Below are positions 1-64,000 of a stretch of 64,000 bases of DNA, piece after piece; within the stretch, counting starts at the first letter, position 1, and the number at the start of each line of letters is the position of its first letter. The notes under the pieces are model-generated. The model saw only the letters and a list, made by a program, of their open reading frames with translations. It ran no database searches and was not told the origin of the DNA. The stretch is from Bacilli bacterium (lineage in GTDB: Bacteria; Bacillota_I; Bacilli_A; RF39; UBA660). The stretch spans positions 2,535 to 66,534 of the forward strand of contig JBJEEB010000021.1 in assembly GCA_051872655.1 (NCBI GenBank). The letters are read 5' to 3'. Both the position numbers and the translations under genes were made by a program.

Positions 1-810
1 ATATCTAGCATAGTAGGCCGCACTTCGATCTACTTTGGTAGGATCTTTACTACTAAAACATCCTCCTCCTACTTTGCCCATTCCTCCATAGGTATCACAT
101 ACTATCTTTCTACCAGTAGTACCACTATCTCCAAACGAACCTCCAATAGTAAAGGAACCGCTGGTGTTTATTAAGATATTGGTTTTAGTATCTAATAATT
201 CTTTTGGTATTACTTTATTTATTACATTTTCTATTATGTAATTCCTTAATTCTTTTTCTTTTACTTCTTTTTTATGTTGTGAAGCAATTATAATAGTATC
301 TATTCTTTTTGGTATATCATTATTATATTCTACTGTTACCTGTACTTTACCATCAGGAAGTAGCATGCTATTTTTATCTTCTTTTCTTACTTTAGTTAAT
401 CTATATGCTAACTTATTGGATAACATTATTGGTAATGGCATTAGTTCCTTAGTTTCATTAGTAGCATAGCCAAACATTATACCCTGATCTCCTGCCATCA
501 GTTTGTCTTTCGCTACGGCACTATTTATTTCTTTAGACTGACTACTTACTTTTACTATGACATGATATTCTTCAGTATAACCTATATCTTTTAGTACTTC
601 TTTAGCTAAAGCTTCATAGTCTAATTTAGCTTTGGTATTAGCTTCTCCATAGATTAATATTAAATCATCTTTAATTGTAGCTTCAACAGCCATTTTACTA
701 GTTTTATCTTGTCTTAAAGCTTCATCTAATATGTAGTCACTTATTTTATCACATATTTTATCTGGATGTCCTTCAGTTACTGATTCACTAGTAAATAAAA
801 TTTTTTTCAT
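1..810 (-). CDS. metK: S-adenosylmethionine synthetase (N-terminal ~270 aa; 3' end lies beyond window start)
   Basis: Minus-strand translation from the ATG at 808-810 reads MKKILFTSESVTEGHPDKICDKISD...GDQGIMFGYATNET...GGGCFSSKDPTKVDRSAAYYAR, which are hallmark MetK motifs. It is absent from the ORF track because it runs off the window edge. Confidence 0.93.
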   Translation of the reverse strand, partial: MKKILFTSESVTEGHPDKICDKISDYILDEALRQDKTSKMAVEATIKDDLILIYGEANTKAKLDYEALAKEVLKDIGYTEEYHVIVKVSSQSKEINSAVAKDKLMAGDQGIMFGYATNETKELMPLPIMLSNKLAYRLTKVRKEDKNSMLLPDGKVQVTVEYNNDIPKRIDTIIIASQHKKEVKEKELRNYIIENVINKVIPKELLDTKTNILINTSGSFTIGGSFGDSGTTGRKIVCDTYGGMGKVGGGCFSSKDPTKVDRSAAYYARY

Positions 811-840
811 TATATCAACTCCTTCATTTATTTTATCAAA

Positions 841-968
841 AAGAAAAAACTCTTTGAAAGAGTTTATAGCTAGCATTATTCTCTTTCATCGTTATTAGCT
901 GTACCACCTTACATTATGCAGGTTGGTATGAGTTCACAGAGCTAATTCTCTCCCTCATTCTTGATAAA
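841..968 (-). promoter_or_regulatory. SAM-I (S-box) riboswitch leader of metK, including terminator hairpin
   Basis: The minus-strand RNA UUAUCAAGAAUGAGGGAGAGAAUUAGCUCUGUGAACUCAUACCAACCUGC..AAGGUGGUACAGCUAAUAACGAUGAAAGAGAAUAA fits the S-box core (UUAUCAAGA / GAGGGA / CAACC / AAGGUG / AGAGA). It is followed by the terminator AAACUCUUUCAAAGAGUUUUUUCUUUUU (841-868), just upstream of the metK RBS. metK is the classic S-box-controlled gene. Confidence 0.72.
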
Positions 969-1029
969 ATATATCTATATTATATATCATTATTTTTGTT
1001 TATTCAAGTAGTTTGAATATTATTTTTTT
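964..1029. repeat. Direct repeat copy 1 (promoter/hairpin module), split by a 19-nt insertion
   Basis: ATAAAATATATCTATAT (964-980) plus TTATTCAAGTAGTTTGAATATTATTTTTTT (1000-1029). This matches 1887-1933 at 46 of 47 nt apart from the insertion at 981-999. Confidence 0.85.
979..1007 (-). promoter_or_regulatory. Sigma-A-type promoter for the metK leader
   Basis: The minus strand reads TTGAAT (1002-1007), 17 nt, TATAAT (979-984), about 10 nt upstream of the riboswitch P1 region. Confidence 0.55.
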
Positions 1030-1784
1030 CTTAAATTTCTTTTTCTAGTGCTAAATTTATCAGTGTCATTTTTAATTATTTCTAAATCACTATAAATATT
1101 ATCATAGGCGTCATCAAGAAGGCACTTACTGGTATTTAATAGTTCTACTATTTTTTCAAGACTATATATTACTTCTTCTTTAGTAAAAGCAGGTTCTATT
1201 CTTCCAGTATATAGTTTATTTAAAATTATACTATTACTATTTATTTCAGGATTATTTTTATACTTAAGATAAATTTTTCCTGCCCCATTTATAATATTTG
1301 CCACTTTGTCATTTTTTACATTTAAAACATATAAATTTGTTGGATCATATATAAATAATCTATCATTATCTTCCTCCAATGTTACTGCATGATTTACTAT
1401 ATTAATTTTCAATTGTTCTAAAATGGTACTCATTATATTACTTGGAAGAATACAGTGTAGTAATGCTGCATTTTTATTACATGCTTTTAGGTAATCTTTT
1501 AATAGCATAGAAAATTCTAAACATGCTCCATGTCCCCTCATTATTTCAAGAGGCAAATCTAAAAACATTCTATTTTCTTTACTGTAAATATTCTCTTTTG
1601 TAACAGAAAAATATCCATTCCATAATAATTGATAAAATAGATGTGAAAGTTCAAGTGAGGAATTAACTTTTAATTCCCTAGCTAGTTCTTTATAATTTAT
1701 TAATATATTTTGATAATTAATTGCTAATTTTTTTAAAGAAAAACCATGTGTTAATTCAATCATTTCAACAAAGATATTCTCCAT
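1020..1784 (-). CDS. Hypothetical protein with transglutaminase-like / papain-like Cys-His-Asp signature
   Basis: ORF track, 254 aa. The strings GHGAC(88)LEF, NH(132)AVT and IYD(147)PTN have C-to-H spacing of 44 aa and H-to-D spacing of 15 aa, as in the transglutaminase-like cysteine peptidase core. It has its own TTGAAT-16-TATAAT promoter at 1884-1911 (minus strand). Confidence 0.5.
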   Translation of the reverse strand: MENIFVEMIELTHGFSLKKLAINYQNILINYKELARELKVNSSLELSHLFYQLLWNGYFSVTKENIYSKENRMFLDLPLEIMRGHGACLEFSMLLKDYLKACNKNAALLHCILPSNIMSTILEQLKINIVNHAVTLEEDNDRLFIYDPTNLYVLNVKNDKVANIINGAGKIYLKYKNNPEINSNSIILNKLYTGRIEPAFTKEEVIYSLEKIVELLNTSKCLLDDAYDNIYSDLEIIKNDTDKFSTRKRNLRKK

Positions 1785-1886
1785 AAAATTACCTCTCTAT
1801 TAAATAGTATTATTTGCTTTAAATATGGTAGTATTATATTATAACATTACAATACTGTCAAATATTTTCTAATTTTTATAATTATT

Positions 1887-1933
1887 ATAAAATATATCTA
1901 TATTTATTCAAGTAATTTGAATATTATTTTTTT
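1887..1933. repeat. Direct repeat copy 2 (promoter/hairpin module)
   Basis: ATAAAATATATCTATATTTATTCAAGTAATTTGAATATTATTTTTTT. It contains the inverted repeat TATTCAA-N5-TTGAATA, whose arm supplies the -35 TTGAAT on the minus strand. Confidence 0.85.
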
Positions 1934-1981
1934 AAAGACTTTAGGCTTTAAAAAGCCTCTTAAGACTACAGGCTTAAGAGG
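1929..1981. repeat. Tandem-hairpin intergenic repeat, locus 1 (2 hairpins)
   Basis: tttttaaag-ACTTTAGG-ctttaaaaa and cctcttaag-ACTACAGG-cttaagagg, lying 10 nt after the stop of the 1992..2375 gene. Confidence 0.8.
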
Positions 1982-1991
1982 AGCACTTAAA

Positions 1992-2375
1992 TTAATTATA
2001 TTTTATATCTTTAATATATGGTTTTGCCGCTATTAAACCCATCTTTGGTATTATAGATATTACTACTTCTTTTTTATTTTCTGTAAGTTCGATACTTTGA
2101 ATTACATCTTTTTCGGTACTTGTTAGTTTTATTTCATGAGGACATAATATTGCTTTAGTAGTTAGTGTTGTTCCATTTTTTAATGTTCCTAGCTTTGTAT
2201 CATCAATATATACATCAAATGGTATAGCCCATCCAAACATCTTCTTTTCTCTTACTACTGTTATTGTTCCAACATTATTTTCGTTATTTAGTGGCGTTTC
2301 TTTTCCACAGTGAGGGCAAAACTTTGTTCCTAATTCTATCATTCTTCCACATTCTAAACATACCATATTATTCAC
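1992..2375 (-). CDS. Zinc-ribbon protein with C-terminal beta-rich domain
   Basis: ORF track, 127 aa. The N-terminus CLECGRMIELGTKFCPHCG is a CxxC-x11-CxxC zinc ribbon. The gene is transcribed divergently from the herA-like gene. Confidence 0.6.
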   Translation of the reverse strand: MNNMVCLECGRMIELGTKFCPHCGKETPLNNENNVGTITVVREKKMFGWAIPFDVYIDDTKLGTLKNGTTLTTKAILCPHEIKLTSTEKDVIQSIELTENKKEVVISIIPKMGLIAAKPYIKDIKYN

Positions 2376-2478
2376 TTCCTTATCTTTATTTTATATTATC
2401 ACAACTGTTTATTTTTTGCAATTTTATTATATACTTTTTTCTACTTATGTGATAAAATTATGATAGGAGAAAAAGAAT

Positions 2479-4242
2479 ATGTTAGGGAAGATTATTGCTA
2501 TTAATGAGAATATTGTTTCTGTTAAGTTAGAAGTTAATGTATATGACTATGATGGCTTAATAGGTAAAAATGTTACTTTTAAAGATGAAAATATTACTAG
2601 TATAGGTGAAGTTACTGCGATTGGTAATGGTATTATGCAGGCTATTTTAGTAGGAGAAATTAGAGATAATAAGTTTTTATATGGGGATATTTCTAAACCT
2701 TCATTTAAGGCTATATGTTATTTAATTGATAATGCTACTTTAAATATTGTTCTAAATAGCGATGCATCTAATACTATTAAACTTGGTAAATCTTATATTT
2801 ATCCTGACTATGATATTAAACTTGATGTAGGTAATTTCTTTTCAAATCATTTTGCTATACTTGGTAATTCTGGTAGTGGTAAATCTTATTCGGTTGCTAA
2901 AATATTACAAAGTGTCTTTTATCAATGTAAAAGTCTTCCTTTTTATTCAAATATATTCTTATTTGATGCTTATGGTGAATATCAAAGGGCTTTTTCTAGA
3001 ATACACGAAGTTAATGAAAATATTAATTATAAAGTATATACTACTGATTTAAATAGTACAGAGTTTGAAATTCTTACTTATCCTTTTTGGCTTCTAGGGG
3101 TAGATGATTTGTGTCTTCTTATGGGAGTTACTTCAAAAGAACAAATTCCAATAGTTGAAAAGGCTCTTAAGTTAGTTAGTTACTTTTCAAGAAAAGAAGA
3201 TGAAGTTATTAATCAAAAGAATGATATTATAGCTAGATGTTTACTTGATGTTTTATTTTCTGGTAAGGCTCCAAGTATGATTAGAAATAAGGTTGTATCT
3301 ATTCTTACTAAATTTAATACTGCAAATCTTAATTTGGAAGTTAAACTTGAAAAAGGTGGTTGGTCTAGAACTATTAGACAGTGTTTATTTGTTGAACAAG
3401 GCGGAGAATTTGCTGATGTTGAACTAGTTATTGAGTATTTAGAAAGTTTATGCTTAGATAACTTTGAACTATCACTTCCTAATGGAGAATACATGTATTC
3501 TATGAAAGACTTCTCTATTGCTTTAGAATTTGCTTTAATATCTGAAGGTGCATTAAATAGTGATACTACTTTTGAACTAGCTAATGCTCTTAAAGTTAGA
3601 TTTAATAATCTTATGAATAGTGATTATTCTAGATATTTTGATTATAATGGTTATGTTAATAGAGAAGGGTATATTAATTTACTTCTTACTTGTAATAATA
3701 GTAGAAAAGCTCAAATTGTTAACTTTAATATTAATTATGTAGATGATAGATTTGCTAAGAATCTTGTTAAAATATATTCAAAGTTATTATTTGACTATAT
3801 TGTTTCTTTAAATCAAAGAGCTTCAATGCCATTTCATATTGTACTTGAAGAAGCACATAGATATGTTCAAAATGATAGTGATGTAGAAATTTTAGGATAT
3901 AATATATTTGAGAGAATTACTAAAGAAGGTAGAAAATATGGATTACTTCTTGGTATTGTATCACAAAGACCATCAGAACTATCTGAAACTACGATATCTC
4001 AGTGTAGTAACTTTTTAGTATTTAAAATGTTTCATCCTAAGGATCTGCAATTTATTAAGGATATTATTTCTAGTGCTGATGTTACGGTTACAAACAAAAT
4101 TAAAACTTTACATCCTGGTACTTGTATTATGTTTGGTACAGCCTTTAAACTTCCTACAATTGCAATACTAGATAAACCTAATCCAGAGCCTCTTAGTCAA
4201 AGCTGTGATATTAATAAAACTTGGTATATTCATAATAATTAA
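2479..4242 (+). CDS. HerA-like (DUF87) FtsK/HerA-clade P-loop ATPase
   Basis: ORF track, 587 aa. It has an N-terminal barrel-like segment (GKIIAINENIVSVKL..IGEVTAI), a Walker A GNSGSGKS at residues 129-136, and a DUF87-type Walker B/sensor string FHIVLEEAHRYV ... GIVSQRPSEL. RBS GGAGAAAAAG sits upstream. Confidence 0.75.
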   Translation: MLGKIIAINENIVSVKLEVNVYDYDGLIGKNVTFKDENITSIGEVTAIGNGIMQAILVGEIRDNKFLYGDISKPSFKAICYLIDNATLNIVLNSDASNTIKLGKSYIYPDYDIKLDVGNFFSNHFAILGNSGSGKSYSVAKILQSVFYQCKSLPFYSNIFLFDAYGEYQRAFSRIHEVNENINYKVYTTDLNSTEFEILTYPFWLLGVDDLCLLMGVTSKEQIPIVEKALKLVSYFSRKEDEVINQKNDIIARCLLDVLFSGKAPSMIRNKVVSILTKFNTANLNLEVKLEKGGWSRTIRQCLFVEQGGEFADVELVIEYLESLCLDNFELSLPNGEYMYSMKDFSIALEFALISEGALNSDTTFELANALKVRFNNLMNSDYSRYFDYNGYVNREGYINLLLTCNNSRKAQIVNFNINYVDDRFAKNLVKIYSKLLFDYIVSLNQRASMPFHIVLEEAHRYVQNDSDVEILGYNIFERITKEGRKYGLLLGIVSQRPSELSETTISQCSNFLVFKMFHPKDLQFIKDIISSADVTVTNKIKTLHPGTCIMFGTAFKLPTIAILDKPNPEPLSQSCDINKTWYIHNN

Positions 4243-4254
4243 TATGTAATATTA

Positions 4255-4292
4255 AAAGATAATTCTTTGTTTGGAATTATCTTTATTTTATT
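4255..4292 (+). terminator. Rho-independent terminator of the herA-like gene
   Basis: AAAGATAATTC-tttgtttg-GAATTATCTTT followed by ATTTTATT. Confidence 0.7.
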
Positions 4293-4346
4293 CTTCTTAA
4301 GCCTATAGTCTTAAGAAGTAAATTAGAGCCTTATAGTCTCTAATTT
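4293..4346. repeat. Tandem-hairpin intergenic repeat, locus 2 (2 hairpins, opposite orientation)
   Basis: cttcttaag-CCTATAGT-cttaagaag and aaattagag-CCTTATAGT-ctctaattt. The plus strand carries the CCT..AGT form, downstream of the plus-strand herA-like gene. Confidence 0.8.
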
Positions 4347-4389
4347 AATACTTTTTTATTTTAATCTTATTTAAGTTTAATTAAAAATT

Positions 4390-5673
4390 TTACTTTTGGA
4401 CTATAAAAGTTGTTATAAAACCTACTAGTGAGGCTGATAAAGTTATAGGAATACTATATTTTAAGTATTCTTTTAATTTTACTTCATAGCCATTCTTTTT
4501 TAATATTCCTAGGGCTGCTATATTTGCTGATGCTCCTATTGGGGTAAAGTTACCTCCTAGTGTTGAAGCTATTATTAAGGCGTAATAAAGAAGATATGGA
4601 TTAATGTTAGTAGTAGTTGCTAAAGTAGATATAACTGGCAACATAGTGGCTACATAAGGAATATTATCAATAAAGGCTGACACAATTATTGATATTGTAA
4701 ATATCATAACATATATTAGCACCTGATTATTTCCACCAATATTTATTATGGTATTGCTAATTTTATTTATTATTCCCGTTTCTTTGATTCCACCAATAAT
4801 TATGAATAAACTAGCTAGTAGAATTATGGTGTGATAATCTATTTCTTTTATATATTTTAATGATGATTTTATATTTTTATCTTTTATAACTTTAATTATT
4901 AATCCAATTATAAAATATGAAATACATATTAATCCATTTGTTAATTCGTGTTTGTTTGGTATGAAAGATGCAGTTATTAAAGTTATGATTGTTCCTACCA
5001 GAATAATGGTTGGATAGTAACTGTTTACTTTAGTTTTTTCTGTTTTTTCTATTTTTTTATTATTTTTTCTAAATATGAATAGTAGTGTTAATGCCGATGA
5101 TATCATTCCAAATTGAGTAATAAAAAATAAACCCATTTTACCATTATGGACAAAGAAATCTAAAAAAGTCATTTTTGTTTGTCCCGCTAGAAGGATGGAT
5201 GTTGTATCTCCAACTAAAGTGGCTGCTCCTTCAATATTTGAAAATATTGCTACACATATAACGATTGGTATTGGAGAGATCTTCATTTTTTTAGCTACTA
5301 ACATAGTTATTGGAGCTACCATTAATACTGTTGCAACATTATCTACGAAGGCAGATATTATTCCCGCAAAAACTGAGAGTGCCACTATCATCCATTTGGC
5401 ATTTGGTACCTTATTTATTATGATATCTGAAAGTAGTGCTGGCATTTTTGATTCAATAAATAATGATACTGTTCCCATAGTACCAATTATCATTAATAAG
5501 ATATTGAAATCTATTTCTTTTAATACTTTATCTATGGGTAATATTCCAATTATAATAAAAATTAATGCAGTTCCTAGTGCTATATATGATTTATATTTTG
5601 GAATGGTTAGCATTAATATATATGTTATAACAAATAGAATTACCGCTAGTAATTGTGTATTTATAATTATCAC
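4390..5673 (-). CDS. ArsB/NhaD/CitMHS-superfamily polytopic permease
   Basis: ORF track, 427 aa, about 11-12 hydrophobic helices. The C-terminal motif GGNFTPIGASANI is typical of this permease superfamily. Confidence 0.55.
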   Translation of the reverse strand: MIIINTQLLAVILFVITYILMLTIPKYKSYIALGTALIFIIIGILPIDKVLKEIDFNILLMIIGTMGTVSLFIESKMPALLSDIIINKVPNAKWMIVALSVFAGIISAFVDNVATVLMVAPITMLVAKKMKISPIPIVICVAIFSNIEGAATLVGDTTSILLAGQTKMTFLDFFVHNGKMGLFFITQFGMISSALTLLFIFRKNNKKIEKTEKTKVNSYYPTIILVGTIITLITASFIPNKHELTNGLICISYFIIGLIIKVIKDKNIKSSLKYIKEIDYHTIILLASLFIIIGGIKETGIINKISNTIINIGGNNQVLIYVMIFTISIIVSAFIDNIPYVATMLPVISTLATTTNINPYLLYYALIIASTLGGNFTPIGASANIAALGILKKNGYEVKLKEYLKYSIPITLSASLVGFITTFIVQK

Positions 5674-5726
5674 CTCAATTAATTTTATTCTAAAATACTT
5701 TAAATAATTATAGCTTTAAAAATTAA

Positions 5727-6773
5727 TCATTTTTTTCTTGTTTTATTCTTTTTTGTTAAATCTTCTCTAAATATATTTATATCTTCTAATACTTTGTCTA
5801 ATGATTCTTGTTCAAATTTTATATCTATTATTTTTAGTGCATCTTCTAGTGATATTTTATTATTCATTAGTTCTTGATTAAGTTTTTCTATTTTCTCTAG
5901 GAATTTAGGATTTTTCTTATACTCTACATAATTATATATGGAAATTATTCCTACTGAATAAAATAATATTGTAAAAATAAAGTTTTTATCTTTTCTTCTT
6001 ATTATTTCTATATCAAAACTTTTTAAGGCATATTCATAATCTTTATCTTCTTTGTATAAAAATTTATAATTTTCTTGCGATACTTCTCCAAGTAAAAAGT
6101 ATAACAAAAATATTCTAACTATATAATAACCTTTTTTAATAAACGTGTGAAGATTTTTATATTCTTCAATTTTAAATGATTTTCCTTCTTCTTCGTATCC
6201 TATTTGTTCTAAATAGTCTGTATAAATAAGTTCATAAGTAAAAGCAAGTAGTTCAGTTAGAATATCATTTACTTCTCCCCTAAATAGTGGAGGTTGATTT
6301 CGGTAATGTGATATTTCATGTACCCATATTATAGAATCTGTTATTAAAGTATTATTATAAACATTTATTGCTTTATATTCTGTTACTTCTTTTCTTTTTC
6401 CATCATCTACTATAACACGTATATAATTATTATTTCCGTGTGTTAGTTCACAGATATTTGCTTTTTTCGGATAAGTTGTTTTTATTATATTAAATGTTCC
6501 ATCTTTAATTATTTCATTAAATTTAAAATCAATTCCTATTCTTTTATAGAAATCATCTATTAATTTTTCTATTTCAACAATACTTGTTCTTTGACCTTCT
6601 CTTAAGTCTGGATATTCTATGTCAAGTTCTTGCATATTGTAATATAGAAAAGCTATTAAATTATATATATTTTGCATATTGTCAAATAGTAATATATTTT
6701 CATTATAATTTTCATCATAAAATTCTTTTAAAAATGAATTTGCTGACTGTTCATTATTAATTATTTCATCCAT
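5727..6773 (-). CDS. Putative zinc metallopeptidase (HExxH, gluzincin-like), family unassigned
   Basis: ORF track, 348 aa. It contains IIWVHEISHY (HExxH), with Glu residues 14-22 aa downstream (GEV, TELL) available as a third ligand. Confidence 0.4.
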   Translation of the reverse strand: MDEIINNEQSANSFLKEFYDENYNENILLFDNMQNIYNLIAFLYYNMQELDIEYPDLREGQRTSIVEIEKLIDDFYKRIGIDFKFNEIIKDGTFNIIKTTYPKKANICELTHGNNNYIRVIVDDGKRKEVTEYKAINVYNNTLITDSIIWVHEISHYRNQPPLFRGEVNDILTELLAFTYELIYTDYLEQIGYEEEGKSFKIEEYKNLHTFIKKGYYIVRIFLLYFLLGEVSQENYKFLYKEDKDYEYALKSFDIEIIRRKDKNFIFTILFYSVGIISIYNYVEYKKNPKFLEKIEKLNQELMNNKISLEDALKIIDIKFEQESLDKVLEDINIFREDLTKKNKTRKK

Positions 6774-6823
6774 ATAAATCTCCCTGCGCTATATTATAAC
6801 AGAATTTTTTGAAAAAACAAGTT

Positions 6824-7675
6824 TTATTTCATTTCTACTTGTTTTTCCTCTATATACTCATAGTTTAAATAATTATCTTTTGTTACTACAGACTCTCCTA
6901 GATTTTTTTCTATGTCTTCTCTAGCTACTTTGGCAACATGACCACCCATTCTAGCTACTTTTTTATTTTGACTTAATCCTTGGGGTCTATGTTTTTCAGC
7001 GAGTCTTTTTGTTGTTTCTTCAGATAAATCTGTAAGTATTACTTCAAGACTATCCATATTATCTCTTAAACTTTCTTTTCTTAAACCTTTATATTCTTTA
7101 TATTCTTTAGCGGTCATACCTGACCATTCTTTATATATTTCGTTTGTAAGAATAGCATATTCTTTTCCTTCTGTTATTCCATTTTCTTTCCAAACATCAG
7201 TTAGTTCTTTTCGATCTTGAATGCCTTTTATTCTTTTAGCAATCCATTTTTCATCATACCCTTTTGCTCTATAAGTATCAATCGCTCTTTGTACTGTTAA
7301 CGATGGGTCAAATGCTTCATCTATTCTTTCACTACCTAATTTTGCTAACCATTGTTTAATAGGTTCAGCATTCTTACTAGGTATTGACTCTATAATTCTA
7401 AACATCCCTTCAATATCAACAACATCTGTCATACGATATTTTCCATCTTTGGCTTTTAATTTCAAAGCGTTACAATTTGTAACAGTTTCATTTCCTTCGT
7501 CTTTAAGTCTTTTTTTCATTACTCTCCAATATGTTTGTGGATTACTACTTTCTGATAGAACTCCTACTACATCTACTACACTAATATAGTACTTTTCGCT
7601 TTCTTTGTCCCATACTGTTCTAATTGTTTCGTTATTGAATATTTTCATTATTAAATGCATTTTATTTTCTTCCAT
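6824..7675 (-). CDS. Bro-N domain / DinD-like (DNA-damage-inducible protein D family) protein
   Basis: ORF track, 283 aa. The N-terminus IRTVWDKESEKYYISVVDVVGVLS is a Bro-N-type pattern, and the remainder resembles the DinD/antirepressor-like helical region. Promoter TTGACA-17-TATATT lies upstream. Confidence 0.6.
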   Translation of the reverse strand: MEENKMHLIMKIFNNETIRTVWDKESEKYYISVVDVVGVLSESSNPQTYWRVMKKRLKDEGNETVTNCNALKLKAKDGKYRMTDVVDIEGMFRIIESIPSKNAEPIKQWLAKLGSERIDEAFDPSLTVQRAIDTYRAKGYDEKWIAKRIKGIQDRKELTDVWKENGITEGKEYAILTNEIYKEWSGMTAKEYKEYKGLRKESLRDNMDSLEVILTDLSEETTKRLAEKHRPQGLSQNKKVARMGGHVAKVAREDIEKNLGESVVTKDNYLNYEYIEEKQVEMK

Positions 7676-7780
7676 AATCTATATCCTCCTTAAATCTATT
7701 TCAATATATCATACATGTATTTTAATGTCAATATATTTTCGTACATTTGTTTGCTTTTTTTATAAATGAAACAAGTCTTA

Positions 7781-7863
7781 TTTTAAAGACAATTTTGGCT
7801 TTAAAATTATTTTTTGAAGACTACAGGCTTCAAAAAACCTCATTAAACTTTAGGTTAATGAGG
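7781..7863. repeat. Tandem-hairpin intergenic repeat, locus 3 (3 hairpins)
   Basis: ttttaaag-ACAATTTTGG-ctttaaaa, ttttttgaag-ACTACAGG-cttcaaaaaa and cctcattaa-ACTTTAGG-ttaatgagg, lying 14 nt after the uvrA stop. Confidence 0.8.
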
Positions 7864-7877
7864 TATATATATAAATA

Positions 7878-10694
7878 TTATAATACTTGTTTTAGAAACT
7901 GTCCTGTATAAGAATTAGGATTATTTGCTACTTCTTCTGGAGTACCGGTAGCTACTACTTCACCGCCACCACTGCCTCCTTCAGGTCCTAAATCAATTAT
8001 ATAGTCCGCTACTTTGATAACATCTAGATTATGTTCAATTATAATTACTGTATCTCCATTATCTACTATTCTTTCTAGTATTACTAGTAGTTTCTTTATA
8101 TCATCTTGATGTAATCCTGTAGTTGGTTCATCTAGAATAAAGATACTTTTACCAGTAGGTTTCTTTTGTAATTCTTTAGCTAGTTTTACTCTAGCAGCTT
8201 CTCCTCCAGATAATGTTGGAGCACTCTGTCCTAATTTTATATAACCTAGTCCTACATCATGTAATACTTTTAATTTATTTAGTACTTTAGGATGATTTTC
8301 AAAGAAATCTATAGCTTCATCTACTCGCATATTTAGTACATCATAGATATTTTTTTCTTTGTATTTTATTTCTAATGTTTCTCTATTATATCTTGTTCCA
8401 TTACATACTTCACATGGTACATAAACATCTGGTAAGAAGTGCATTTCTATCTTCTTTACTCCATCACCCCAACAGGCTTCACATCTTCCACCTTTAACAT
8501 TAAAACTAAATCTACCTTTATCATATCCTCTTATTTTAGCTTCTTTAGTTTCTGAAAAAATATCTCTAATATCATCAAATACTCCTGTATATGTAGCAGG
8601 ATTACTTCTTGGTGTTCTTCCTATTGGGGCTTGAGATATTTGAATTACTTTATCAATATTTTCAAGTCCTAATATGCATTTACATTTACCTGGTTTTTCT
8701 TTTGATGAATATATAGTGGCCGCTAGTGTCTTATATAAAATTTCATTTATTAAACTTGATTTACCACTTCCTGATACTCCTGTTACTAATGTCATTGTTC
8801 CAAGTGGAATCTTTACGTTTATATTTTTTAAATTGTTTTCTTTAGCTCCTTTTATTTCTAAATACTTTTTATTTCCTTTTCTTCTTTTTTCTGGTATTTC
8901 TATCTTTTCTGTTCCTTTTAAATATCTTCCAGTTAAACTATTAGGATTATTCATTACTTCTTCTGGAGTACCTTCTGCAACTACATATCCACCATGTTCT
9001 CCTGCTCCTGGACCTATATCTATTAGGTAGTCCGCTGAAAGCATAGTATCAGTATCGTGTTCTACTACTATTAAGGAATTACCTAAATCACGCATTTCTA
9101 ATAGAGAATTTATTAGTTTTTGATTATCTCTTTGGTGAAGTCCAATACTAGGTTCATCTAGTACATATAGTACTCCAGTTAATCTAGATCCTATTTGAGT
9201 AGCTAATCTTATTCTCTGACTTTCTCCACCAGACAATGTTCCTGCTTCTCTTGCTAATGTTAAGTAAGATAATCCAACATTCATCAAAAAGTTTAATCTT
9301 GATTTTATTTCTTTTACTACTATTTCGGATATTTCAGATTGCTCTTTAGTTAATTTTAGATTAGAAATAAAATTATTTAATTCTTCAATTGACATACATG
9401 TTACTTCATAGATATTTTTTTTATTTATTAAAACATTTAATACTGATGGTTTTAGTCTTGAGCCATGACAAGTAGGACACTCTAATTCAGTCATGTATCC
9501 TTCTATCCATTCCCTTATCCAAGTACTTTTTGTTTCAATATATCTTCTTTCTAAATTGGTTATTATTCCTTCATAGTAACTAGTAGTCTTTCTAGTATTT
9601 CCATTTTTAGCTTGATAATTAAATGTTATTGCATCTTTAGCACCATATAGTATTATATCTAACTCTTCTTTAGTTAAGTCTTTTACTGGTTTTGATAGGT
9701 CAATATTATAGTATTTAGCTACTGTGGTTAATTCAGTATACATTATACTTGATTCTTCATCTAGATTTATTGGTTTAATAGCTCCATCAAGAATTGATAT
9801 TTTCTTATCTGGAATAACTAAATCAACATCTATTTTATATTTTACTCCTAGTCCCTTACAATCTGGACAAGATCCATAAGGTGCATTAAAGGAAAATATT
9901 CTTGGTTCTAATTCTTCAAGTGAATAATCACAATATGGACAAGCATAATCTTCACTCATTAAGATTTCTTCACCATCTACTATATCTATTATTACTTTGC
10001 CTTTACTTAACTTAGTAGCAGTTTCTAAAGATGAATATAGTCTACTTCTTATACCTTCTTTTATTACTAATCTATCTATTACTACTGATACATTGTGTTT
10101 TTTATTTTTATCTAGTTCTAAATCTAATGATAAATCTTTTAGTTCATCATCTATTTTTACTCTAATATATCCTTCTTTTCTTAGACTTTCAAATAAATCT
10201 TTCTGCGTTCCTTTTTCTCCTTTTACTACTGGAGACATAACCATTATTTTAGTATTTTCTTCAAGTGATAATATTTTATTTGTCATTTCTTCAATTGACT
10301 GTGATGTTATTGGTATATGATGATTAGGACAATATGGTACTCCAATACGAGCAAATAATAATCTTAAATAGTCATATATTTCGGTTACTGTACCAACAGT
10401 ACTACGTGGATTTTTATTAGTGGTTTTTTGATCTATTGATATACTTGGAGATAATCCCTCAATGGTATCGACATCTGGTTTACCTGTACTACCTATAAAT
10501 TGTCTTGCATAAGCAGACAAACTTTCTACATATCTTCTTTGTCCTTCAGCGTAAATAGTATCAAAAGCAAGAGATGATTTACCACTACCGGATACTCCTG
10601 TCATTACTACTAATTTATTTTTTGGTATTTCTATATTTATATTTTTAAGGTTATTTTCTCTAGCGCCTTTTATTATTATTTTGTCCATATACAT
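7878..10694 (-). CDS. uvrA: Excinuclease ABC subunit A
   Basis: ORF track, 938 aa. It has two ABC ATPase modules ([14 protein letters not shown] and [13 protein letters not shown]; LSGGESQR and LSGGEAAR) and the zinc-finger cysteines CPYC/CPDC and CPTCHG. Confidence 0.96.
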
Positions 10695-10740
10695 CGCCTC
10701 TTCTTTGGTATTATATCATAATTTTTTTAATTTATAAACA

Positions 10741-10768
10741 AGAAAAAAATGCTAATTAAAGCATTTGA
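10741..10768 (-). terminator. Rho-independent terminator after the 143-aa gene
   Basis: The minus strand reads AAATGC-tttaatta-GCATTT followed by TTTTTCTT. Confidence 0.65.
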
Positions 10769-10774
10769 TAGTTA

Positions 10775-11206
10775 TTATAATTTTAATTGTCCAGGAGATA
10801 CTGTTTCAATACCTGTCCAAGGATTATTATTTGGTTTTCTTTCTAATACTTTAGGTTTTTCTTCTAAATTATCTGTAACTGGAGGTGTTATTGTTGTTTC
10901 TTTTGTTTCTTCTGGTACTACTGGATAATCTCTTCTATCTAGTTCTACTAAATCTTTAGCACTTTCTCTATAAATGCTTGCTTCACTAGGTACTGACATT
11001 GGTGCAACTTTTTCTTCTGGATTATTTATAGATATTGGTTTTGGTGAATCTTTACTATCATTTAAAGGTCTAGCAAATCCAGGTATCTCTGTAGTCTTAA
11101 ATTCAGTAGCTATTTCATCAAGTAATCCATATAAACCTTTTGCATTTATTACTTTAGTTATTAACCAAACTCTTTCTGCATCGCTTAATTCTCTATCATT
11201 AGCCAT
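10775..11206 (-). CDS. Hypothetical protein (structured N-terminus, Pro/Glu-rich tail)
   Basis: ORF track, 143 aa, with RBS GGAGGGAA upstream and its own terminator. No family recognised. Confidence 0.5.
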   Translation of the reverse strand: MANDRELSDAERVWLITKVINAKGLYGLLDEIATEFKTTEIPGFARPLNDSKDSPKPISINNPEEKVAPMSVPSEASIYRESAKDLVELDRRDYPVVPEETKETTITPPVTDNLEEKPKVLERKPNNNPWTGIETVSPGQLKL

Positions 11207-11279
11207 AGTATTCCCTCCTTTGACAAATATAGTATATAGTAATTTTTAGTAAAAGTAAATATTTTTTGTATGTTTGTAA

Positions 11280-11846
11280 TTAATTTGACATTAATTTGAT
11301 AGTTTTATCTTTAATTCTCTTAATTATATTATATACTGTTCTTAAATTATTATCAGTTATTTCGGATATTTCTCTAATAGTATAGTCTTGTTCTTTTAAA
11401 ACAAATATTAGTTCTTCTTTCCATGTTAAGTTATTTATTATTTTTTCTCTTAGAGTAAAATAATCATAATCATTAAATAAATTTATTTCTGGATTATATT
11501 TATTACTGCTTAGTCTTAGTAATATTTCATCATTATCTTCATAAGATACTGACTCATTTAATACTTTATTTTTTATATTATTGTATCTTGATATGTAGTT
11601 AGTTAGATTGTTATCTAATACTTTATTTAAATATGTACTAAAAGTATTATTATCTATATATGTATCTATTGCTTTATAGAAATATATTTCTGCTTCACTT
11701 ACTAACTCTTTTATACTTAGTGATGATCTTTTACTATATTTAGCTGCTTTTTTATATAACAGACTATTATATTTTTTTCTTAATATGTTTATAGCATCTT
11801 CATTATTTTCTTTGGCTAAGTATAAAAGTTCATAATCATTATACAT
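11280..11846 (-). CDS. Divergent sigma-70 family factor in the sigH position
   Basis: ORF track, 188 aa. It has a region-2-like segment (EAEIYFYKAIDTYIDNNTFSTYL) and a C-terminal HTH (YTIREISEITDNNLRTVYNIIKRIK). It lies directly after mrnC-rlmB, the position sigH occupies in Bacillus subtilis. Confidence 0.5.
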   Translation of the reverse strand: MYNDYELLYLAKENNEDAINILRKKYNSLLYKKAAKYSKRSSLSIKELVSEAEIYFYKAIDTYIDNNTFSTYLNKVLDNNLTNYISRYNNIKNKVLNESVSYEDNDEILLRLSSNKYNPEINLFNDYDYFTLREKIINNLTWKEELIFVLKEQDYTIREISEITDNNLRTVYNIIKRIKDKTIKLMSN

Positions 11847-11847
11847 A

Positions 11848-12555
11848 TTAATTCCCCCTAGATCTATTTATTTCTGATAAAAATATTCCACATGCTACTG
11901 AAGCATTTAAACTATTTACTGTTCCTTTCATTGGTATTTTTGCTATATAGTCACAATTTTCTCTTGTTACTTTACTCATACCTTTTCCTTCGTTTCCTAT
12001 TACTAGTCCTATCTTTGTTTTGTAGTCTATTTCCGTATAATTAGTTCCTTCCATATCAGTTCCTACTATCCAGTATCCTAAATCTTTTAGTTTTCTTATG
12101 GTATTGTTTATATTTGGTACATTTATTATTTTTACTTTTTCTATTGTTCCTACTGATGTCTTAACTACTGTACTTGTTATACCTACTGATCTATCGTTAG
12201 GTAATATTATAGCATCTACTCCAAAAGCTTCACTAGAACGAATAATTGCTCCAAGATTATGTGGATCTTCAAGATGATCTAGAATTACCACTAGTGGATA
12301 GTCTTTAGTAATACCCAGTATCACTTCATCAAAAGAGTATACTTTAATATCTTCTACTTCAAGTATTATTCCCTGATGTAATCCTTTACACATTCTATCT
12401 AATTCTTTATTATCTAATATTTTAGTATTTATTTTTCTTTTATCTATTAGTGATAGTATTTCTTCATCTTTAAATTTATTACTTAGATATATTTTATATA
12501 TTTTTTTATTATCTTTTAATGTTTCAATGGCTACATTTTTTCCATATACTTTCAT
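11848..12555 (-). CDS. rlmB: 23S rRNA (guanosine-2'-O)-methyltransferase, SpoU/TrmH family
   Basis: ORF track, 235 aa. Motifs DPHNLGAIIRSSEAFG, GNEGKGMS and SLNASVA, plus synteny with mrnC. Confidence 0.8.
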   Translation of the reverse strand: MKVYGKNVAIETLKDNKKIYKIYLSNKFKDEEILSLIDKRKINTKILDNKELDRMCKGLHQGIILEVEDIKVYSFDEVILGITKDYPLVVILDHLEDPHNLGAIIRSSEAFGVDAIILPNDRSVGITSTVVKTSVGTIEKVKIINVPNINNTIRKLKDLGYWIVGTDMEGTNYTEIDYKTKIGLVIGNEGKGMSKVTRENCDYIAKIPMKGTVNSLNASVACGIFLSEINRSRGN

Positions 12556-12557
12556 TA

Positions 12558-12929
12558 TTATTTCACCTCAATTAAATTTAATATTTCTTCTAATCTATTT
12601 TTATTACTTATATATAAATCTCCAAGTAATGATTCAAATCCAGTAGATAATTTATATGTTATAATATCAGTATTTTTAGGATGACTATTATTTTTATAGT
12701 TTCTTCCTCTTTTTACAATATCTAATTCTTCTTCTGTCAATATATTATTATCTATTAGATATTTCAGTATCTTTGTTTCTCCTTTAGCGGATACATATTC
12801 TACTTGCTTCTTTTGTAATTTTTCTATATTATTGATACCTTGTTTTATCAACTCTTCTCTTATATAAAGTGAATATACAGCATCTCCAAGTAAAGCTAAT
12901 ACTTGAATATTAATTAACTTTGTATTCAT
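12558..12929 (-). CDS. mrnC: Mini-ribonuclease 3
   Basis: ORF track, 123 aa. The N-terminus LALLGDAVYSLYIRE is a Mini-III signature. The position upstream of rlmB matches yazC-yacO synteny. Confidence 0.78.
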   Translation of the reverse strand: MNTKLINIQVLALLGDAVYSLYIREELIKQGINNIEKLQKKQVEYVSAKGETKILKYLIDNNILTEEELDIVKRGRNYKNNSHPKNTDIITYKLSTGFESLLGDLYISNKNRLEEILNLIEVK

Positions 12930-13001
12930 AACGACCTCAATTCTGTTGTTATTATATATTATTTAATCTACAATGTCAATTGGTTAAAAAGAAAAAGAGC
13001 A

Positions 13002-13616
13002 TTAAGCTCCTCCATTATAATTTTGTTGTATTTGTCCAAACATTGATGGTGCTTCTTTTGGTGCACCATTAACTGGTATTGGGTTATTTACTTCTTGAAC
13101 TCTAGGTCCAAAAAATGGAATATTTTGATTATTAGGATTCATGTTTGGTACTGTATTTTGCACTGTATTAAAATTATCTGTAGTCTCCATCATATTTCCT
13201 ATACTAGGCATTTGTGGCTCCCAAAGATTACCACTGAAGTTTACTGCTGTATTATTTTGTACTGGTGCACTCTCTTTTGGTATTTCAAGTGATGGTATTG
13301 TATCATTTATGTTTACATTCATACTTGGTGTTACTGGCATACTTTTTATTGGTATTGTACTTTCTGATAGTGGTATACTAGGTTCTTCTTTTGGTAATTC
13401 AGTAGTAGGAGCACTTCCAGGTATATTAAATACTGGAGTATTTGTATTCTGAACACCATCTTTTAATGGTTCCTGACTACTCATACTTGGTGCTTCAAAA
13501 TTTTTACTTTCTACCTTATTATATTTATCATTTAATATTTTTAGGGTTTCTCTAGTTGGATTATTGACTAACTCTTTAGCTATATCCTCTAGTTCTTCTT
13601 TACTTAGATACTTCAT
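13002..13616 (-). CDS. Hypothetical Pro/Asn-rich, probably disordered protein
   Basis: ORF track, 204 aa, RBS GGAGGGG upstream. Low-complexity sequence after a short helical N-terminus. Confidence 0.45.
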   Translation of the reverse strand: MKYLSKEELEDIAKELVNNPTRETLKILNDKYNKVESKNFEAPSMSSQEPLKDGVQNTNTPVFNIPGSAPTTELPKEEPSIPLSESTIPIKSMPVTPSMNVNINDTIPSLEIPKESAPVQNNTAVNFSGNLWEPQMPSIGNMMETTDNFNTVQNTVPNMNPNNQNIPFFGPRVQEVNNPIPVNGAPKEAPSMFGQIQQNYNGGA

Positions 13617-13688
13617 ATAGGTACCCCTCCTCTATTCTAAATAGATTATAATATAAAAAAGAAAAAAAGTAAATACAATTTTACTTTT

Positions 13689-14663
13689 TTATATTAAATT
13701 ATCTCGATCATAAATATTTATATTATATAGACTATAAATATCTATATTTGAATCATTAGTAAATTTAATAAAACATAAATCTTCAATAACTATATCTTTA
13801 TATTTAGCTAGTTTAAATTCTTTTTTATTACTATCTTTTAATTTAGGATTATTTAGTCCTGTTTTTACAATATTTAGGTTATTAGCTAAGTATATAGTAA
13901 TATTGTTATCATTAAAATAATCAATTCTTACTTTATTATCTATTATTAAGGATCCTTTTCCTTTTAACTGATAACTTCTTGGTTTTATTTCTTTTTTAGG
14001 TGTTATTTTTTTTATTTCTTTTAAATCTAAGTAATTTATTATACTTCCTTCAGATATTAAACCAGGAGTATCTATTATTTTAATACCATTTAAATCTATT
14101 TCTATTTTATTTAATGTTGTTGATGGATAAATACTTGTAGTTATTTCGATATCTTTTTCTGAATAATTTTTTATTAATTTATTTATTAATGTTGATTTAC
14201 CAGAATTAGTATTTCCAACAAAGTATACTTCTTTATTATTACTATATTTCTTTATTTTATTTATTAAATTATCTAAATTATAATTTTTAATTGAACTAAT
14301 TACTTCAATATCTAAATATTTATCTACTTTTTTTGATACATAATCTATTAGTTTATAATCTTTTACTGACTTAGGTAATAAATCTTTTTTTGTTAAGACT
14401 ATTATTACATTATCAAAATCATTTATAATATTTAGATTTAAACTAAGTAGAGAGGTAAGATATACCACTAGTGAATCTTTTGGTATACTACTTAGTATAG
14501 ATTGATATTCTTTATTTGTTAATGATACCTCTTTATATTCTCCATAGTACTTTAATTTAAAGCATCTTTCACAAATATCTTTATCTAAATTATCTACATA
14601 ACCTTCTTTATTATTATTACTATCTTGAAGAATTACTCCGCATCCTAGGCATTTCTTAGTCAT
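13689..14663 (-). CDS. yqeH: Ribosome-biogenesis GTPase YqeH (circularly permuted)
   Basis: ORF track, 324 aa. It has an N-terminal CxxC..CxxC (CLGCG..CERCF), G4 TKKD preceding G1 GNTNSGKST, and G3 DTPG. It overlaps yqeG by 8 nt. Confidence 0.82.
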   Translation of the reverse strand: MTKKCLGCGVILQDSNNNKEGYVDNLDKDICERCFKLKYYGEYKEVSLTNKEYQSILSSIPKDSLVVYLTSLLSLNLNIINDFDNVIIVLTKKDLLPKSVKDYKLIDYVSKKVDKYLDIEVISSIKNYNLDNLINKIKKYSNNKEVYFVGNTNSGKSTLINKLIKNYSEKDIEITTSIYPSTTLNKIEIDLNGIKIIDTPGLISEGSIINYLDLKEIKKITPKKEIKPRSYQLKGKGSLIIDNKVRIDYFNDNNITIYLANNLNIVKTGLNNPKLKDSNKKEFKLAKYKDIVIEDLCFIKFTNDSNIDIYSLYNINIYDRDNLI

Positions 14664-15186
14664 AATATTCTCCTATTTTAAATATTCCTTGTTTAGTCAT
14701 CTTATTTATTTTTTTTCTTTCTATATATCTATGTATTTTGGTAAATGGCATATCTATATTAGACATTGGATTTACTAGTATTGTCATTATTCCAACTTTG
14801 TTACCGCCATATATATCTGTCACTAATTGATCTCCAATGATAGTTACTTCTGATAAATCATATTTGTATAAATTTAATACTTTAATAAAACTTTTTTTTC
14901 TTGGTTTTCCTGCTTTTGCACAGCAATCTACTTTTAATTCTTTTTTAAATGGTTCTAACCTGTTTTTTGGTGAATTTGAAAATATTATTACTTTAAATCC
15001 CATACTGTCTAATTTGTTAAATAAATCTTTTAATTTTTTATTAGGTACTCTATCAGTATAAGGTACACATGTATTATCTAAATCAAATAATAGACATTTT
15101 ATACCATTTTCTTTTAATTTATCATAGTTAATAGTATGTATACTTTTTTGATAAGCATCAGGATAAAAGTAATTCATTTTTTTCAC
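14656..15186 (-). CDS. yqeG: YqeG-family HAD-IIIA phosphatase
   Basis: ORF track, 176 aa. It has the HAD motif I LLFDLDNT and GDQLVTDI near the C-terminus. The yqeG-yqeH order matches B. subtilis. Confidence 0.72.
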   Translation of the reverse strand: MKKMNYFYPDAYQKSIHTINYDKLKENGIKCLLFDLDNTCVPYTDRVPNKKLKDLFNKLDSMGFKVIIFSNSPKNRLEPFKKELKVDCCAKAGKPRKKSFIKVLNLYKYDLSEVTIIGDQLVTDIYGGNKVGIMTILVNPMSNIDMPFTKIHRYIERKKINKMTKQGIFKIGEYYD

Positions 15187-15263
15187 CTCGATATAATTAT
15201 ACTTTATTTTTATTTAAAAATAAAGTTATTTGTCTTATAATTCTTTTTTTTAAATGAATACTT

Positions 15264-15316
15264 AACACTAGAGACCTAGGCTCTAGTGTTCCACTTAAGA
15301 CCTTAGGCTTAAGTGG
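15264..15316. repeat. Tandem-hairpin intergenic repeat, locus 4 (2 hairpins, in a divergent promoter region)
   Basis: aacactagag-ACCTAGG-ctctagtgtt and ccacttaag-ACCTTAGG-cttaagtgg. Confidence 0.8.
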
Positions 15317-15358
15317 TATAAGAAAACAAATAAGCATAAACTTTACTAGGAGGTTTTT

Positions 15359-16069
15359 ATGCTTTATAGTTTATTTAATTTTATTGTTGATAATCTTACT
15401 TTTTTTACTGGAGCATATTCTAATAATGTTTTTCCTGATCCTTTATCAAAAGAAGAAGAAGATATATATATTGATAGGATGTTAAAAGGCGATAAAGAGG
15501 CTAGAGCTAAATTAATTGAACATAATCTTAGATTAGTAGCTCATATTGTTAAGAAATTTGAATCTAACACTAATGATATAGATGATTTAATTGGTATAGG
15601 TACTGTTGGATTAATTAAGGGTATAGATAGTTTTTCTCCTGATAAAAATATTAAACTAGCTACTTATATAGCAAAATGTTCAGAAAATGAAATTCTTATG
15701 CATTTTAGGTCAGATAAGAAGAATTCAAAAAATGTTAGTATTTATGATGGCATAAGTTTTGATAAGGAAGGTAATGAAATTACTATTTTAGATGTTCTTA
15801 AAACTGAGAATCCTGACTATGCTGAAGAGATATATAAGAATGATAACATTAAATTACTTAGAAAATATTTAAATATTTTAACTAAGAGGGAGAGAGATGT
15901 TCTAACTAAAAGATATGGTTTAGATAACAATGATGAAATTACGCAAAAAGAAATTGCTAAAGAATTAGGTATTTCTAGGAGTTATGTATCTAGAATAGAA
16001 AAGAGAGCTATTACTAAAATCTTAAGAGAATTTATTAAAAATGACAAAGGTCCCAAAGAAAATTCTTAA
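15359..16069 (+). CDS. sigK: Sporulation sigma factor K (pro-sigma-K), uninterrupted
   Basis: ORF track, 236 aa. It has a hydrophobic pro-sequence followed by YSNNVFPDPLSKEEE (compare B. subtilis YVKNNAFPQPLS), then EHNLRLVAHIVKKFE and ATYIAKCSENEILMHFR. Confidence 0.82.
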   Translation: MLYSLFNFIVDNLTFFTGAYSNNVFPDPLSKEEEDIYIDRMLKGDKEARAKLIEHNLRLVAHIVKKFESNTNDIDDLIGIGTVGLIKGIDSFSPDKNIKLATYIAKCSENEILMHFRSDKKNSKNVSIYDGISFDKEGNEITILDVLKTENPDYAEEIYKNDNIKLLRKYLNILTKRERDVLTKRYGLDNNDEITQKEIAKELGISRSYVSRIEKRAITKILREFIKNDKGPKENS

Positions 16070-16076
16070 TAATTAC

Positions 16077-16105
16077 TTGACTAAATGATATTTTTATGAT
16101 AAAGT
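16077..16105 (+). promoter_or_regulatory. Sigma-A-type promoter with extended -10 for the small ORF
   Basis: TTGACT (16077-16082), 17 nt, TAAAGT (16100-16105), with TG at 16097-16098. Confidence 0.5.
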
Positions 16106-16134
16106 TAATAACGAACTGATGAGGAGGTAATACT

Positions 16135-16311
16135 ATGGAGAATATATCAAATAAAAAAACTAGATCTGTTAATAATAGACCTAATTGTTTAAAAATAACT
16201 AAAGGTACTCAAAAAGTAAATATGACTACTGTTACTTTAAAAGATGGTAGTAAAGTTAAGACTAGTGTTAGAGAAGCTAGAACTATGAAAAAGAATAATG
16301 AATTAGCATAA
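16135..16311 (+). CDS. Unannotated small basic protein (58 aa)
   Basis: Not in the ORF track because it is under 60 aa. A strong RBS GAGGAGG sits 7 nt before the ATG. Translation is MENISNKKTRSVNNRPNCLKITKGTQKVNMTTVTLKDGSKVKTSVREARTMKKNNELA. It has its own promoter and a terminator at 16315-16340. Confidence 0.6.
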   Translation: MENISNKKTRSVNNRPNCLKITKGTQKVNMTTVTLKDGSKVKTSVREARTMKKNNELA

Positions 16312-16314
16312 TTT

Positions 16315-16340
16315 AAGATAGAATATTCTATCTTTTTTAT
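16315..16340 (+). terminator. Rho-independent terminator of the small ORF
   Basis: AAGATAGAA-ta-TTCTATCTT followed by TTTTAT. Confidence 0.65.
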
Positions 16341-16363
16341 TTGTCCACAAGTTTTGTTGATAA

Positions 16364-16393
16364 AAGAAAAATACGACTATTTTTAGTCATACT
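16364..16393. repeat. 30-bp direct repeat copy 1 (downstream of the 197-aa gene)
   Basis: AAGAAAAATACGACTATTTTTAGTCATACT, identical at 29 of 30 nt to 17032-17061. Confidence 0.85.
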
Positions 16394-16985
16394 ATTTAAT
16401 ATATTCATTAAAGATGTTTTCATCATATCCATTTATATTATAGTAGTAAAAGCTTCCATCTTTATCTTTATATTCAATATTTTTTTCTTCATAATTTTTG
16501 TTATCAAAGAAGTCAACTAATTCTCTATCTGCTTTATCTAAAATTATACGACCATTGATCATTTGAAATTCATATTTATTATCGTTTTTTTCATAAGATA
16601 TTTGTAAAAAATCTCTTTCTGGTCCACCTACTCCTAGTGAATATGTTTTTATTAATTTATTATCCTTCATTTTAGATAATATTATTTTTAAATCATTAGG
16701 ATCTATAGTTATTGTTTTGTTTATGTCTTCTGTATCTCCTAGATCTTTACTTCGAATTCTTGTCATTTTTGCATCTAGAATATGCTGTGTTAATAAATAA
16801 TCTGTCCAACTTATTTCGTTATTTGTTTCGCTATTGTTTTCAATAATATTATTGTCTTCATTTTCTATATTATTTTCATTTTTTAATTTAATTGTACCTG
16901 TTAATACCAATGTTATTATTCCTAGTAGTGTAATTATAATTACTATTAAAACTCCTATTAAAATATTTTTATTTTTTTCTTTCAT
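16392..16985 (-). CDS. Hypothetical membrane-anchored protein
   Basis: ORF track, 197 aa, with an N-terminal TM helix (ILIGVLIVIIITLLGIITLVL) and an Asn/Glu-rich linker. No family recognised. Confidence 0.55.
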   Translation of the reverse strand: MKEKNKNILIGVLIVIIITLLGIITLVLTGTIKLKNENNIENEDNNIIENNSETNNEISWTDYLLTQHILDAKMTRIRSKDLGDTEDINKTITIDPNDLKIILSKMKDNKLIKTYSLGVGGPERDFLQISYEKNDNKYEFQMINGRIILDKADRELVDFFDNKNYEEKNIEYKDKDGSFYYYNINGYDENIFNEYIK

Positions 16986-17031
16986 ATTATCACATCCTAT
17001 GGTAATTATAATACTATTTATTTATTTTTTC

Positions 17032-17061
17032 AAGAAAAATACGACTATTTCTAGTCATACT
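17032..17061. repeat. 30-bp direct repeat copy 2 (upstream of the 197-aa gene, covering the stop of a 38-aa ORF)
   Basis: AAGAAAAATACGACTATTTCTAGTCATACT. Confidence 0.85.
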
Positions 17062-17167
17062 CTTTTTTAGATTCACTTGCTTTTTCTAATATTTTTTTAT
17101 AATATTCTTTACCTAGCATGTATTCTTCCTCTAGTATTTCATCTTCTGTTGATTTATTTTCTTTCAT
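17051..17167 (-). CDS. Possible small acidic protein (38 aa)
   Basis: Minus-strand ATG at 17165-17167, preceded by AAAGGAGT. Translation is MKENKSTEDEILEEEYMLGKEYYKKILEKASESKKEYD. It is below the ORF-track threshold and has no homology evidence. Confidence 0.3.
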   Translation of the reverse strand: MKENKSTEDEILEEEYMLGKEYYKKILEKASESKKEYD

Positions 17168-17212
17168 AATTAAAACTCCTTTCTTTATTTATTATAAAGA
17201 AAGAAGTTAGTT

Positions 17213-17839
17213 TTATACTAATAAGCTATTTATTTTTGATATAGGATCATCACTACATGTTATATAAGATCCTACTACTACTATATCAGCATCTTTTACT
17301 AGATTTATTGTATTACTATTTATACCACCATCTACTTCAATAAGGATATCTTTATCTTTGATTAATTTTTTTATTTCTTTTAATCTAGTAATACTTGTCT
17401 CTATAAATGGTTGACCTCCTAGTCCTGGTTCTACAGTCATCACTAGAATTAAATCTATATCATTTAAGTATGGTAATAACTTATTTATATCAGTATTTGG
17501 TTTTATAGAAATTCCTCTTTTTATACCTAAAGATTTTATCATGGATAATATTTTTTTTATATCTTTATCTATTTCTAAGTGTATAGTTATATTTTCAATA
17601 TTATTTAAATCTTTAATATTATTTATGTATTCTTCAGGATTATCCATCATTAAGTGGACATCTAACTTTTTATTTGAAAATGAAGATAATTCTCTTAATT
17701 CTTGATATGATAATGTATTTTGAGAAACAAATTTTCCGTCCATTACATCCATATGAATATATGAAATATTTGTATTATTTAGTTTATCTATCATTTCTTT
17801 TCTGTCTTTTGAATTTAGTATTGATACTGATAATTTCAT
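17213..17839 (-). CDS. rpe: Ribulose-phosphate 3-epimerase
   Basis: ORF track (238 aa). The likely true start is the internal MKLSVSILNSKD at 17839, abutting the rsgA stop. Motifs are IHMDVMDGKFV, DVHLM, MTVEPGLGGQ and VDGGIN. Confidence 0.85.
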   Translation of the reverse strand: MKLSVSILNSKDRKEMIDKLNNTNISYIHMDVMDGKFVSQNTLSYQELRELSSFSNKKLDVHLMMDNPEEYINNIKDLNNIENITIHLEIDKDIKKILSMIKSLGIKRGISIKPNTDINKLLPYLNDIDLILVMTVEPGLGGQPFIETSITRLKEIKKLIKDKDILIEVDGGINSNTINLVKDADIVVVGSYITCSDDPISKINSLLV

Positions 17840-17840
17840 G

Positions 17841-18674
17841 CTATTTACCTCCGATAAAGGATTTGTAGTTATTATATCTAGAAGGAAGTATCTTTCCTTC
17901 TTCAAGTAATTTTTTGACGTAGCAGGCATCTTCTTTAATATGCATACAATCTCTATATTTACAATATTCTAAATTATCAAACATTTCTTTCATATTATCT
18001 CTTATATCCATCTTAGTCATTTCTCTAAAGTCTATTGATGAAAATCCTGGAGTATCCGCGATTAGGGCACCATCTACATCATATAATGTTGTACACCTTG
18101 TAGTATGTTTTCCTCTACCTAAAGCTTTAGATATTTCATTTGTTTCTAAAGATAAGTTTTTATCTAGTCTATTTAATAGAGATGATTTTCCTGCTCCTGA
18201 CTGGCCTGCAATTACTACTTTTTTGTTCTTTATTATTTTTTTTATTTCTTTGACATTGGTATTTTCTACTACTGTATAACCAATATCCTTATAATAAGTC
18301 ATTATTTTTTTTATTTCTTTTGTCTCTTCTTCATTTAATAAATCTAACTTTGTTAAACAAATTATTGGCTTTATATTATTAAATGATATTATTGTTAATA
18401 GTTTATCTAATAGATTACTATCAAAGTTTGGTTCTTTTACTGATACTGCAATTAGGGCTATATCAATATTGGCAATGGGAGGTCTAATAAGAGAGTTTTT
18501 TCTTGGTTTTATTTCTAATAAGTATTTATTTATATCATCAATTACTACTGTATCTCCTACTAAGGGAATAATCTTTTCATTTCTAAATTTCCCTCTTGGC
18601 TTGCATATATATATTCCATTTTGTGTTCTTACTGTGTAATCATTACTCTGATTTTTTATTATTATTCCTTCCAT
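17841..18674 (-). CDS. rsgA: Ribosome small-subunit-dependent GTPase A
   Basis: ORF track, 277 aa. It shows the permuted GTPase order (LTKLDL then GQSGAGKSSLLN), DTPGF, and a C-terminal zinc knuckle C..C.H..C. Confidence 0.85.
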   Translation of the reverse strand: MEGIIIKNQSNDYTVRTQNGIYICKPRGKFRNEKIIPLVGDTVVIDDINKYLLEIKPRKNSLIRPPIANIDIALIAVSVKEPNFDSNLLDKLLTIISFNNIKPIICLTKLDLLNEEETKEIKKIMTYYKDIGYTVVENTNVKEIKKIIKNKKVVIAGQSGAGKSSLLNRLDKNLSLETNEISKALGRGKHTTRCTTLYDVDGALIADTPGFSSIDFREMTKMDIRDNMKEMFDNLEYCKYRDCMHIKEDACYVKKLLEEGKILPSRYNNYKSFIGGK

Positions 18675-18683
18675 TTATACTCC

Positions 18684-20462
18684 TTACCCATTTGTTTTAT
18701 CATCACTAGGTAGTAGAGGATCAGTTGGATTATTTTCTTTATCATTGTCTTCTTTTTTCTCTGGTTTCTTTGATATTGTTACTTTTAGTGTGTATCCTTC
18801 ATATATTGGATCTCCTACTGCTCTATTTTGTGATAATACTATATTTTCTTCAACTTCTTCTGTTTCTTTAAATGATTTATCTAGTGTTAGGTTGTATTCT
18901 TTAGCAAAGTCTTCTACTTGAGTTAATGTCCATTTTTCTTTAACCATATCTGGATATACATCAACTTCAGGTATGTATAATACTACGGTATCATTATTAT
19001 ATAGTTTTGTTTCTTCTTCGCTATTGAATGCTGGTTCTTGGCTTATTATTAGATCTTCTTTATCTTTATATTCTGAAGCATTTTCTACTGATTTGGTTTT
19101 CATTTCTACTTTAACGCCTTTTGCTTCTAGTTTACCTTTTACTTCATAATAATTTTGACCTGTATAATCTTCAAGTATTATATATTCTTTACCACTAGAT
19201 TCCACTATTGTTATAGTACTTTTCTTTGTTCTTGTAGAACCTGCTTTAGGTTCAGTTCTTATAACTTTACCTTCTTCAACAGTAGTACTTTCTTCAGTTT
19301 TAGTAGTATATTCTAATCCTGTTTCTTTTATTTTCTTTATTGCTTCTTCTGTAGTTAATCCAACTACATCAGGAACTTTTACTTCTTTTACATCTTTACT
19401 TGTTATTAAAAGATATACTCCTGCTAGTACTATTAAAGTTCCTAAAAGAACTACTGCTAGAATAATTGGTAATTTATTTTTTTCATTCTTTTCGTTTAGT
19501 ACTGAATTATCATTAGATTCTTCTTCTTTTTCTAAAGGCTTATCTACTACTGATTTTGTTTCTTTAGTTATTTGTGGTATAACTTTAGTCTCCTCTAAAT
19601 CATTTTCAGGATATTCATATACCAATCTTTTTTCATTATCTCTTTGTAATGCTGTTTGTAAGTCTTTATACATATCTCTAACATTATCATATCTGTTTTT
19701 AGGATTTTTAGCAGTTGCTTTTAATACTATATTTTCAACAGACTGTGGTATTGTTGGATTTTGTTTTCTAATACTAGGTATTTTTTCTTTCATATGTTTT
19801 AATGCTATTTCAACAGCAGTATCACCTTTAAATGGTACTGATCCTGTTAGAAGTTCATACATTAATATTCCTAATGAATAAATATCACTCTTAACGGTAG
19901 ATCCTTTTCCATTAGCCTGCTCTGGTGGAAGATAATGTACTGACCCCATTACTGAATTTGTTTGAGTTAACTGAGTTGAATTTAATGCCATTGCTATTCC
20001 AAAGTCAGTTATTTTTATTAATCCGTTATCTTCGATCATTATATTTTGTGGTTTAATGTCTCTGTGTATAATATAAGCATCATGAGCATGTGCAAGGCCA
20101 TCAGTTAACTGAAGCATTATATCTATTACTTCATTTAGAGTAAGTGCTCCCCTTTTTTGAAGTAATTGTTTTAGTGTTTTTCCTTCAATATATTCCATTA
20201 CTATGTAGTAATTACCTTCTTCTTCTCCAACATCATAAACTTCAACAATATTTGGATGTGATAAGTTTGATACTGATAGTGCTTCTCTTTTGAAACGTCT
20301 TATAAATTTTTCATCATTAGAAAGATCTCCTCGTAATACTTTTATTGCTACTTTTCTATCTAAAATAGTATCGTTTGCTAAATAAACATTAGCCATACCA
20401 CCTTCGCCAATTGTTTTAATAATTTCATATCTATCATTAATTTTTTGACCTTTTGATAGCAT
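18684..20462 (-). CDS. prkC: Ser/Thr protein kinase with PASTA repeats
   Basis: ORF track, 592 aa. It has a Hanks kinase core (GEGGMANVY, VAIK, HRDIKPQN, DFGIA), one TM helix, and repeated PASTA-like modules (VPDVVGLT.., LEDYTGQN.., VYPDMV..). Confidence 0.9.
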   Translation of the reverse strand: MLSKGQKINDRYEIIKTIGEGGMANVYLANDTILDRKVAIKVLRGDLSNDEKFIRRFKREALSVSNLSHPNIVEVYDVGEEEGNYYIVMEYIEGKTLKQLLQKRGALTLNEVIDIMLQLTDGLAHAHDAYIIHRDIKPQNIMIEDNGLIKITDFGIAMALNSTQLTQTNSVMGSVHYLPPEQANGKGSTVKSDIYSLGILMYELLTGSVPFKGDTAVEIALKHMKEKIPSIRKQNPTIPQSVENIVLKATAKNPKNRYDNVRDMYKDLQTALQRDNEKRLVYEYPENDLEETKVIPQITKETKSVVDKPLEKEEESNDNSVLNEKNEKNKLPIILAVVLLGTLIVLAGVYLLITSKDVKEVKVPDVVGLTTEEAIKKIKETGLEYTTKTEESTTVEEGKVIRTEPKAGSTRTKKSTITIVESSGKEYIILEDYTGQNYYEVKGKLEAKGVKVEMKTKSVENASEYKDKEDLIISQEPAFNSEEETKLYNNDTVVLYIPEVDVYPDMVKEKWTLTQVEDFAKEYNLTLDKSFKETEEVEENIVLSQNRAVGDPIYEGYTLKVTISKKPEKKEDNDKENNPTDPLLPSDDKTNG

Positions 20463-21202
20463 TATAAATCACCACTTTCCTTTTTTAGATAAGCAATTGA
20501 TATATTATCTGTACCTCCACGCATATTACTTTTTTTAATTAGTTTCTCTACTTGTTCTTCAATAGAACTTTTATTATTTAATACTTTTTCTATTTGATCA
20601 TCAGCAACCATATTTGTTAATCCATCACTACATAGAAATAATCCAGATACTGCTGTATCAACATCAAATATATCTATTTCTATTGGATCATTTGCTCCTA
20701 GTGCTCTTGTAAGTAAATTTTTTCTAGGGTGGAATTTTGCCTGCTCTGGTGTTAATTCTCCAGTTGATACAAGTAAATTTACTAGTGTATGATCTTTAGT
20801 AATTTTATGTAATAATCCATTTTTCATTACATATCCTGATGAATCACCTATATTTCCATAAAGTATATAGTCATCAGTTTTAACTGCTATTACTAATGTT
20901 GTTCCCATTCCTTTGCTTTCTGGATGATTTTTTGTATAATCAAATATTTTATTATTAATTTCTTTTACTATATGACGAAGATAATCTATTGCATCTTCTT
21001 TTTTTCCTAATGTTTCTAATTTTTCAAAGCTTTCTCTAATATATTCAATTGCTATATTAGAAGCTACTTCTCCAGCTTTGTGGCCTCCCATTCCATCTGC
21101 TACTGCAAGAATAAACTCATTCTTTTTATTATTTAATATAATTACATTATCTTCATTATGTGTCCTTACTTTACCAGCGTCGGTCATATAAAATGTCTGC
21201 AT
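20462..21202 (-). CDS. prpC: PP2C-family Ser/Thr phosphatase
   Basis: ORF track, 246 aa. Motifs are VADGMGGH, GMGTT, LCSDGL and GGTDNIS. It overlaps the prkC start by 1 nt. Confidence 0.87.
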   Translation of the reverse strand: MQTFYMTDAGKVRTHNEDNVIILNNKKNEFILAVADGMGGHKAGEVASNIAIEYIRESFEKLETLGKKEDAIDYLRHIVKEINNKIFDYTKNHPESKGMGTTLVIAVKTDDYILYGNIGDSSGYVMKNGLLHKITKDHTLVNLLVSTGELTPEQAKFHPRKNLLTRALGANDPIEIDIFDVDTAVSGLFLCSDGLTNMVADDQIEKVLNNKSSIEEQVEKLIKKSNMRGGTDNISIAYLKKESGDL

Positions 21203-21206
21203 AACT

Positions 21207-22229
21207 TCACTCCTCTTTTATTTTAGCTCTTAACTGTCCACAGGCAGCATCAACATTTGTGCCAAACTCTTTTCTTATAGTTACATTTATATTATTTTTC
21301 TTAAGTATATCATAAAACTGTAAAATTTTCCACTGTTTTGTCCTTTTAAAACCAATATTTTCTGTTTCATTATATGGTATTAAATTTACATAGCAGTTTA
21401 TTCCTTTTAAGAGTTTTGCTAATTCTTTAGCCTCTTTTTCTCCATCATTTATATCTTCTAACATAATATATTCAAAAGTTACCCTTCTATTAGTAAGTAA
21501 TATGTATTCTTTAATTGTATCTAATAGTTCTTTTATAGGATATGCTTTATTTATTTTCATTATTTTATTTCTTAATTCGTCATTAGGAGCATGCAAACTA
21601 ATAGCTAAATTTACTTGTCCTTCTTCTTTCATAAACTTTTTAATACCAGGAATTACACCGCATGTTGAAATAGTTATATGTCTAGATCCTATGTCTATTC
21701 CTTTACCACAATTTATTATTTTAACAAATCTCATAACATTATCATAGTTATCAAATGGTTCTCCTATTCCCATAACAACAACATGTGATATTCTTTTCTT
21801 AATATCTTCTTCAATAAGAAGTATCTGCTGTACTATTTCGTAAGCTAATAAATCTCTTACCTTCTTTAATCTTCCACTTTCACAAAATGCACAAGACATA
21901 TTGCATCCAACTTGTGATGAAACACAAATACTTATTCCATAATCGTGAAACATTAATACTGATTCTATTTTGTTATGATCTTCTAATTCAAATAAATATT
22001 TATTTACTTCTTCACTTTCTTGTTTAATTACCATTTTTATTTTATACATAGAAAAATTATTTTTTAGTTTTTCTCTTAATTCTTTACTAATATTGGTCAT
22101 TTCATCAAATGAAGTATATCTTTTCTTATATAATCCTTCATATACTTGCACTGCTCGAAATGGTTTTTCATTTATACTTATAAAATATTCTTCTAATTCT
22201 TTTAATGTTAAATCATATATATTTCTCAT
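21207..22229 (-). CDS. rlmN: 23S rRNA/tRNA A2503 methyltransferase, radical SAM
   Basis: ORF track, 340 aa. It has CNMSCAFCESG (CxxxCxxC) and a C-terminal catalytic Cys (DAACGQL). Confidence 0.9.
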   Translation of the reverse strand: MRNIYDLTLKELEEYFISINEKPFRAVQVYEGLYKKRYTSFDEMTNISKELREKLKNNFSMYKIKMVIKQESEEVNKYLFELEDHNKIESVLMFHDYGISICVSSQVGCNMSCAFCESGRLKKVRDLLAYEIVQQILLIEEDIKKRISHVVVMGIGEPFDNYDNVMRFVKIINCGKGIDIGSRHITISTCGVIPGIKKFMKEEGQVNLAISLHAPNDELRNKIMKINKAYPIKELLDTIKEYILLTNRRVTFEYIMLEDINDGEKEAKELAKLLKGINCYVNLIPYNETENIGFKRTKQWKILQFYDILKKNNINVTIRKEFGTNVDAACGQLRAKIKEE

Positions 22230-22307
22230 ATTTTCACTTCTAACTTTCCATTATTATTATATCAAAAAAAACATGCTATTAAAACATGTTTTCATTATTT
22301 TTAAATT

Positions 22308-22844
22308 TTATTTATCTTCTTGATGATGTGAATGTCCTTTTAAACCATATTTTTTTGTAATTGGATCTTTGAATAAGAAATTTTTTATTGGTTGTAATGT
22401 TAGTACCATATAAAAACCAAATATTATAAATAATAGTACTGCTGATAAATATATATAGAAAAATGGTAATGGTTTTATATTTATTATATATTTAAATACT
22501 AAACAACTAATTATTATAGCTAAGTAAAATATTGTTATATCTATTACTAAAATTGATTTTTTTGTAAAGATTTTATATCCATAAAATAATATTGGTATTA
22601 ATAATATTATTACTAATATACTTACCATCTTTGCCACAAAGTAATTAGGATTTAATCCATATACTGCTCCATCATATAATGTCCAAATAAATATTGGAGT
22701 TAGAGCTATCTTAATATGTTCCCATGTGCTTTCATTAACTGCTGCAAAAAGTGATACAACCTTGTTATGATTAGTCCATTCATACATAAAATGTAATAAT
22801 GTTCCTATTAATGATATAAATATTATTCCTATTATTGTTTCCAT
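22308..22844 (-). CDS. Hypothetical polytopic membrane protein
   Basis: ORF track, 178 aa, 5-6 hydrophobic helices, RBS GGAGGAA. No family recognised. Confidence 0.55.
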   Translation of the reverse strand: METIIGIIFISLIGTLLHFMYEWTNHNKVVSLFAAVNESTWEHIKIALTPIFIWTLYDGAVYGLNPNYFVAKMVSILVIILLIPILFYGYKIFTKKSILVIDITIFYLAIIISCLVFKYIINIKPLPFFYIYLSAVLLFIIFGFYMVLTLQPIKNFLFKDPITKKYGLKGHSHHQEDK

Positions 22845-22910
22845 TTATATTCCTCCTACTTAAATATAAGTATATATTATTTATTCTATTATTGCAATTA
22901 GTATATTTAA

Positions 22911-22963
22911 TTTTTGAGACTTAGGCTCAAAAATATTTTCTAGAGATTTTAAGCTCTAGAAAA
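22911..22963. repeat. Tandem-hairpin intergenic repeat, locus 5 (2 hairpins)
   Basis: tttttgag-ACTTAGG-ctcaaaaa and ttttctagag-ATTTTAAG-ctctagaaaa, the second having a degenerate apex. A locally G+C-rich 28-mer follows at 22964-22991. Confidence 0.7.
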
Positions 22964-23002
22964 CGACGAGCAACAAAGTGTGAGGCGAAACTAAAAGAAA
23001 GT

Positions 23003-23569
23003 CTAAGTAAACTTTCTTTCTTTATATTCTTCTAATGTTAGATTATTATTATATATATAATTAGCAATGCTACCTACATATCTAATATGCCATGGTTCAT
23101 AATTATACTTTGTTATATCTTCTTTACCTTCTGGATATCTTAATATAAAACCATATCTATAACAGTTTTGATGAACCCATTTTGTTTCCACTAATTCTTC
23201 TATTTCATGTTCAATATGACATTTTTCATTTCTATATACACAGAAATCTATTGCTAAAGATGTTTGATGTTCTGATTTTCCTGGCTCTGCTATTCTTGTT
23301 ATCGCATAAGTAAAGCCTTTCTCTTCAAGTAAGTTATTATATATTTTCTCTTGATAATCATAATCTCTATATCCACTTTCTATATCAATATGATATCCAT
23401 ATTTTAGAGCATCTTTTTTCATTCTATCAAAAGCTAACTTTACTTCCTTATCTATTAATATTCCATCTTTATATTTGCTTTCTGCATCTACTAAATTATT
23501 AGGTATATGTGCTCTCGGTATGGGATTATCTTTATTTACTAAAATACTATAATCCATAAGTACCTCCAC
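23003..23569 (-). CDS. VanY-type D-alanyl-D-alanine carboxypeptidase (M15B)
   Basis: ORF track, 188 aa. Motifs are SGYRDYDYQ, SEHQTSLAIDF and EPWHIRYVG. Confidence 0.75.
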   Translation of the reverse strand: MEVLMDYSILVNKDNPIPRAHIPNNLVDAESKYKDGILIDKEVKLAFDRMKKDALKYGYHIDIESGYRDYDYQEKIYNNLLEEKGFTYAITRIAEPGKSEHQTSLAIDFCVYRNEKCHIEHEIEELVETKWVHQNCYRYGFILRYPEGKEDITKYNYEPWHIRYVGSIANYIYNNNLTLEEYKERKFT

Positions 23570-23601
23570 TATAATATATGCAATAAAAAAAGAATAGAAT
23601 A

Positions 23602-23925
23602 CTATTTTAATTTATCTATTTTTTTATTTAAATTTTTTATTTCATTATTTAATTCATTTATTCTAGTTTCTAATTCTTTTTTTTGATTGGTTAAGTTATT
23701 ATTATTTAGTTTAACAATATCATAATTTTCTTTTAAATTATTTAATTTATCTATTTCTTCTCTAAGTTCTTTATATTCATTTAAGTATCCTTGTAATTCT
23801 TTATTTTTATTATTTAGAGTTATATTATTATATAAAGTTATTATTAATATTATAAATGCTCCTAGAAAAGAGATAATAGATATTACTTTTAATATTTTAT
23901 TTGTTTTTTTCTTATTTTTTTTCAT
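23602..23925 (-). CDS. Membrane-anchored coiled-coil protein
   Basis: ORF track, 107 aa, with an N-terminal TM helix followed by heptad-like Asn/Lys/Glu/Leu repeats. Its start overlaps the upstream stop by 1 nt (TAATG). Confidence 0.5.
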   Translation of the reverse strand: MKKNKKKTNKILKVISIISFLGAFIILIITLYNNITLNNKNKELQGYLNEYKELREEIDKLNNLKENYDIVKLNNNNLTNQKKELETRINELNNEIKNLNKKIDKLK

Positions 23926-24893
23926 TAGTAATACAAAGCCTTCTTTCCAAAATAATTATATCTTTCTCTAAATACTGATAGTGATTGATATTTTACTTTA
24001 CCTCCAATTGGGTCAGATATTATTACTTTATCAGGAGTGTATCCTATTACTACAACTGCGTGTTCTCCAGCTTTCCAGTATACCCTCTCTCCAGTTGGTT
24101 CATATATCCACGATCTAGATATATATGGTACTGATAAATTCATTGAAGTCCATACCATTACTGGTCTACCTGACTTAACTATTTTTAGAATATCATCAAA
24201 AGATGTTCCTGTGGCAATCTTTATTCCTGGTTTATATATATTTGCTACTTTTGCAATTGGTTTTTCATATACTCCAAATGAATTTTGACTTCTTGGGTCT
24301 CCAATAAACTCTAATTCTGGATTGCCTCCATAAATAACATCATCTTTAGTATAAGGTGTACTTCCTTTATCTAATTTATTTATGATATCATCAGTAGATA
24401 CTGATACTCCATAATATTTAAGTAGTATGGTTAATGCTACTGATTCACATCCTGTTGGATAATCGGGATATTGATTAATTGTGGGAACACCTGATATATA
24501 AGTTGAATTCTTTTCTTCGTATTCTTTGGCTAATCTTTTATATTCGCTTTCAAGAGTGGTTATATTATTTTCAAGGCCTACTATTTCTTCTTCAAGAGAT
24601 GATATATCTTCTTTTAATGTCTTACCAGTTTCTTCTTCATCTAATATCATTTGTTTAATATCATCTACTTTGAAAGCAGTTTCTGAAAATAATTCTTGAA
24701 CTTTTTCATTAGTTTCTTCTTTCTCTTTGTATATACTATCTAAAGATACTTTATTATCCACAATTAAATTATTTTGTCTTAATTCTTCCTCTATTTTATT
24801 ATTTGATAGTATTAATGTTTTATTATCAGTATGTAATATTACTATCTCTATAATTATTAAAATTGAGAAGAAAACTATTAGTATTTTTTTCAT
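23925..24893 (-). CDS. Peptidase_C39-like (YvpB/BtrH-like) cysteine peptidase domain protein with N-terminal anchor and coiled coil
   Basis: ORF track, 322 aa. It contains YPTGCESVALTILLKYYG (catalytic Cys context) ... EHAVVVIGY ... DP. Confidence 0.6.
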   Translation of the reverse strand: MKKILIVFFSILIIIEIVILHTDNKTLILSNNKIEEELRQNNLIVDNKVSLDSIYKEKEETNEKVQELFSETAFKVDDIKQMILDEEETGKTLKEDISSLEEEIVGLENNITTLESEYKRLAKEYEEKNSTYISGVPTINQYPDYPTGCESVALTILLKYYGVSVSTDDIINKLDKGSTPYTKDDVIYGGNPELEFIGDPRSQNSFGVYEKPIAKVANIYKPGIKIATGTSFDDILKIVKSGRPVMVWTSMNLSVPYISRSWIYEPTGERVYWKAGEHAVVVIGYTPDKVIISDPIGGKVKYQSLSVFRERYNYFGKKALYY

Positions 24894-24905
24894 AATAACT
24901 CCTTT

Positions 24906-27002
24906 TTATAATTTATTTATACTTGGATGCCCTTTCATTAATTTTCTAATACCTGTTGGATGAGGAAATGCTACTGTTAAGATTGATTTATCTACACTTA
25001 TTATTACTCCTTCACCAAAATCGGTATGCATAATATGTTCTCCTACTGAATATTCAATATTTTTATCAATTTTTTTCTTTATATTGATACCTATTTTATT
25101 AAGTAGTTTATTTCCATCTATTTCAATATATTCTTTATCTATTTCATTTATAAATCTACTTGGAAGATTTCTACTAGTATTTCCAAATAACATACGTGTA
25201 TCTGCTGATGTTATATATAGTTTTTTCTTAGCTCTTGTAATGGCTACATAGCATAGTCTTCTTTCTTCTTCAATAGCAGAATTACTTCCATCATTGATTG
25301 CATTATAATGTGGAAATATTCCTTCTTCCATACCAATTATGAATACATAGTCAAACTCAAGTCCTTTTACTGAGTGAACAGTCATTAAACTTACTCTACT
25401 GGAACTATCTTGATGTTCTGTTATGTCGCTGACTAAAGATATTTCTTCAAGAAATTCTTCAAGATTTGCTGTACCATACTCTTCTTCATAATTCTTAGTA
25501 ACACCTTTGAATTCATTTAAGTTTTCTAATCTTATTTCATCTTCAAGTAGTTTTGAATTAGTAAGTTCTTTCTTGATACCACTCTTTTCTAGAATTGTAT
25601 CTACTAACTCAGTAAGTGAAAGAGACTGACTATCTTGTGTTAATTCTTCAATTAAATTTTTAAATGCTAATTCTTTACCTGAGGTTATTGCTTCATAGAT
25701 GGAAGTATTAGATGATTCGGCAGTATTAATTAAATTTTCAATGGTTTTTTCACCAATTCCTCTTTTAGGTGTATTTATTATTCTGAGTAAACTTACATCG
25801 TCTTTATGATTACTTATTAGTCTTAAATAACATAATAAATCTTTTATTTCTTTTCTATTATAGAAGTAGAAACTACCTACCACTCGATACTTGATGTTTT
25901 TCTTTAACATTTCTTCTTCTATTGTTCTTGACTGTGCATTGGTTCGATATAAGACTGCTATATCTTCTTCTTTTACTCCTTTTGATAGTAATGTTTTAAT
26001 TTCTTCTACTACAAAAGATGCTTCTTCTTTTTCGTTAGATACTTTTTTATATTTTATTTTATCTCCTTCTTCATTATTACTCCAAAGGTTTTTATCTTTT
26101 CTTTCATGGTTATTTTTTATAACACTATTAGCGGCATTTAATATATTTTTAGTAGAACGATAATTTTCTTCAAGTAAAATTGTTTCACATTCTGGATAAT
26201 CTTTCTCAAAATTTAAAATATTTTTATAATTTGCTCCTCGGAAAGCATATATTGCTTGATCATTATCTCCTACTACAAATATATTCCGATACTTTGAAGA
26301 TAATAATCTACTGAAAGTGTATTGGGCTTCATTGGTATCTTGATATTCATCTATTAAAATATATTTGTATCTTTCTTGATAATCATTTAAAATATTGGGA
26401 TAATTTTTAAATAGTTTTATTGGTAATATTAATAAATCATCAAAGTCAACAGAATTTCCTTGTTTTAATTTTTTTTGATATATTTTATATACTTCTACTA
26501 TTTTATGATCAAACTCTATTTTAGAAAATTTATCTATATCCATCATTTCATTTTTAGCAGAACTTATCTTATTTCTTATTTCTCTTGGATTATAATTTTC
26601 TTTATTCATATTTAGATCTTTCATTATTTTTTTTATAATAGTAAGAGCATCATCACTATCTATTATAGTGAAGTTTCTTTCATATCCTAAGAGAGCATAA
26701 TTTTCTTTTAATATTTTGACTCCTAAAGAATGAAATGTTGATATTTGAATATTATTGGCAGAGTCTCCTATTAAATTTACTACTCTATCTTTCATTTCTT
26801 TAGCAGCTTTATTTGTAAATGTTATAGCTAAAATATTATATGGACTTACTCCATTTTCTATTAAATTTGCTATTCTATTAGTAAGAACTTTTGTTTTTCC
26901 TGAACCTGCTCCTGCAAGTACTAACATAGGTCCTTTTATATGGTTAACAGCTTTCTGCTGATTAGGATTTAATTCTAATGTCTTCATCATGCTTAACCTC
27001 AT
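24906..27002 (-). CDS. pcrA: ATP-dependent DNA helicase PcrA (UvrD family)
   Basis: ORF track, 698 aa. Motifs are AGAGSGKTKVLTNR, TFTNKAA, DEYQDTN, VGDNDQAIYAFRGA, YRT, and VHSVKGLEF..VAITRAK. Confidence 0.92.
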   Translation of the reverse strand: MRLSMMKTLELNPNQQKAVNHIKGPMLVLAGAGSGKTKVLTNRIANLIENGVSPYNILAITFTNKAAKEMKDRVVNLIGDSANNIQISTFHSLGVKILKENYALLGYERNFTIIDSDDALTIIKKIMKDLNMNKENYNPREIRNKISSAKNEMMDIDKFSKIEFDHKIVEVYKIYQKKLKQGNSVDFDDLLILPIKLFKNYPNILNDYQERYKYILIDEYQDTNEAQYTFSRLLSSKYRNIFVVGDNDQAIYAFRGANYKNILNFEKDYPECETILLEENYRSTKNILNAANSVIKNNHERKDKNLWSNNEEGDKIKYKKVSNEKEEASFVVEEIKTLLSKGVKEEDIAVLYRTNAQSRTIEEEMLKKNIKYRVVGSFYFYNRKEIKDLLCYLRLISNHKDDVSLLRIINTPKRGIGEKTIENLINTAESSNTSIYEAITSGKELAFKNLIEELTQDSQSLSLTELVDTILEKSGIKKELTNSKLLEDEIRLENLNEFKGVTKNYEEEYGTANLEEFLEEISLVSDITEHQDSSSRVSLMTVHSVKGLEFDYVFIIGMEEGIFPHYNAINDGSNSAIEEERRLCYVAITRAKKKLYITSADTRMLFGNTSRNLPSRFINEIDKEYIEIDGNKLLNKIGINIKKKIDKNIEYSVGEHIMHTDFGEGVIISVDKSILTVAFPHPTGIRKLMKGHPSINKL

Positions 27003-27096
27003 CTTTCTTTATTTCATTGTATCATTAATGTTAACTTTAGTAAAGGAATTAGTGTATTTATTTTTTTTATTTTACATAACAAAAAGAGAAAGTATT

Positions 27097-28047
27097 TTAT
27101 TTCTTTCTCCTGAATAATTTAACTATGAATTTTATTATTTTATCTAATAGCCATAATAATGGATTTTCTTTATTTTGACATGGAATATTTTCTTCATCTA
27201 TTGTATCTTTATTTTTATTATCTTCTATTTCTTTGTTTTCTCCACTCGGTTTATTATCAATATTTTTGTTATCGTCATCTTCACTTTTATTTATTTCTTC
27301 TTCAGGGGTAGTAATAGGATTATTATCTGGTACTAATGACTCTTCTGTAGTAAACTTACTATATTCATCTGTCCAAGCGGCATCATAATAAGTATTAGTA
27401 TCTCCTAGCGCCATATAAAGTCCTTTATTATAATGATATTTTTTTACTACTGATTTTGTATTTTTATTTAATAGCATTAATTTACCACCATATCCTGCAG
27501 TTTCGTGTAAGTATAAGTCTTCTTTGTTATATATTACTTCACCTACAATAAATGGTCTAGGTCTTGTTTCTGATAGTTTACTTTTGATCATATTTAGGAA
27601 TCTGTCCCATCCTAAATCTAAAGTTCTATGTGGACAGTATTTATTAGTATAATCTTGATGTTTTGTTACTTTATCTATATCCCAGTTATATCTATTTAAT
27701 ATATCTACGATTAGATCTACTGCATTTTGTTCTGCCTTTAAAAATTTTTCTCCACCTGATTTAGAATAGCATATTTCTATTGCAATTCCTTCTCTATTAC
27801 CTTTACCATTTCCATCAGAAGCATGCCATCCATTTCTATTTTCAGGTAATCCTTGAACTATTTCTTTATCATCTACTGCATAGTGAAATGACGTCTCGTA
27901 ATCATTATTTGTCATATAACTTATTTCGTTTCTAGCTGTAGCATCGTTCGCGGTATTATGAACTACTATTCTAGTAGGAGTCATCTCATAAGGGCATTTT
28001 AGATAATATCTATTTTCTGGTACTATTTTTTTTATAATATTAACCAT
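27097..28047 (-). CDS. N-acetylmuramoyl-L-alanine amidase (Amidase_2/PGRP fold, XlyA/CwlA-like endolysin type) with acidic linker and C-terminal cationic amphipathic helix
   Basis: ORF track, 316 aa. The strings VVHNTANDATARNEISYM, SFHYAVDD, GIAIEICYSKSGG and TKHQDYTNKYCPHR closely parallel B. subtilis XlyA/CwlA. The tail reads NPLLWLLDKIIKFIVKLFRRKK. Confidence 0.85.
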   Translation of the reverse strand: MVNIIKKIVPENRYYLKCPYEMTPTRIVVHNTANDATARNEISYMTNNDYETSFHYAVDDKEIVQGLPENRNGWHASDGNGKGNREGIAIEICYSKSGGEKFLKAEQNAVDLIVDILNRYNWDIDKVTKHQDYTNKYCPHRTLDLGWDRFLNMIKSKLSETRPRPFIVGEVIYNKEDLYLHETAGYGGKLMLLNKNTKSVVKKYHYNKGLYMALGDTNTYYDAAWTDEYSKFTTEESLVPDNNPITTPEEEINKSEDDDNKNIDNKPSGENKEIEDNKNKDTIDEENIPCQNKENPLLWLLDKIIKFIVKLFRRKK

Positions 28048-28315
28048 TTTTACCCTCCTTTATTAATTTTTCTATATTATGAATAAGATTATATCCAGTT
28101 TCGGCAAATAAACCACTTAATGTTATAGCTAAATTGAAATCTTTAGTTATTATGAAGTAAAATATTGATACACATAGTCCTATGACAATATTTTGTATTA
28201 TTATTAAATTATTATTAATATATGGGCATCTTTTTGATAAAAATCCCAATATCCATGTTAGTACCATAGTTAATAATGTTACCATTAATTCTGTATTATT
28301 AGTTAAAAATTGCAT
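28040..28315 (-). CDS. Holin-like small membrane protein
   Basis: ORF track, 91 aa, with 2-3 TM helices and a charged C-terminus (KLIKEGKNG). It overlaps the amidase start by 8 nt in the holin-then-lysin order. Confidence 0.55.
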   Translation of the reverse strand: MQFLTNNTELMVTLLTMVLTWILGFLSKRCPYINNNLIIIQNIVIGLCVSIFYFIITKDFNLAITLSGLFAETGYNLIHNIEKLIKEGKNG

Positions 28316-28394
28316 TTATCTCACCTCTATTCATAATCATTTTATTATATGAGGTGCTTTTTTTTATCATAATAATGTTGGTCCAAAAAAAGAT

Positions 28395-28432
28395 TGTAAT
28401 TTTTTTAATTACAATCTCTTTAAATACTAATT
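28395..28432 (-). terminator. Rho-independent terminator of the surface-protein gene
   Basis: The minus strand reads AAGATTGTAATT-aaaaaaa-AATTACAATCTT followed by TTTTTTGG. Confidence 0.7.
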
Positions 28433-28439
28433 TAAATAG

Positions 28440-29537
28440 TTATTTAATTTGTGATTTTTTTAATGTTGTAAAATAATATACTGAATATCCAATAGCGGCA
28501 ACGCCAATTATCCAAGCTACAAATATTAAAGCACTACCTGTTTTGGGATTTTCTTCTTTATTTTCAGTTTGACATGTGTAGATTACTTTTTCATAAAAAT
28601 CTTTAGGATTATCCTTATCAATAGAAATAGTTACTTCTTCTTTATCTGGAGTGCAATTTTCTATAGTTGGTGATGTTACTTCATGTGTATAACCAGCTTC
28701 TAACTCATCTTCATTATGTGATGGTGCTGCTTCACTTCCATCGATATATACATAATCAATTTGTGCTTTATATGTTTCTTTGCAATATTCATATTCTCTA
28801 TAATATACAGCAGGTGCAATTAGTACTTTTTGTTCTTCACCATTAGTAAGTGCAGCTTTCAAATCTTTTTTTAATCCTACTATATCTTCTGGTACAGTTG
28901 TTCTTTCTATTTGAATTTCATAAAATTCTCCATTTTCATTTTTGGTTGAAATTATTTTTGTACCTGTTCCTTCTAATTTTTCCAAATCTCCAGTAGGTAT
29001 AACACTAGCACTAACTAATTCATCTATTGATGATTTAAATAATGATTCTAAGGTGAAAACATTTTCTGTTTCTTCTTTGCCTTCAGCATTCCATTTTCCA
29101 TGCTTTATATATCTTATTACTACTGGTTCTCCATTTTCTGTTTCATTTTCATCAATACTATATACAAGTATTGTAGTGTCGCCAGTTGATGTTTTTAAAG
29201 TTTCCCTTTCACCTTTCTCTTTTATATTTTTTAAATTGTTGTAATAATCTTTGAGAGTCCATTCTTTATCTTGAACTGTTCCAGTTCTAATTATATTTAC
29301 TTGATATTCTTTTATAAGTTCTGCTTCTTTTGATAATCCTGCTGGAGTCTGTGTTTGAGTATAAATGTTATATTTACTATTGGTATTCATTGCTTCATTA
29401 TATTTGTCTATAGATGTTACTTCTGAAAATAAGTCATAGTCCTTATATATCTTACATATTTTTTCTGCTTTAACATCAGCATTGAAAAATGTAAAAGTTA
29501 TAACCGCTACAAGAAATAATATTATTTTATTTTTCAT
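28440..29537 (-). CDS. Sortase-anchored surface protein (NPKTG sorting signal)
   Basis: ORF track, 365 aa. It has a signal peptide MKNKIILFLVAVITFTFFNADVKA and a C-terminal NPKTG followed by a hydrophobic stretch and KKSQIK. Confidence 0.7.
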   Translation of the reverse strand: MKNKIILFLVAVITFTFFNADVKAEKICKIYKDYDLFSEVTSIDKYNEAMNTNSKYNIYTQTQTPAGLSKEAELIKEYQVNIIRTGTVQDKEWTLKDYYNNLKNIKEKGERETLKTSTGDTTILVYSIDENETENGEPVVIRYIKHGKWNAEGKEETENVFTLESLFKSSIDELVSASVIPTGDLEKLEGTGTKIISTKNENGEFYEIQIERTTVPEDIVGLKKDLKAALTNGEEQKVLIAPAVYYREYEYCKETYKAQIDYVYIDGSEAAPSHNEDELEAGYTHEVTSPTIENCTPDKEEVTISIDKDNPKDFYEKVIYTCQTENKEENPKTGSALIFVAWIIGVAAIGYSVYYFTTLKKSQIK

Positions 29538-29764
29538 TTTTTATCCTCCTATATTTTATTTAAATATAACATATTTTAATCTTTTAAGCAAGTCTTAAAT
29601 TGACTTTTTCAATTATAATAACTAATAAATTACTTACATAAACTAATGCTTAGTGACTAGTTAAAATGTTCATAAAATATAATCATAACTTTTAAATATT
29701 TATATGGTAATTTTTTATAAAGTAAAAAAGTAACAATTCTTGCTACTTTTATAATTCTTTTATA

Positions 29765-30781
29765 TTAACTATTATATTTATATAGGCTATCTGTTGCTAC
29801 TGCATTTAATTTTTGATCTGCAAAAATATTTTTCTTATAGGCAAAGTAACCAGCTGCTGCTATCATAGCTGCATTATCTGTACAATAATTTATTCTTGGT
29901 ATGGATAAATTTATATTATTATTTTGACATTCTTTTTCTAATCTCTCTCTTAATCCAGTATTAGCAGATACTCCTCCTGCTACTATAAGATTGTTTACAT
30001 TGTATTCTTTTAGAGCGTGCATTGTTTTCTTTACTATTACTTGAACAACATTGTTTTGAAATGTTGCACATAAATTTTCTTTATTTATTTTGTTATTTCT
30101 TTGTTCTTCATTATGAACTAAGTTAATAACTGCTGATTTAATACCACTAAAACTAAAATTATAAGTTTTATCATTTAATGGTAATGGTAAATCATAACTA
30201 GGTGTTCCAATATGTGCTAATTTATCTACCTTTGGACCACCAGGATATTCTAATCCTATTACTTTGGCTACTTTGTCGTAACATTCACCAACCGCATCAT
30301 CTAGTGTGCCTCCTATTTTGGTAAAAGAATAGTCTTCTTTCATATAGATAAGTTCAGTATGTCCACCACTTACTACTAAAGCAATTAGAGGGAATTCTAA
30401 CTTCTTTTCAAGATTATTAGCATAGATGTGTCCTGCTATATGATGTACTGGTATTAATGGTTTACCAGTGACTAAAGATATTGTTTTAGCAGCCTGTACT
30501 CCTATTAATAGACTGCCTATTAATCCTGGACCATAAGTTACTGCAATTGCAGTTATGTCATTAATATTCATTTTACTTTTTGTTAGAAGTTCTTCAAGAA
30601 CAATGGTTATATTTTCAATATGATTTCTACTTGCTATCTCAGGGACGACTCCTCCATAATTTTTATGAATATCAATTTGACTTAATACAACAGTAGCTAT
30701 CTCTTCGCTTCCATTTTTTACTATACTCATACTTGTTTCGTCACAACTTGATTCTATACCGAGTATATATGTGTCTTTCAT
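29765..30781 (-). CDS. tsaD: tRNA N6-adenosine threonylcarbamoyltransferase
   Basis: ORF track, 338 aa. Motifs are ILGIESSCDETS, HHIAGH, SGGHT and GGVSAN. Confidence 0.95.
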   Translation of the reverse strand: MKDTYILGIESSCDETSMSIVKNGSEEIATVVLSQIDIHKNYGGVVPEIASRNHIENITIVLEELLTKSKMNINDITAIAVTYGPGLIGSLLIGVQAAKTISLVTGKPLIPVHHIAGHIYANNLEKKLEFPLIALVVSGGHTELIYMKEDYSFTKIGGTLDDAVGECYDKVAKVIGLEYPGGPKVDKLAHIGTPSYDLPLPLNDKTYNFSFSGIKSAVINLVHNEEQRNNKINKENLCATFQNNVVQVIVKKTMHALKEYNVNNLIVAGGVSANTGLRERLEKECQNNNINLSIPRINYCTDNAAMIAAAGYFAYKKNIFADQKLNAVATDSLYKYNS

Positions 30782-31132
30782 TTACATCACCTGCTTTTCC
30801 ATTAATATTGCATCTTCATCACCATAATAGTATTTTCTTATGGCTACTTCACGAAAGCCAAACTTTTTATATAGATTTATTGCTATAGTATTACTTACTC
30901 TTACCTCAAGAGTTATATTAACTACTTTATTGTGAATTGCTTCGGATACTAGATAACTCATTAGTTTAGTTCCTATTCCTTTACCTCGATAATTTTCTTT
31001 GACAAAGATATTATCTACTTCCATTCTTTCATATATTATGGAATAATTTATAGTACCTAACATTTCATTATTATCAATATATTGTGCTTCTTTAGAAAAT
31101 GGATTATTGTTATTAATTACTTCTTTTATCAT
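30782..31132 (-). CDS. rimI: Ribosomal-protein-alanine N-acetyltransferase (short GNAT)
   Basis: ORF track, 116 aa, with the GNAT motif A YRGKGIGTKLM. Its position between tsaB and tsaD is canonical. Confidence 0.7.
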   Translation of the reverse strand: MIKEVINNNNPFSKEAQYIDNNEMLGTINYSIIYERMEVDNIFVKENYRGKGIGTKLMSYLVSEAIHNKVVNITLEVRVSNTIAINLYKKFGFREVAIRKYYYGDEDAILMEKQVM

Positions 31133-31709
31133 TTTTTTCCATTGCCTCTGGTAATTTTAAATATACTGGATTTACAGAATGTGGATTAATACTTGGAAGA
31201 TGCTTTGCATATTTTATTATTTCTTCAATATTGTAATCATCCTTTTCAGTTACTATTACTGGATTATATTTTTCTTTTAATTCATCAATTCTATCTACGT
31301 TATTAAACTCTTCAAATATAGTATTATAGTCTTCATCATACAAACCAATATAGTAATTGTCATGTTTAGCATCAATTGTTGATAAAAAATATTTTCCTTT
31401 AAAACCTAACACTCTTATTTTTAATGAAGTTATTTCTTTAATATCTTTTTTTAATAAGTAAGCATACATCTTGGCTATTGTTACACCTATTCTAATTCCA
31501 GTAAATGAGCCTGGACCATTAACTACAATTATTTCATTTACATCACTTGGTTCTAGATTATTTTCTTTTAAAATATCTTCAATAAATTTAGTTGTGTATA
31601 TTGAATGTTCTTTTGGACTAGTATTTTTTATATTTGATAAAATAATATTATCTTTTACTAAGGCAATAGATACATCGGATAATGATGTATCTATAAATAA
31701 GCTTATCAT
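31113..31709 (-). CDS. tsaB: tRNA threonylcarbamoyladenosine biosynthesis protein TsaB
   Basis: ORF track, 198 aa. Motifs are LFIDTS and VNGPGSFTGIRIGV. Confidence 0.82.
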   Translation of the reverse strand: MISLFIDTSLSDVSIALVKDNIILSNIKNTSPKEHSIYTTKFIEDILKENNLEPSDVNEIIVVNGPGSFTGIRIGVTIAKMYAYLLKKDIKEITSLKIRVLGFKGKYFLSTIDAKHDNYYIGLYDEDYNTIFEEFNNVDRIDELKEKYNPVIVTEKDDYNIEEIIKYAKHLPSINPHSVNPVYLKLPEAMEKNDKRSN

Positions 31710-32155
31710 ATTATAGCCTCACAAATATTAATATATTTTTCTCCGTGTGGATTTAAAATTAATACTCTAGTATTTTCTCCAGTTATTTTTATTTTAATAT
31801 CTAATCTTTCAGGAGGTAAGATGTCTTCAATCATATCAGCCCATTCAATAATTGTTACTCCCCCTTTATCAAAATATTCTTCTATTCCTATATCTTCTTT
31901 TGAATCTTCTAATCTATACACGTCCATATGATATAAAGGTAATTCGCCATTATATTCTTTGATAATAGTAAATGTAGGAGAAGTTATTTCATCTATTCCC
32001 ATGGCATGAGCAAATCCTTTGGTAAATAATGTTTTACCACTACCAAGTTCTCCATTTAGACATATTACCATATTAGGAAACTTTTCTGATTCAATATTTT
32101 GTGATACTGCTATTGTATCTTTTTCATCATGTGCTATTATTTTGTATTCTTCCAT
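31706..32155 (-). CDS. tsaE: tRNA threonylcarbamoyladenosine biosynthesis ATPase TsaE
   Basis: ORF track, 149 aa. Motifs are LNGELGSGKT, SPTFTI, HMDVYRL and IIEW. Confidence 0.87.
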   Translation of the reverse strand: MEEYKIIAHDEKDTIAVSQNIESEKFPNMVICLNGELGSGKTLFTKGFAHAMGIDEITSPTFTIIKEYNGELPLYHMDVYRLEDSKEDIGIEEYFDKGGVTIIEWADMIEDILPPERLDIKIKITGENTRVLILNPHGEKYINICEAII

Positions 32156-32244
32156 TTATTATCACCTTTCTTTTGTCTATTTAATTATATCAAATACCTA
32201 GAGTAAATTACAATAGTTTTTTTTATTTATGCTAATAAATATTT

Positions 32245-32946
32245 TTATTTTAATTTTAACATTCTTTTGATGTTATCTTCTTTTATTTTTTCATCACTAA
32301 TTGTTGATAGTCTACTATAAAAACTTCCTAATTGAATATAATATTTACAAGTATATGGATCTCCTAGTGTAATATCTATATAGTTTGGATTTGATTCTTG
32401 ATTATTATATATATCTCTTGATACTATTATAATTGCACTATTATCATCTACTTTTATACTTATATTATTTTTACCTTCATTATAATCTGAATTGTTAATT
32501 TTATTAGTTGGTAATGATTGTAATAAAATTTTTATTGCTTCATAAAGCTTTGGATTATTATTTCTATATATAGTTAATTCTATATTCTTGAATTCTTTAT
32601 TTGATGGATTATTATTATCTTTTTCATAAGCACGTATTTTGAAATAAGGAAAACCTATATTATTTGTTTCGTACATTTTTATGAATATTACTGGTTCTTC
32701 ATTATACTCCATAATTATGAAATATCCTGGTCCTAAATATTTTTCATCGTATAGAACATATACTTTACTTAGACTTTCAATATAAGTATGTTCTTTACAA
32801 TAATAATTATTATTATGTGTCATTCCAATAGAGCAATCTCCCGCTAGGGGTATATTCAAATCTGTATCTTCGTATTCTTGTTCTTTCTTCATTTCGTCTT
32901 CTTGTTCTGGCTTTATACACCATTCACAATTTCCACAATATCTCAT
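32245..32946 (-). CDS. Hypothetical protein with N-terminal Cys cluster
   Basis: ORF track, 233 aa. The N-terminus has CGNCEWC ... C ... C..H. No family recognised. Confidence 0.5.
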   Translation of the reverse strand: MRYCGNCEWCIKPEQEDEMKKEQEYEDTDLNIPLAGDCSIGMTHNNNYYCKEHTYIESLSKVYVLYDEKYLGPGYFIIMEYNEEPVIFIKMYETNNIGFPYFKIRAYEKDNNNPSNKEFKNIELTIYRNNNPKLYEAIKILLQSLPTNKINNSDYNEGKNNISIKVDDNSAIIIVSRDIYNNQESNPNYIDITLGDPYTCKYYIQLGSFYSRLSTISDEKIKEDNIKRMLKLK

Positions 32947-33016
32947 TATTACTTCTCCTTCGTGATATATACTAGCATAAATTTATTTTTTATGCAATAA
33001 GAAGAAATATGATATT

Positions 33017-33070
33017 TTTGATAGAGACTCTAGGCTCTATCAAACCTCTTAAGACCTTAGACTTAAGAGG
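33017..33070. repeat. Tandem-hairpin intergenic repeat, locus 6 (2 hairpins)
   Basis: tttgatagag-ACTCTAGG-ctctatcaaa and cctcttaag-ACCTTAGA-cttaagagg, lying 16 nt after the htrA stop. The stems are identical to locus 7. Confidence 0.85.
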
Positions 33071-33086
33071 ATAAGAAAAGAAGTAA

Positions 33087-34193
33087 CTATTTACTTTCTT
33101 CGAGTGTTACTTCTGTTTTTAATTCTTTACCATTTCTATTATATGTAATTGTTATTTTATCTCCAGGAGAATGTTTATATAGTTCATATCTTAGTTTTGC
33201 TACTGATGAAATTTCATCTTTTTCTATCTTAGTAATAATGTCACCTTTTTGTATTCCAGCTTTATCTGCTGGTGAACCTGATACTACTTCAATTACTGCT
33301 ACTCCAGATTTTACTCCATCAGGTACTGTTATTTTAGCCTGCCATAGATAATAACTGTTTGTTAAGTCTAACATACTAATACCTATATATGGTCTTTTTA
33401 CACTTTCTCCTTTTTCTATTGTTTCAGCATAATATAGTGCATCTTCAATTGGTATGGCAAAGCCCATTCCTTCAACACTATAACTAGATGTTCCACTTGT
33501 TTCTTGAGTTAATTTTAAAGAATTAACTCCTATTACCTCACCATTAACATTACATAGTGGTCCACCACTATTACCAGGATTTAATGCTGTATCTGTTTGT
33601 AAAACCTTCATATAGTAATCAGATGTTGTTCCACTTAAGCTAACTTCTACTAGTCTATCTTTTCCAGATAATATACCTTTAGTTACTGTGCCACTATAAG
33701 TATCTCCTAGTGGGGCACCTACTGCAAAGACTGTGTCTCCTAATTTCATACTTTCTGTGTTTCCTAATGTTGCTACTTGCTTTATACTACTTGTTGATAC
33801 TGTTAATACTGCTATATCTGCATATGTATCTCCTCCTAGTATTTTAGTATCTGCTGATGTACCATCACTAAATATTACTTTAGCACTATCACCGCTTGAT
33901 ACAACATGATTGTTAGTCATAATATATGATGTTGAGTCATCTGCTTTATAAACAAATCCTGTTCCTGTTGATACTGCTGTTTCGCCTTTATAACTTGCTA
34001 CTACTACAGTGGCATCATATACTTTATCAACTGCTGCTGATATGCTATTTTCATTTATAGTATAACTTCCTCCACTACTTGATGTTAATATAGTTCCATG
34101 ATCTAACTGTTTTATTACAAGATATGACCATAATGCTCCTCCTATGAAAGCAACAAATACTAGTAATGGTATTAATATTTTATTTTTTTTCAT
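33087..34193 (-). CDS. htrA: HtrA/DegP-family serine protease with PDZ domain
   Basis: ORF track, 368 aa. It has an N-terminal TM helix, the catalytic strings TNNHVV, DIAVL and GNSGGPL, and a C-terminal PDZ domain (GSPADKAGIQKGDII). Confidence 0.87.
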   Translation of the reverse strand: MKKNKILIPLLVFVAFIGGALWSYLVIKQLDHGTILTSSSGGSYTINENSISAAVDKVYDATVVVASYKGETAVSTGTGFVYKADDSTSYIMTNNHVVSSGDSAKVIFSDGTSADTKILGGDTYADIAVLTVSTSSIKQVATLGNTESMKLGDTVFAVGAPLGDTYSGTVTKGILSGKDRLVEVSLSGTTSDYYMKVLQTDTALNPGNSGGPLCNVNGEVIGVNSLKLTQETSGTSSYSVEGMGFAIPIEDALYYAETIEKGESVKRPYIGISMLDLTNSYYLWQAKITVPDGVKSGVAVIEVVSGSPADKAGIQKGDIITKIEKDEISSVAKLRYELYKHSPGDKITITYNRNGKELKTEVTLEESK

Positions 34194-34199
34194 TTATTA

Positions 34200-35126
34200 T
34201 CACCTTCCTATTATTTCCATATAATCTTTTGGGAATCCCATTCTATCAAGTATTTTATTTATTGATATGGTATCTATTCTTCCATCTAGTAATTCTATTT
34301 CGTATTCTATTTCTTTCATCATTAATCTAAAATTACTATCATTTAGAAGTATTTTAAATATTATTATCACCGCAAATAAATCATTCTTTCCATAAATATA
34401 TTCTCCATCCATCTTTGGAATATTCATATATTCGTGATATTCTGTATCTGGAATTATTCTTTCAGTACGATGCTCAAACACTATGTCTTCATGTGCACAT
34501 AAATTACGATAATTAGATAATATTACCAGAGTATCTTCAAGTACTGAAGGGGTGGTATTGAATACTTCTGCTATTTCAATTTTATCTTCTGTTTTTAAAA
34601 CAGTATATAGTTCACATACAATACCAAAAGATAATACTTTTACTAATACCCACATCGGTATATATCCATAATTATTCATATAATGCATGGTAGCATTGTG
34701 CGATGTAGCATTGATTCTTATTTGCCTTTTCATCTTATCTATTAAATCCCTTACTCTTCTAGATTTATTATGATCACTAGTAAAATTTTTGGGATTTAAA
34801 TAGTCCTTTTCCCTATAACCATATTTCTTAGATAACTGATAAGATAGAACGGATTTTAATTGATTTTCGATAACTAAAACATTTTTAAATATTATATTTC
34901 TAAAATTCCTATCAAATGTGAATAATGAGTATACTTCAGAAAATGTTGTACCAGGAATGAATTTTTTTTCTTTAGCAGAATTCATAAATACATGACGATA
35001 TCCCATTAAAAAGAAATAATTTTCTCTAAGTAATATTTCTTTAGCTTGCTCCTCATCTTCAATTATGAGGTTTTTATCTTTTAAGATATCTATCTGTTCA
35101 TTAATTGTCTTAAATATTTTTTCCAT
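34200..35126 (-). CDS. Abi_2 (AbiD/AbiF-like) abortive-infection family protein
   Basis: ORF track, 308 aa. The N-terminus TINEQIDILKDKNLIIEDEEQAKEILLRENYFFLMGY and the later LRNLCAHED-type string (YRNLCAHEDIVF) are the family pattern. Its stop codon lies inside the htrA RBS (GGAAGGTGA). Confidence 0.7.
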   Translation of the reverse strand: MEKIFKTINEQIDILKDKNLIIEDEEQAKEILLRENYFFLMGYRHVFMNSAKEKKFIPGTTFSEVYSLFTFDRNFRNIIFKNVLVIENQLKSVLSYQLSKKYGYREKDYLNPKNFTSDHNKSRRVRDLIDKMKRQIRINATSHNATMHYMNNYGYIPMWVLVKVLSFGIVCELYTVLKTEDKIEIAEVFNTTPSVLEDTLVILSNYRNLCAHEDIVFEHRTERIIPDTEYHEYMNIPKMDGEYIYGKNDLFAVIIIFKILLNDSNFRLMMKEIEYEIELLDGRIDTISINKILDRMGFPKDYMEIIGR

Positions 35127-35230
35127 CTGTACTCATCCCCATTATTCTGTAATAAAGTATATCATAGATTTTAAAAAAATAATATATTTTTTTAATAAAA
35201 AAATGATATAATTATTTTGGAGGTATGATA

Positions 35231-36202
35231 ATGCCAAGTTCTGTAACGCATAGTTATTTTGCTGAAGATATATATAATAAGAGTAAAATTAAGAGCAAAG
35301 TAGATTTAAATTATTTGAAAGTATTTGGTCAAGGACCTGACCCTTACTTCTTTTATGATTTTCATCTTTCTAAAAAGTCTAAATATGTACATCAAATAAA
35401 CCATTTAATGCAACATACTAATGTTAATAAGCATTTTATTTCACTAATTAATTATATTAATAAAAGTAATTATAATTCTAATAGTATAGTATTATCTTAT
35501 TTATATGGACAGATATGTCACTTTGTTTTGGATAGTACAATTCATCCTTTTACTATTTATAATTCTGGTATGTATGATGAAAAGGATAATAATACTTTTA
35601 AATATAATGGTAAACATGAAGAAATGGAATATTATACTGATATTTATTTAATTTATCATAGAGAAAATATATTACCTAGTAAGTATAAAGTTTATAAAAA
35701 AATATTTAAATTTGATAAGTTTAATAATGAACTTATTGATACAATTGATACTGTTGTTAAAGATGTATATGGATTTGATAATGTTAGTGATGTCTACTAT
35801 AAAAGTTTAAAGGATATGAAAAAATTCTACCATGTATTTAATTATGATAGAATAGGTATAAAAAAAATTATCTATTCAATTATGGATCTAGTATGTAAAA
35901 ATAAAATGGTAAAGAAAAAAGAATTATCTTTTCATGTTAATCCAAATAGTCATTTAGAATATTTAAATTTAGATAATAGTACTTGGAAACATCCTTGTAC
36001 TGGAGAAGAATTTAGTTATTCATTCTTTGATTTATATGATATGGCTATTGCCAAGACTATAAAAATTATTAATGAAGTTGATAAAATGTTAGAAAATAAA
36101 GAAATAGATAATAATAAATTAGAAAAATTATTTGGTAATTTAGATTATGGAACTGGTATGGATTGTAATTTAAAGCATGAATATAAATATTTTAAATATT
36201 AA
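35231..36202 (+). CDS. Zinc-dependent phospholipase C-like family protein
   Basis: ORF track (35225 start). The second ATG at 35231 has better spacing from GGAGG. The N-terminus MPSSVTHSYFAEDIY and later His residues (HFVLDSTIHP) fit the family loosely. Confidence 0.45.
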   Translation: MPSSVTHSYFAEDIYNKSKIKSKVDLNYLKVFGQGPDPYFFYDFHLSKKSKYVHQINHLMQHTNVNKHFISLINYINKSNYNSNSIVLSYLYGQICHFVLDSTIHPFTIYNSGMYDEKDNNTFKYNGKHEEMEYYTDIYLIYHRENILPSKYKVYKKIFKFDKFNNELIDTIDTVVKDVYGFDNVSDVYYKSLKDMKKFYHVFNYDRIGIKKIIYSIMDLVCKNKMVKKKELSFHVNPNSHLEYLNLDNSTWKHPCTGEEFSYSFFDLYDMAIAKTIKIINEVDKMLENKEIDNNKLEKLFGNLDYGTGMDCNLKHEYKYFKY

Positions 36203-36215
36203 AAGGAATATATTA

Positions 36216-36572
36216 CTATTGTAGTTTGAAATATATTCCTTTTTTTATTAATATATTTGAAGAATTATAGTCTAAGGGAACATATCCTTTTTTTAATAAG
36301 TCTTCAATAACAATCATGTTGTAGTTAGCTGCAAATAAGGTGTTTATTAAAAACAACATTGCTATAGTTGTGATTATGCCTATTTTAAATGGTATAAATG
36401 CCATAATTAGAGCTGACACAGATACTTCAGTTAATAACATAATATAATACATTTTATAATTTTTCTTTTTTAATGGATATAGAAATCCTAAATATATCAT
36501 TTCTTTTATGAATCCAAAATCACATTCAACAGGAGGTGTATATTCATCATATTTTAGATATATCTTTTGCAT
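36216..36572 (-). CDS. Hypothetical small membrane protein
   Basis: ORF track, 118 aa, two central TM helices. Confidence 0.45.
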   Translation of the reverse strand: MQKIYLKYDEYTPPVECDFGFIKEMIYLGFLYPLKKKNYKMYYIMLLTEVSVSALIMAFIPFKIGIITTIAMLFLINTLFAANYNMIVIEDLLKKGYVPLDYNSSNILIKKGIYFKLQ

Positions 36573-36624
36573 ACTATCACCTATTATGAGTATATACTAT
36601 TTTTATTTTTTTTGGAAGTATTTT

Positions 36625-37287
36625 TTATCTATTTTTAAAATAAATTTCTACTCCTTCTTCTATTAATGTTACTAATTTATTTTGGTATTCTTCTTTTCTT
36701 AAGAGATAATTTTCATTTGGATTTGAAATAAAACCTGCTTCAATAAGAACTCCTGGTGATTTTATATATTTATACATATAATAAGTATTATCTTTCTTTA
36801 TTTCTCTAACATTGCTCATATTTTCTTTTAGGTGATTGGTAATAGTTTCTGCGATTAATTTATTTTCTTTGTTCTTTGTAGTATAGAATACTTGAAGTCC
36901 TTTCCATGTTTGATTTGTTACTGAATTTAAATGAATGGATATATACATATCAGGAGATATATCATTTATATATTTAGCTCTATTATATAAATCACTTCTT
37001 TTTCTATTAACAGTAGTTGTTGATAAATCTTTATCGTCTTCTCTAGTTAAGTAAACTGTGGCCCCACGAGATACTAATTGTTTTTCTAATTTTTTGGCTA
37101 AGATAAGATTTAAATCTTTTTCTATTATTTTACCGCTAGTGGCTCCTGCATCAACTCCTCCATGACCGGAATCTAAAATTATTACCTTGCCTAATAAATT
37201 TAGATTATTAACAGTTGCTGTTACTTTAGGGAGAGTTATTGTTATAAGAAAAAAGCATATTAATATTAATAGTTTATATTTATTCAT
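36625..37287 (-). CDS. cwlD: Germination-specific N-acetylmuramoyl-L-alanine amidase (Amidase_3)
   Basis: ORF track, 220 aa. It has a signal/anchor sequence, LDSGHGGVDAGA, SIHLNS and EAGFISN. Confidence 0.72.
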   Translation of the reverse strand: MNKYKLLILICFFLITITLPKVTATVNNLNLLGKVIILDSGHGGVDAGATSGKIIEKDLNLILAKKLEKQLVSRGATVYLTREDDKDLSTTTVNRKRSDLYNRAKYINDISPDMYISIHLNSVTNQTWKGLQVFYTTKNKENKLIAETITNHLKENMSNVREIKKDNTYYMYKYIKSPGVLIEAGFISNPNENYLLRKEEYQNKLVTLIEEGVEIYFKNR

Positions 37288-37316
37288 ATTTCACCTATTA
37301 ATATATATGCTTTTCT

Positions 37317-38969
37317 TTATTCAAAATAACTTCCTCCTATGAATTCTCTTAGTATTGATGTTTTTGGTACTGATTCACTTGGTATTGGCAAAACAAATCT
37401 CAATAATTCAATTAATCTTTGTGCTGTTTGATATTCTGGATCATCTTCTTTTATTGTAAATAGTAGCGGTTCTGCATATGTTTTTAATACTGACAATTCA
37501 TAAGCAAGGCTTGTATTAAATAAGGCATCAGCATTGTCTTGATATGGAAAAACATGTTTTTCTTCACCACTTCTTACTTTCATCCATGTACCTAATGTTA
37601 CTGACGGAGAATATCCTCTATTCCTATTATCTCTTACCATTCTTCTAAGTAATCTCAAGTCAGTCATGCTTATTCTGTTATCATTATCTATATTTAAGTA
37701 TGTTAGTGGGCTTACATATATTTTGAATTTGTTTTTCTTTGGTATGTTTGTTAATAATTCTTCATTTAATGCATGAAGTCCTTCTATTACTAAAATATCA
37801 TTTTCTTTTAGTTCAACTGTTCTTTTATATTCCTTCTTACCATCTATAAAATTAAATGTTGGTACTGTTACTTTTACTCCTTTTAGTAATTTACTTATTT
37901 GATTATCAAATAATTTTATATCTATTGCTGTAATTGACTCAAAATCTGGCTTTCCATCTTCTCCTAATGGTGTTTCTTTTCTTTCATGAAAATAGTCATC
38001 TAATGATAAGTGGGTTGGATTAAGTCCTAAGCTTTTTAAGTATAATGATAATTTCATAGCGCTAGTAGTTTTACCTGAACTAGAAGGTCCTGATAATAAT
38101 ATTATTTTATAGTTTTCTTTATTTAAAACTATTTCTTCAGCAATATTAAGTAACTTATAATCTTGCATAATTTCGGATAATTGTATTATATCTTCTGGTT
38201 TATTGTTTGTTATAAAATCATTTAGTTCTCCTAGGTTGTTTACATTTAAATTATTTCCCCAATAAGAATACTCTTCAAGGGTATTAAAATAATTGGTATG
38301 ATGGGTATATTTTTTTACTTTTTTATTGTCATAAATTGAAGGATAACGTACTACTATACCTTTACCTTTTATTAGTGATAAATCAAAATATTTAAGTACT
38401 CCCGTTGTATCTGGAAGAGTTCCTATTATATAATTGTAGTTATCTTCTAATTTATATAATGATACATAGTTTGAAGTATCATAAAATAATGTCTTTACTT
38501 TGTCTGTTCTTTTTATACTTTTAAAATATTCAATTGCATCATATTTAGTAGTGTCTATTTTAATAAATGGTATATTTTGAGAAACTAATTCTTTCATTTT
38601 CTTTTTTATTTCTAATATGTTTTTATCTTCTAGTGGTTTATCTATTTTACAAAAAATTCCTTTATCTATGGAATGCTTTATAATTACTTTAGTATCTCTT
38701 CCTAATACAATATTGACAGCATATTCAAATAAGTATAATAATCCTCTTTCATATATTTTATTTCCTTCAGGGGTATTAATATCATAAATTGATAATGTAC
38801 CACTTTTTTTTAATTCTGTTTCTAAATCAACTTTCTTGTTGTTGTATTTCATGAGTATAATGTCTTCTTTTTCCTCTGGCTGTAAGTTATTTAATACTTC
38901 TTTTATTTTTATACCTTTTACATATTCTGTCTTTTTTCCATTATTTAAAGTTACTATTATAGTTTGCAT
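37317..38969 (-). CDS. TGS-domain / uridine-kinase-family nucleoside kinase-like protein
   Basis: ORF track, 550 aa. It has an N-terminal TGS-like beta-grasp and a P-loop LLSGPSSSGKTTSA, with a Udk-like C-terminal half. Confidence 0.6.
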   Translation of the reverse strand: MQTIIVTLNNGKKTEYVKGIKIKEVLNNLQPEEKEDIILMKYNNKKVDLETELKKSGTLSIYDINTPEGNKIYERGLLYLFEYAVNIVLGRDTKVIIKHSIDKGIFCKIDKPLEDKNILEIKKKMKELVSQNIPFIKIDTTKYDAIEYFKSIKRTDKVKTLFYDTSNYVSLYKLEDNYNYIIGTLPDTTGVLKYFDLSLIKGKGIVVRYPSIYDNKKVKKYTHHTNYFNTLEEYSYWGNNLNVNNLGELNDFITNNKPEDIIQLSEIMQDYKLLNIAEEIVLNKENYKIILLSGPSSSGKTTSAMKLSLYLKSLGLNPTHLSLDDYFHERKETPLGEDGKPDFESITAIDIKLFDNQISKLLKGVKVTVPTFNFIDGKKEYKRTVELKENDILVIEGLHALNEELLTNIPKKNKFKIYVSPLTYLNIDNDNRISMTDLRLLRRMVRDNRNRGYSPSVTLGTWMKVRSGEEKHVFPYQDNADALFNTSLAYELSVLKTYAEPLLFTIKEDDPEYQTAQRLIELLRFVLPIPSESVPKTSILREFIGGSYFE

Positions 38970-39082
38970 GTACTTCCTCCTCTACTTTATAATTTAATTA
39001 TACCATATAATGTGAATTTTTTGTCATACTTTTTTTGGTATATTAAACTTCATTATATATTATACTATTTGTAGGTGATAAA

Positions 39083-39664
39083 ATGAATCTAATACCAACT
39101 ATAATTGAAAAAAATGAAATGGGAGAGAGAGCTTATGATATATATTCTAGGCTACTTAAAGATAGAATTATTATACTTAATGGTGAAATTACTGATAATA
39201 GTTCTAATACCGTTGTAGCAGAACTTTTATATTTGGATAGTATAAGTAATGATGATATTAGTTTGTATATTAATTCTCCTGGTGGTAGTATTACCGCGGG
39301 AATGGCTATATATGATACTATGAACTTTGTGAAAAGCAATGTATCCACAATATGTGTTGGAATGGCAGCATCAATGGCGGCTTTTATATTGTCTTCTGGG
39401 GAAAAAGGTAAGAGATATATTTTACCTAATGCCGAAGTAATGATTCATCAGCCTCTTGGTGGAGCACAAGGACAAGCAACAGAAATTAAAATTGCCGCTG
39501 AAAGAATATTAAAATTGAAGAAGAAACTTAATAAAATATTATCTGATAACACAGGCAAAGATATTGATACTATTGATAATGATACTGAACGAGATTATTT
39601 TATGGATAGTAATGAAGCTCTTAATTATGGAATTGTTGATAAAATATTAAAAAAAGCTAGTTGA
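39083..39664 (+). CDS. clpP: ATP-dependent Clp protease proteolytic subunit
   Basis: ORF track, 193 aa. Motifs are [24 protein letters not shown] (Ser), MIHQP (His) and RDYFM (Asp). Confidence 0.96.
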
Positions 39665-39674
39665 TGCTAGCTTT

Positions 39675-40805
39675 TTATTGTACTTTTGTATTTCCTGTTC
39701 TAGTGTATCCATCTACAGATGTTTCAGTAGACCAAATTATATCTCTATTTTTTTGAACATATCTATAATAAGTAATTGTTTCATAATTTCCTTCGGGTTT
39801 GGTAGTTAATATTTTACCAGAATCAAATTTAACAGTAATTTTTATTGGTACTAAATATGTATCTTTATTAGATTTAATATTATCTAATGACTTAATATTT
39901 AGTTTTACATTTATATAGAAATTACCTTTATAATAATATGGTGATAGTTTATAAGTAAAATTATTTTCTGTTAATGCATATTTGGAAATATTTTCTATAT
40001 CTATACTATTATTTTTATTCATTGATATATTCTTATCATTTATAAATTCTTCTTCACCATTATAATATGTAGAATCTTTAATTGTAGTAAAATAATAACT
40101 ACTATTTGGTACTTTATTTAATTTTAATGTGTATTCTACAATATTATTTTTTATATCTTTTTTATTTATTAATCCAAGTGAATAATATGTCATTTCATTA
40201 GTACCATAATATTCATATTTATTTTCTATATTTTCACCTGTTTTATTACCTTTCATCCACTTTGTATAAGTAGTTGTTTCTTTAACATACTCATAATAAG
40301 TAACACCTGTACTTATATTATCACTGTTATTATTATTATCTTTATTAACATTTTCACTATTATCTTTGTTTTGATTGTTATTATTAATATTGCAATTTTT
40401 ACAATCTTTTAAATCAAATTTTCTAGTAATTGTATTTTTTTCTTTTCCACATTCTAAATATGTTTCTACTTCATAGTTATCTTTTTTTCTTATAATTTTT
40501 GAATAACTATTTTTAGTATTACATTTTTCTCCATCTTTACTTGATACTGATATTATTAACTCTTTTTCTATCATTTCTCCAAGTGTTATTTTAATGCTTT
40601 TTCCTTTTTCTGTAGGTAAGTCTACACTTTTAAAATATTTAATTGCTACAGTTTCCATGTTGTTAATATTATTTTTGAATGTATCTGATAATTTATTTCT
40701 ATTTATTAATTTTGATACAAGCCACACAATTATTAATATAAATGCAAATGCTATTACTATTTTTATAAATAAACTTAACCAATTTATTTTTCTTTCATCT
40801 TCCAT
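39675..40805 (-). CDS. Hypothetical membrane-anchored Asn-rich protein
   Basis: ORF track, 376 aa, with an N-terminal TM helix, a poly-Asn linker and a beta-rich C-terminal part. No family recognised. Confidence 0.55.
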   Translation of the reverse strand: MEDERKINWLSLFIKIVIAFAFILIIVWLVSKLINRNKLSDTFKNNINNMETVAIKYFKSVDLPTEKGKSIKITLGEMIEKELIISVSSKDGEKCNTKNSYSKIIRKKDNYEVETYLECGKEKNTITRKFDLKDCKNCNINNNNQNKDNSENVNKDNNNNSDNISTGVTYYEYVKETTTYTKWMKGNKTGENIENKYEYYGTNEMTYYSLGLINKKDIKNNIVEYTLKLNKVPNSSYYFTTIKDSTYYNGEEEFINDKNISMNKNNSIDIENISKYALTENNFTYKLSPYYYKGNFYINVKLNIKSLDNIKSNKDTYLVPIKITVKFDSGKILTTKPEGNYETITYYRYVQKNRDIIWSTETSVDGYTRTGNTKVQ

Positions 40806-40828
40806 AATCTAAAACCTCCATCTTGGAA

Positions 40829-40948
40829 TTATATTGCTTCAATGAATAATATAATTAAAAATATTATTATAAGAATAATTATAAGTATTATTTGTCTTGT
40901 TAATGTGTTTATTTCTTTTACTAATTTAATAATCTTATTTGAGAGCAT
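40829..40948 (-). CDS. Possible 39-aa single-TM peptide
   Basis: Minus-strand translation is MLSNKIIKLVKEINTLTRQIILIIILIIIFLIILFIEAI. It has a weak RBS (GGGAAG) and ends 23 nt before the start of the 376-aa gene. It is below the ORF-track threshold. Confidence 0.25.
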   Translation of the reverse strand: MLSNKIIKLVKEINTLTRQIILIIILIIIFLIILFIEAI

Positions 40949-40993
40949 ACAATAACTTCCCTAAAATTGCCTATTATTATAGCATACGACTAG

Positions 40994-41257
40994 TTAGTTG
41001 TCAATATTTAAATGTACTATTGTACAGCCATCATTTAATCCATCAGTATAATATTTTTCTACTTCTTTTCTTTTTGATAGTGTTTCATGAACTGATAACT
41101 TTACTAGTCCTTTTCCTTTTCCATGTATTATTAATATTTTTTTGTTTTTTAATATTATATTATCATTAATAAAGTCATTTGTTGCTACTCTAGCAGTTTC
41201 TATGTCATAGCCATGTAGATCAATAAATGGTAGTTTTTTTAAAAATATATCTTCCAT
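40994..41257 (-). CDS. Smr (small MutS-related) domain protein
   Basis: ORF track, 87 aa, containing DLHGYDIETA ... LIIHGKGKGLVK. Confidence 0.75.
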   Translation of the reverse strand: MEDIFLKKLPFIDLHGYDIETARVATNDFINDNIILKNKKILIIHGKGKGLVKLSVHETLSKRKEVEKYYTDGLNDGCTIVHLNIDN

Positions 41258-41316
41258 ACTTTTCTCCTTTAGATATATATTATACCAAATATTATTTATT
41301 TATTAAAGTAAAAAGA

Positions 41317-42555
41317 TTACTCTTTTGGTAATCTTATTGTTACTTTTGTTCCTACTCCTTCTTTAGATGAATATAAAAGTTCACCATCATGTGCTTTTAT
41401 TATTTCGTTTGATAATGCCACTCCTAATCCACTACCATCTTTTTTAGTTGTATAAAACATTTCTTTTACTCGATTTAGTGTCTCTTCATTCATTCCTATA
41501 CCATCATCTTCTACTATTATATCAATATATTTTTTATAAATATTGCTTGATATTTCTATTTTTCCTTTTTCTTCAATTGATTCTACACTATTTTTTAATA
41601 TATTTATTAAAACTTGCTTTAATCTTTCATAATCTCCCAAAAAATATATTTCTTCATCTTCTCTATCATTATATATTAGTTTAATATTTTTTGTGTTTAG
41701 AATAATTTTAAATGAATCATAAACATCTTCTAGTAAGAGATTTAAATCTATTTCTGTTTTCACTATTTTTATTTTATTGAATTCTAAAAAGTCAGTAATG
41801 ATATTTAAACTACGATTTGCTTCTTCCCTCATAATACTTAGATATTTTAATGATTTTTCCTTATTATCAATATTAAACATATCTAAATATCCTTTTATTA
41901 CTGCTAGTGGATTTTTTATTTCATGAGTTAATTTGAATAATGATTCTTTTATTATTTTATCTTTTTCTAGTAATTCTATTGATTTATTTAATTCTCTTAC
42001 TTTTTCTATTATTTTGAATATGTATAATATTGTAAATGAAATAAAATAATAAATAAAAACTAAAATTATTAATTCAAGGAAACTATGTAATGTCAAATCT
42101 AAATCTTTAAAGAAATATTCAAATGATAAAAAGAAACCTTGAAGAACTGCTATTGAAAGAATAAAACTTTCAGTACTTAATTTTCTTTTTCTTGCACAAA
42201 CATATAGTATAAAATACGTTAAATATTTTATTGTAACTATTAAATATATATTCTTATATATAAAGAAGCAATAACAAATGTTTATTAGCGCAAGAAATAT
42301 TCCTAGTATTGTTTTCTTTTTCATCAGTGCTATTACTATTGGTATATTACAGAATAATAATATTTTACTATTTCCGTCTACAATTCCAAATTTTAGGCAT
42401 AAATATAGCGATGTTATTAGAGATATACTTAGTAATAAATTATTATAATTCTTACTTATATTATTATTGTAACATACTAATACTAAATATACTAGTATTG
42501 GAAAAACTATTAATAATGTGTTTAAAATTATATTTTCGAAAATTTCTATATTCAT
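41317..42555 (-). CDS. Orphan membrane sensor histidine kinase (candidate sporulation kinase)
   Basis: ORF track, 412 aa, about 6 TM helices. It has an H-box LTHEIKNPL, an N-box LKNSVES, G1 EDDGIGM and G2 GSGLGVAL. There is no response-regulator gene next to it, and it has its own promoter and RBS. Confidence 0.8.
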   Translation of the reverse strand: MNIEIFENIILNTLLIVFPILVYLVLVCYNNNISKNYNNLLLSISLITSLYLCLKFGIVDGNSKILLFCNIPIVIALMKKKTILGIFLALINICYCFFIYKNIYLIVTIKYLTYFILYVCARKRKLSTESFILSIAVLQGFFLSFEYFFKDLDLTLHSFLELIILVFIYYFISFTILYIFKIIEKVRELNKSIELLEKDKIIKESLFKLTHEIKNPLAVIKGYLDMFNIDNKEKSLKYLSIMREEANRSLNIITDFLEFNKIKIVKTEIDLNLLLEDVYDSFKIILNTKNIKLIYNDREDEEIYFLGDYERLKQVLINILKNSVESIEEKGKIEISSNIYKKYIDIIVEDDGIGMNEETLNRVKEMFYTTKKDGSGLGVALSNEIIKAHDGELLYSSKEGVGTKVTIRLPKE

Positions 42556-42579
42556 AATATCCTTCTTTCTCTTAAAGAT

Positions 42580-42613
42580 ATTATATATTTTATTTTTGTC
42601 GAATTTTGTCGAA
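42580..42613 (-). promoter_or_regulatory. Promoter of the orphan kinase with two tandem perfect Spo0A boxes
   Basis: The plus strand carries TGTCGAA at 42597-42603 and 42607-42613 (10-bp register). A minus-strand TATAAT lies at 42580-42585, 11 nt from the proximal box, so the boxes overlap the -35 region. Confidence 0.55.
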
Positions 42614-42620
42614 TAATGTC

Positions 42621-42658
42621 AAAAAAAAGAGCTTTTTGTAATTTTTTGCTCTTTTTTA
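42621..42658 (-). terminator. Rho-independent terminator of the EIIB-like gene
   Basis: The minus strand reads AAAAAGAGC-aaaaaattacaaaaa-GCTCTTTTTTTT. Confidence 0.65.
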
Positions 42659-42970
42659 TCTTAATTCATCAATATATTTCTTTATTTTTTTGGCATCATT
42701 TCCTAAAATTATTTTTAATTGGTCATCTATCTCTACAACGCCTTTAGCTCCTAGTTTAATAATTCCTTCTTTATTTGCTTTAGTTATGTCTTTTAATGTA
42801 ACTTTAAATCTAGACATATCAACTTCAGTATCTAAAATATTATCTTTTCCTCCAAGTAATTCTACTAGTTTATTAAATTCTAGTTTAACATCTTTTTTAT
42901 TCATTTTTATTATGGCAAATGCTATTATTAATAAAACTACTACAATTATTATATATTGGTATAATTCCAT
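42656..42970 (-). CDS. Membrane-anchored PTS EIIB(Glc)-like domain protein lacking the phospho-cysteine
   Basis: ORF track, 104 aa. It has an N-terminal TM helix followed by LVELLGGKDNILDTEVDMSRFKVTLKD. This aligns with the EIIB motif GGxxNI...HCxTRLR, but Cys and Arg are replaced by DMSRFK. Confidence 0.45.
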   Translation of the reverse strand: MELYQYIIIVVVLLIIAFAIIKMNKKDVKLEFNKLVELLGGKDNILDTEVDMSRFKVTLKDITKANKEGIIKLGAKGVVEIDDQLKIILGNDAKKIKKYIDELR

Positions 42971-43181
42971 TTATCTTTCCACCTCTAGTATATTATACTA
43001 TTTTTTTTTATTTATAACAAGTATTATTCTTCTTTAATCTAATTAAATTTTATTATCATATTATATTATTTTTGTTAATTAATTGTTAACAAATGTGCCT
43101 ACTTTTTGTATTTAAAATGGTGTATATACCTGTGCAATTTGTTTTTTTTAGTCGAATGTTATAATTAAATCGTGATAAGGT

Positions 43182-43790
43182 ATGAGAAAGAAGTTTTTAA
43201 ATATTACTATGGATTCTATTAAAAAAAAATATCCTAAGTATAATAATGATAAACTTGAAATTATCGCTTATGGTCTTGAATCTTTATATATAATGTTTAC
43301 TAAAACTCTTGTCATTTCTTTATTAGCTTTATTGGTAGGAGTATTTAAGGAAATGTTAATAATTCTTGTACTATATAACATTATTAGAACTACAGCATTT
43401 GGTATGCATGCTAAAGAAAGTTGGCAATGTTATGTAATATCAATTATACTTTTTATAGGTGGAGCACTTCTTTTTAAATATATTGATATTAATTTTTATG
43501 TTAAATTTGCTATAGGTGCTATTTCTTATATATTTTTAGTTATCTATGCACCTGCGGATACTTATAAGAGACCTCTGGTAAATGCTAGAAAAAGAAAAAT
43601 TTATAAAATTATTACGATGATTAATAGTAGCATATATTTAGTATTAATATTTGTTTTAAGGAAAAGCAATATTAGTACTGCACTAAGTTTGGGGCTTTTG
43701 GATTCTATGTTGATGATCCATCCGCTAACTTATAGGATGTTTCATTTACCATATAATAATTATAAAACTTACAATGAGTCTTATAATTAA
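43182..43790 (+). CDS. agrB: AgrB-type autoinducing-peptide processing protease
   Basis: ORF track, 202 aa, polytopic. The catalytic His/Cys context FGMHAKESWQC is present, and a precursor peptide gene follows immediately. Confidence 0.8.
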   Translation: MRKKFLNITMDSIKKKYPKYNNDKLEIIAYGLESLYIMFTKTLVISLLALLVGVFKEMLIILVLYNIIRTTAFGMHAKESWQCYVISIILFIGGALLFKYIDINFYVKFAIGAISYIFLVIYAPADTYKRPLVNARKRKIYKIITMINSSIYLVLIFVLRKSNISTALSLGLLDSMLMIHPLTYRMFHLPYNNYKTYNESYN

Positions 43791-43822
43791 TATGGAAAAG
43801 TAGGAAAAGGAGGTATAGTACT

Positions 43823-43936
43823 ATGTTTGCTTCATTTTTATCTTGGGTTGGCTCTTTAGCAGCTTCAACTGGTTCTAAAGCTTGCTGGATATGGTTTATT
43901 GATGAACCTAAAATGCCTAAATCTTTAATTAAATAA
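43823..43936 (+). CDS. agrD: AgrD-type autoinducing peptide precursor (37 aa)
   Basis: Not in the ORF track. RBS AAAAGGAGG sits 7 nt upstream. Translation is MFASFLSWVGSLAASTGSKACWIWFIDEPKMPKSLIK: an amphipathic leader, a Cys-containing core, and an acidic DEPxxP recognition tail as in AgrD (compare Listeria SKACFMFVYEPKSP). Confidence 0.8.
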   Translation: MFASFLSWVGSLAASTGSKACWIWFIDEPKMPKSLIK

Positions 43937-43976
43937 TTTTTTAACATTAAAGACTACTTTTAATAAGTAGCCTCTT

Positions 43977-45287
43977 TTATTTACTATTATTTTTTATTTT
44001 TAAACTTTGAATATAGATATTACCTTTTATTTCATTTTTAGCTTCAAATATTTTATTTTCACCTAATATTTTACTAACAAGTAATAATCCATGACCTCTA
44101 TCTTTACCTTTAGTACTAAATGACTCTTTTCCAATTTTATCTAAGTTAACATCATTATTAAATGTATTAGTAATAATGATTTCTATTTTATCTTTAATTA
44201 AATATATTTCTATACCTAATTTTTTATCTAGTGAAGTATAACTAGCTTCAATTGCATTATCTAGGTATACACCAATGATTCTAACTAAATTTTTAAAATT
44301 TTTAGTATCTATATCTTTAAGAAATGAATTTTCAATTTGTTTTGAAATATTTACTGATACATTTATTCCTTTTTTCTCTGCTTCAATAAATTTGTAATAA
44401 AAGAATCCTTTTAAACCATTTGATGGTAAATATTTAAACTTTGAATATTTAGTTGTATTACTACTTCCTTTATCACCAATGACACTATCTATGTATTTAA
44501 TAATAGACTCTTCATCTTCTTTATCTTGAATCTTGCATTTAATCGTTGCAAATTCATTTTTAGTCTCATGCCTTAATGTTCTTTGTTCTTCAATATCATT
44601 CTCATAGCTTTTCATTACATCTAGAAGCTCATCATACTTTTTAGAAATTTTTTCATTTTCTATTTTTTGTCTAAATAAATATATTAATATACAAATTAAC
44701 ATCGCAATAATTGCTAAATATGCTATTATATTATTATTAAATTGGAATGTTTTAATTAAATTATAAAATAATATTGCTAACATAACTAATGTCAACGCTG
44801 ACATTGTTATAATTTTCTTATTTGTTGATATATTATAATTTATTAATTTCTTTAATGGCTTTTTTATTATAGTTGCCATTAATATCATTACTACGCATAT
44901 AAATATGTTTCCTAATACACTTCCTGCAAAGGTCGTATATATTGTCTCTTTACTTACACCAAATATATAAATTGCTCCACCTAAAGTTATTAAATCTGGT
45001 ATAACAGATATTATAACATAAACTATTGATGTAAATATTGCCTTGCTAAATTTAATATCAAAAATAAGATATAATAATGATGCATATAGTAAACAAGTAG
45101 TTATTGTTTTTAGTGTACCTTTGGTATATTTAAATACTAAGATATTTATGATTATGAAACCTATAAGTATTAATACTTCTATTAATGTATTTTTTTGTTT
45201 TCTATCAACTATTACTATTCTTCCAAATATATATAATGTTAAAATTAGTAACGTACTACTTAATAGTAGTTTAAAAATCTCCAACAA
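43977..45287 (-). CDS. agrC: AgrC-like (HPK10) membrane histidine kinase
   Basis: ORF track, 436 aa, 6-7 TM helices. It has an H-box LRHETKNEF and a GHKL-type C-terminus (LDNAIEAS, GKDRGHGL). It pairs with the LytTR regulator. Confidence 0.7.
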   Translation of the reverse strand: MLEIFKLLLSSTLLILTLYIFGRIVIVDRKQKNTLIEVLILIGFIIINILVFKYTKGTLKTITTCLLYASLLYLIFDIKFSKAIFTSIVYVIISVIPDLITLGGAIYIFGVSKETIYTTFAGSVLGNIFICVVMILMATIIKKPLKKLINYNISTNKKIITMSALTLVMLAILFYNLIKTFQFNNNIIAYLAIIAMLICILIYLFRQKIENEKISKKYDELLDVMKSYENDIEEQRTLRHETKNEFATIKCKIQDKEDEESIIKYIDSVIGDKGSSNTTKYSKFKYLPSNGLKGFFYYKFIEAEKKGINVSVNISKQIENSFLKDIDTKNFKNLVRIIGVYLDNAIEASYTSLDKKLGIEIYLIKDKIEIIITNTFNNDVNLDKIGKESFSTKGKDRGHGLLLVSKILGENKIFEAKNEIKGNIYIQSLKIKNNSK

Positions 45288-46002
45288 TTTTCTTCAACTC
45301 CTTTCTAGCAGAAGGAGCTACTAGTGTTGTTTTATCTCCATTTTTAAAATATATTGTATAATTAGCATAATCTATTTGTCTAATATTATCTAAATTTACT
45401 AGACATGATTTATGTGTTTGAAAAAATGTTGGTTTTAATTTACTTCTTAGTCTTACTATAGATGTTGTTATGAATTTTTGCTCACCATTTACTTCATGAA
45501 TTATACATTTATTTTGTGATGGTGCTTTTTCAATATAATTTATTTCTTTATATCTAAGTTTAGTATATACATAATTATATGTAAAACTTAATACCTTATT
45601 TTTGTATAATTTATCTATTACATACTCAATTGTATCTGCAAGTCTTTCTTCATATCTGTTATATTTTGATATAAAATCTATAGCTCCTAATCTTGAATAA
45701 AATATGTCATTTTTACATTCAGAATGGGCTGTAACAAATATTATTATACTGTCATCATCATTTTCTCTTATTTCTGATGCTATTTCTAATCCACTTACTA
45801 TTGGTAACTCTATATCTAAAATGTATATTTTTATATCATTATCATCATTCATTACTTTTTTAAATTCTTTATCATATTTATTAAATTTTAATATTTTATA
45901 CTCTATATCATACTTCATCATTGTTTTTACTACATATTTGCTGGCTGTTTCTAAAGCTTCATTACTATCTTCACAAATTACAAATTTAATCATTTCTTTC
46001 AC
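45271..46002 (-). CDS. agrA: AgrA-like LytTR-family response regulator
   Basis: ORF track, 243 aa. It has a receiver domain (ICEDS, ILDIELP) and a C-terminal LytTR domain (FFQTHKSCLVNLDNI). It overlaps the kinase gene by 17 nt. Confidence 0.75.
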   Translation of the reverse strand: MKEMIKFVICEDSNEALETASKYVVKTMMKYDIEYKILKFNKYDKEFKKVMNDDNDIKIYILDIELPIVSGLEIASEIRENDDDSIIIFVTAHSECKNDIFYSRLGAIDFISKYNRYEERLADTIEYVIDKLYKNKVLSFTYNYVYTKLRYKEINYIEKAPSQNKCIIHEVNGEQKFITTSIVRLRSKLKPTFFQTHKSCLVNLDNIRQIDYANYTIYFKNGDKTTLVAPSARKELKKIVGDF

Positions 46003-46008
46003 TTCTTT

Positions 46009-47997
46009 CTAGTTATTTTTATCCTCTTTTAATTCTTTTATTAGGTCATAAGAAATTATATCATTAGATATATCTATTAAATTTGATGAATGTTTTATTC
46101 CTTTTTGAATATACTCCTCAGTAATTGGATCATTATTTATTGGGTATATTTCTTCCTTTGGCGCGCTGTAATAAATACTTGAAGTTAAATATGATCCATC
46201 AATAAATGTTACAATATTATCTTCTAGATTAAAAACGTCATTTCCTAATTGGTAATCACTATGTATTCCAAGCATATTTCCAATTGTTGGAAGAACATCA
46301 ATCATTCCCATAGGAATATTTACTTCTTTATTAAATTTTGTATCTTTAGTCCAAATTATAAATGGTACTTTTCTATTTAATTCATAATCATAATCATTAA
46401 ATGATATGTAACCTTCATCTGATTCTGTTTTTATTTTATCATTAATTGGATCATAATTATATAATAGATTAAATTCATCTTTATCTAATCTTGCATCATG
46501 ATCTCCATATATTAATAATACTGTATTATCTAATAATCCTTCTTTATCAAGTTTTTCTATAAATTCTCCAATAGCTTCATCTGCATAATGAACTGATTTT
46601 ATATAATCACCTAATTTAGTATTATTCATATATTCTCTGGTTATTGTTTGATTATCTATTTCTACATCTATAGTTGTTTTATATTCTGGCATTAATTCCA
46701 AATCACTAAATGGTGTGTGATTTGATAACATTATTAAAACACTGTAGAATGGAGAACCATTTTCTTCTTTTTCTTTTTTCATTATATCAACTGATTGACT
46801 AAAGAATGATTTATCAGATAATCCAAGTCCTATTGTTTCATCAATTACATATGAATCTTTGCTATAAAATTTATTATATCCTAAGTTTTCATGCATAAGA
46901 TTTCTATTCCAGAATTCTCCAGTATTAGCGTGCATACTATAAGTATAATATCCTTTTTCTTTTAATAGTTTTGGTATTGAAACATATTCTCTATCAAAGT
47001 AATTTACAAATACGGTACCTTTAGTGGATGGCATAAGTGATGTATTAAAAGTAAATTCTGAATCTGAACTTGTACCAACTCCCACTTGTGAATAGAAATT
47101 ACTAAAGAATATTCCTTCTTTACTTAGCTTATTTAAATTAGGGGTTACTTCTTCATTATTGAATTCTAAGTCCATTACAAATTTTTGTATACTTTCAGCA
47201 TGAATTACTATAATATTTTTTCCTTTGAAGATATTGGTATATTCGTTTTTTATTTCTTTATAATTATTTTCTTCAAAGTATTCTTTTACTTCTTTTAATG
47301 CTGTATCATGTCCAAAAGCTGAATTTATTTTGGGTGATATGCTCTGTATTATGTCATCGATTTGATATATATATATGCCATAGTTTATTACTACTGATTC
47401 TCTATTCCAAAGTTTGTAGAAACTTCCCCATGCACTTAGTGGCATTATAATTACTGCAATTACCCAAAATGATAATGTGGTAATAATTGATGACATTATC
47501 AATTTTTTATTAGCTTTAATCTCTTTAGTAAAATATTTTTTCTTATTAAGAAAATGATATACTAAGTAAATAAATATTGGGCACCATAAATATATTAAAT
47601 CGGTTACTTTTAATACATTTTCAAAAATTGCATTTCCTACATCTTTTGCATATACTAGATTAGATAATAATGATATTGAAGCGAAAGAACTATAATAATG
47701 ATAATAAATGCTATTTATTAGGCAAATTAATGTTAAGACTATTGATATTATAAAAAAATATTTTGGTCTATTTTTTCTTTTAAAAAATAATGACAATAGT
47801 GAAATAAGTATTAATAATCCCAAATCTATAAATAATGGTTGTATTCTAAAAGGTTCTCCAACAGTTACTCCTCTTAATAAGATGCCATTTATTAAATTAG
47901 CTATGATGAAAGATAGAACCATTAAATATTTACTTTTTATTTTTTCTATATTTTCTTTTATTCTCTTTTTATTTATTTTCAACATCATTGTCACCAC
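46009..47997 (-). CDS. ltaS: Lipoteichoic acid synthase family protein (5 TM + sulfatase domain)
   Basis: ORF track, 662 aa. It has an N-terminal polytopic region and an extracellular sulfatase-type domain (VIHAESIQ, TSSDSEF, SNHTPF, YGDHD). It ends 6 nt before the agrA-like start. Confidence 0.75.
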   Translation of the reverse strand: MVTMMLKINKKRIKENIEKIKSKYLMVLSFIIANLINGILLRGVTVGEPFRIQPLFIDLGLLILISLLSLFFKRKNRPKYFFIISIVLTLICLINSIYYHYYSSFASISLLSNLVYAKDVGNAIFENVLKVTDLIYLWCPIFIYLVYHFLNKKKYFTKEIKANKKLIMSSIITTLSFWVIAVIIMPLSAWGSFYKLWNRESVVINYGIYIYQIDDIIQSISPKINSAFGHDTALKEVKEYFEENNYKEIKNEYTNIFKGKNIIVIHAESIQKFVMDLEFNNEEVTPNLNKLSKEGIFFSNFYSQVGVGTSSDSEFTFNTSLMPSTKGTVFVNYFDREYVSIPKLLKEKGYYTYSMHANTGEFWNRNLMHENLGYNKFYSKDSYVIDETIGLGLSDKSFFSQSVDIMKKEKEENGSPFYSVLIMLSNHTPFSDLELMPEYKTTIDVEIDNQTITREYMNNTKLGDYIKSVHYADEAIGEFIEKLDKEGLLDNTVLLIYGDHDARLDKDEFNLLYNYDPINDKIKTESDEGYISFNDYDYELNRKVPFIIWTKDTKFNKEVNIPMGMIDVLPTIGNMLGIHSDYQLGNDVFNLEDNIVTFIDGSYLTSSIYYSAPKEEIYPINNDPITEEYIQKGIKHSSNLIDISNDIISYDLIKELKEDKNN

Positions 47998-48159
47998 TTC
48001 AAGGGTATTATATCATATTGTAGAGGTTTGTTGCAACTATTATTTTAAATAAAATATTGGGGTTATTTTTTATTTTTTTCAAATTTATTTTATCATTCCA
48101 TTATAACTTTGTTTCACTTCTTAAAATTTTACTTGTTAACTTGTAGTTAATATTTAATA

Positions 48160-48187
48160 ATTAAAAAAATGTGAATTAATCACATTA
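48160..48187 (-). terminator. Rho-independent terminator of rpmE
   Basis: The minus strand reads AATGTGA-ttaat-TCACATT followed by TTTTTTAATT. The hairpin overlaps the stop codon. Confidence 0.65.
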
Positions 48188-48394
48188 TTTTTCATTATTA
48201 AAACCAAATTTCTTGTTGAATTTCTCAACTTGTCCTTTTTTAGATGCTGTACTTTGTTTTCCTGTATAAAATGGATGACATTTTGAACATACTTCAACTT
48301 GAATATTTTCTTTTGTTGATTCTACTTCAAAAGTGTTTCCACATGCACAAGTAACAGTAGCTTTTACATAATTTGGATGAATATTCTTTTTCAT
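48185..48394 (-). CDS. rpmE: 50S ribosomal protein L31 (Zn-binding type A)
   Basis: ORF track (76 aa). The likely start is MKKNIHPNY at 48394, behind GGAAGGAGAG. Cysteines CAC..CSKC are present, along with HPFYTG. Confidence 0.9.
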
Positions 48395-48455
48395 TATTTT
48401 CTCTCCTTCCGCCATGACAAAAAGTCATAGTAATAAAATTACATGGTATATTATA

Positions 48456-49139
48456 TCAGTTATTTTTTAAATTTTCAACTATTATTTGTGAAATTTTTTG
48501 ATAACCTCTAATATTTGGCATATAATTATTATTTATTTGACTTATATATGTAGGATTATTATCTAATATTTTTGACAAGTCAATATATGTGTAATTATAT
48601 TTTTTTGTCAGTACTTCTAGTTTATAATTTGCATAATTAAAAATATCAATATTGTTTTTTGTGGTATTATAGTAACCTAATATATACACTTTATCATGAT
48701 GGAATTTACTTATATAATTTAGTATTTTATTATAATTGCTTATCATATTATCTATATATGTATAAATATTTTGGTTATTTTTATTTATTTTATAATATAT
48801 TTCATCTATTCCTAATGATATTGTTATTATATCTGCTTCTTTTATTAATCTATTTAGACTTATGTTATTTTTGCTTTCATTGTATTCTAAAATTTTGACT
48901 ATATCGGATACTTTGTAATTTACATCAGTGTATGTTTTATTATAATTCTTAAGAATTTTTTTATTTTCTAAATAATCTTTTATAAAATCACTATAACCAT
49001 ATGAAGCAACTCCATATTCATTTATTCCCTTTGATAATGAATCTCCAATTACTAAATAGTTTTTTTTATTACCTTCTGTTTTAGTATATATAAAATAACA
49101 TGATAGAAAAAGAGTTAATATTAAAAATACTTTTTTCAT
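48456..49139 (-). CDS. SGNH/GDSL-family hydrolase, secreted or anchored
   Basis: ORF track, 227 aa, with a signal-like N-terminus and block I LVIGDSLSKG. Confidence 0.6.
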   Translation of the reverse strand: MKKVFLILTLFLSCYFIYTKTEGNKKNYLVIGDSLSKGINEYGVASYGYSDFIKDYLENKKILKNYNKTYTDVNYKVSDIVKILEYNESKNNISLNRLIKEADIITISLGIDEIYYKINKNNQNIYTYIDNMISNYNKILNYISKFHHDKVYILGYYNTTKNNIDIFNYANYKLEVLTKKYNYTYIDLSKILDNNPTYISQINNNYMPNIRGYQKISQIIVENLKNN

Positions 49140-49160
49140 AGTCCACCTATTAAAGTATAT

Positions 49161-50411
49161 TTATATTAGCTCTATTTTAGCACCTACTTTAGTTAGTTTT
49201 CCACAGATATCATCATATCCTCTTAATATATATTTTATGTTATCTATTGTCGTTGTACCTTCTGCTATTAAACCACATATTAGCATGGATGCTCCTCCTC
49301 TAAGATCAGTAGCAGTTACATTTTTACCAGTTAATTTTGTTAATCCTTTTATTTTTGCTATTCGATTATCTTTCACTATTATATTTGCTCCCATACGATT
49401 GGTATCATATATATTTTGAAATCTATTTTCCCATATTGTTTCTTCAACAGTACTTATTCCATGGCATTGGGTTAAAAATGGTATTAGAGGCTGTTGGAGA
49501 TCGGTTGGAAAACCAGGATATGGTAATGTTTTTATACTTACTGCTTTGTATTTTCCTGTTTTTTCTATTGTTATTGAATCTTCTTTTATATCCATCTCAA
49601 CTCCTGCCTCAATTAATTTTGAAGTTAATGATTCAATGTGTGATGGGATTAGATTCTTTATAGTTAGATTTTCTCCAAGTAAGGCTCCTATTATTAGATA
49701 TGTTCCTGCTTCGATACGATCTGGTATAACTTCGTGGAATGATTTATGTAAATAATCTACTCCTGTTATTGTTATAATGTTAGTGCCTGCTCCTTTTATT
49801 TTTGCTCCCATATTATTTAAAAATGTTGCTACATTTACTATTTCTGGTTCTTTTGCTACATTTTCTATTATAGTTTTTCCTTTTGCTTTTACTGCAGCAA
49901 GCATAGCATTTATTGTAGCACCTACACTAGGCATATCTAAATATATTTTTGCTCCTCTTAATTCTTCAGCATCTACTATATACCTATTTCCTTCTTCAGT
50001 TACTACTGCTCCTAAAGATCTATACGCTTTTAGTGTTTGATCTATTGGTCTTTCACCGATTGTACATCCACCTGGAAAATACATTTCTACGTGTTTATAT
50101 TTTCCTAATAGCGATGACATAAAGTAATATGATGCTCTTAATTTTTGTGACATTTCTTCTGGTATTTCTTTATTTACAATATTGGAGGAATCTATTGTTA
50201 ATACTCCATTTTCTCTTATTACTTTAGCATTTAAATAGTTTAATATTTCTTCTAGTGAATCAATATCTGAAATATTAGGTACATTACTTATTTTTACTTC
50301 TTCATCACATAAAATGGCTGCTGGCACTAGAGCTACAGCACTATTTTTGGCACCACTTATTTCTATTTCACCAGTTAATTTGTGACCACCTTCTATTTTT
50401 ATTTTGCTCAT
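49161..50411 (-). CDS. murA: UDP-N-acetylglucosamine 1-carboxyvinyltransferase
   Basis: ORF track, 416 aa. It contains ISGAKNSAVAL, the active-site string GGCTIGERPID, and LRGGA. Confidence 0.92.
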   Translation of the reverse strand: MSKIKIEGGHKLTGEIEISGAKNSAVALVPAAILCDEEVKISNVPNISDIDSLEEILNYLNAKVIRENGVLTIDSSNIVNKEIPEEMSQKLRASYYFMSSLLGKYKHVEMYFPGGCTIGERPIDQTLKAYRSLGAVVTEEGNRYIVDAEELRGAKIYLDMPSVGATINAMLAAVKAKGKTIIENVAKEPEIVNVATFLNNMGAKIKGAGTNIITITGVDYLHKSFHEVIPDRIEAGTYLIIGALLGENLTIKNLIPSHIESLTSKLIEAGVEMDIKEDSITIEKTGKYKAVSIKTLPYPGFPTDLQQPLIPFLTQCHGISTVEETIWENRFQNIYDTNRMGANIIVKDNRIAKIKGLTKLTGKNVTATDLRGGASMLICGLIAEGTTTIDNIKYILRGYDDICGKLTKVGAKIELI

Positions 50412-50491
50412 AGATACTCCTCTCTAATTTCATTTTAATATCTATTTTGTTTTTAGTCAATTACTTATCTTTTTATTTACATTTTTTTACA

Positions 50492-51025
50492 CTATTTAAA
50501 TATGTATAGTAATCCTATTACTAAAAGTATTATTCCTCCTATTATAGTAGATATTTTTCCATATTTTTTATTTAAAATATTTCCTAGATTTAGTCCTAGA
50601 AAAGTAAATAATAGACTTGTTACTGAAAACACACTTGCAGATAATATATATTTATCTGTAATAGCGGGTAATCCTATTCCTGTAGTTAAACTATCAATAC
50701 TTACTGATAGTCCAAATAGTAAATAGCCTGGAATACTTAGTAAAAATTTTTCTTCTTTATTTTTAAAACTTGATATAATCATTTCTATTGCAATTAGAGA
50801 GAGAATTATACCTACTAGAATGTTTGTATTTATTATTATTTTACTGGTTACATATAGTCCTAGGGTTAATCCTATTAATGGCATTATAAAATGATAAATT
50901 CCTACAATTGTAGAAAGTAAAATTTTTCCTTTTTTTGTTATATCTTGAGTACCATATATTAATGCCAAAGAAAAAGCATCCATTGATAGGCTTACTGCAA
51001 TTAAAATTATTGTTATTATTTTCAA
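50492..51025 (-). CDS. mntP: Manganese efflux pump MntP family
   Basis: ORF track, 177 aa, 6 TM helices, with duplicated SMDAFS / SIDSLT motifs. Confidence 0.72.
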   Translation of the reverse strand: MKIITIILIAVSLSMDAFSLALIYGTQDITKKGKILLSTIVGIYHFIMPLIGLTLGLYVTSKIIINTNILVGIILSLIAIEMIISSFKNKEEKFLLSIPGYLLFGLSVSIDSLTTGIGLPAITDKYILSASVFSVTSLLFTFLGLNLGNILNKKYGKISTIIGGIILLVIGLLYIFK

Positions 51026-51059
51026 GTATCATCACCTATTTAAATGTATGCTTCTTGTA

Positions 51060-51581
51060 TTAAAATATTTTATTTATCTTTTCTATTATCCATGATTTAT
51101 ATTCTAAATTATCTTTTGCCTCTAAATCTACGATACAAAGGTTAGGAAACAATACACACCACCAATTGTCTCCTTCTGCCTTTCCAATGCTTATTACAAT
51201 TGATTCATAATATCCTTCTGAATATTTTAATCCACGATATTCTTTTTCTGGAAAGTAATTATATCCATAATTTACATTGAAATTCATGTTATAATTGTTT
51301 TCTTCAAATATTTCTTTTATATTTTCTTCGATAATTGGAATGTTATTTTTAATTTTTTCTTTTGCTATTTCTTTATTGTCTTCATCTTTTATTAGGTTAT
51401 AAGTATTATTTTCTAGATATGTTTTTACTTTATTTTTCATATTTTGATCTAATATGCTATTACTATTAGGTATTACTCTTAATCTAATAGCATCATTTGG
51501 TATAATAATATCAGTATTTTTTACTTCTTTATATATAAATACAGTTATTAATAGTGTTAATATAAGTATTATTTTTTTCAT
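51060..51581 (-). CDS. spoIIR: Stage II sporulation protein R
   Basis: ORF track, 173 aa. It has a signal peptide, IRLRVIPNSNSILDQ, and GDNWWCVLFPNLC. Confidence 0.75.
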   Translation of the reverse strand: MKKIILILTLLITVFIYKEVKNTDIIIPNDAIRLRVIPNSNSILDQNMKNKVKTYLENNTYNLIKDEDNKEIAKEKIKNNIPIIEENIKEIFEENNYNMNFNVNYGYNYFPEKEYRGLKYSEGYYESIVISIGKAEGDNWWCVLFPNLCIVDLEAKDNLEYKSWIIEKINKIF

Positions 51582-51636
51582 ATAAAAAATATCACCCTTT
51601 CATTTTCATTATGAGTGATATTTTTATTTTTTATTC

Positions 51637-52749
51637 TTATTTCTGTACTTTTATTATTATTTGATATTCTTCTAGTCCATCTACTTCTTCCAAGGTTACG
51701 TTATAACCTGCTGTTTTAATGTCTTCTACTGTGTCTTTAGCTAATCTAATCGCAGTAGCCAATTTTACTTTACTCATATTATCTGATTTATGTTCTGGTA
51801 CTTGAATAGTAGGTGTTTCATTCATAGTTTTTTCCTTCTTATCTTCTATTTCTATTGTATTTCCTTCAAAAATGTCTGATTTGTTTTCAACAACGTTTAA
51901 ACCTTCTAAAGCTGATGCTACTGGAGTTTTTGTTTCAGTTAGTTTATTTATATCAATAAAATCATTCTTGTTTTGTGCATATACATTAGGGTTTTCATCT
52001 TTCACTTCTATTTTTTGTGGTTCTAATACCTCTGGCATTTTATTTTCGTTTATAATTGGTTTAGCCATTTCTTGCATAATTGGTACTACTGGTGGTACTA
52101 CTGATTGATTTGTTTCTATCTCTTCTTTATTTGGAATATTATTTATACCAAGTATATTTTTAATGTATTCATCAGTATCACGAACATTCATTCTTTCAGT
52201 TATTATTTTATTTAATACTTCTTTTTGCTTATCTTCATCTTTTATCTGCAATAAACATCTTGCGTGACGCTCAGATATTAAATTGTTCATTAGTGCTACT
52301 TGTACTTCATTTGTTAGAGCAAGTAATCTCATTTTATTAGCTATCGTGGACTGACTCTTTCCCATTCTTTTAGCAAGTTCTTCTTGTGTAAAATTACCCA
52401 TATCTAATATTTTTTTATAAGATTTAGCTTCTTCAATTGCAGATAAGTCTTTTCTTTGAATATTCTCTATTAATGCTAGTTCAGCACTAGTCTGATCATC
52501 CATTGATCCAACAATTGCGGGTACTTCGGTAAGTCCTGCAAGGGTTGCTGCTTTATACCTGCGTTCTCCTGCTATTATTTCATATTTACTACCTAAATCT
52601 CTTAATATTAGGGGCTGTATTATTCCATGTTCTTTTATTGAATTTGCTAACTCATTTAAGGCTTCTTCATCAAAAGTAAGTCTTGGCTGAAATCTATTTG
52701 GAATTATATCTGATAAACGTACCATTACTACTTCTTTATTCATTTTCAT
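51637..52749 (-). CDS. parB: ParB/Noc-family protein with long non-conserved linker and distinct C-terminal domain
   Basis: ORF track, 370 aa. It contains NRFQPR, IIQPLILR, the arginine patch IAGERRYKAA, and the HTH string TQEELAKRMGKSQSTIANKMRLL. No parA/soj is adjacent. Confidence 0.75.
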   Translation of the reverse strand: MKMNKEVVMVRLSDIIPNRFQPRLTFDEEALNELANSIKEHGIIQPLILRDLGSKYEIIAGERRYKAATLAGLTEVPAIVGSMDDQTSAELALIENIQRKDLSAIEEAKSYKKILDMGNFTQEELAKRMGKSQSTIANKMRLLALTNEVQVALMNNLISERHARCLLQIKDEDKQKEVLNKIITERMNVRDTDEYIKNILGINNIPNKEEIETNQSVVPPVVPIMQEMAKPIINENKMPEVLEPQKIEVKDENPNVYAQNKNDFIDINKLTETKTPVASALEGLNVVENKSDIFEGNTIEIEDKKEKTMNETPTIQVPEHKSDNMSKVKLATAIRLAKDTVEDIKTAGYNVTLEEVDGLEEYQIIIKVQK

Positions 52750-52830
52750 ACTATTACCCTCTTTTCACTTCTTCTACTCTAATATAATAATACAATAAAA
52801 ATCACTTTTTTACAAGTGATTTTTTATATT

Positions 52831-54633
52831 TTATTTTAAGTACTTATTTATTTTATTTAGTATTTCTTCTTTGCTAGATGATTTTATTATATAGTCACTA
52901 AATCCTTCACGTAAATATTCATCATCATATTCATATTTGTTATCTCTAGTTAATAATATTACTTTAGTATTGAAGTTTCTTATCATTAATAGTTTTTTCA
53001 TAATTATATGTCCATCTTGTGGTTCTAGTTCTTCTTCTAATAATATTAAATCATATTTTTCTTTACTTCTTATTTTTTCTAAACCTTCTTTACCTGATTT
53101 TACACTATCTACTTCGATATTTGTTCCACTTAATACTTTATTTAGTAATTTTTCACTGGATGGGCTATCATCTATTAGTAAGATTTTCTTTTTATCATAT
53201 ATGTTATCATATTTATTTAGACTCGTATTATTGTCTTCGTATTTTTGATCAAGTATTACTTTTATTGTTGTTCCACTTCCATAACTACTAGTTGGTACTA
53301 TTGTTCCATTCATTAAAGTTATTAGTCTTTTTGCATTATATAAATTGTTATTTAGATTGTAGTTTTCTTCTTTTTCTTGTTTTTTAACAAATATTTTGTT
53401 TATGTCTTCCGCTTTCATGCCTATTCCAGAATCTTCAACTGATATAATTAGTCTCGCTATTTCATTTTTTATTATGGTGTTTACATTAAACTCAACATAT
53501 CCGGAGTTAGTATATTTTATACTATTATCTAGTATTATTGTTAATGCTTTTTTTAAGCTTATATTATCGCCATATAGATATTCTGGCATATCACTTGCTA
53601 TGCTTACTCTGAAGTCTAATCCTTTATCTGTGGCTTGTTTTTTATATATTTGGACTAATTCTTTTAATAATATTTTTATATTATATTTTTCATTATATAT
53701 TTTAACACTAGCACTATCTACACTAGATATATCTAATATTTCATTAGTCATTGAAGTAAATCTTGCAGTGCTTCCTTTTATCTCTCTAGCAGAATCACTT
53801 ATTACTTCAATGTCTACTTTTTTATTATCGGTTTCATCTAGGATATTATCGGCTTCTTTATCAATGTCTTTAGTTATTCCTCTTATTTCATTAGTCATAT
53901 TATATAAAAATAATGTTTTTTCTTCATTAGCATTGTCGCTTATTACTTTGGCTTTGTGTACTTCATCTAACATTTTCATGTCAGGATTTTCAATAGTGAA
54001 ATACATAATAATTGTTATGAATGTCTCAGCAGCAGTAATTAGTAATAGTCCTGGATTTTGTTTTTGAATTATTACTACTATTATTGTTAAAAATATAAAT
54101 AGTATTACTGGTATACATTTTCTACTTTTTAGTATTCTATAATTTTTAATAATTAGAATTAGCCAAGTAATTATTAAAATTGCTGTTAATACATATATAA
54201 AGTTAGCTGATGGTCCATATGAATAGACAATCTTATTTTCATTATGATAGTATAGTGGTAACAAATATATTATAAATGTAATTATGATATATAGTGTTGC
54301 TAGTAGCAATTTACATTTTTTTAATTCAATTTTATAGTCTTTTTTATTATTTTTTCTTGTTATGATAATGACATAAGCTGTAAAAAATAATTCCCATGTA
54401 ATAAATAATAGAAGTAATGTTTTTGATACAAAATCATTAATAAATGGTATTTTGTCTTTATATAAAATAGTAAAATAGCACATAATTGCAAATGAAACGT
54501 TTAGGATATTAGTAACTACTAATGATGAATATATCTTTGTTTCTATTGTTTTTATATTTTTTCTTTTGAAATATATTATCGTTAACATTAAACTATAGAA
54601 AAAACTGCATAATGTAAAAAAATTATTAGCCAT
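52831..54633 (-). CDS. Hybrid sensor kinase-like protein with both phospho-acceptor residues substituted (pseudo-kinase / pseudo-receiver)
   Basis: ORF track, 600 aa, about 7 TM helices. The HisKA H-box reads FLYNMTNEIRG where the consensus is FLANMSHEIRTP, so His is replaced by Asn. The N-box NSIKYT and G1 DSGIGM are kept. The C-terminal receiver keeps LLIDD, T (LLTRD) and K (IIKS), but its acceptor position reads LILLEEEL, so Asp is replaced by Glu. Confidence 0.75.
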   Translation of the reverse strand: MANNFFTLCSFFYSLMLTIIYFKRKNIKTIETKIYSSLVVTNILNVSFAIMCYFTILYKDKIPFINDFVSKTLLLLFITWELFFTAYVIIITRKNNKKDYKIELKKCKLLLATLYIIITFIIYLLPLYYHNENKIVYSYGPSANFIYVLTAILIITWLILIIKNYRILKSRKCIPVILFIFLTIIVVIIQKQNPGLLLITAAETFITIIMYFTIENPDMKMLDEVHKAKVISDNANEEKTLFLYNMTNEIRGITKDIDKEADNILDETDNKKVDIEVISDSAREIKGSTARFTSMTNEILDISSVDSASVKIYNEKYNIKILLKELVQIYKKQATDKGLDFRVSIASDMPEYLYGDNISLKKALTIILDNSIKYTNSGYVEFNVNTIIKNEIARLIISVEDSGIGMKAEDINKIFVKKQEKEENYNLNNNLYNAKRLITLMNGTIVPTSSYGSGTTIKVILDQKYEDNNTSLNKYDNIYDKKKILLIDDSPSSEKLLNKVLSGTNIEVDSVKSGKEGLEKIRSKEKYDLILLEEELEPQDGHIIMKKLLMIRNFNTKVILLTRDNKYEYDDEYLREGFSDYIIKSSSKEEILNKINKYLK

Positions 54634-54683
54634 ATAATCACCTATCTTTATTCAAGTATATCATAAATATTAAAAAAAGAGAA

Positions 54684-56603
54684 TTATTTTTTTCTCTTTT
54701 TAACTTTTGCGTCGTTTTTCTCTATTATAAATGTTGATTCTTTATTTTCATCAGAAATATTTCTTTCTTTTATTATTTCATTAATATAATTTGTAAGACC
54801 TACATAATCCACTTTTCCATTCATTGTATATGGAATATTATTTAGAATAATATAGTATTTTGCTCTATCTCTTGGTTGTAATAATTCTTTACATTTTTTT
54901 TCTATTTGTTTAAGAATTTCTTCTTTTTCTTCATTTGATATATTCTTATTTTTTAATGTCATACATAGACATGCTATACTACCATGAGCATATAATCTGC
55001 TTGGTGAACCTATAACTACTGGTAATTCAATGTCTTCAAATGATGCTGCAATTGATTCTATTTGATTACTTGGAATGTTATGACCATCTGGTCTTACTAC
55101 TACTCTTTTTTCTCTTCCCATAAAGAATAGATGTCCATCTTCATCCATTTTAAATATATCACCTGTGTTTATCCATTTTCGGCCATCTTTGTCAACGTAG
55201 AATATTTTACTAGTAGCTTCTTCATTTTTATAGTATCCTAAAGTTTTTGATGGTGATGATATAAACATAGTCCCTTCTTCATTATAATATAATTCTTCAG
55301 AATCAATATTATACCTCTTTTCAAAATCACCCTGCCTTGGTAATATTTTAATGATATTTTTTGAAATTGGTATTCCAACACTACCTAGTTTATTTTTAAT
55401 ATCTGTTTTTGTAAAACTACCACAAGAAGCTATTTCAGTCATTCCCCAGCCTTTTAGTACTTTAGCAGAACTTCCATGTTCTTTCAAATATTCTATAGCT
55501 TTCTTTTCTATTTCTTTATCAAGATGATCTCCACCTATTATTATTCCTTTTAAGAATGATAAATCTTTTTTATAATTCATTAATATTAATAGAAAATTAG
55601 GAACGCCCATAATGTAATTAGGATGATGTTTATCAACTAATTTTCCTAATAATTTAGGGGCTTCATCCAATGTAAACTTAGGTATCATTAATAAGTGTTG
55701 TCCTTGACATAGCATATCGTGCATACCTATTACTAATCCATAGGCAATAAATGGTGGCATTATTAGTAGAAACTTATCACCAATCTCATTTTTTAATGAT
55801 TGTTTTTGAAAATATGATAAAGCATTAAATGATTCATTTGCTAGTTTTACTCCTTTTGGTTTTCCTGAAGTTCCACTTGTGTATTCTATTACTGCTAGTT
55901 CATCTGGAGTAAACTCTGCTACTGCAACATCTTCTTTACCATCTGCTTCTTTTATAAAGTTATCCCACTTTTTATATAAACTTGTTTTTTTGTTGCCAAC
56001 TTTTTTTAGAATAGTATTTTTTACTGAATTAGTTGCTGGTACTGTAATGACATTCTTTACTTTTGTGTCTTTAACAATTGAAGCAATTTTCTTTTCTGCT
56101 TTATCTATAACTATTGCAAAACTTGATCTTGTATCTAGCATATATTCTTTAATTAATTCTTTATTTATTCTAGGATCTATAACATTTATTACTGCTCCTA
56201 TTTTATTTAAAGCATAAATAGCATATACTGTTTCTGGTACATATGGCATACAAATGGAAACAACATCACCTTTTTTTATTCCTCGACCACTAAAAGCAAT
56301 AGCGGCTTTATCTATATTTTTTATTAATTCATCATATGTTATTTTATTCTTATAGTATTCAATAGCAATACTGCTTCTAAAGTCTTTACTTGATTCCACT
56401 AAATCTGTATAAAGTCTTCTTTTAGGAATTGTACTGGCAATTTCTTCATTACTATAATTAATAAGCCAAGGTCTATCTATACTTGGTTTTCCTGTTAAAG
56501 GTCCTAATCTTTCTCCTGTTAGTAATGTTCTAAGATATAGGTTTCTTTCTATATCCTCTGTTTCTAGATTTTTATTTTCTTCTATCATAATTATTTCCTC
56601 CAA
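54684..56603 (-). CDS. AMP-dependent synthetase/ligase (acyl-CoA synthetase-like adenylating enzyme)
   Basis: ORF track, 639 aa. Motifs are YTSGTSGKPKGV (A3), GWGMTE, and GD..DEDGHLFFMGR. Confidence 0.72.
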   Translation of the reverse strand: MEEIIMIEENKNLETEDIERNLYLRTLLTGERLGPLTGKPSIDRPWLINYSNEEIASTIPKRRLYTDLVESSKDFRSSIAIEYYKNKITYDELIKNIDKAAIAFSGRGIKKGDVVSICMPYVPETVYAIYALNKIGAVINVIDPRINKELIKEYMLDTRSSFAIVIDKAEKKIASIVKDTKVKNVITVPATNSVKNTILKKVGNKKTSLYKKWDNFIKEADGKEDVAVAEFTPDELAVIEYTSGTSGKPKGVKLANESFNALSYFQKQSLKNEIGDKFLLIMPPFIAYGLVIGMHDMLCQGQHLLMIPKFTLDEAPKLLGKLVDKHHPNYIMGVPNFLLILMNYKKDLSFLKGIIIGGDHLDKEIEKKAIEYLKEHGSSAKVLKGWGMTEIASCGSFTKTDIKNKLGSVGIPISKNIIKILPRQGDFEKRYNIDSEELYYNEEGTMFISSPSKTLGYYKNEEATSKIFYVDKDGRKWINTGDIFKMDEDGHLFFMGREKRVVVRPDGHNIPSNQIESIAASFEDIELPVVIGSPSRLYAHGSIACLCMTLKNKNISNEEKEEILKQIEKKCKELLQPRDRAKYYIILNNIPYTMNGKVDYVGLTNYINEIIKERNISDENKESTFIIEKNDAKVKKRKK

Positions 56604-57274
56604 ATCAGCATTAGTTTATCATAAAGTTCTTTATTTTTCAAGCATTTTCTTTTTTCTTTTTAATTAGTTCAGCCATATTTTTATTATCATTTAAATTTAA
56701 GTGTATACTATCTTCAAATAATTTAGCTTCATTGTAAATAATATATTCATATTTAAAAATATTTAAGAATCACTTACCTATTTCTTTCTGATGCATATGA
56801 AAATTTATTCTTCGTCCTAATTACATAGTCAAAGGTAGGTGATGGGATATAAATTATTTTTGACATTACTGAATCAAAATATTTTTTTCTATATTTTAAA
56901 TCCCAAAATTGTTCATTGACTATTTTTGCATAACTTAATAAGTCTTCAATTATCTTATCATATATTTTTTTATAAAGTTTTATTAAGTAATTAGAACTAA
57001 GTGCAATTATAAAAATATCTATTAGTACTAATGAATGATACATAGTTAGGAAAGTATTATCTCTATTTTTGTATGTTGTTCTTACTTCTTAATTATCTGC
57101 TAGTATCCAGCTAGGTCTTATTAATGTATCAAATATTTACTACCTAAATATTCTTTCAAGATGTTTTTCCATGATATTGCATTGATATTCTTTTTTGAAA
57201 CCATCTCCGTCTTCCTAAATATTTTAGTTGCCATATATTAATAACTTTTCATTATTTTCCACTATATAGAAAAA
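56604..57274 (-). pseudogene. Probable decayed gene (reading frame broken into at least 4 fragments)
   Basis: The minus strand yields consecutive fragments in different frames: MATKIFRKTEMVSKKNINAISWKNILKEYLGSKYLIH* / LIRPSWILADN* / ..MYHSLVLIDIF...SYASERNR* (the 89-aa ORF 56774-57043) / ..YEYIIYNEAKLFEDSIHLNLNDNKNMAELIKKKKENA*. This 670-nt gap is otherwise gene-free in a densely packed region. Confidence 0.35.
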
Positions 57275-57721
57275 TTAGGTTACTTTGTAACCTGATTTTT
57301 CTAATTCTAAAATTGCAATAGCAGATAATTCATCTTTAGATAATTTATTAATTTCATAAAAATCTGCACCTAATGAATCATCATTAACCTCATCAACTTC
57401 TATTTCTTTCTTTATATCATTTTTATAATCCAATACTTTGTAGAAAATTCCAGTATGATGTACTTTTACTAAAACATCTTCTTTAAATTGCCATTCAAAA
57501 GCAACTGAATCCGCATCAAATAGTTCATAATTAACTACTTCTATTCCAACTTCCTCCATTAGTTCCCTTTTTAATGCAATTACAGGTCTTTCGCAAAATT
57601 CTATTGTTCCTCCAGGTAAATCAAGTTTTCCATCGTAAGGTCCTCCTGACTTTTTAATAAGTAAAATTTTACCTTCAGATATCACTAGACCATAAGCTCC
57701 TAATTGTTTGTATTCTTTCAT
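57275..57721 (-). CDS. Nudix hydrolase
   Basis: ORF track (166 aa). The likely start is MKEYKQLG at 57721, behind AGAGAGGAAAAG. The Nudix box is GGTIEFCERPVIALKRELMEEVGI. Confidence 0.78.
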   Translation of the reverse strand: MKEYKQLGAYGLVISEGKILLIKKSGGPYDGKLDLPGGTIEFCERPVIALKRELMEEVGIEVVNYELFDADSVAFEWQFKEDVLVKVHHTGIFYKVLDYKNDIKKEIEVDEVNDDSLGADFYEINKLSKDELSAIAILELEKSGYKVT

Positions 57722-57822
57722 TTTCTTTTCCTCTCTTTCTATTTTGTTAATATGATTACAATAAACATTTATCATAATTAATATTTATCTAATTCTTTTT
57801 AGTATATTTACATTACTATTTT

Positions 57823-57880
57823 TTTGATAGAGACCCAAGGCTCTATCAAACCTCTTAAGACTATACTTAGGCTTAAGAGG
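57823..57880. repeat. Tandem-hairpin intergenic repeat, locus 7 (2 hairpins)
   Basis: tttgatagag-ACCCAAGG-ctctatcaaa and cctcttaag-ACTATACTTAGG-cttaagagg, lying 21 nt after the rsmG stop. Confidence 0.85.
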
Positions 57881-57901
57881 TATTAAAAAGAAGAAAGAAT
57901 A

Positions 57902-58603
57902 TTATATATCTCTCTTTATTATTTCAGAATATCTTCTTGGATATTTAGAATCTGTTTCTTTTAGTTTTTGATACTTAATAATTGTTCTAATACTATCTTC
58001 TTTAGGTAAATTAAATACTTCTCTAGTAACTTCTTTTATGTTTAATTTATTATAGTAATTAGTTATATTTACTTCTTCATTTTCAACATTTGCTTTCATA
58101 GTTATAAAGTATCCACCTATTTTTAATAATGGTATACCATACTCTAATAAATGTTTTAAAGGAGCTACTGCTCTTGCTGTCACTATATCAAATACTTCTC
58201 TATTATTTTTAGAAAATTCCTCTGCTCTAGCATTTAGTATAGTTACATTTGTTAAATTTAATTTATCTTTGACAATATTTAGAAAATTACATTTTTTACC
58301 ATTAGATTCTATTAATGTTAACTTAGTGTTTGGAAAACATATTGCTAGTACTAATCCAGGAAATCCTGCTCCTGAGCCTATATCACATATGATCTGATTA
58401 TTTATATCTATTACTTTAGTAATTGTTAAACTATCATAAAAATGTTTTAAGTAAACTGCATCTTCTTCAATTATTCTAGTTAAGTTATATTTATTGTTTT
58501 CTTCTTTTAATATATGATAATATGTATCTAATTTATTTAGCATTTCTTCTGTTATAGCTATTCCTAACTCTTTTGTTTTAATTAAAAATTCTTCTTTAAA
58601 CAT
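57902..58603 (-). CDS. rsmG: 16S rRNA (guanine527-N7)-methyltransferase
   Basis: ORF track, 233 aa, with SAM motif DIGSGAGFPGL. It follows mnmG with an 8-nt overlap. Confidence 0.9.
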   Translation of the reverse strand: MFKEEFLIKTKELGIAITEEMLNKLDTYYHILKEENNKYNLTRIIEEDAVYLKHFYDSLTITKVIDINNQIICDIGSGAGFPGLVLAICFPNTKLTLIESNGKKCNFLNIVKDKLNLTNVTILNARAEEFSKNNREVFDIVTARAVAPLKHLLEYGIPLLKIGGYFITMKANVENEEVNITNYYNKLNIKEVTREVFNLPKEDSIRTIIKYQKLKETDSKYPRRYSEIIKRDI

Positions 58604-60434
58604 TATAAAACTTCCTTAAATATACTAGTAATATTGATATATCTGATGGATTTACTCCACTTATTCTTATAGCTTGTCCTATATTTAATGGTCTTACTTC
58701 TTTTAATTTTTGTCTTGCTTCACTAGCTAAATTTGGTACTTTATCATAATCTATATTTACTGGTATTTGTTTTTCTTCATTTTTTAACATTTTTTCTGCT
58801 TCTCTTTCTACTTTTTTTATATATCCTTCATACTTTATTTGAATTTCTACTTCTTCAATTACTTCTTTTGAATAGTTTAAATCTAATTTAAAGTTTTTAA
58901 TTATTTCTTCTAATTTGGCTGAAGGATTTTTTAAATAATCATATATAGTAGTAGTTACTCTGTTTTTTTCATTATCAACAGTTATCTTTATTTCTTTCAA
59001 TTTTTCAGTAAGTTCTAAAATGTTGTTTTTCTTTTCAATAAATTTTTCATATTTAATACCTTTTACTAGTCCTACTTTATGGCCATATTCTGTTAATCTT
59101 AAATCACTATTATCGTGTCTTAATAAAAGACGATATTCTGCTCGTGAGGTTAGCATTCGATATGGTTCTTTTGTTCCTTTTGTTACTAAATCATCTATTA
59201 ATACTCCAATGTACGCTTCATTTCTTTTTAGAATTAATGGTTCTTTTTTTTCTAATTTTAATGCTGCATTAATACCTGCGATTAATCCTTGACAAGCAGC
59301 CTCTTCATAACCACTGGTACCATTGATTTGTCCTGCAGTAAAAAGATTATTTAATATTTTAGTCTCTAGACTTGGTTTTATTTGTGTTGGATATATAGCA
59401 TCATACTCGATAGCATATGCATATCTTAATATTTTAGCATGTTCTAGTCCTGGTAATGAATGAACCATTTCTTCTTGGATAGTTCTTGGCATACTTGTAG
59501 AGAAACCTTGAATATATATATCATCGTAGTACTTGCTTTCTGGTTCTAGGAATAACTGATGTTTTTCTTTATCACTAAATCTTACTATTTTATCTTCAAT
59601 TGATGGACAGTATCTAGGACCTACTCCTGTTATATCATCTAATCCTCCATACATACTTGATTTATTTAAATTGTCTAGAATTATTTTTTTTGTTTTGTCA
59701 GTTGTATAAATCAAATAACATGGTTCTTGATTATTTACGTCATATACTGGCTCTTTAGTATGAGAAAAAGTGTACTGCTGTTTATCACCATCTTCTCTTT
59801 GTGTTTTTGTAAAATCAATACTACTTCTTTCTATACGAGGTGGTGTGCCTGTTTTTAATCTTAGAATGTTAAATCCATATTTTTTTAGATTGTCAGATAG
59901 GTGCATAGATGGTTTTTCATTATGTGGGCCACTTCTTGTTCTTGTATCTCCTATTAAAATATCTGACTTTAAATATGTTCCTGTAGTTAAAATTACAATA
60001 TTAGAAGTTATGTTTTCACCAGTATCTAATACTACTCCATAGACAGTATTATCTTTTACTATTAAGTCCTCGACCATTCCTTCTTTTATTGATAAATCTT
60101 TTTCATTTCTTAATACTTTTAACATTTCTCTAGGATATGTTATTTTATCTGCTTGGGCACGAAGTGATTTTACTGCTGGGCCTTTGGCATAGTTTAACAT
60201 CTTCATTTGTATAAGTGTTGCATCTGCTACTTCACCCATTGCGCCTCCTAGAGCATCGATTTCCCTTACTATTATTCCTTTAGCGGATCCTCCAATAGAG
60301 GGATTACATGGCATAGTAGCAATATTACTAATACTTCCTGTTACTAAAAGAGTTTTATGTCCTTTTCTAGAGGAAGCTAAGGCTGCTTCACATCCGGCAT
60401 GCCCTCCTCCTACTACTATTACTTCATAATTCAT
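58596..60434 (-). CDS. mnmG: tRNA uridine 5-carboxymethylaminomethyl modification enzyme MnmG (GidA)
   Basis: ORF track, 612 aa. It contains the FAD motif VVGGGHAGCEAA, SCNPSIGG-like PCNPSIGG, and GQINGTSGYEEAA. Confidence 0.95.
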   Translation of the reverse strand: MNYEVIVVGGGHAGCEAALASSRKGHKTLLVTGSISNIATMPCNPSIGGSAKGIIVREIDALGGAMGEVADATLIQMKMLNYAKGPAVKSLRAQADKITYPREMLKVLRNEKDLSIKEGMVEDLIVKDNTVYGVVLDTGENITSNIVILTTGTYLKSDILIGDTRTRSGPHNEKPSMHLSDNLKKYGFNILRLKTGTPPRIERSSIDFTKTQREDGDKQQYTFSHTKEPVYDVNNQEPCYLIYTTDKTKKIILDNLNKSSMYGGLDDITGVGPRYCPSIEDKIVRFSDKEKHQLFLEPESKYYDDIYIQGFSTSMPRTIQEEMVHSLPGLEHAKILRYAYAIEYDAIYPTQIKPSLETKILNNLFTAGQINGTSGYEEAACQGLIAGINAALKLEKKEPLILKRNEAYIGVLIDDLVTKGTKEPYRMLTSRAEYRLLLRHDNSDLRLTEYGHKVGLVKGIKYEKFIEKKNNILELTEKLKEIKITVDNEKNRVTTTIYDYLKNPSAKLEEIIKNFKLDLNYSKEVIEEVEIQIKYEGYIKKVEREAEKMLKNEEKQIPVNIDYDKVPNLASEARQKLKEVRPLNIGQAIRISGVNPSDISILLVYLRKFYNV

Positions 60435-60443
60435 ATTATCACC

Positions 60444-61790
60444 CTACTTTCCTAAACAGAATCTAGAGAACAATTCATCTAGCAATTCTTCTTTATACGT
60501 TGCTCCAATTACTTCTCCTAGTGTGTTCCACGCGTCTTTAAGGCCTAGTTCTACAATGTCAATTGGACTATTACTATTTATTTCTTTGATTGTATTATCT
60601 ATTATATTAAGAGATTTTTTTAGTAATGATATTGTTCTCGCATTAGATAAATATGTTAGGTCATTAGATTTAATCTCTCCTATGTTAAATAAGTCTCTTA
60701 TTTTATTTTTTACTTTATCAATGCCAATATTTTCTTTTACTGATATTTCGATATAGTCATCTAACATACTTTTATCTAATTTACTTTCTAAATCTATTTT
60801 ATTTATTACAATTATTTTCTTTTTATTTTTTAATTTATCTAATAACTCTTTTTCTTCATTTGATAGTTCTTCGTTGTTATTAAGAATGAATATAACTAAA
60901 TCTGAAGAGTCTATTATTTTTAAACTTTTTTCTACTCCTAGCATTTCTACTATGTCTTTACTTTCTCTAATACCTGCAGTATCTGTTATGTTTAATGTGA
61001 TTCCTCCAAGTATTAAAGTTCCTTCAACAATGTCTCTTGTAGTTCCAGGAATATTTGTAACTATTGCTTTTTCTTCTTCTATTAAAGAATTTAAGAGACT
61101 ACTTTTACCTACATTGGGTTTCCCAATTATGCCTACTTTTATTCCTTCTTTTATTACTTTACTATCTTCAGATTTTTTTATTATGTCTACTAGTCTAGTT
61201 CTAAACTTTTGAATATTTGGAAGTACTTTATCATTTGTCATTTCTTCAACATCTTCATATTCTGGATAATCTATATTTACTTCAATATTACTTATTATTT
61301 GAATTAAATCACTACGAAGGCTTTTTATTAAATTTGATGTTTCTCCAGTTAATGTGTTTATAGATATTTTTCTTGCTGTTTCAGATTTTGATGATATTAG
61401 GTCCATAGTAGCTTCTGCTTCAAGGAGATCTATTCTTCCATTTAGAAAGGCTCTTTTTGTAAATTCTCCTGGCTCTGCAAGTCTGGCACCATTTTCTAAT
61501 AATAACTCTAATACTTTATTAGTTGTAGCTATTCCCCCATGGCAATTTATTTCAACAATATCTTCTCTTGTAAATGTTTTAGGTGCTCTCATAATGCTTA
61601 CTAAGACTTCATCTATTTTTTCTTCTTTATCTTTTATATATCCATAATGAATAGTGTGTGATTCTGCATTAGTTAAATCTTTTGTAAATACTTTGTTTAC
61701 TATTTTTATAGCATCAATACCACTTAATCTTATTATTGATATGGCTCCTACTCCTGTAGTTGTTGATATAGCTGTGATTGTATCTTCCAT
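60444..61790 (-). CDS. mnmE: tRNA modification GTPase MnmE (TrmE)
   Basis: ORF track, 448 aa. It contains DTITAIST, GKPNVGKSSLLN, DTAGIR, and the C-terminal FCLGK. Confidence 0.95.
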   Translation of the reverse strand: MEDTITAISTTTGVGAISIIRLSGIDAIKIVNKVFTKDLTNAESHTIHYGYIKDKEEKIDEVLVSIMRAPKTFTREDIVEINCHGGIATTNKVLELLLENGARLAEPGEFTKRAFLNGRIDLLEAEATMDLISSKSETARKISINTLTGETSNLIKSLRSDLIQIISNIEVNIDYPEYEDVEEMTNDKVLPNIQKFRTRLVDIIKKSEDSKVIKEGIKVGIIGKPNVGKSSLLNSLIEEEKAIVTNIPGTTRDIVEGTLILGGITLNITDTAGIRESKDIVEMLGVEKSLKIIDSSDLVIFILNNNEELSNEEKELLDKLKNKKKIIVINKIDLESKLDKSMLDDYIEISVKENIGIDKVKNKIRDLFNIGEIKSNDLTYLSNARTISLLKKSLNIIDNTIKEINSNSPIDIVELGLKDAWNTLGEVIGATYKEELLDELFSRFCLGK

Positions 61791-61811
61791 AATACTCCTT
61801 CTTTCTCTGGT

Positions 61812-61882
61812 AGTATTTTATCACATTTTAGTAAAATATAAAAGAAAAAAGAAAGTATTTGTTATTATTTACTTTCTTTAAG
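61812..61882. repeat. Direct repeat L (copy of the jag 3' end + terminator + downstream spacer)
   Basis: The core 61833-61880, AAAATATAAAAGAAAAAAGAAAGTATTTGTTATTATTTACTTTCTTT, matches 63087-63135 with one A-run indel and one substitution. It contains the terminator hairpin AAGAAAGTA..TACTTTCTT and the codons for LKESK* that end the GNAT gene. Confidence 0.85.
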
Positions 61883-62224
61883 ATTTATAACGTATTTCAT
61901 GTTGTCTTTATTATTAGATATTAGTAGTCCATTTTGGCTTTCAATTATATTTCGTGCGGGTATATTTTCTTTTGATATTGTTATAGTTATCTCTTTATAT
62001 CCTTTGTCTTTTAACTTATCTTTTAATAATTTGAATATTATTTTTCCATAGCCATTACTTCGATATTTTTCTAGAATAGAGAATTCTACTTTATTTTCTT
62101 TAGTATCATTTATAATACCATATCCTAATATTTGATTATCTTTTTTTAATGCATATACTTCATCTTCATTGTTTACATTTAGTTCTTTTAACTCATAATT
62201 ATTTATTTTTAATAACTCAAACAT
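61865..62224 (-). CDS. Small GNAT-family N-acetyltransferase
   Basis: ORF track, 119 aa, with acetyl-CoA motif A YRSNGYGKIIF. Its start overlaps the upstream stop (TAATG). Its last 5 codons are identical to those of jag. Confidence 0.7.
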   Translation of the reverse strand: MFELLKINNYELKELNVNNEDEVYALKKDNQILGYGIINDTKENKVEFSILEKYRSNGYGKIIFKLLKDKLKDKGYKEITITISKENIPARNIIESQNGLLISNNKDNMKYVINLKESK

Positions 62225-63018
62225 TATATATTTCTTCCTTTCTTACTTTCAAATATTTCACTAAAGTTATCTTGAATAAATTTTTGGAAGCTTGGATATG
62301 CTCTACACTTTGCATCGATTATACGCCTTATAGTTTCTATAAAACTGGGATTTAATCTTTGAAAACAAGAACTAGTAAATTCTAATAATCCTATATCATT
62401 CATTATTCTTTTAGTTTTTTGTTCACTAAATACTACATTTCCAGTGTAATTATTATTATCATCATATTCCATTCTTATTTTTATATCAAAGAAATAGTCT
62501 AATAAATAGTTACAGTATGTTTTTATATAGTCTATTTTTTCAACTTTTACTGGTATTTTATATTTTTCTTTTATTGCTAATTTTTCTTCTTCACTACTAG
62601 CTTTGGATATTTCATTTAAGTAATGTAATCTAAGAATTGTATATCTATGTAGACCATTACTGCTTACTACATATTTTCCTTCATCTGCTTCAGATAATAC
62701 AATTGGTTCTCTTTTAAAACTTTGCATAAGAGCAGTTATTACTTCTTCGCTCGAATAATCTAACATTCCAATACTTCTAGTTTGATAACTCATACCTTTT
62801 CTATCAAAATAATTGCTAAAGCATGATAATATATTGGGTGATTGGCTTGAAGATATTCTCCACTTGTAGTCATAACCTAGTATATCTCCAACTGATATAT
62901 ATGTATCTTCTTTTTTACTATATAGACCATTTGTATAAACTATTACATTTATATCTTCTGTAGACTGTATTTTACTATCACTTAGTTTTCCTATTTTATC
63001 TAAATCTATATTGTGCAT
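62224..63018 (-). CDS. Hypothetical protein with ParB/Srx (DUF262-like) NTPase/nuclease-fold signature
   Basis: ORF track, 264 aa. The string REPIVLSEADEGKYVVSSNGLHRYTILRL parallels the ParB-N/DUF262 pattern (..y.viDGqQRltTl). The rest is unassigned, and the start codon is uncertain. Confidence 0.4.
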   Translation of the reverse strand: MHNIDLDKIGKLSDSKIQSTEDINVIVYTNGLYSKKEDTYISVGDILGYDYKWRISSSQSPNILSCFSNYFDRKGMSYQTRSIGMLDYSSEEVITALMQSFKREPIVLSEADEGKYVVSSNGLHRYTILRLHYLNEISKASSEEEKLAIKEKYKIPVKVEKIDYIKTYCNYLLDYFFDIKIRMEYDDNNNYTGNVVFSEQKTKRIMNDIGLLEFTSSCFQRLNPSFIETIRRIIDAKCRAYPSFQKFIQDNFSEIFESKKGRNI

Positions 63019-63065
63019 ATTTGCAAATTCAAATAATTCTTCGTTGATAATACATCATCTCCAAT

Positions 63066-63137
63066 TTAATATTATCATAATTTTAAAAAATATAAAAGAA
63101 AAAAAGAAAGTATTTATTATTATTTACTTTCTTTTAA
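63066..63137. repeat. Direct repeat R (authentic jag 3' end + terminator + spacer)
   Basis: See repeat L. Repeat R covers the jag codons LKESK* and its terminator. Confidence 0.85.
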
Positions 63138-63731
63138 TTTAATTACTACTTTTCTATTAGGTTCTTCCCCAATAGATTCTGTATAAACATATTTATCATC
63201 CGCAAGAGCTTCATGAACTATTCTTCTTTCATATGAATTCATGCTATCCATAGTTACTTCAGTTTTAGTTTTGTAAGCCTCTCTTGCTAATCTTTTAGCT
63301 AAATATTCTATGCTTCTAGCTCTCTTTTCTTTATAATTACCAACGTCAATAATGATTGATAAAGGTTCTTTTAATTTTGAGTTAACCATTTGTCTTATTA
63401 TTAATTGAAGAGCTGCAACATTCTTACCATTTTTGCCGATAAGTATAGAATTGTTTTCAGAAAATATTGTAACTGATATATTGTTATCTCTTCTTCTTAC
63501 TTCTAGATTTGATTTAGCTCCCATTAAATCTGTTATTTGATTTAGTGTATCTTTAATGAATGTTATTATTTCATTCATATTTAATACTTCAATCTTAACA
63601 TTCTTTTTTAATAAACTACTTTTATCTTCAATACTATTAACTATTAAATCTTCTTTAGATAGTTTTAGTTCTTCTAGGGCAGTGTTTATGGCTTGCTCTT
63701 CTGTTTTTCCTTCAAAATAATACTTATTCAT
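63120..63731 (-). CDS. jag: Jag/KhpB RNA-binding protein (Jag_N, KH, R3H)
   Basis: ORF track, 203 aa. It contains the KH-like string LIGKNGKNVAALQ and the R3H string SYERRIVHEAL. Its start overlaps the yidC stop (TAATG). Confidence 0.88.
   Translation of the reverse strand: MNKYYFEGKTEEQAINTALEELKLSKEDLIVNSIEDKSSLLKKNVKIEVLNMNEIITFIKDTLNQITDLMGAKSNLEVRRRDNNISVTIFSENNSILIGKNGKNVAALQLIIRQMVNSKLKEPLSIIIDVGNYKEKRARSIEYLAKRLAREAYKTKTEVTMDSMNSYERRIVHEALADDKYVYTESIGEEPNRKVVIKLKESK

Positions 63732-64000: not shown

Follow-up and report, generated by a model that had tools for sequence, protein, structure and literature searches.

Pairs of short hairpins, standing in tandem between genes and alike in little more than a mismatched tip, make up a previously undescribed, lineage-specific structured repeat in an uncultured gut lineage of Bacilli (RF39-type, CAG:302 group). 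The stretch in which they were recognized (the window, 64,000 nucleotides long, positions 2535-66534 of contig C21) belongs to a source assembly, G000, of 1.36 Mb in 67 contigs; window and assembly alike have a GC content of 25%. The anatomy of the element, the selection on the fold of one strand and on its purine.purine (R.R) mismatch, the narrow host range, the position at operon boundaries and the absence of a RAYT are solid. We tentatively read the family as a lineage-specific, REP/BIME-like structured intergenic repeat at operon boundaries, a reading that is quite possible while stopping short of probable.

A module measures about 54-64 nt and consists of hairpin A followed by hairpin B, often with a third hairpin behind them. 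The individual hairpins are 26-28 nt long and their stems are free in sequence. Hairpin A has eight variable base pairs, then an A-T pair, a G-C pair, an A.G mismatch, a C-G pair and a loop of 3-12 nt, the longer loops prolonging the stem. Hairpin B follows the same layout with seven variable pairs; about 79% of modules have C-G at its foot, and 94% have A-T as the pair adjoining its tip. A and B share polarity and are thus arranged in tandem direct order, with a spacing of 0 nt in 132 of 157 modules and of 0-1 nt overall. The third hairpin, present in many modules, is as long as A and B and carries tandem G.A/A.G pairs in its stem (e.g. agtGAGAGACtacaGGCTCGAact). A profile of the 157 modules reveals a weak AAAAtnTT flank 5' of A, with T in 80% and G in 0% at position -1, and an A-rich run lies 3' of B. 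In RNA folding both strands fold well (z -2.6 to -5.8), with values of -5.8 at locus 3 and -4.9 at locus 6.

Tandem-hairpin modules of the window, with the extent of each hairpin.
Locus	Positions	Strand	Hairpin A	Hairpin B	Third hairpin	Remark
Locus 1	1929..1981	+	1929-1954 (tttttaaAGACtttaGGCTttaaaaa)	1956-1981 (cctcttaAGACtacaGGCTtaagagg)		
Locus 2	4293..4347	-	4319-4347	4293-4318		inverted copy
Locus 3	7780..7863	+	7780-7807	7810-7837 (ttttttgaAGAC..GGCTtcaaaaaa)	7838-7863	
Locus 4	15264..15316	+	15264-15290	15291-15316		
Locus 5	22910..22987	+	22910-22934	22937-22962	22964-22987	third hairpin C-type
Locus 6	33017..33070	+	33017-33044	33045-33070		tip of B AGAC/GACT (A.A mismatch)
Locus 7	57823..57880	+	57823-57850	57851-57880		loop of B 8 nt

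An earlier, sequence-only reading of the window had described a family of fifteen hairpins at seven loci. Every locus indeed carries hairpins as described and all fifteen are present; locus 5 adds a sixteenth, the C-type hairpin, which has tandem G.A/A.G pairs and one G.U pair. The same reading held the apex to be conserved in 13 of the 15 hairpins. The exact AGAC/GGCT tip is found in 12. Two of the variants, AAAC/GGTT in the third hairpin of locus 3 and AGAT/AGCT in hairpin B of locus 5, are compensatory and keep the mismatch, and the AGAC/GACT tip at locus 6 replaces it with A.A.

The pattern AGACN{3,4}GGCT occurs ten times in the window, nine of them in the loci of the table, against 0.78 +/- 0.89 occurrences in 100 dinucleotide shuffles, none of which reaches ten. 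Enrichment extends to the whole assembly, a point on which the earlier reading had staked its case: G000 contains 74 hairpins with a perfect outer stem (54 AGAC..GGCT and 20 in reverse complement), and ten order-1 Markov genomes simulated as a control contain 0.2 on average. These 74 hairpins form 47 loci, of which 46 lie outside called ORFs. In an unbiased scan of hairpins with one free position, AGAC..GGCT is the commonest hairpin top in G000. Perfectly pairing tips are almost absent from the assembly, with a single AGCC..GGCT and five AGAC..GTCT.

The stems covary, as had been claimed. In 25 modules chosen by tip spacing alone, with no requirement for pairing, 97.7% of the cells pair compared with 69.9% in shuffles, and 15 of the 21 stem pairs vary on both sides. 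The conserved unpaired position, also claimed earlier, proves to be a purine.purine one throughout. Among in-array hairpins that lack the exact AGAC/GGCT tip, the variants are AGAC/GACT (A.A, 19 cases), AGAT/AGCT (12), AAAC/GGTT (8), AGGC/GACT (G.A, 3) and G.G (1), and the perfectly paired AGAC/GTCT occurs once. Since the mismatch stays R.R while the pairs that flank it covary (AGAT/AGCT, AAAC/GGTT), and since the paired tip is met only once, the unpaired position is selected and not merely inherited.

The irregularities in the arms are informative as to which strand folds. Among 50 hairpins whose arms contain a single irregular position, read on the AGAC..GGCT strand, there are 25 R.R, 17 G.T and 8 A.C oppositions and no pyrimidine.pyrimidine (Y.Y) one. 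Taking all hairpins, R.R outnumbers Y.Y on this strand by 55 to 6 (binomial p = 5e-11). Three recent single changes between sister species gave G.T, G.T and A.G on the same strand, and the tandem G.A of the third hairpin would read as tandem C.U/U.C on the opposite one. The preponderance of R.R and G.T among the irregularities (42 of 50) and the lack of Y.Y, together with the tandem G.A, point to the AGAC..GGCT strand; judging from these substitution patterns, it appears to be the one whose fold is under selection. It is also thermodynamically the more stable in 102 of 119 modules, a figure that largely restates the energy parameters of A.G versus C.U. In most loci the AGAC..GGCT strand is antisense to the upstream gene.

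A covariance model built from the 25 tip-spacing modules finds 49 matches in G000 and between 1 and 125 matches in each of the 24 species of the genus (Clostridium sp. CAG:302 group) that were sampled, all 24 being positive. Across 150 other genera of the family, matches appear in one only (G167, with 11), where the A-B-C layout and the tandem G.A are as in the genus, with a compensated neighbouring pair. A strict pattern search of 185,579 species, each represented by one genome, is confined to the CAG:302-type group (Clostridium sp. CAG:302, Firmicutes CAG:321, the 'uncultured Tenericutes' UMGS1185/610/1661/1739, and Hadza, Nepal and rabbit Bacilli MAGs), apart from a few hits attributable to chance. 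Viral contigs yield no pattern match and phage and plasmid records no blastn match. A search of the seven loci against the Rfam covariance models is negative at the gathering threshold and at E <= 5, and literature searches returned no description of this tandem-hairpin family.

The element is not mobilized by a RAYT. The earlier reading saw no REP-associated transposase in the window, and none is encoded anywhere in the G000 assembly: PF01797 (Y1/RAYT) is absent from G000, G016, G023, G015, G024 and G006, six genomes with 46 to 125 matches each. Conversely, it is present in the low-copy G010 and G017 (6-7 matches). Over 30 genomes of the genus PF01797 is uncorrelated with copy number, and a RAYT/IS200 partner was accordingly rejected.

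Modules typically begin 5-45 nt past a stop codon, or else follow the upstream gene's own terminator, immediately after its U-tract, and the next promoter lies beyond them. In the window, locus 1 lies 10 nt past the stop of a minus-strand gene (1992-2375), locus 7 lies 21 nt past that of rsmG (57902-58603), and locus 5 is placed after the stop of a VanY-like gene (23003-23569). Locus 2 lies 50 nt past the stop of a plus-strand HerA-like gene (2479-4242), immediately behind a classical terminator, and locus 6 is directly behind the terminator-like hairpin of an HtrA-like gene (33077-33116). Locus 4 separates two divergent genes, for a HAD hydrolase and a sigma factor, and hence stands at no gene's 3' end. 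A shared function of the neighbouring genes was considered and rejected, as these encode UvrA, RsmG, HtrA-like, VanY-like, HerA-like and zinc-ribbon proteins.

Such positions invite the proposal that the module is a specialized terminator or 3'-end stabilizer whose CCUCUUAAGCC..GUCUUAAGAGG form ends the transcript of the upstream operon. It would stop RNA polymerase, block 3' exonucleases, or both, and a termination or decay factor would read the tip. We consider this unlikely, though it deserves to be taken seriously. The earlier reading had advanced an orientation rule, with the element following a stop codon and the transcript of the upstream gene carrying the CCU.. form; six of the seven window loci conform, but the rule does not generalize, holding for only about half of the loci genome-wide. 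In G000, relative to the AGAC orientation, both neighbours are antisense in 18 loci (with 4 more at contig ends), both are sense in 16, and 5 loci are divergent and 4 convergent. In other species antisense prevails over sense by 76 to 22, in favour of a terminator, among loci fetched by a pattern that itself favours the CCTCTTA-type hairpin B; there the B side lies a median of 22 nt from the upstream stop codon. Read on the gene's strand, two window copies score as terminator-like, the U-rich arm of the next hairpin serving as U-tract. One of these is hairpin B of locus 1, read on the minus strand (CCTCTTAAG..GAGG + CTTTTT). Moreover, downstream of htrA and rsmG, module-free species have a plain terminator at the stop, and some species have a terminator and then a module.

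Against a terminator, at least five T within the 8 nt after the hairpin are found in just 14 of 61 modules in the co-directional ('--') context, and the U content is independent of the direction of transcription. A U-tract hidden in the arm of the next hairpin and tuned to transcription was rejected on the same ground, T counts being equal between contexts. In 24 of 78 antisense-context loci, loci 2 and 6 among them, no more than about 12 nt separate the B side from the end of a classical hairpin with U-tract, which would leave the module mostly past the transcript end. The 16 oppositely oriented copies of G000 and the 5 between divergent genes do not fit either, the selected strand is antisense in the majority context, and termination gives no reason to exclude a paired tip. 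The earlier assertion that these are not plain rho-independent terminators finds support in the irregular U-tracts, in the roughly one third of copies that stand behind a separate classical terminator and in those between divergent genes, although a minority of copies do show a hairpin followed directly by a U-tract.

The reading as a REP/BIME-like repeat at operon boundaries, which we tentatively prefer, would work as follows. The folded strand would be single-stranded or extruded DNA, or else RNA of the AGAC..GGCT sense. A putative host protein would bind the fold and read the G-C / R.R / C-G motif, its distance to the foot of the hairpin being constant. The bound module might then delimit transcription units in the way proposed for BIMEs, whether through insulation, through back-up termination or by managing supercoils, and it may also mark the entry point of new gene cassettes. 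Searches for a RAYT, an integron integrase and tyrosine recombinases yielded no partner protein.

The orientation of modules along the chromosome tracks neither replication nor transcription cleanly and fits no model considered. A replication-linked orientation, with single-stranded DNA on the lagging-strand template, was rejected, there being no flip at the origin on C21 or CP091726. On C21, GC skew and gene strand put the origin near 67-70 kb, and 14 of 15 loci point in the same direction on both sides of it; on CP091726, the complete chromosome of G014, with an origin at about 95 kb and a terminus at about 840 kb, orientation is likewise unflipped at the origin. Two further candidates were also discarded. 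For a 5' leader of the downstream gene, the promoter of sense copies (e.g. ttttttagTATAAT) is downstream of the element, which places the latter outside the 5' UTR. For a DNA uptake sequence, the fixed bases number merely 4+4, the loop is variable and the motif is intergenic only.

The idea of an entry point comes from comparisons of gene content. Between the window and G001, a relative with genes about 83% identical to those of G000, five of six large differences have a junction at most about 40 nt from a module, on its A side (loci 1, 2, 5, 6 and 7). A 1.36-kb gene found in G000 but not in G001 starts 16 nt beyond the A side of locus 2, G001 homology stops 26 nt beyond the A side of locus 7, and G001 lacks both the locus 6 module and the gene at 32245-32946. 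The comparison was extended to CAG:302 (G016) against four sisters, with three more cases. G023 has a 4.7-kb insert of four genes placed exactly between two inverted modules, which in G016 are separated by 45 nt. A 1.55-kb insert is flanked by direct repeats of 48 nt beginning at the A side of a module, and a 1.1-kb insert begins about 55 nt from a hairpin. In all, of ten large indels that separate close relatives, nine have one junction at a module. A rough estimate puts the probability of such a link arising by chance at about 1e-4 if all spacers are eligible and at about 0.06 if only long spacers are. The link of indel junctions to modules is suggestive only, because both features favour operon ends.

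Taken at face value, these junctions would suit a structure-specific recombination or landing site. By analogy with attC, a putative recombinase would use the folded template ('bottom') strand, polarized by the obligatory purine.purine mismatch, and cassettes would enter and leave beside conserved operons. We regard this as improbable. It is consistent with the strand that folds, which in most loci serves as template for the upstream gene, with irregularities that are conserved while stems vary, with the constant use of the A side, and with the inverted modules and direct repeats at the two inserts just described. However, a search of 30 genomes of the genus for an integron integrase (TIGR02249) gave no hit above the cut-off of 265 bits. 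The six tyrosine recombinases of G000 are generic, with orthologs also in one-copy genomes. Modules are dispersed and form no cassette arrays, and they stay with the conserved upstream gene instead of being carried by the cassettes. The conserved part is the tip, whereas attC is cut at the foot. One cassette of the window (jag-mnmE) has no module nearby.

The module evolves slowly in its stems. Between G000 and G001 stems are about 100% conserved, and about a fifth of loop positions differ. At loci 1, 2, 3 and 7, which G001 retains, the stems are unchanged save for one C>T change at locus 7, which gives a G.T pair on the + strand, and for hairpin A of locus 1, which has decayed in G001 via a 3-nt deletion. 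Locus 2 differs in its loops only; locus 3, set between genes that are 83% identical, has two differences, both within one loop. Constant stems with changed loops, next to genes at 83%, indicate a purifying selection stronger than that on coding DNA. Stems are at the same time highly diverse. In 148 modules there are 87 distinct A arms and 45 distinct B arms, both arms being identical in 1.4% of module pairs within genomes versus 0.7% between genomes, and orthologous sites in different clades carry modules with unrelated stems. None of the models tested accounts for slow stem change and high stem diversity occurring together in a family that is young and narrow.

The module is gained and lost as a unit. 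In G001 the spacer orthologous to that of locus 4 has no module. G011 lacks two of the four modules that its sister species retain, through indels of about 64-90 nt; one of these, a clean indel of about 64 nt, leaves the empty site ..AATAT^TTATATAG.., at which a target duplication is not evident. Downstream of htrA and rsmG the module is present in some species and absent from others, orthologous sites of locus 6 having been compared across 29 species. A look-up by exact protein for strain-level empty sites returned a single place, which was uninformative, and missed three times. Loci 6 and 7 of G011-type genomes have the module and about 80 nt of promoter/leader in common and are more alike than are their orthologs in G000, which points to conversion or re-seeding.

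Gain and loss of this kind would also be expected of a selfish miniature mobile element with no host function, mobilized in trans by a putative enzyme, a proposal to which we give only a slender chance. In its favour are the range of copy numbers within one genus, from 1 to 125 per species, the unit indels between sister species and the two similar G011-type loci. Its narrow range resembles that of pneumococcal BOX, RUP and SPRITE (PMC3049150), which have been argued to be selfish elements. Conversely, nearly all copies in a genome differ in both arms, which speaks against a recent burst, the stems are held between species above the level of coding DNA, the one clean empty site has no target-site duplication, and no transposase tracks copy number. 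Finally, an independent small RNA, transcribed along the AGAC..GGCT strand from its own or a divergent promoter, beginning with hairpins A-B(-C) and often ending at a neighbouring bidirectional terminator, is very unlikely: tandem G.A, G.U and R.R-only irregularities do keep to that strand regardless of the flanking genes, an A-rich tract and a reversed terminator hairpin follow B in about one third of copies, and the terminator beside locus 6 has a U-run in the AGAC-strand direction too, but 268 upstream flanks of A hold no positioned -35 or -10, for which reason a promoter of its own was rejected, the promoters that are visible lie just beyond the element and point away from it, and Rfam offers no match.

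The fold and one purine.purine mismatch are nearly all that is conserved in this family, which makes it a clean natural case for asking how mismatched hairpins are read in vivo, and whether in the form of DNA or of RNA. If the link with indels is true, modules would help to explain how very small genomes exchange accessory genes while the neighbouring operons remain undisturbed. The covariance model, for its part, can annotate operon boundaries in these MAGs and flag repeats that break assemblies.

Among known systems, rho-independent terminators and the hairpin clusters of operon ends likewise lie just past stop codons and form stable hairpins (PMC1187862, PMC8355165). Tandem hairpins differ in having no regular U-tract, in often standing behind a complete terminator and in occurring also between divergent genes. 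Their conserved mismatch and tip sequence are not needed for termination.

The attC sites of integrons are recognized as a folded single strand; their structure is conserved while the sequence is free, and unpaired bases set the polarity. The bottom strand of attC serves as template for the upstream gene. Each site is one long hairpin, conserved and cut at its foot, and the sites form arrays next to intI. Tandem hairpins resemble attC in lying 3' of genes, in the folding of the template strand and in the variable gene content that adjoins them. Unlike attC, they comprise two or three short hairpins, are conserved at the tip, and are dispersed beside housekeeping genes with no IntI. If the recombination reading were true, they would constitute a dispersed counterpart of attC in genome-reduced gut Bacilli.

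BOX elements (boxA-boxB-boxC) are built from modules of 45-59 nt each. Like tandem hairpins they are modular, structured and intergenic, of low-GC Firmicute type, and restricted to one species group (PMC3049150). The likeness extends to the lack of a known transposase, a slow turnover and a likely effect on co-transcribed genes (PMC3049150). BOX is conserved in sequence, whereas tandem hairpins have units of 26-28 nt, free stems and a conserved mismatch; it is the architecture alone that is compared here.

The closest parallel in our reading is with the REP, BIME and REPIN sequences of Enterobacteria and Pseudomonas, which are extragenic, short, imperfect palindromes that are clustered and polarized, occur in either orientation at the ends of operons and are specific to lineages (PMC3337134). 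In REPs of Pseudomonas fluorescens the palindrome stays imperfect because of an AA or TT at its centre, and some REP elements have been co-opted as terminators (PMC3337134). The differences concern structure as well as mobility. REP-type doublets are inverted (alternating), whereas tandem-hairpin modules are in direct order, 0-1 nt apart, and lack the GTAG-type 5' foot of REP, as the 0% of G at position -1 indicates. REP copies are near-identical within a genome; the stems of tandem hairpins differ almost everywhere and only the tip is constant. Copy numbers reach hundreds for REP and range from tens to about 125 matches for tandem hairpins. REP is associated with RAYT, in contrast to G000 and five high-copy relatives (about 100-125 matches each), which have none. 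Work on REP-type repeats has centred on Proteobacteria, in which RAYT accounts for them; tandem hairpins represent a structurally different, RAYT-free solution in an uncultured gut lineage.

Contig C21, which carries the window, and the complete chromosome CP091726 (G014) were examined over their whole length. In both, the modules, each built of two or three abutting hairpins, favour one absolute DNA strand, to the left of the replication origin as well as to its right. On C21, 14 of 15 have this orientation, and in the origin-proximal parts of CP091726 the two orientations are split about 40 versus 7. Near the terminus the orientation is mixed, and module density is approximately 2-3 times greater near the origin.

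Other repeats adjoin some modules. A non-coding stretch of ~150-230 nt (containing ..ttagttatatacagtttttaatacct..ttgccattattt..) recurs in the genome under study and is the break point of several of its contigs. It has a tgtaagaa/ctcctta module on one side and the start of differing genes on the other; downstream of the C59 copy lie the gene of a 103-aa protein, STAS-like by eye, and a gene that looks like one for a sigma factor. This repeat may be a common leader or promoter cassette. Modules that follow htrA and rsmG have, in their A-side flank, a promoter-plus-leader of ~80 nt (TTGAAA..17..; ..aatgctgattttgaggggag..ATG). In a comparison of G011, G015, Clostridium sp. CAG:302 (G016), G023 and the sister species G001, the same element was found before unrelated genes at two loci (L176-L179, L216-L220) in several species, as if a promoter cassette had been propagated. 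Finally, ~45 nt of conserved sequence (..tatggcttatatattatagatatggctgatatat) stand before those hairpins whose arm is ttattttt or tcatttat, a hint that they are part of a bigger repeat unit. This block also adjoins a CAG:302 hairpin beside a 1.1-kb indel.

Repeats, RNA-family matches and the recombinase locus (G000, the genome under study; C, contig)
Feature	Location	Strand	Remarks
Non-coding repeat, ~150-230 nt	G000 C20:1-120, C30:9053-9206, C65:21455-21687, C8:56240-56391, C59:22779-22926
Hairpins with arm ttattttt or tcatttat	G000 C16:23559, C66:15713, C25:32935, C22:16572, C30:1673
Module and Xer-like tyrosine recombinase	G000 C59:7736-8680		Orthologous loci in G015, G006, G009, G191
C. 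difficile sRNA n00280 model (Rfam)	Window 25198-25300	-	Sub-threshold, 52.6 vs 65.2 bits
L31-Firmicutes leader (Rfam)	Window 48403-48430	-	Sub-threshold, 32.0 vs 33.3 bits
SAM riboswitch (RF00162)	Window 883-970	-	57.6 bits, E 1e-10

Three segments of the window are absent from the sister species. The syntenic region of G001 lacks a 1.36-kb segment (4362-5720) with an unannotated gene at 4390-5673 (427 aa); similar T-rich stretches, atacttttttattttaat and atcatttttttcttgttttatt, occupy the ends of the segment, and module 2 lies 16 nt from its left end. Also missing are 32223-33087, comprising module 6 and the gene 32245-32946, whose 233-aa product has no Pfam match, and 23628-24903, corresponding to two genes at 23602-24893. 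Among CAG:302 relatives, G023 has an insert of 4.7 kb (C6:45012-49698; L258, L264), enclosed by two inverted modules and holding four or more plus-strand genes; in CAG:302 itself a gap of just 45 nt separates this pair of modules. A CAG:302 segment of 1.55 kb (on C21 of that genome) lies between 48-nt direct repeats (L255 positions 2783-2830 and 4335-4385), the left of which begins directly behind a module. It is wholly absent in G015 and mostly absent in G023.

A module is located 15-170 nt upstream of an Xer-like tyrosine recombinase gene, the same gene in several species; being one conserved locus, this was counted as a single observation.

Comparison of the window with known RNA families gave two sub-threshold matches, the one to n00280 positioned within a helicase gene, and a SAM riboswitch upstream of the truncated gene 1-876.

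Follow-up and report, generated by a model that had tools for sequence, protein, structure and literature searches.

The spacer between jag and mnmE in an uncultured gut member of the Bacillota (25% G+C) carries an accessory, strain-variable insert of 1,255 bp that holds two genes alone. The first encodes a protein of about 270 amino acids, here called X, which on the evidence of sequence comparison is the representative of an undescribed family, and the second a truncated acetyltransferase of the GNAT superfamily (mini-GNAT). Together they make up a constant unit that recurs in many lineages, and the pair is tentatively read, with slightly less than even confidence, as a toxin-immunity-like conflict module.

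Within the window, i.e., the whole 64-kb stretch of DNA that was analysed, the list of open reading frames (ORFs) together with Pfam matches gave the minus-strand order yidC, jag, X, GNAT, mnmE, mnmG, rsmG (Table 1); this locus adjoins the replication-origin gene cluster. The identity of the upstream core gene was supported further by a 100% identical protein elsewhere that carries the Jag/EloR annotation. X and GNAT share a single base (TAATG at 62226-62222) and are a translationally coupled pair, while Jag and GNAT share the C-terminal end LKESK followed by a stop; the last five codons and stop of jag fall within one copy of a direct repeat (R), and the final codons of GNAT within the other (L). 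The features described in a first-pass annotation of the DNA, made from its sequence alone, are all present. An Rfam scan of positions 61500-63500 returned zero RNA families.

Table 1. Features of the jag-mnmE region, with positions numbered from the first letter of the window
Feature	Position	Strand	Remarks
jag	63120..63731	(-)	Jag/EloR/KhpB; Pfam R3H (2.3e-19), KH and Jag_N; upstream core gene
X, ORF from ATG	62224-63018	(-)	264 aa
X, ORF extended to AUU	62224..63051	(-)	275 aa; likely start
mini-GNAT	61865..62224	(-)	119 aa; Pfam Acetyltransf_1
mnmE	60444..61790	(-)	downstream core gene; ORF and Pfam
Repeat copy R	63072..63141	(-)	~70 nt; jag end, hairpin, U-run, -10-like TGATAATAT upstream of X
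Repeat copy L	61819..61887	(-)	69 nt; GNAT end, hairpin, U-run, mnmE promoter-like site
Hairpin stem arms	copy L within 61848-61879; copy R within 63102-63135	(-)	from folding
mnmE promoter-like site	61842-61815	(-)	TTTATA-16-TAAAAT with TG; promoter-like motif in copy L

The flanking repeats noted in the first-pass annotation were also found, at bounds slightly different from those given there (61812-61882 and 63066-63137); the bounds of the 69-nt duplicated segment were set by BLAST against strains with an empty site. The 35-nt core of the repeat, AAAGAAAGTAAATAATAAYAAATACTTTCTTTTTT, occurs in exactly two copies in the 64 kb, at 61845-61879 and 63100-63134, and had 0 occurrences in dinucleotide shuffles. 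With only two copies in the window, the idea that the repeat is a common terminator was ruled out. Over a core of ~50 nt, a single substitution and an indel in a T/A run set L and R apart. Copy L is identical to the single repeat copy of empty-site strains; relative to the empty-site sequence, copy R has a C>T change and an additional T within the core, beyond which it continues as X's own upstream region. Both copies fold into an A/U-rich hairpin of 10-11 bp followed by a U-run (-7.3 to -8.2 kcal/mol; z ~-1.85), and because this energy is too weak, neither was called in a G+C-based terminator scan. The duplicated host segment holds the jag stop, the hairpin of the weak terminator and the promoter region of mnmE, so that mnmE retains its own terminator/promoter segment while a second one goes to the cassette.

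That the cassette is an inserted accessory element, as the first-pass annotation had it, was established by the existence of empty sites carrying a single repeat in both conspecifics and a sister species. In conspecific contigs (98-99% nucleotide identity, identical Jag), jag leads directly to mnmE across one repeat copy, and mnmE directly follows jag in at least eight places with an identical Jag. Such a site is composed of the jag end, one repeat copy and mnmE, which starts 74 nt past the jag stop, and the flanks of the empty and occupied alleles are 98.2-99.0% identical by BLAST. Precise absence of the cassette was observed in most of the conspecific strains sampled. The occupied X-GNAT-mnmE allele was also recovered from three other samples (L061-L063), and both occupied (L001-4, L019) and empty (L056, L058, L059) loci were found in sister species A, where the occupied contigs L001 and L019 span 44-80 kb. 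With the same arrangement in other samples and in a sister species, X-GNAT-mnmE is no assembly artefact, and the empty sites rule out an ancestral core arrangement.

In keeping with the first-pass annotation, neither an integrase nor a transposase accompanies X and GNAT in the cassette, and no recombinase is among the 25 commonest Pfam families listed for the other 54 ORFs of the window. Since the cassette has no recombinase, the simplest account, and the one we infer, is that recombination at the duplicated segment brings about both its gain and its loss. Loss would involve recombination or slippage between repeat copies L and R, and gain either homologous exchange via the core genes on each side or the return of an excised circle by a Campbell-type event; that the repeat varies from species to species along with its host fits homologous recombination. 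Counting against this mechanism, the repeat is of the L type at every empty site, and simple deletion from the present occupied allele would need a crossover in the leftmost 18 nt. Also on the negative side, X-GNAT occupies this locus in the related species B with no repeat around it.

Site-specific integration, as earlier proposed for this locus, fared poorly. It would require a miniature integrative element with the ~70-nt repeat serving as an att site at the jag 3' end and an integrase acting in trans, by analogy with the islands at the 3' ends of tRNA and tmRNA genes, and we consider this improbable. It would account for the duplication of a gene 3' end by direct repeats, the precise empty sites with their single repeat copy, the same cassette boundaries in two species, and the finding of further inserts or junctions, unlike this one, at the very same position (L057, L062, L063). 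Against it stand the lack of a recombinase in the cassette and among the listed Pfam families, the repeat-free locus of species B, and the ~25 other X-GNAT contexts, in which no comparable flanking repeats were found, the few weak similarities having z values of 3.5-6.2 versus ~17-22. Moreover, the repeat is the host's own terminator-promoter segment, and its sequence changes with that of the host from one species to the next. A search of the window, the other loci and the JGI metagenomes did not recover the alternative left junction seen in L062 and L063. A phage or plasmid origin of the cassette was not supported, as no homologue of X was detected by tblastn in phage and plasmid collections or in a scan of IMG/VR.

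Elsewhere, a mini-GNAT gene was found directly downstream of X at 30 of 31 assessable genome loci and at 15 of 17 further metagenome loci, the distance from the X stop codon to the GNAT start ranging from approximately -58 to +2 nt. The cognate mini-GNATs, of 105-125 aa, overlap or abut X in many lineages and at unrelated genomic positions, co-occurrence of the two being nearly universal. The exceptions include an X gene without a downstream GNAT (L010) and two loci without a match to the mini-GNAT (L075, L076); X genes of this kind are unexpected for an unneutralised toxin and count against a toxin reading. A 187-aa "GNAT" at locus L064 was dismissed as the product of a chimeric contig. A Rosetta-stone fusion of the two was rejected, as the mini-GNAT HMM matched none of the 174 X-family proteins; the GNAT-looking motifs in one of them, P0136, lie at a distance from X and are part of an Acetyltransf_3 domain of no relation. 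X-GNAT has housekeeping genes as neighbours, among which neither defence genes nor those for secretion (type VII or other families) were seen, and a defence-island setting was consequently rejected.

The X family, which comprises no fewer than 292 clusters (50% identity) among the gut Bacillota, is absent from Pfam, NCBIfam, PHROG and PADLOC, searches of which returned no usable match for X. One-by-one scanning of 84 family members likewise revealed no recurrent library family, and X does not belong to a characterised housekeeping family. Codons for a conserved N-terminal helix lie ahead of the ATG in the same reading frame, and hence the AUU at 63051 is the likely start of X. From its invariant polar residues, a confident AlphaFold2 (AF2) model (pLDDT 89.5) and the intactness of its gene elsewhere, X looks like a live enzyme. 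The residues concerned, as identified in the family alignment, are Y78, R81, S82, S100, H124, R125, K152, Y153, K166 and Y168, and within the motif NGLHRY at residues 121-126 (ATG numbering), NGLHR is invariant or nearly so. The gene is intact in the three other samples, differing from that of L061 by six synonymous and four non-synonymous changes and from that of L062 by six and three, respectively. Across three species, X proteins are equidistant at 50-53% identity, compared to 71-93% for Jag, MnmE and MnmG of the same organisms; this fast divergence relative to the core flanks suggests conflict-type evolution.

A very divergent ParB/Srx-like core is probable in X. The family pattern SF..EPI.V...GKY.I..NGLHRY..L...KY.IPV corresponds to the strand-strand-helix order of the ParB/Srx fold, its core motifs were located in alignments A2 and A8 (EPI 104-106, KYVVSS 115-120, N121-G122-L123-H124-R125 and KYKIPVKV 152-159), and the order of elements in the AF2 model is E106-112, E115-120, H123-139, H143-152 and E154-162. 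The sole match among PDB sequences was the "DGVHRYTSL" of SbnI, which was marginal (E 0.017-0.04 over 34 residues). Foldseek searches with X of the PDB and BFVD returned nothing at E<=1e-3; among the weak PDB matches, PadC, the N-terminal domain of pNOB8 ParB, Noc and Srx lay within the top seven (probability 0.08-0.35), and ParB-like or GmrSD-N proteins accounted for seven of the top 18 in BFVD. With the Pfam ParB/Srx models, none of the 84 family members was matched at E<=1, and hhalign of the X family profile against the alignment of the chromosomal ParB of the same genome indicated no relation (probability 0.4%). The ParB-N/DUF262 assignment made in the first-pass annotation is thus weakly supported, by the motif, the secondary-structure order, the marginal SbnI match and weak Foldseek matches enriched in ParB-like proteins, and is not borne out by the Pfam and hhalign comparisons. 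With the ParB/Srx superfamily, and especially the free serine kinases SbnI/SerK, X shares two strands (EPI.V and KY.I) as well as the G-x-H-R that caps a helix, but the Asp/Glu that precedes G-x-H/R-R is replaced by Asn, and X adds a C-terminal alpha/beta domain of ~100 aa and an N-terminal helix that are without counterpart. Unlike ParB, X has neither a helix-turn-helix nor a ParA partner. The DdrB-like ParB domains of polyvalent proteins have D/N at the strand end and an extra Tyr-bearing helix (PMC5512222), features that N121 and Y153 of X resemble; this similarity is taken as a lead only.

The 119-aa partner is a member of the GNAT superfamily as judged from its Pfam Acetyltransf_1 score (34.9 bits against a cut-off of 20.7), its motif and its modelled fold, and it is probably catalytic. 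The acetyl-CoA motif, RSNGYG, is intact as first claimed, R/Q-x-x-G-x-G being present in 29 of 29 family sequences, and G34, G58 and G60 are invariant in the family alignment. In its AF2 model (pLDDT 83), built from an alignment of seven sequences, the canonical alpha1-alpha2 segment is absent. The nearest structures identified with Foldseek were protein and polyamine acetyltransferases (HP0935, PseH, PAT, Rv0998 and SpeG; E 2.6e-6 to 1e-5, probability 1.0), and no GNAT toxin of a toxin-antitoxin (TA) system was among the top 50 structural matches. PADLOC models gave zero matches to the mini-GNAT. Natural variants of the GNAT with in-frame deletions occur while X persists.

The whole X domain is also built into larger proteins (546-2780 aa), either at the C-terminus or internally. 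It constitutes the C-terminal ~265 aa of P0046, P0048, P0060, P0068, P0119, P0136, P0153 and others, and in P0171 it is internal, ahead of a Vip2/C3-type ADP-ribosyltransferase; a mini-GNAT gene lies 41 nt downstream of that encoding P0119 (1051 aa). No trafficking or secretion domain was detected in the N-terminal regions of these giant proteins with Pfam, NCBIfam, PHROG or the PDB. The placement of X on giant toxin-like proteins, one of them followed by a mini-GNAT, lends some support by analogy to a TA or defence role. Stand-alone forms represent ~85% of the X-family members listed and, with the giant proteins being a small minority of the family, the analogy with polymorphic toxins is incomplete.

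If the pair is indeed a toxin-immunity-like module, X would be an effector with an NTP-binding core of the ParB/Srx type, e.g., an NTP-dependent nuclease, NTPase or phosphotransferase, and the mini-GNAT its cognate neutraliser. Given the invariance of its acetyl-CoA site, the mini-GNAT probably acts enzymatically, and it would acetylate X itself, the product of X or the target of X rather than merely bind. A stand-alone module of this type would explain the patchy distribution, rapid divergence and strain-level presence and absence of the pair. Toxin domains with the ParB fold have been described both for polymorphic toxins (PMC3482391) and for polyvalent proteins (PMC5512222). Precedents for enzymatic protection exist in the self-immunity conferred by the GNAT MccE against microcin C and in the AMPylation of HepT by its antidote MntA (PMC7641770); a survey of polymorphic toxins lists no GNAT immunity protein (PMC3482391). 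The lack of a PADLOC match for either protein, of a homologue of X in the phage, plasmid and IMG/VR collections, and of neighbours other than housekeeping genes are observations that speak against a conflict role. In its fullest form, the proposal would be of a new enzymatic toxin-immunity pair, comprising a ParB/Srx-fold NTP-dependent toxin, deployed both as a free module and as the warhead of giant effectors, and a truncated GNAT that would acetylate either the toxin itself, in the manner of a type VII TA system but with acetylation, or its toxic product or target, the pair being spread and lost without a recombinase by recombination at a duplicated terminator-promoter segment; this combination of features, as predicted from sequence, is unlikely to hold in its entirety.

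The main rival explanation, that X and the mini-GNAT are not antagonists but two subunits of one acetylating enzyme, is judged somewhat unlikely. X would then be an NTP-binding regulatory or substrate-recruiting subunit that completes the acceptor site missing from the truncated GNAT, the substrate would be a cellular protein, nucleic acid, small molecule or antibiotic, and the cassette would function as an accessory fitness or resistance pair. Fusions of the ParB-CTPase fold to acetyltransferases do exist, one of which is a GTP-specific binder (PMC12704722), and the mini-GNAT has dispensed with the alpha1-alpha2 segment that normally lines the acceptor site, yet has kept its acetyl-CoA motif throughout. 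The fixed gene order and translational coupling would suit a stoichiometric complex, and the housekeeping neighbours, the lack of defence-library matches, the similarity of the GNAT to protein and polyamine acetyltransferases rather than TA toxins, and the retention of the pair in giant multi-enzyme proteins with other modifying domains all lean the same way. Conversely, none of the 174 X-family chains includes the mini-GNAT, though X readily joins other domains, the divergence of X greatly outpaces that of its partner and flanks, and a few X genes are without GNAT. The within-species presence and absence of the cassette and its precise loss better fit a dispensable, selfish or conflict gene, although they fit a resistance gene as well.

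A reversed arrangement, in which the mini-GNAT is the toxin, acting for example by acetylation of aminoacyl-tRNA like TacT, AtaT and ItaT, and X the antitoxin, would match the order of GNAT-RHH type II TA modules (neutraliser upstream, overlapping GNAT downstream) and the intact acetyl-CoA motif, but is highly improbable given a partner of 264-275 aa with enzyme-like invariant residues instead of an RHH/DUF1778 protein of ~90 aa, a 119-aa GNAT without alpha1-alpha2 and with no TA toxin among its top 50 structural matches, the occurrence of X rather than GNAT on giant toxin-like proteins, and the persistence of X beside GNAT variants with in-frame deletions.

In the literature searched, no description was found of an obligate partnership between an X-like protein and a truncated, probably catalytic GNAT. 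Should the pair prove to be a conflict module, the repertoire of TA and toxin-immunity systems would gain a ParB-like effector with an acetyltransferase antidote, and a function could be given to a module that uncultured gut bacteria carry on giant, toxin-like proteins; should it instead be a two-subunit, NTP-gated acetyltransferase, it would represent a split counterpart of the recent ParB-fold-acetyltransferase fusions. The locus provides a natural test case for the recombinase-free gain and loss of a cassette between core genes, with both alleles coexisting within a species.

Compared with known systems, X-GNAT shares with the GNAT-RHH type II TA modules (TacAT, AtaRT, KacAT, ItaRT) a two-gene overlapping operon in which the GNAT is second. 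However, the upstream X has no RHH/DUF1778 match, and the mini-GNAT is ~45 residues shorter than the toxins of these systems (~160-175 aa) and not structurally close to them. In both the ParB-CTPase fold/acetyltransferase fusions (PNAS 2025, PMC12704722) and X-GNAT, a ParB-type nucleotide-binding module, predicted in the case of X, is tied to an acetyltransferase, but X and GNAT are invariably encoded apart (no fusion in 174 X-family proteins), X is not recognised by PF02195, and the GNAT is truncated to 105-125 aa.

The polymorphic toxins with Tox-ParB and Tox-ParBL1 domains (Zhang et al., 2012; PMC3482391) and the X family have in common a ParB-like domain that ends very long proteins of many domains, a small gene that directly follows the one for the toxin module, and free-standing toxin-plus-immunity-like cassettes with rapid divergence and strain-variable presence. 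They differ in that X proteins gave no match to RHS, LXG, WXG or any other trafficking domain, no secretion genes are near X, the partner of X is a probably catalytic GNAT and not a listed Imm family, and most X-family members are stand-alone cytoplasmic proteins. Finally, X-GNAT has no homology to HEPN/MNT or MccB/MccE, and an example of a toxin acetylated by its own antitoxin was not found in the literature searched, but the logic proposed for the pair is the same as that of the type VII TA system HepT/MntA and of MccE self-immunity, wherein an adjacent enzyme neutralises a toxin or its product by chemical modification.

The first-pass annotation had described a two-gene cassette between jag and mnmE, and on reading of the region both the gene order and a direct repeat were found to be present. 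The TAA of X, an ORF of 264 aa counted from its ATG, and the ATG of its downstream partner, the mini-GNAT, have one base in common, and Jag and the mini-GNAT share LKESK* as their C-terminal end. The G+C content of the cassette is not anomalous (25.4% for the window). A Pfam scan of the 54 ORFs in window 1-57775, read in aggregate, listed one Abi_2 (abortive-infection-like) protein, SpoIIR, AgrB and a second HTH_ParB protein, the other families listed being housekeeping.

Genes of the jag-mnmE region, in minus-strand order (window coordinates)
Feature	Position	Strand	Annotation
yidC		(-)	first in order, upstream of jag
jag	63731-63120	(-)	Pfam Jag_N, KH, R3H
X, 264-aa ORF	63018-62224	(-)	no Pfam match
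mini-GNAT, 119-aa ORF	62224-61865	(-)	Pfam Acetyltransf_1, 34.9 bits against a cut-off of 20.7
mnmE	61790-60444	(-)	Pfam MnmE; then mnmG, rsmG

The 35-nt core of the repeat occurs exactly twice in the 64 kb and not at all in shuffled sequence. Each copy, R at the end of jag and L at the end of the mini-GNAT gene, forms a 10-11 bp A/U-rich hairpin followed by a U-run (-7.3 to -8.2 kcal/mol), too weak to pass a G+C-based terminator scan; the L copy contains a promoter-like site ahead of mnmE (TTTATA-16-TAAAAT with TG), and no Rfam family matched the repeat/cassette region. The hairpin loop is species-specific (TAAYAAA in the window, GTGTAAAA in the sister species, species A), and since both copies carry the loop of their own species, the repeat is the host's own terminator-promoter segment, which would have been either homogenised or regenerated by recombination. 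When compared by BLAST with empty-site strains, to which both flanks are 98.2-99.0% identical in nucleotides, the two flank alignments overlapped by 69 nt, corresponding to the duplicated segment, with an insert of 1,255 bp. Proteins of the GNAT family normally end in ...Y-V-I-P-L-K and that of the window in ...YVINLKESK; as the ESK tail is common to Jag, the right junction of the cassette lies in the last GNAT codons.

Protein searches returned many near-identical copies of Jag. With Jag 100% identical to that of the window, jag was followed by a 74-nt spacer and mnmE in all eight of the places listed (L044-L051, different samples), and alignment resolved this empty site into the jag end, a single copy of the repeat that matches the L copy of the window exactly, and mnmE. 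One empty-site contig was assembled at k=141, a value above the repeat length, so the empty allele did not arise by collapse of two copies during assembly. Three other samples independently yielded the occupied allele, with X 99% identical (L061-L063). Species A (Jag 90%, MnmE 91% and MnmG 93% identical to those of the window) is polymorphic too: in L001-L004 and L019 the site is occupied, with unchanged boundaries and a species A version of the repeat, and in L056, L058 and L059 it is empty and holds one repeat copy. The earlier reading of the cassette as an insertion is thus borne out by empty sites with a single repeat copy in two species.

Other contents of the gap were also encountered. 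In species B, which is more distantly related (Jag 73%), an MscS-like channel gene lies between jag and X-GNAT and there is no repeat, and CAG:321-like genomes have the MscS-like gene alone between jag and mnmE; it encodes 285-287 aa (L052-L055 4665-5522; L020 about 5050-5913; L014 4038-4901). A third allele of species A (L057 3613-3757, with nine similar contigs besides) departs from the empty and X-occupied alleles a few bases past the jag stop, where it has another hairpin and what looks like the end of a convergent gene before the contig stops 145 nt past jag. In the conspecific contigs L062 (1-24) and L063 (1-30), with X 99% identical, the left junction is not that of the window and falls inside the hairpin: GTCACTATGTCTTGACAAAAATCA takes the place of the jag end and left hairpin arm and is joined at the loop, and the repeat core is of the empty-site type (C, six-T). 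This alternative sequence was absent from the window, all fetched loci and the JGI metagenomes. To judge from the MscS-like, L057 and L062/L063 states of the gap, the jag-mnmE spacer is a recurrent insertion hotspot with several alternative contents.

An L-type core was present in every empty site, an observation that counts against simple recent deletion. It points to the empty allele as the older state in this species, with the R copy having come with the cassette. The most economical account of the insertion would be recombinase-free recombination at a duplicated host segment; we infer that the cassette would be lost by recombination or slippage between the repeat copies, and gained when the conserved flanks undergo homologous exchange or an excised circle re-enters. 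The cassette holds X and the mini-GNAT and no recombinase, and no integrase or other recombinase was among the 25 commonest Pfam families of the window's other 54 ORFs; an integrative element with its integrase supplied in trans is improbable.

X matched no family in the profile libraries searched (Pfam, NCBIfam, PHROGs, PADLOC); ParB/Srx models matched none of 84 X-family members at E<=1, and profile comparison with the organism's own ParB found no relation. Its AF2 model is confident (pLDDT 89.5, pTM 0.85), and the stretch SF..EPI.V...GKY.I..NGLHRY..L.....KY.IPV forms a strand-strand-helix-helix-strand arrangement with the same element order and motif placement as in the ParB/Srx fold. Invariant positions are G48, Y78, R81, S82, S100, G122-L123-H124-R125, K152-Y153, K166 and Y168, with E104-P105, N121, E136 and D163 nearly so. 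The only PDB sequence match, marginal and at this shared motif, was SbnI, a ParB/Srx-fold serine kinase (E 0.017 and 0.041 with two profiles), and weak Foldseek matches were enriched in PadC, pNOB8 ParB, Noc, Srx, phage ParB-like proteins and GmrSD-N. X probably has a divergent ParB/Srx-like core. The residue ahead of the motif is acidic in SbnI (D) and ParB (E), whereas it is Asn in X; DdrB-like ParB domains are described as having D/N at the strand end and an extra Tyr-bearing helix, features to which N121 and Y153 may correspond (PMC5512222).

The reading frame of X continues ahead of the annotated ATG and there encodes a conserved N-terminal helix, IINEELFEFAN (window 63018-63060, minus strand), in a stretch with no in-frame ATG, GTG or TTG. 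An AUU at 63051, 7 nt past GGAG, is the likely start, and a 9-codon out-of-frame ATG-ATG mini-ORF overlaps it. Species B has the same layout (L020 5955-5970), and in species A X starts at an in-frame ATG; in L061-L063 the codons upstream vary non-synonymously but conservatively (NEE to NKE).

The mini-GNAT is a true GNAT both by Pfam and by fold, with Foldseek matches (E 2.6e-6 to 1e-5, probability 1.0) to the protein acetyltransferases HP0935, Sulfolobus PAT, Rv0998, PseH and SpeG. It is truncated: the alpha1-alpha2 segment, which in most GNATs lines the acceptor site, is missing. All 29/29 family members retain the motif R/Q-x-x-G-x-G, which binds the pyrophosphate of acetyl-CoA, and the protein very probably still binds its cofactor. 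Three proteins 84-94% identical to the window's GNAT (P0296-P0298) have in-frame core deletions of 5 and 14 residues, or substitutions in this motif (YRGTGHG), and may be decaying alleles or assembly errors.

Relatives of X numbered 33 in an indexed search, all unnamed, and 292 clusters at 50% identity in an exhaustive profile search (186 below E 1e-30). In a scan of species-representative genomes all of them came from uncultured gut MAGs with the labels Bacilli, Clostridia or Tenericutes, and no relative was found in phage, plasmid or IMG/VR collections. In 30 of the 31 loci that could be assessed, the ORF overlapping or abutting the X stop was homologous to the GNAT of the window (108-138 aa by a crude ORF finder using the most upstream start, the true products being about 105-125 aa), and a mini-GNAT followed X in 15 of 17 additional metagenome loci that extend far enough downstream; the exceptions were L010, of the most divergent clade, and L075 and L076, without a mini-GNAT match. 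None of 174 X-family proteins carries both in one chain. A 187-aa 'GNAT' (L064 2032-2595), in which residues 1-74 come from the species A GNAT and the rest from the C-terminus of a higher-G+C CysK-like PLP enzyme, was set aside, L064 being almost certainly a chimeric metagenome contig. Just upstream of X-GNAT in the genome carrying P0017 lies a second ORF of 276 aa without a Pfam match (L007 4827-5657), with no similarity to the window's X detectable by tblastn.

The pair occupies jag-mnmE only in the window's two close relatives. Elsewhere its neighbours are housekeeping genes (tRNA synthetases, DEAD helicases, rpmF, SSB, RNA polymerase subunits, MutS), with no integrase, phage, secretion or defence genes nearby and no comparable flanking repeats, a few loci being weakly similar (z 3.5-6.2 versus about 17-22 in the window and species A). 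X diverges fast: across the three species it is equidistant (53, 53 and 50% identity); Jag, MnmE and MnmG (71-93%) and the GNAT (54-71%) follow the species tree. In conspecific comparison the X gene is intact; it shows 6 synonymous and 4 non-synonymous changes, versus 18 and 3 in mnmE.

The genes of the X-GNAT pair are tightly linked, and the pair, which is truly undescribed, has hallmarks of a conflict system. Its structure and population distribution are documented in the sequences; what it does, we infer. On the leading, still tentative reading, the pair may be a toxin-immunity or toxin-antitoxin-like conflict module, in which X would act as an NTP-dependent effector and the GNAT as its cognate, probably enzymatic neutraliser. 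Enzymatic antidotes have precedents in MntA/HepT (PMC7641770) and the GNAT MccE, and no acetylating antitoxin was described in the literature searched. The main rival, a rather unlikely one, is a two-subunit NTP-gated acetyltransferase. It would be a split analogue of proteins in which a ParB fold is fused to an acetyltransferase; one such fusion binds GTP (PMC12704722). In its favour are the GNAT's truncated acceptor side, the placement among housekeeping genes and the lack of matches in defence libraries. No TA-type GNAT toxin was among the top 50 structural matches of the mini-GNAT, and a reversed system with the GNAT as toxin is very improbable.

The whole X domain is also found at the C-terminus of longer proteins. 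In a group of 666-787 aa (P0046, P0048, P0060, P0068; L037, L039-L043, L081) it follows a conserved N-terminal region of ~420 aa with no match in Pfam, PHROGs, NCBIfam or PDB; these proteins have housekeeping neighbours and keep the downstream mini-GNAT. X is likewise C-terminal in giants of 1051, 1767 and 2780 aa, is followed by a Vip2/C3-type ADP-ribosyltransferase in P0171 (1352 aa), and is accompanied by an unrelated GNAT in P0136. The mini-GNAT is still downstream of long forms, with a partial ORF 41 nt downstream of P0119 (1051 aa; hmmsearch 1e-8). Neither trafficking domains in the long proteins nor nearby secretion genes were detected. Long X proteins with a downstream mini-GNAT have the same layout as polymorphic toxins with their immunity genes, among which ParB-fold toxin domains are known (PMC3482391), and the long proteins share theirs with polyvalent effector proteins (PMC5512222).
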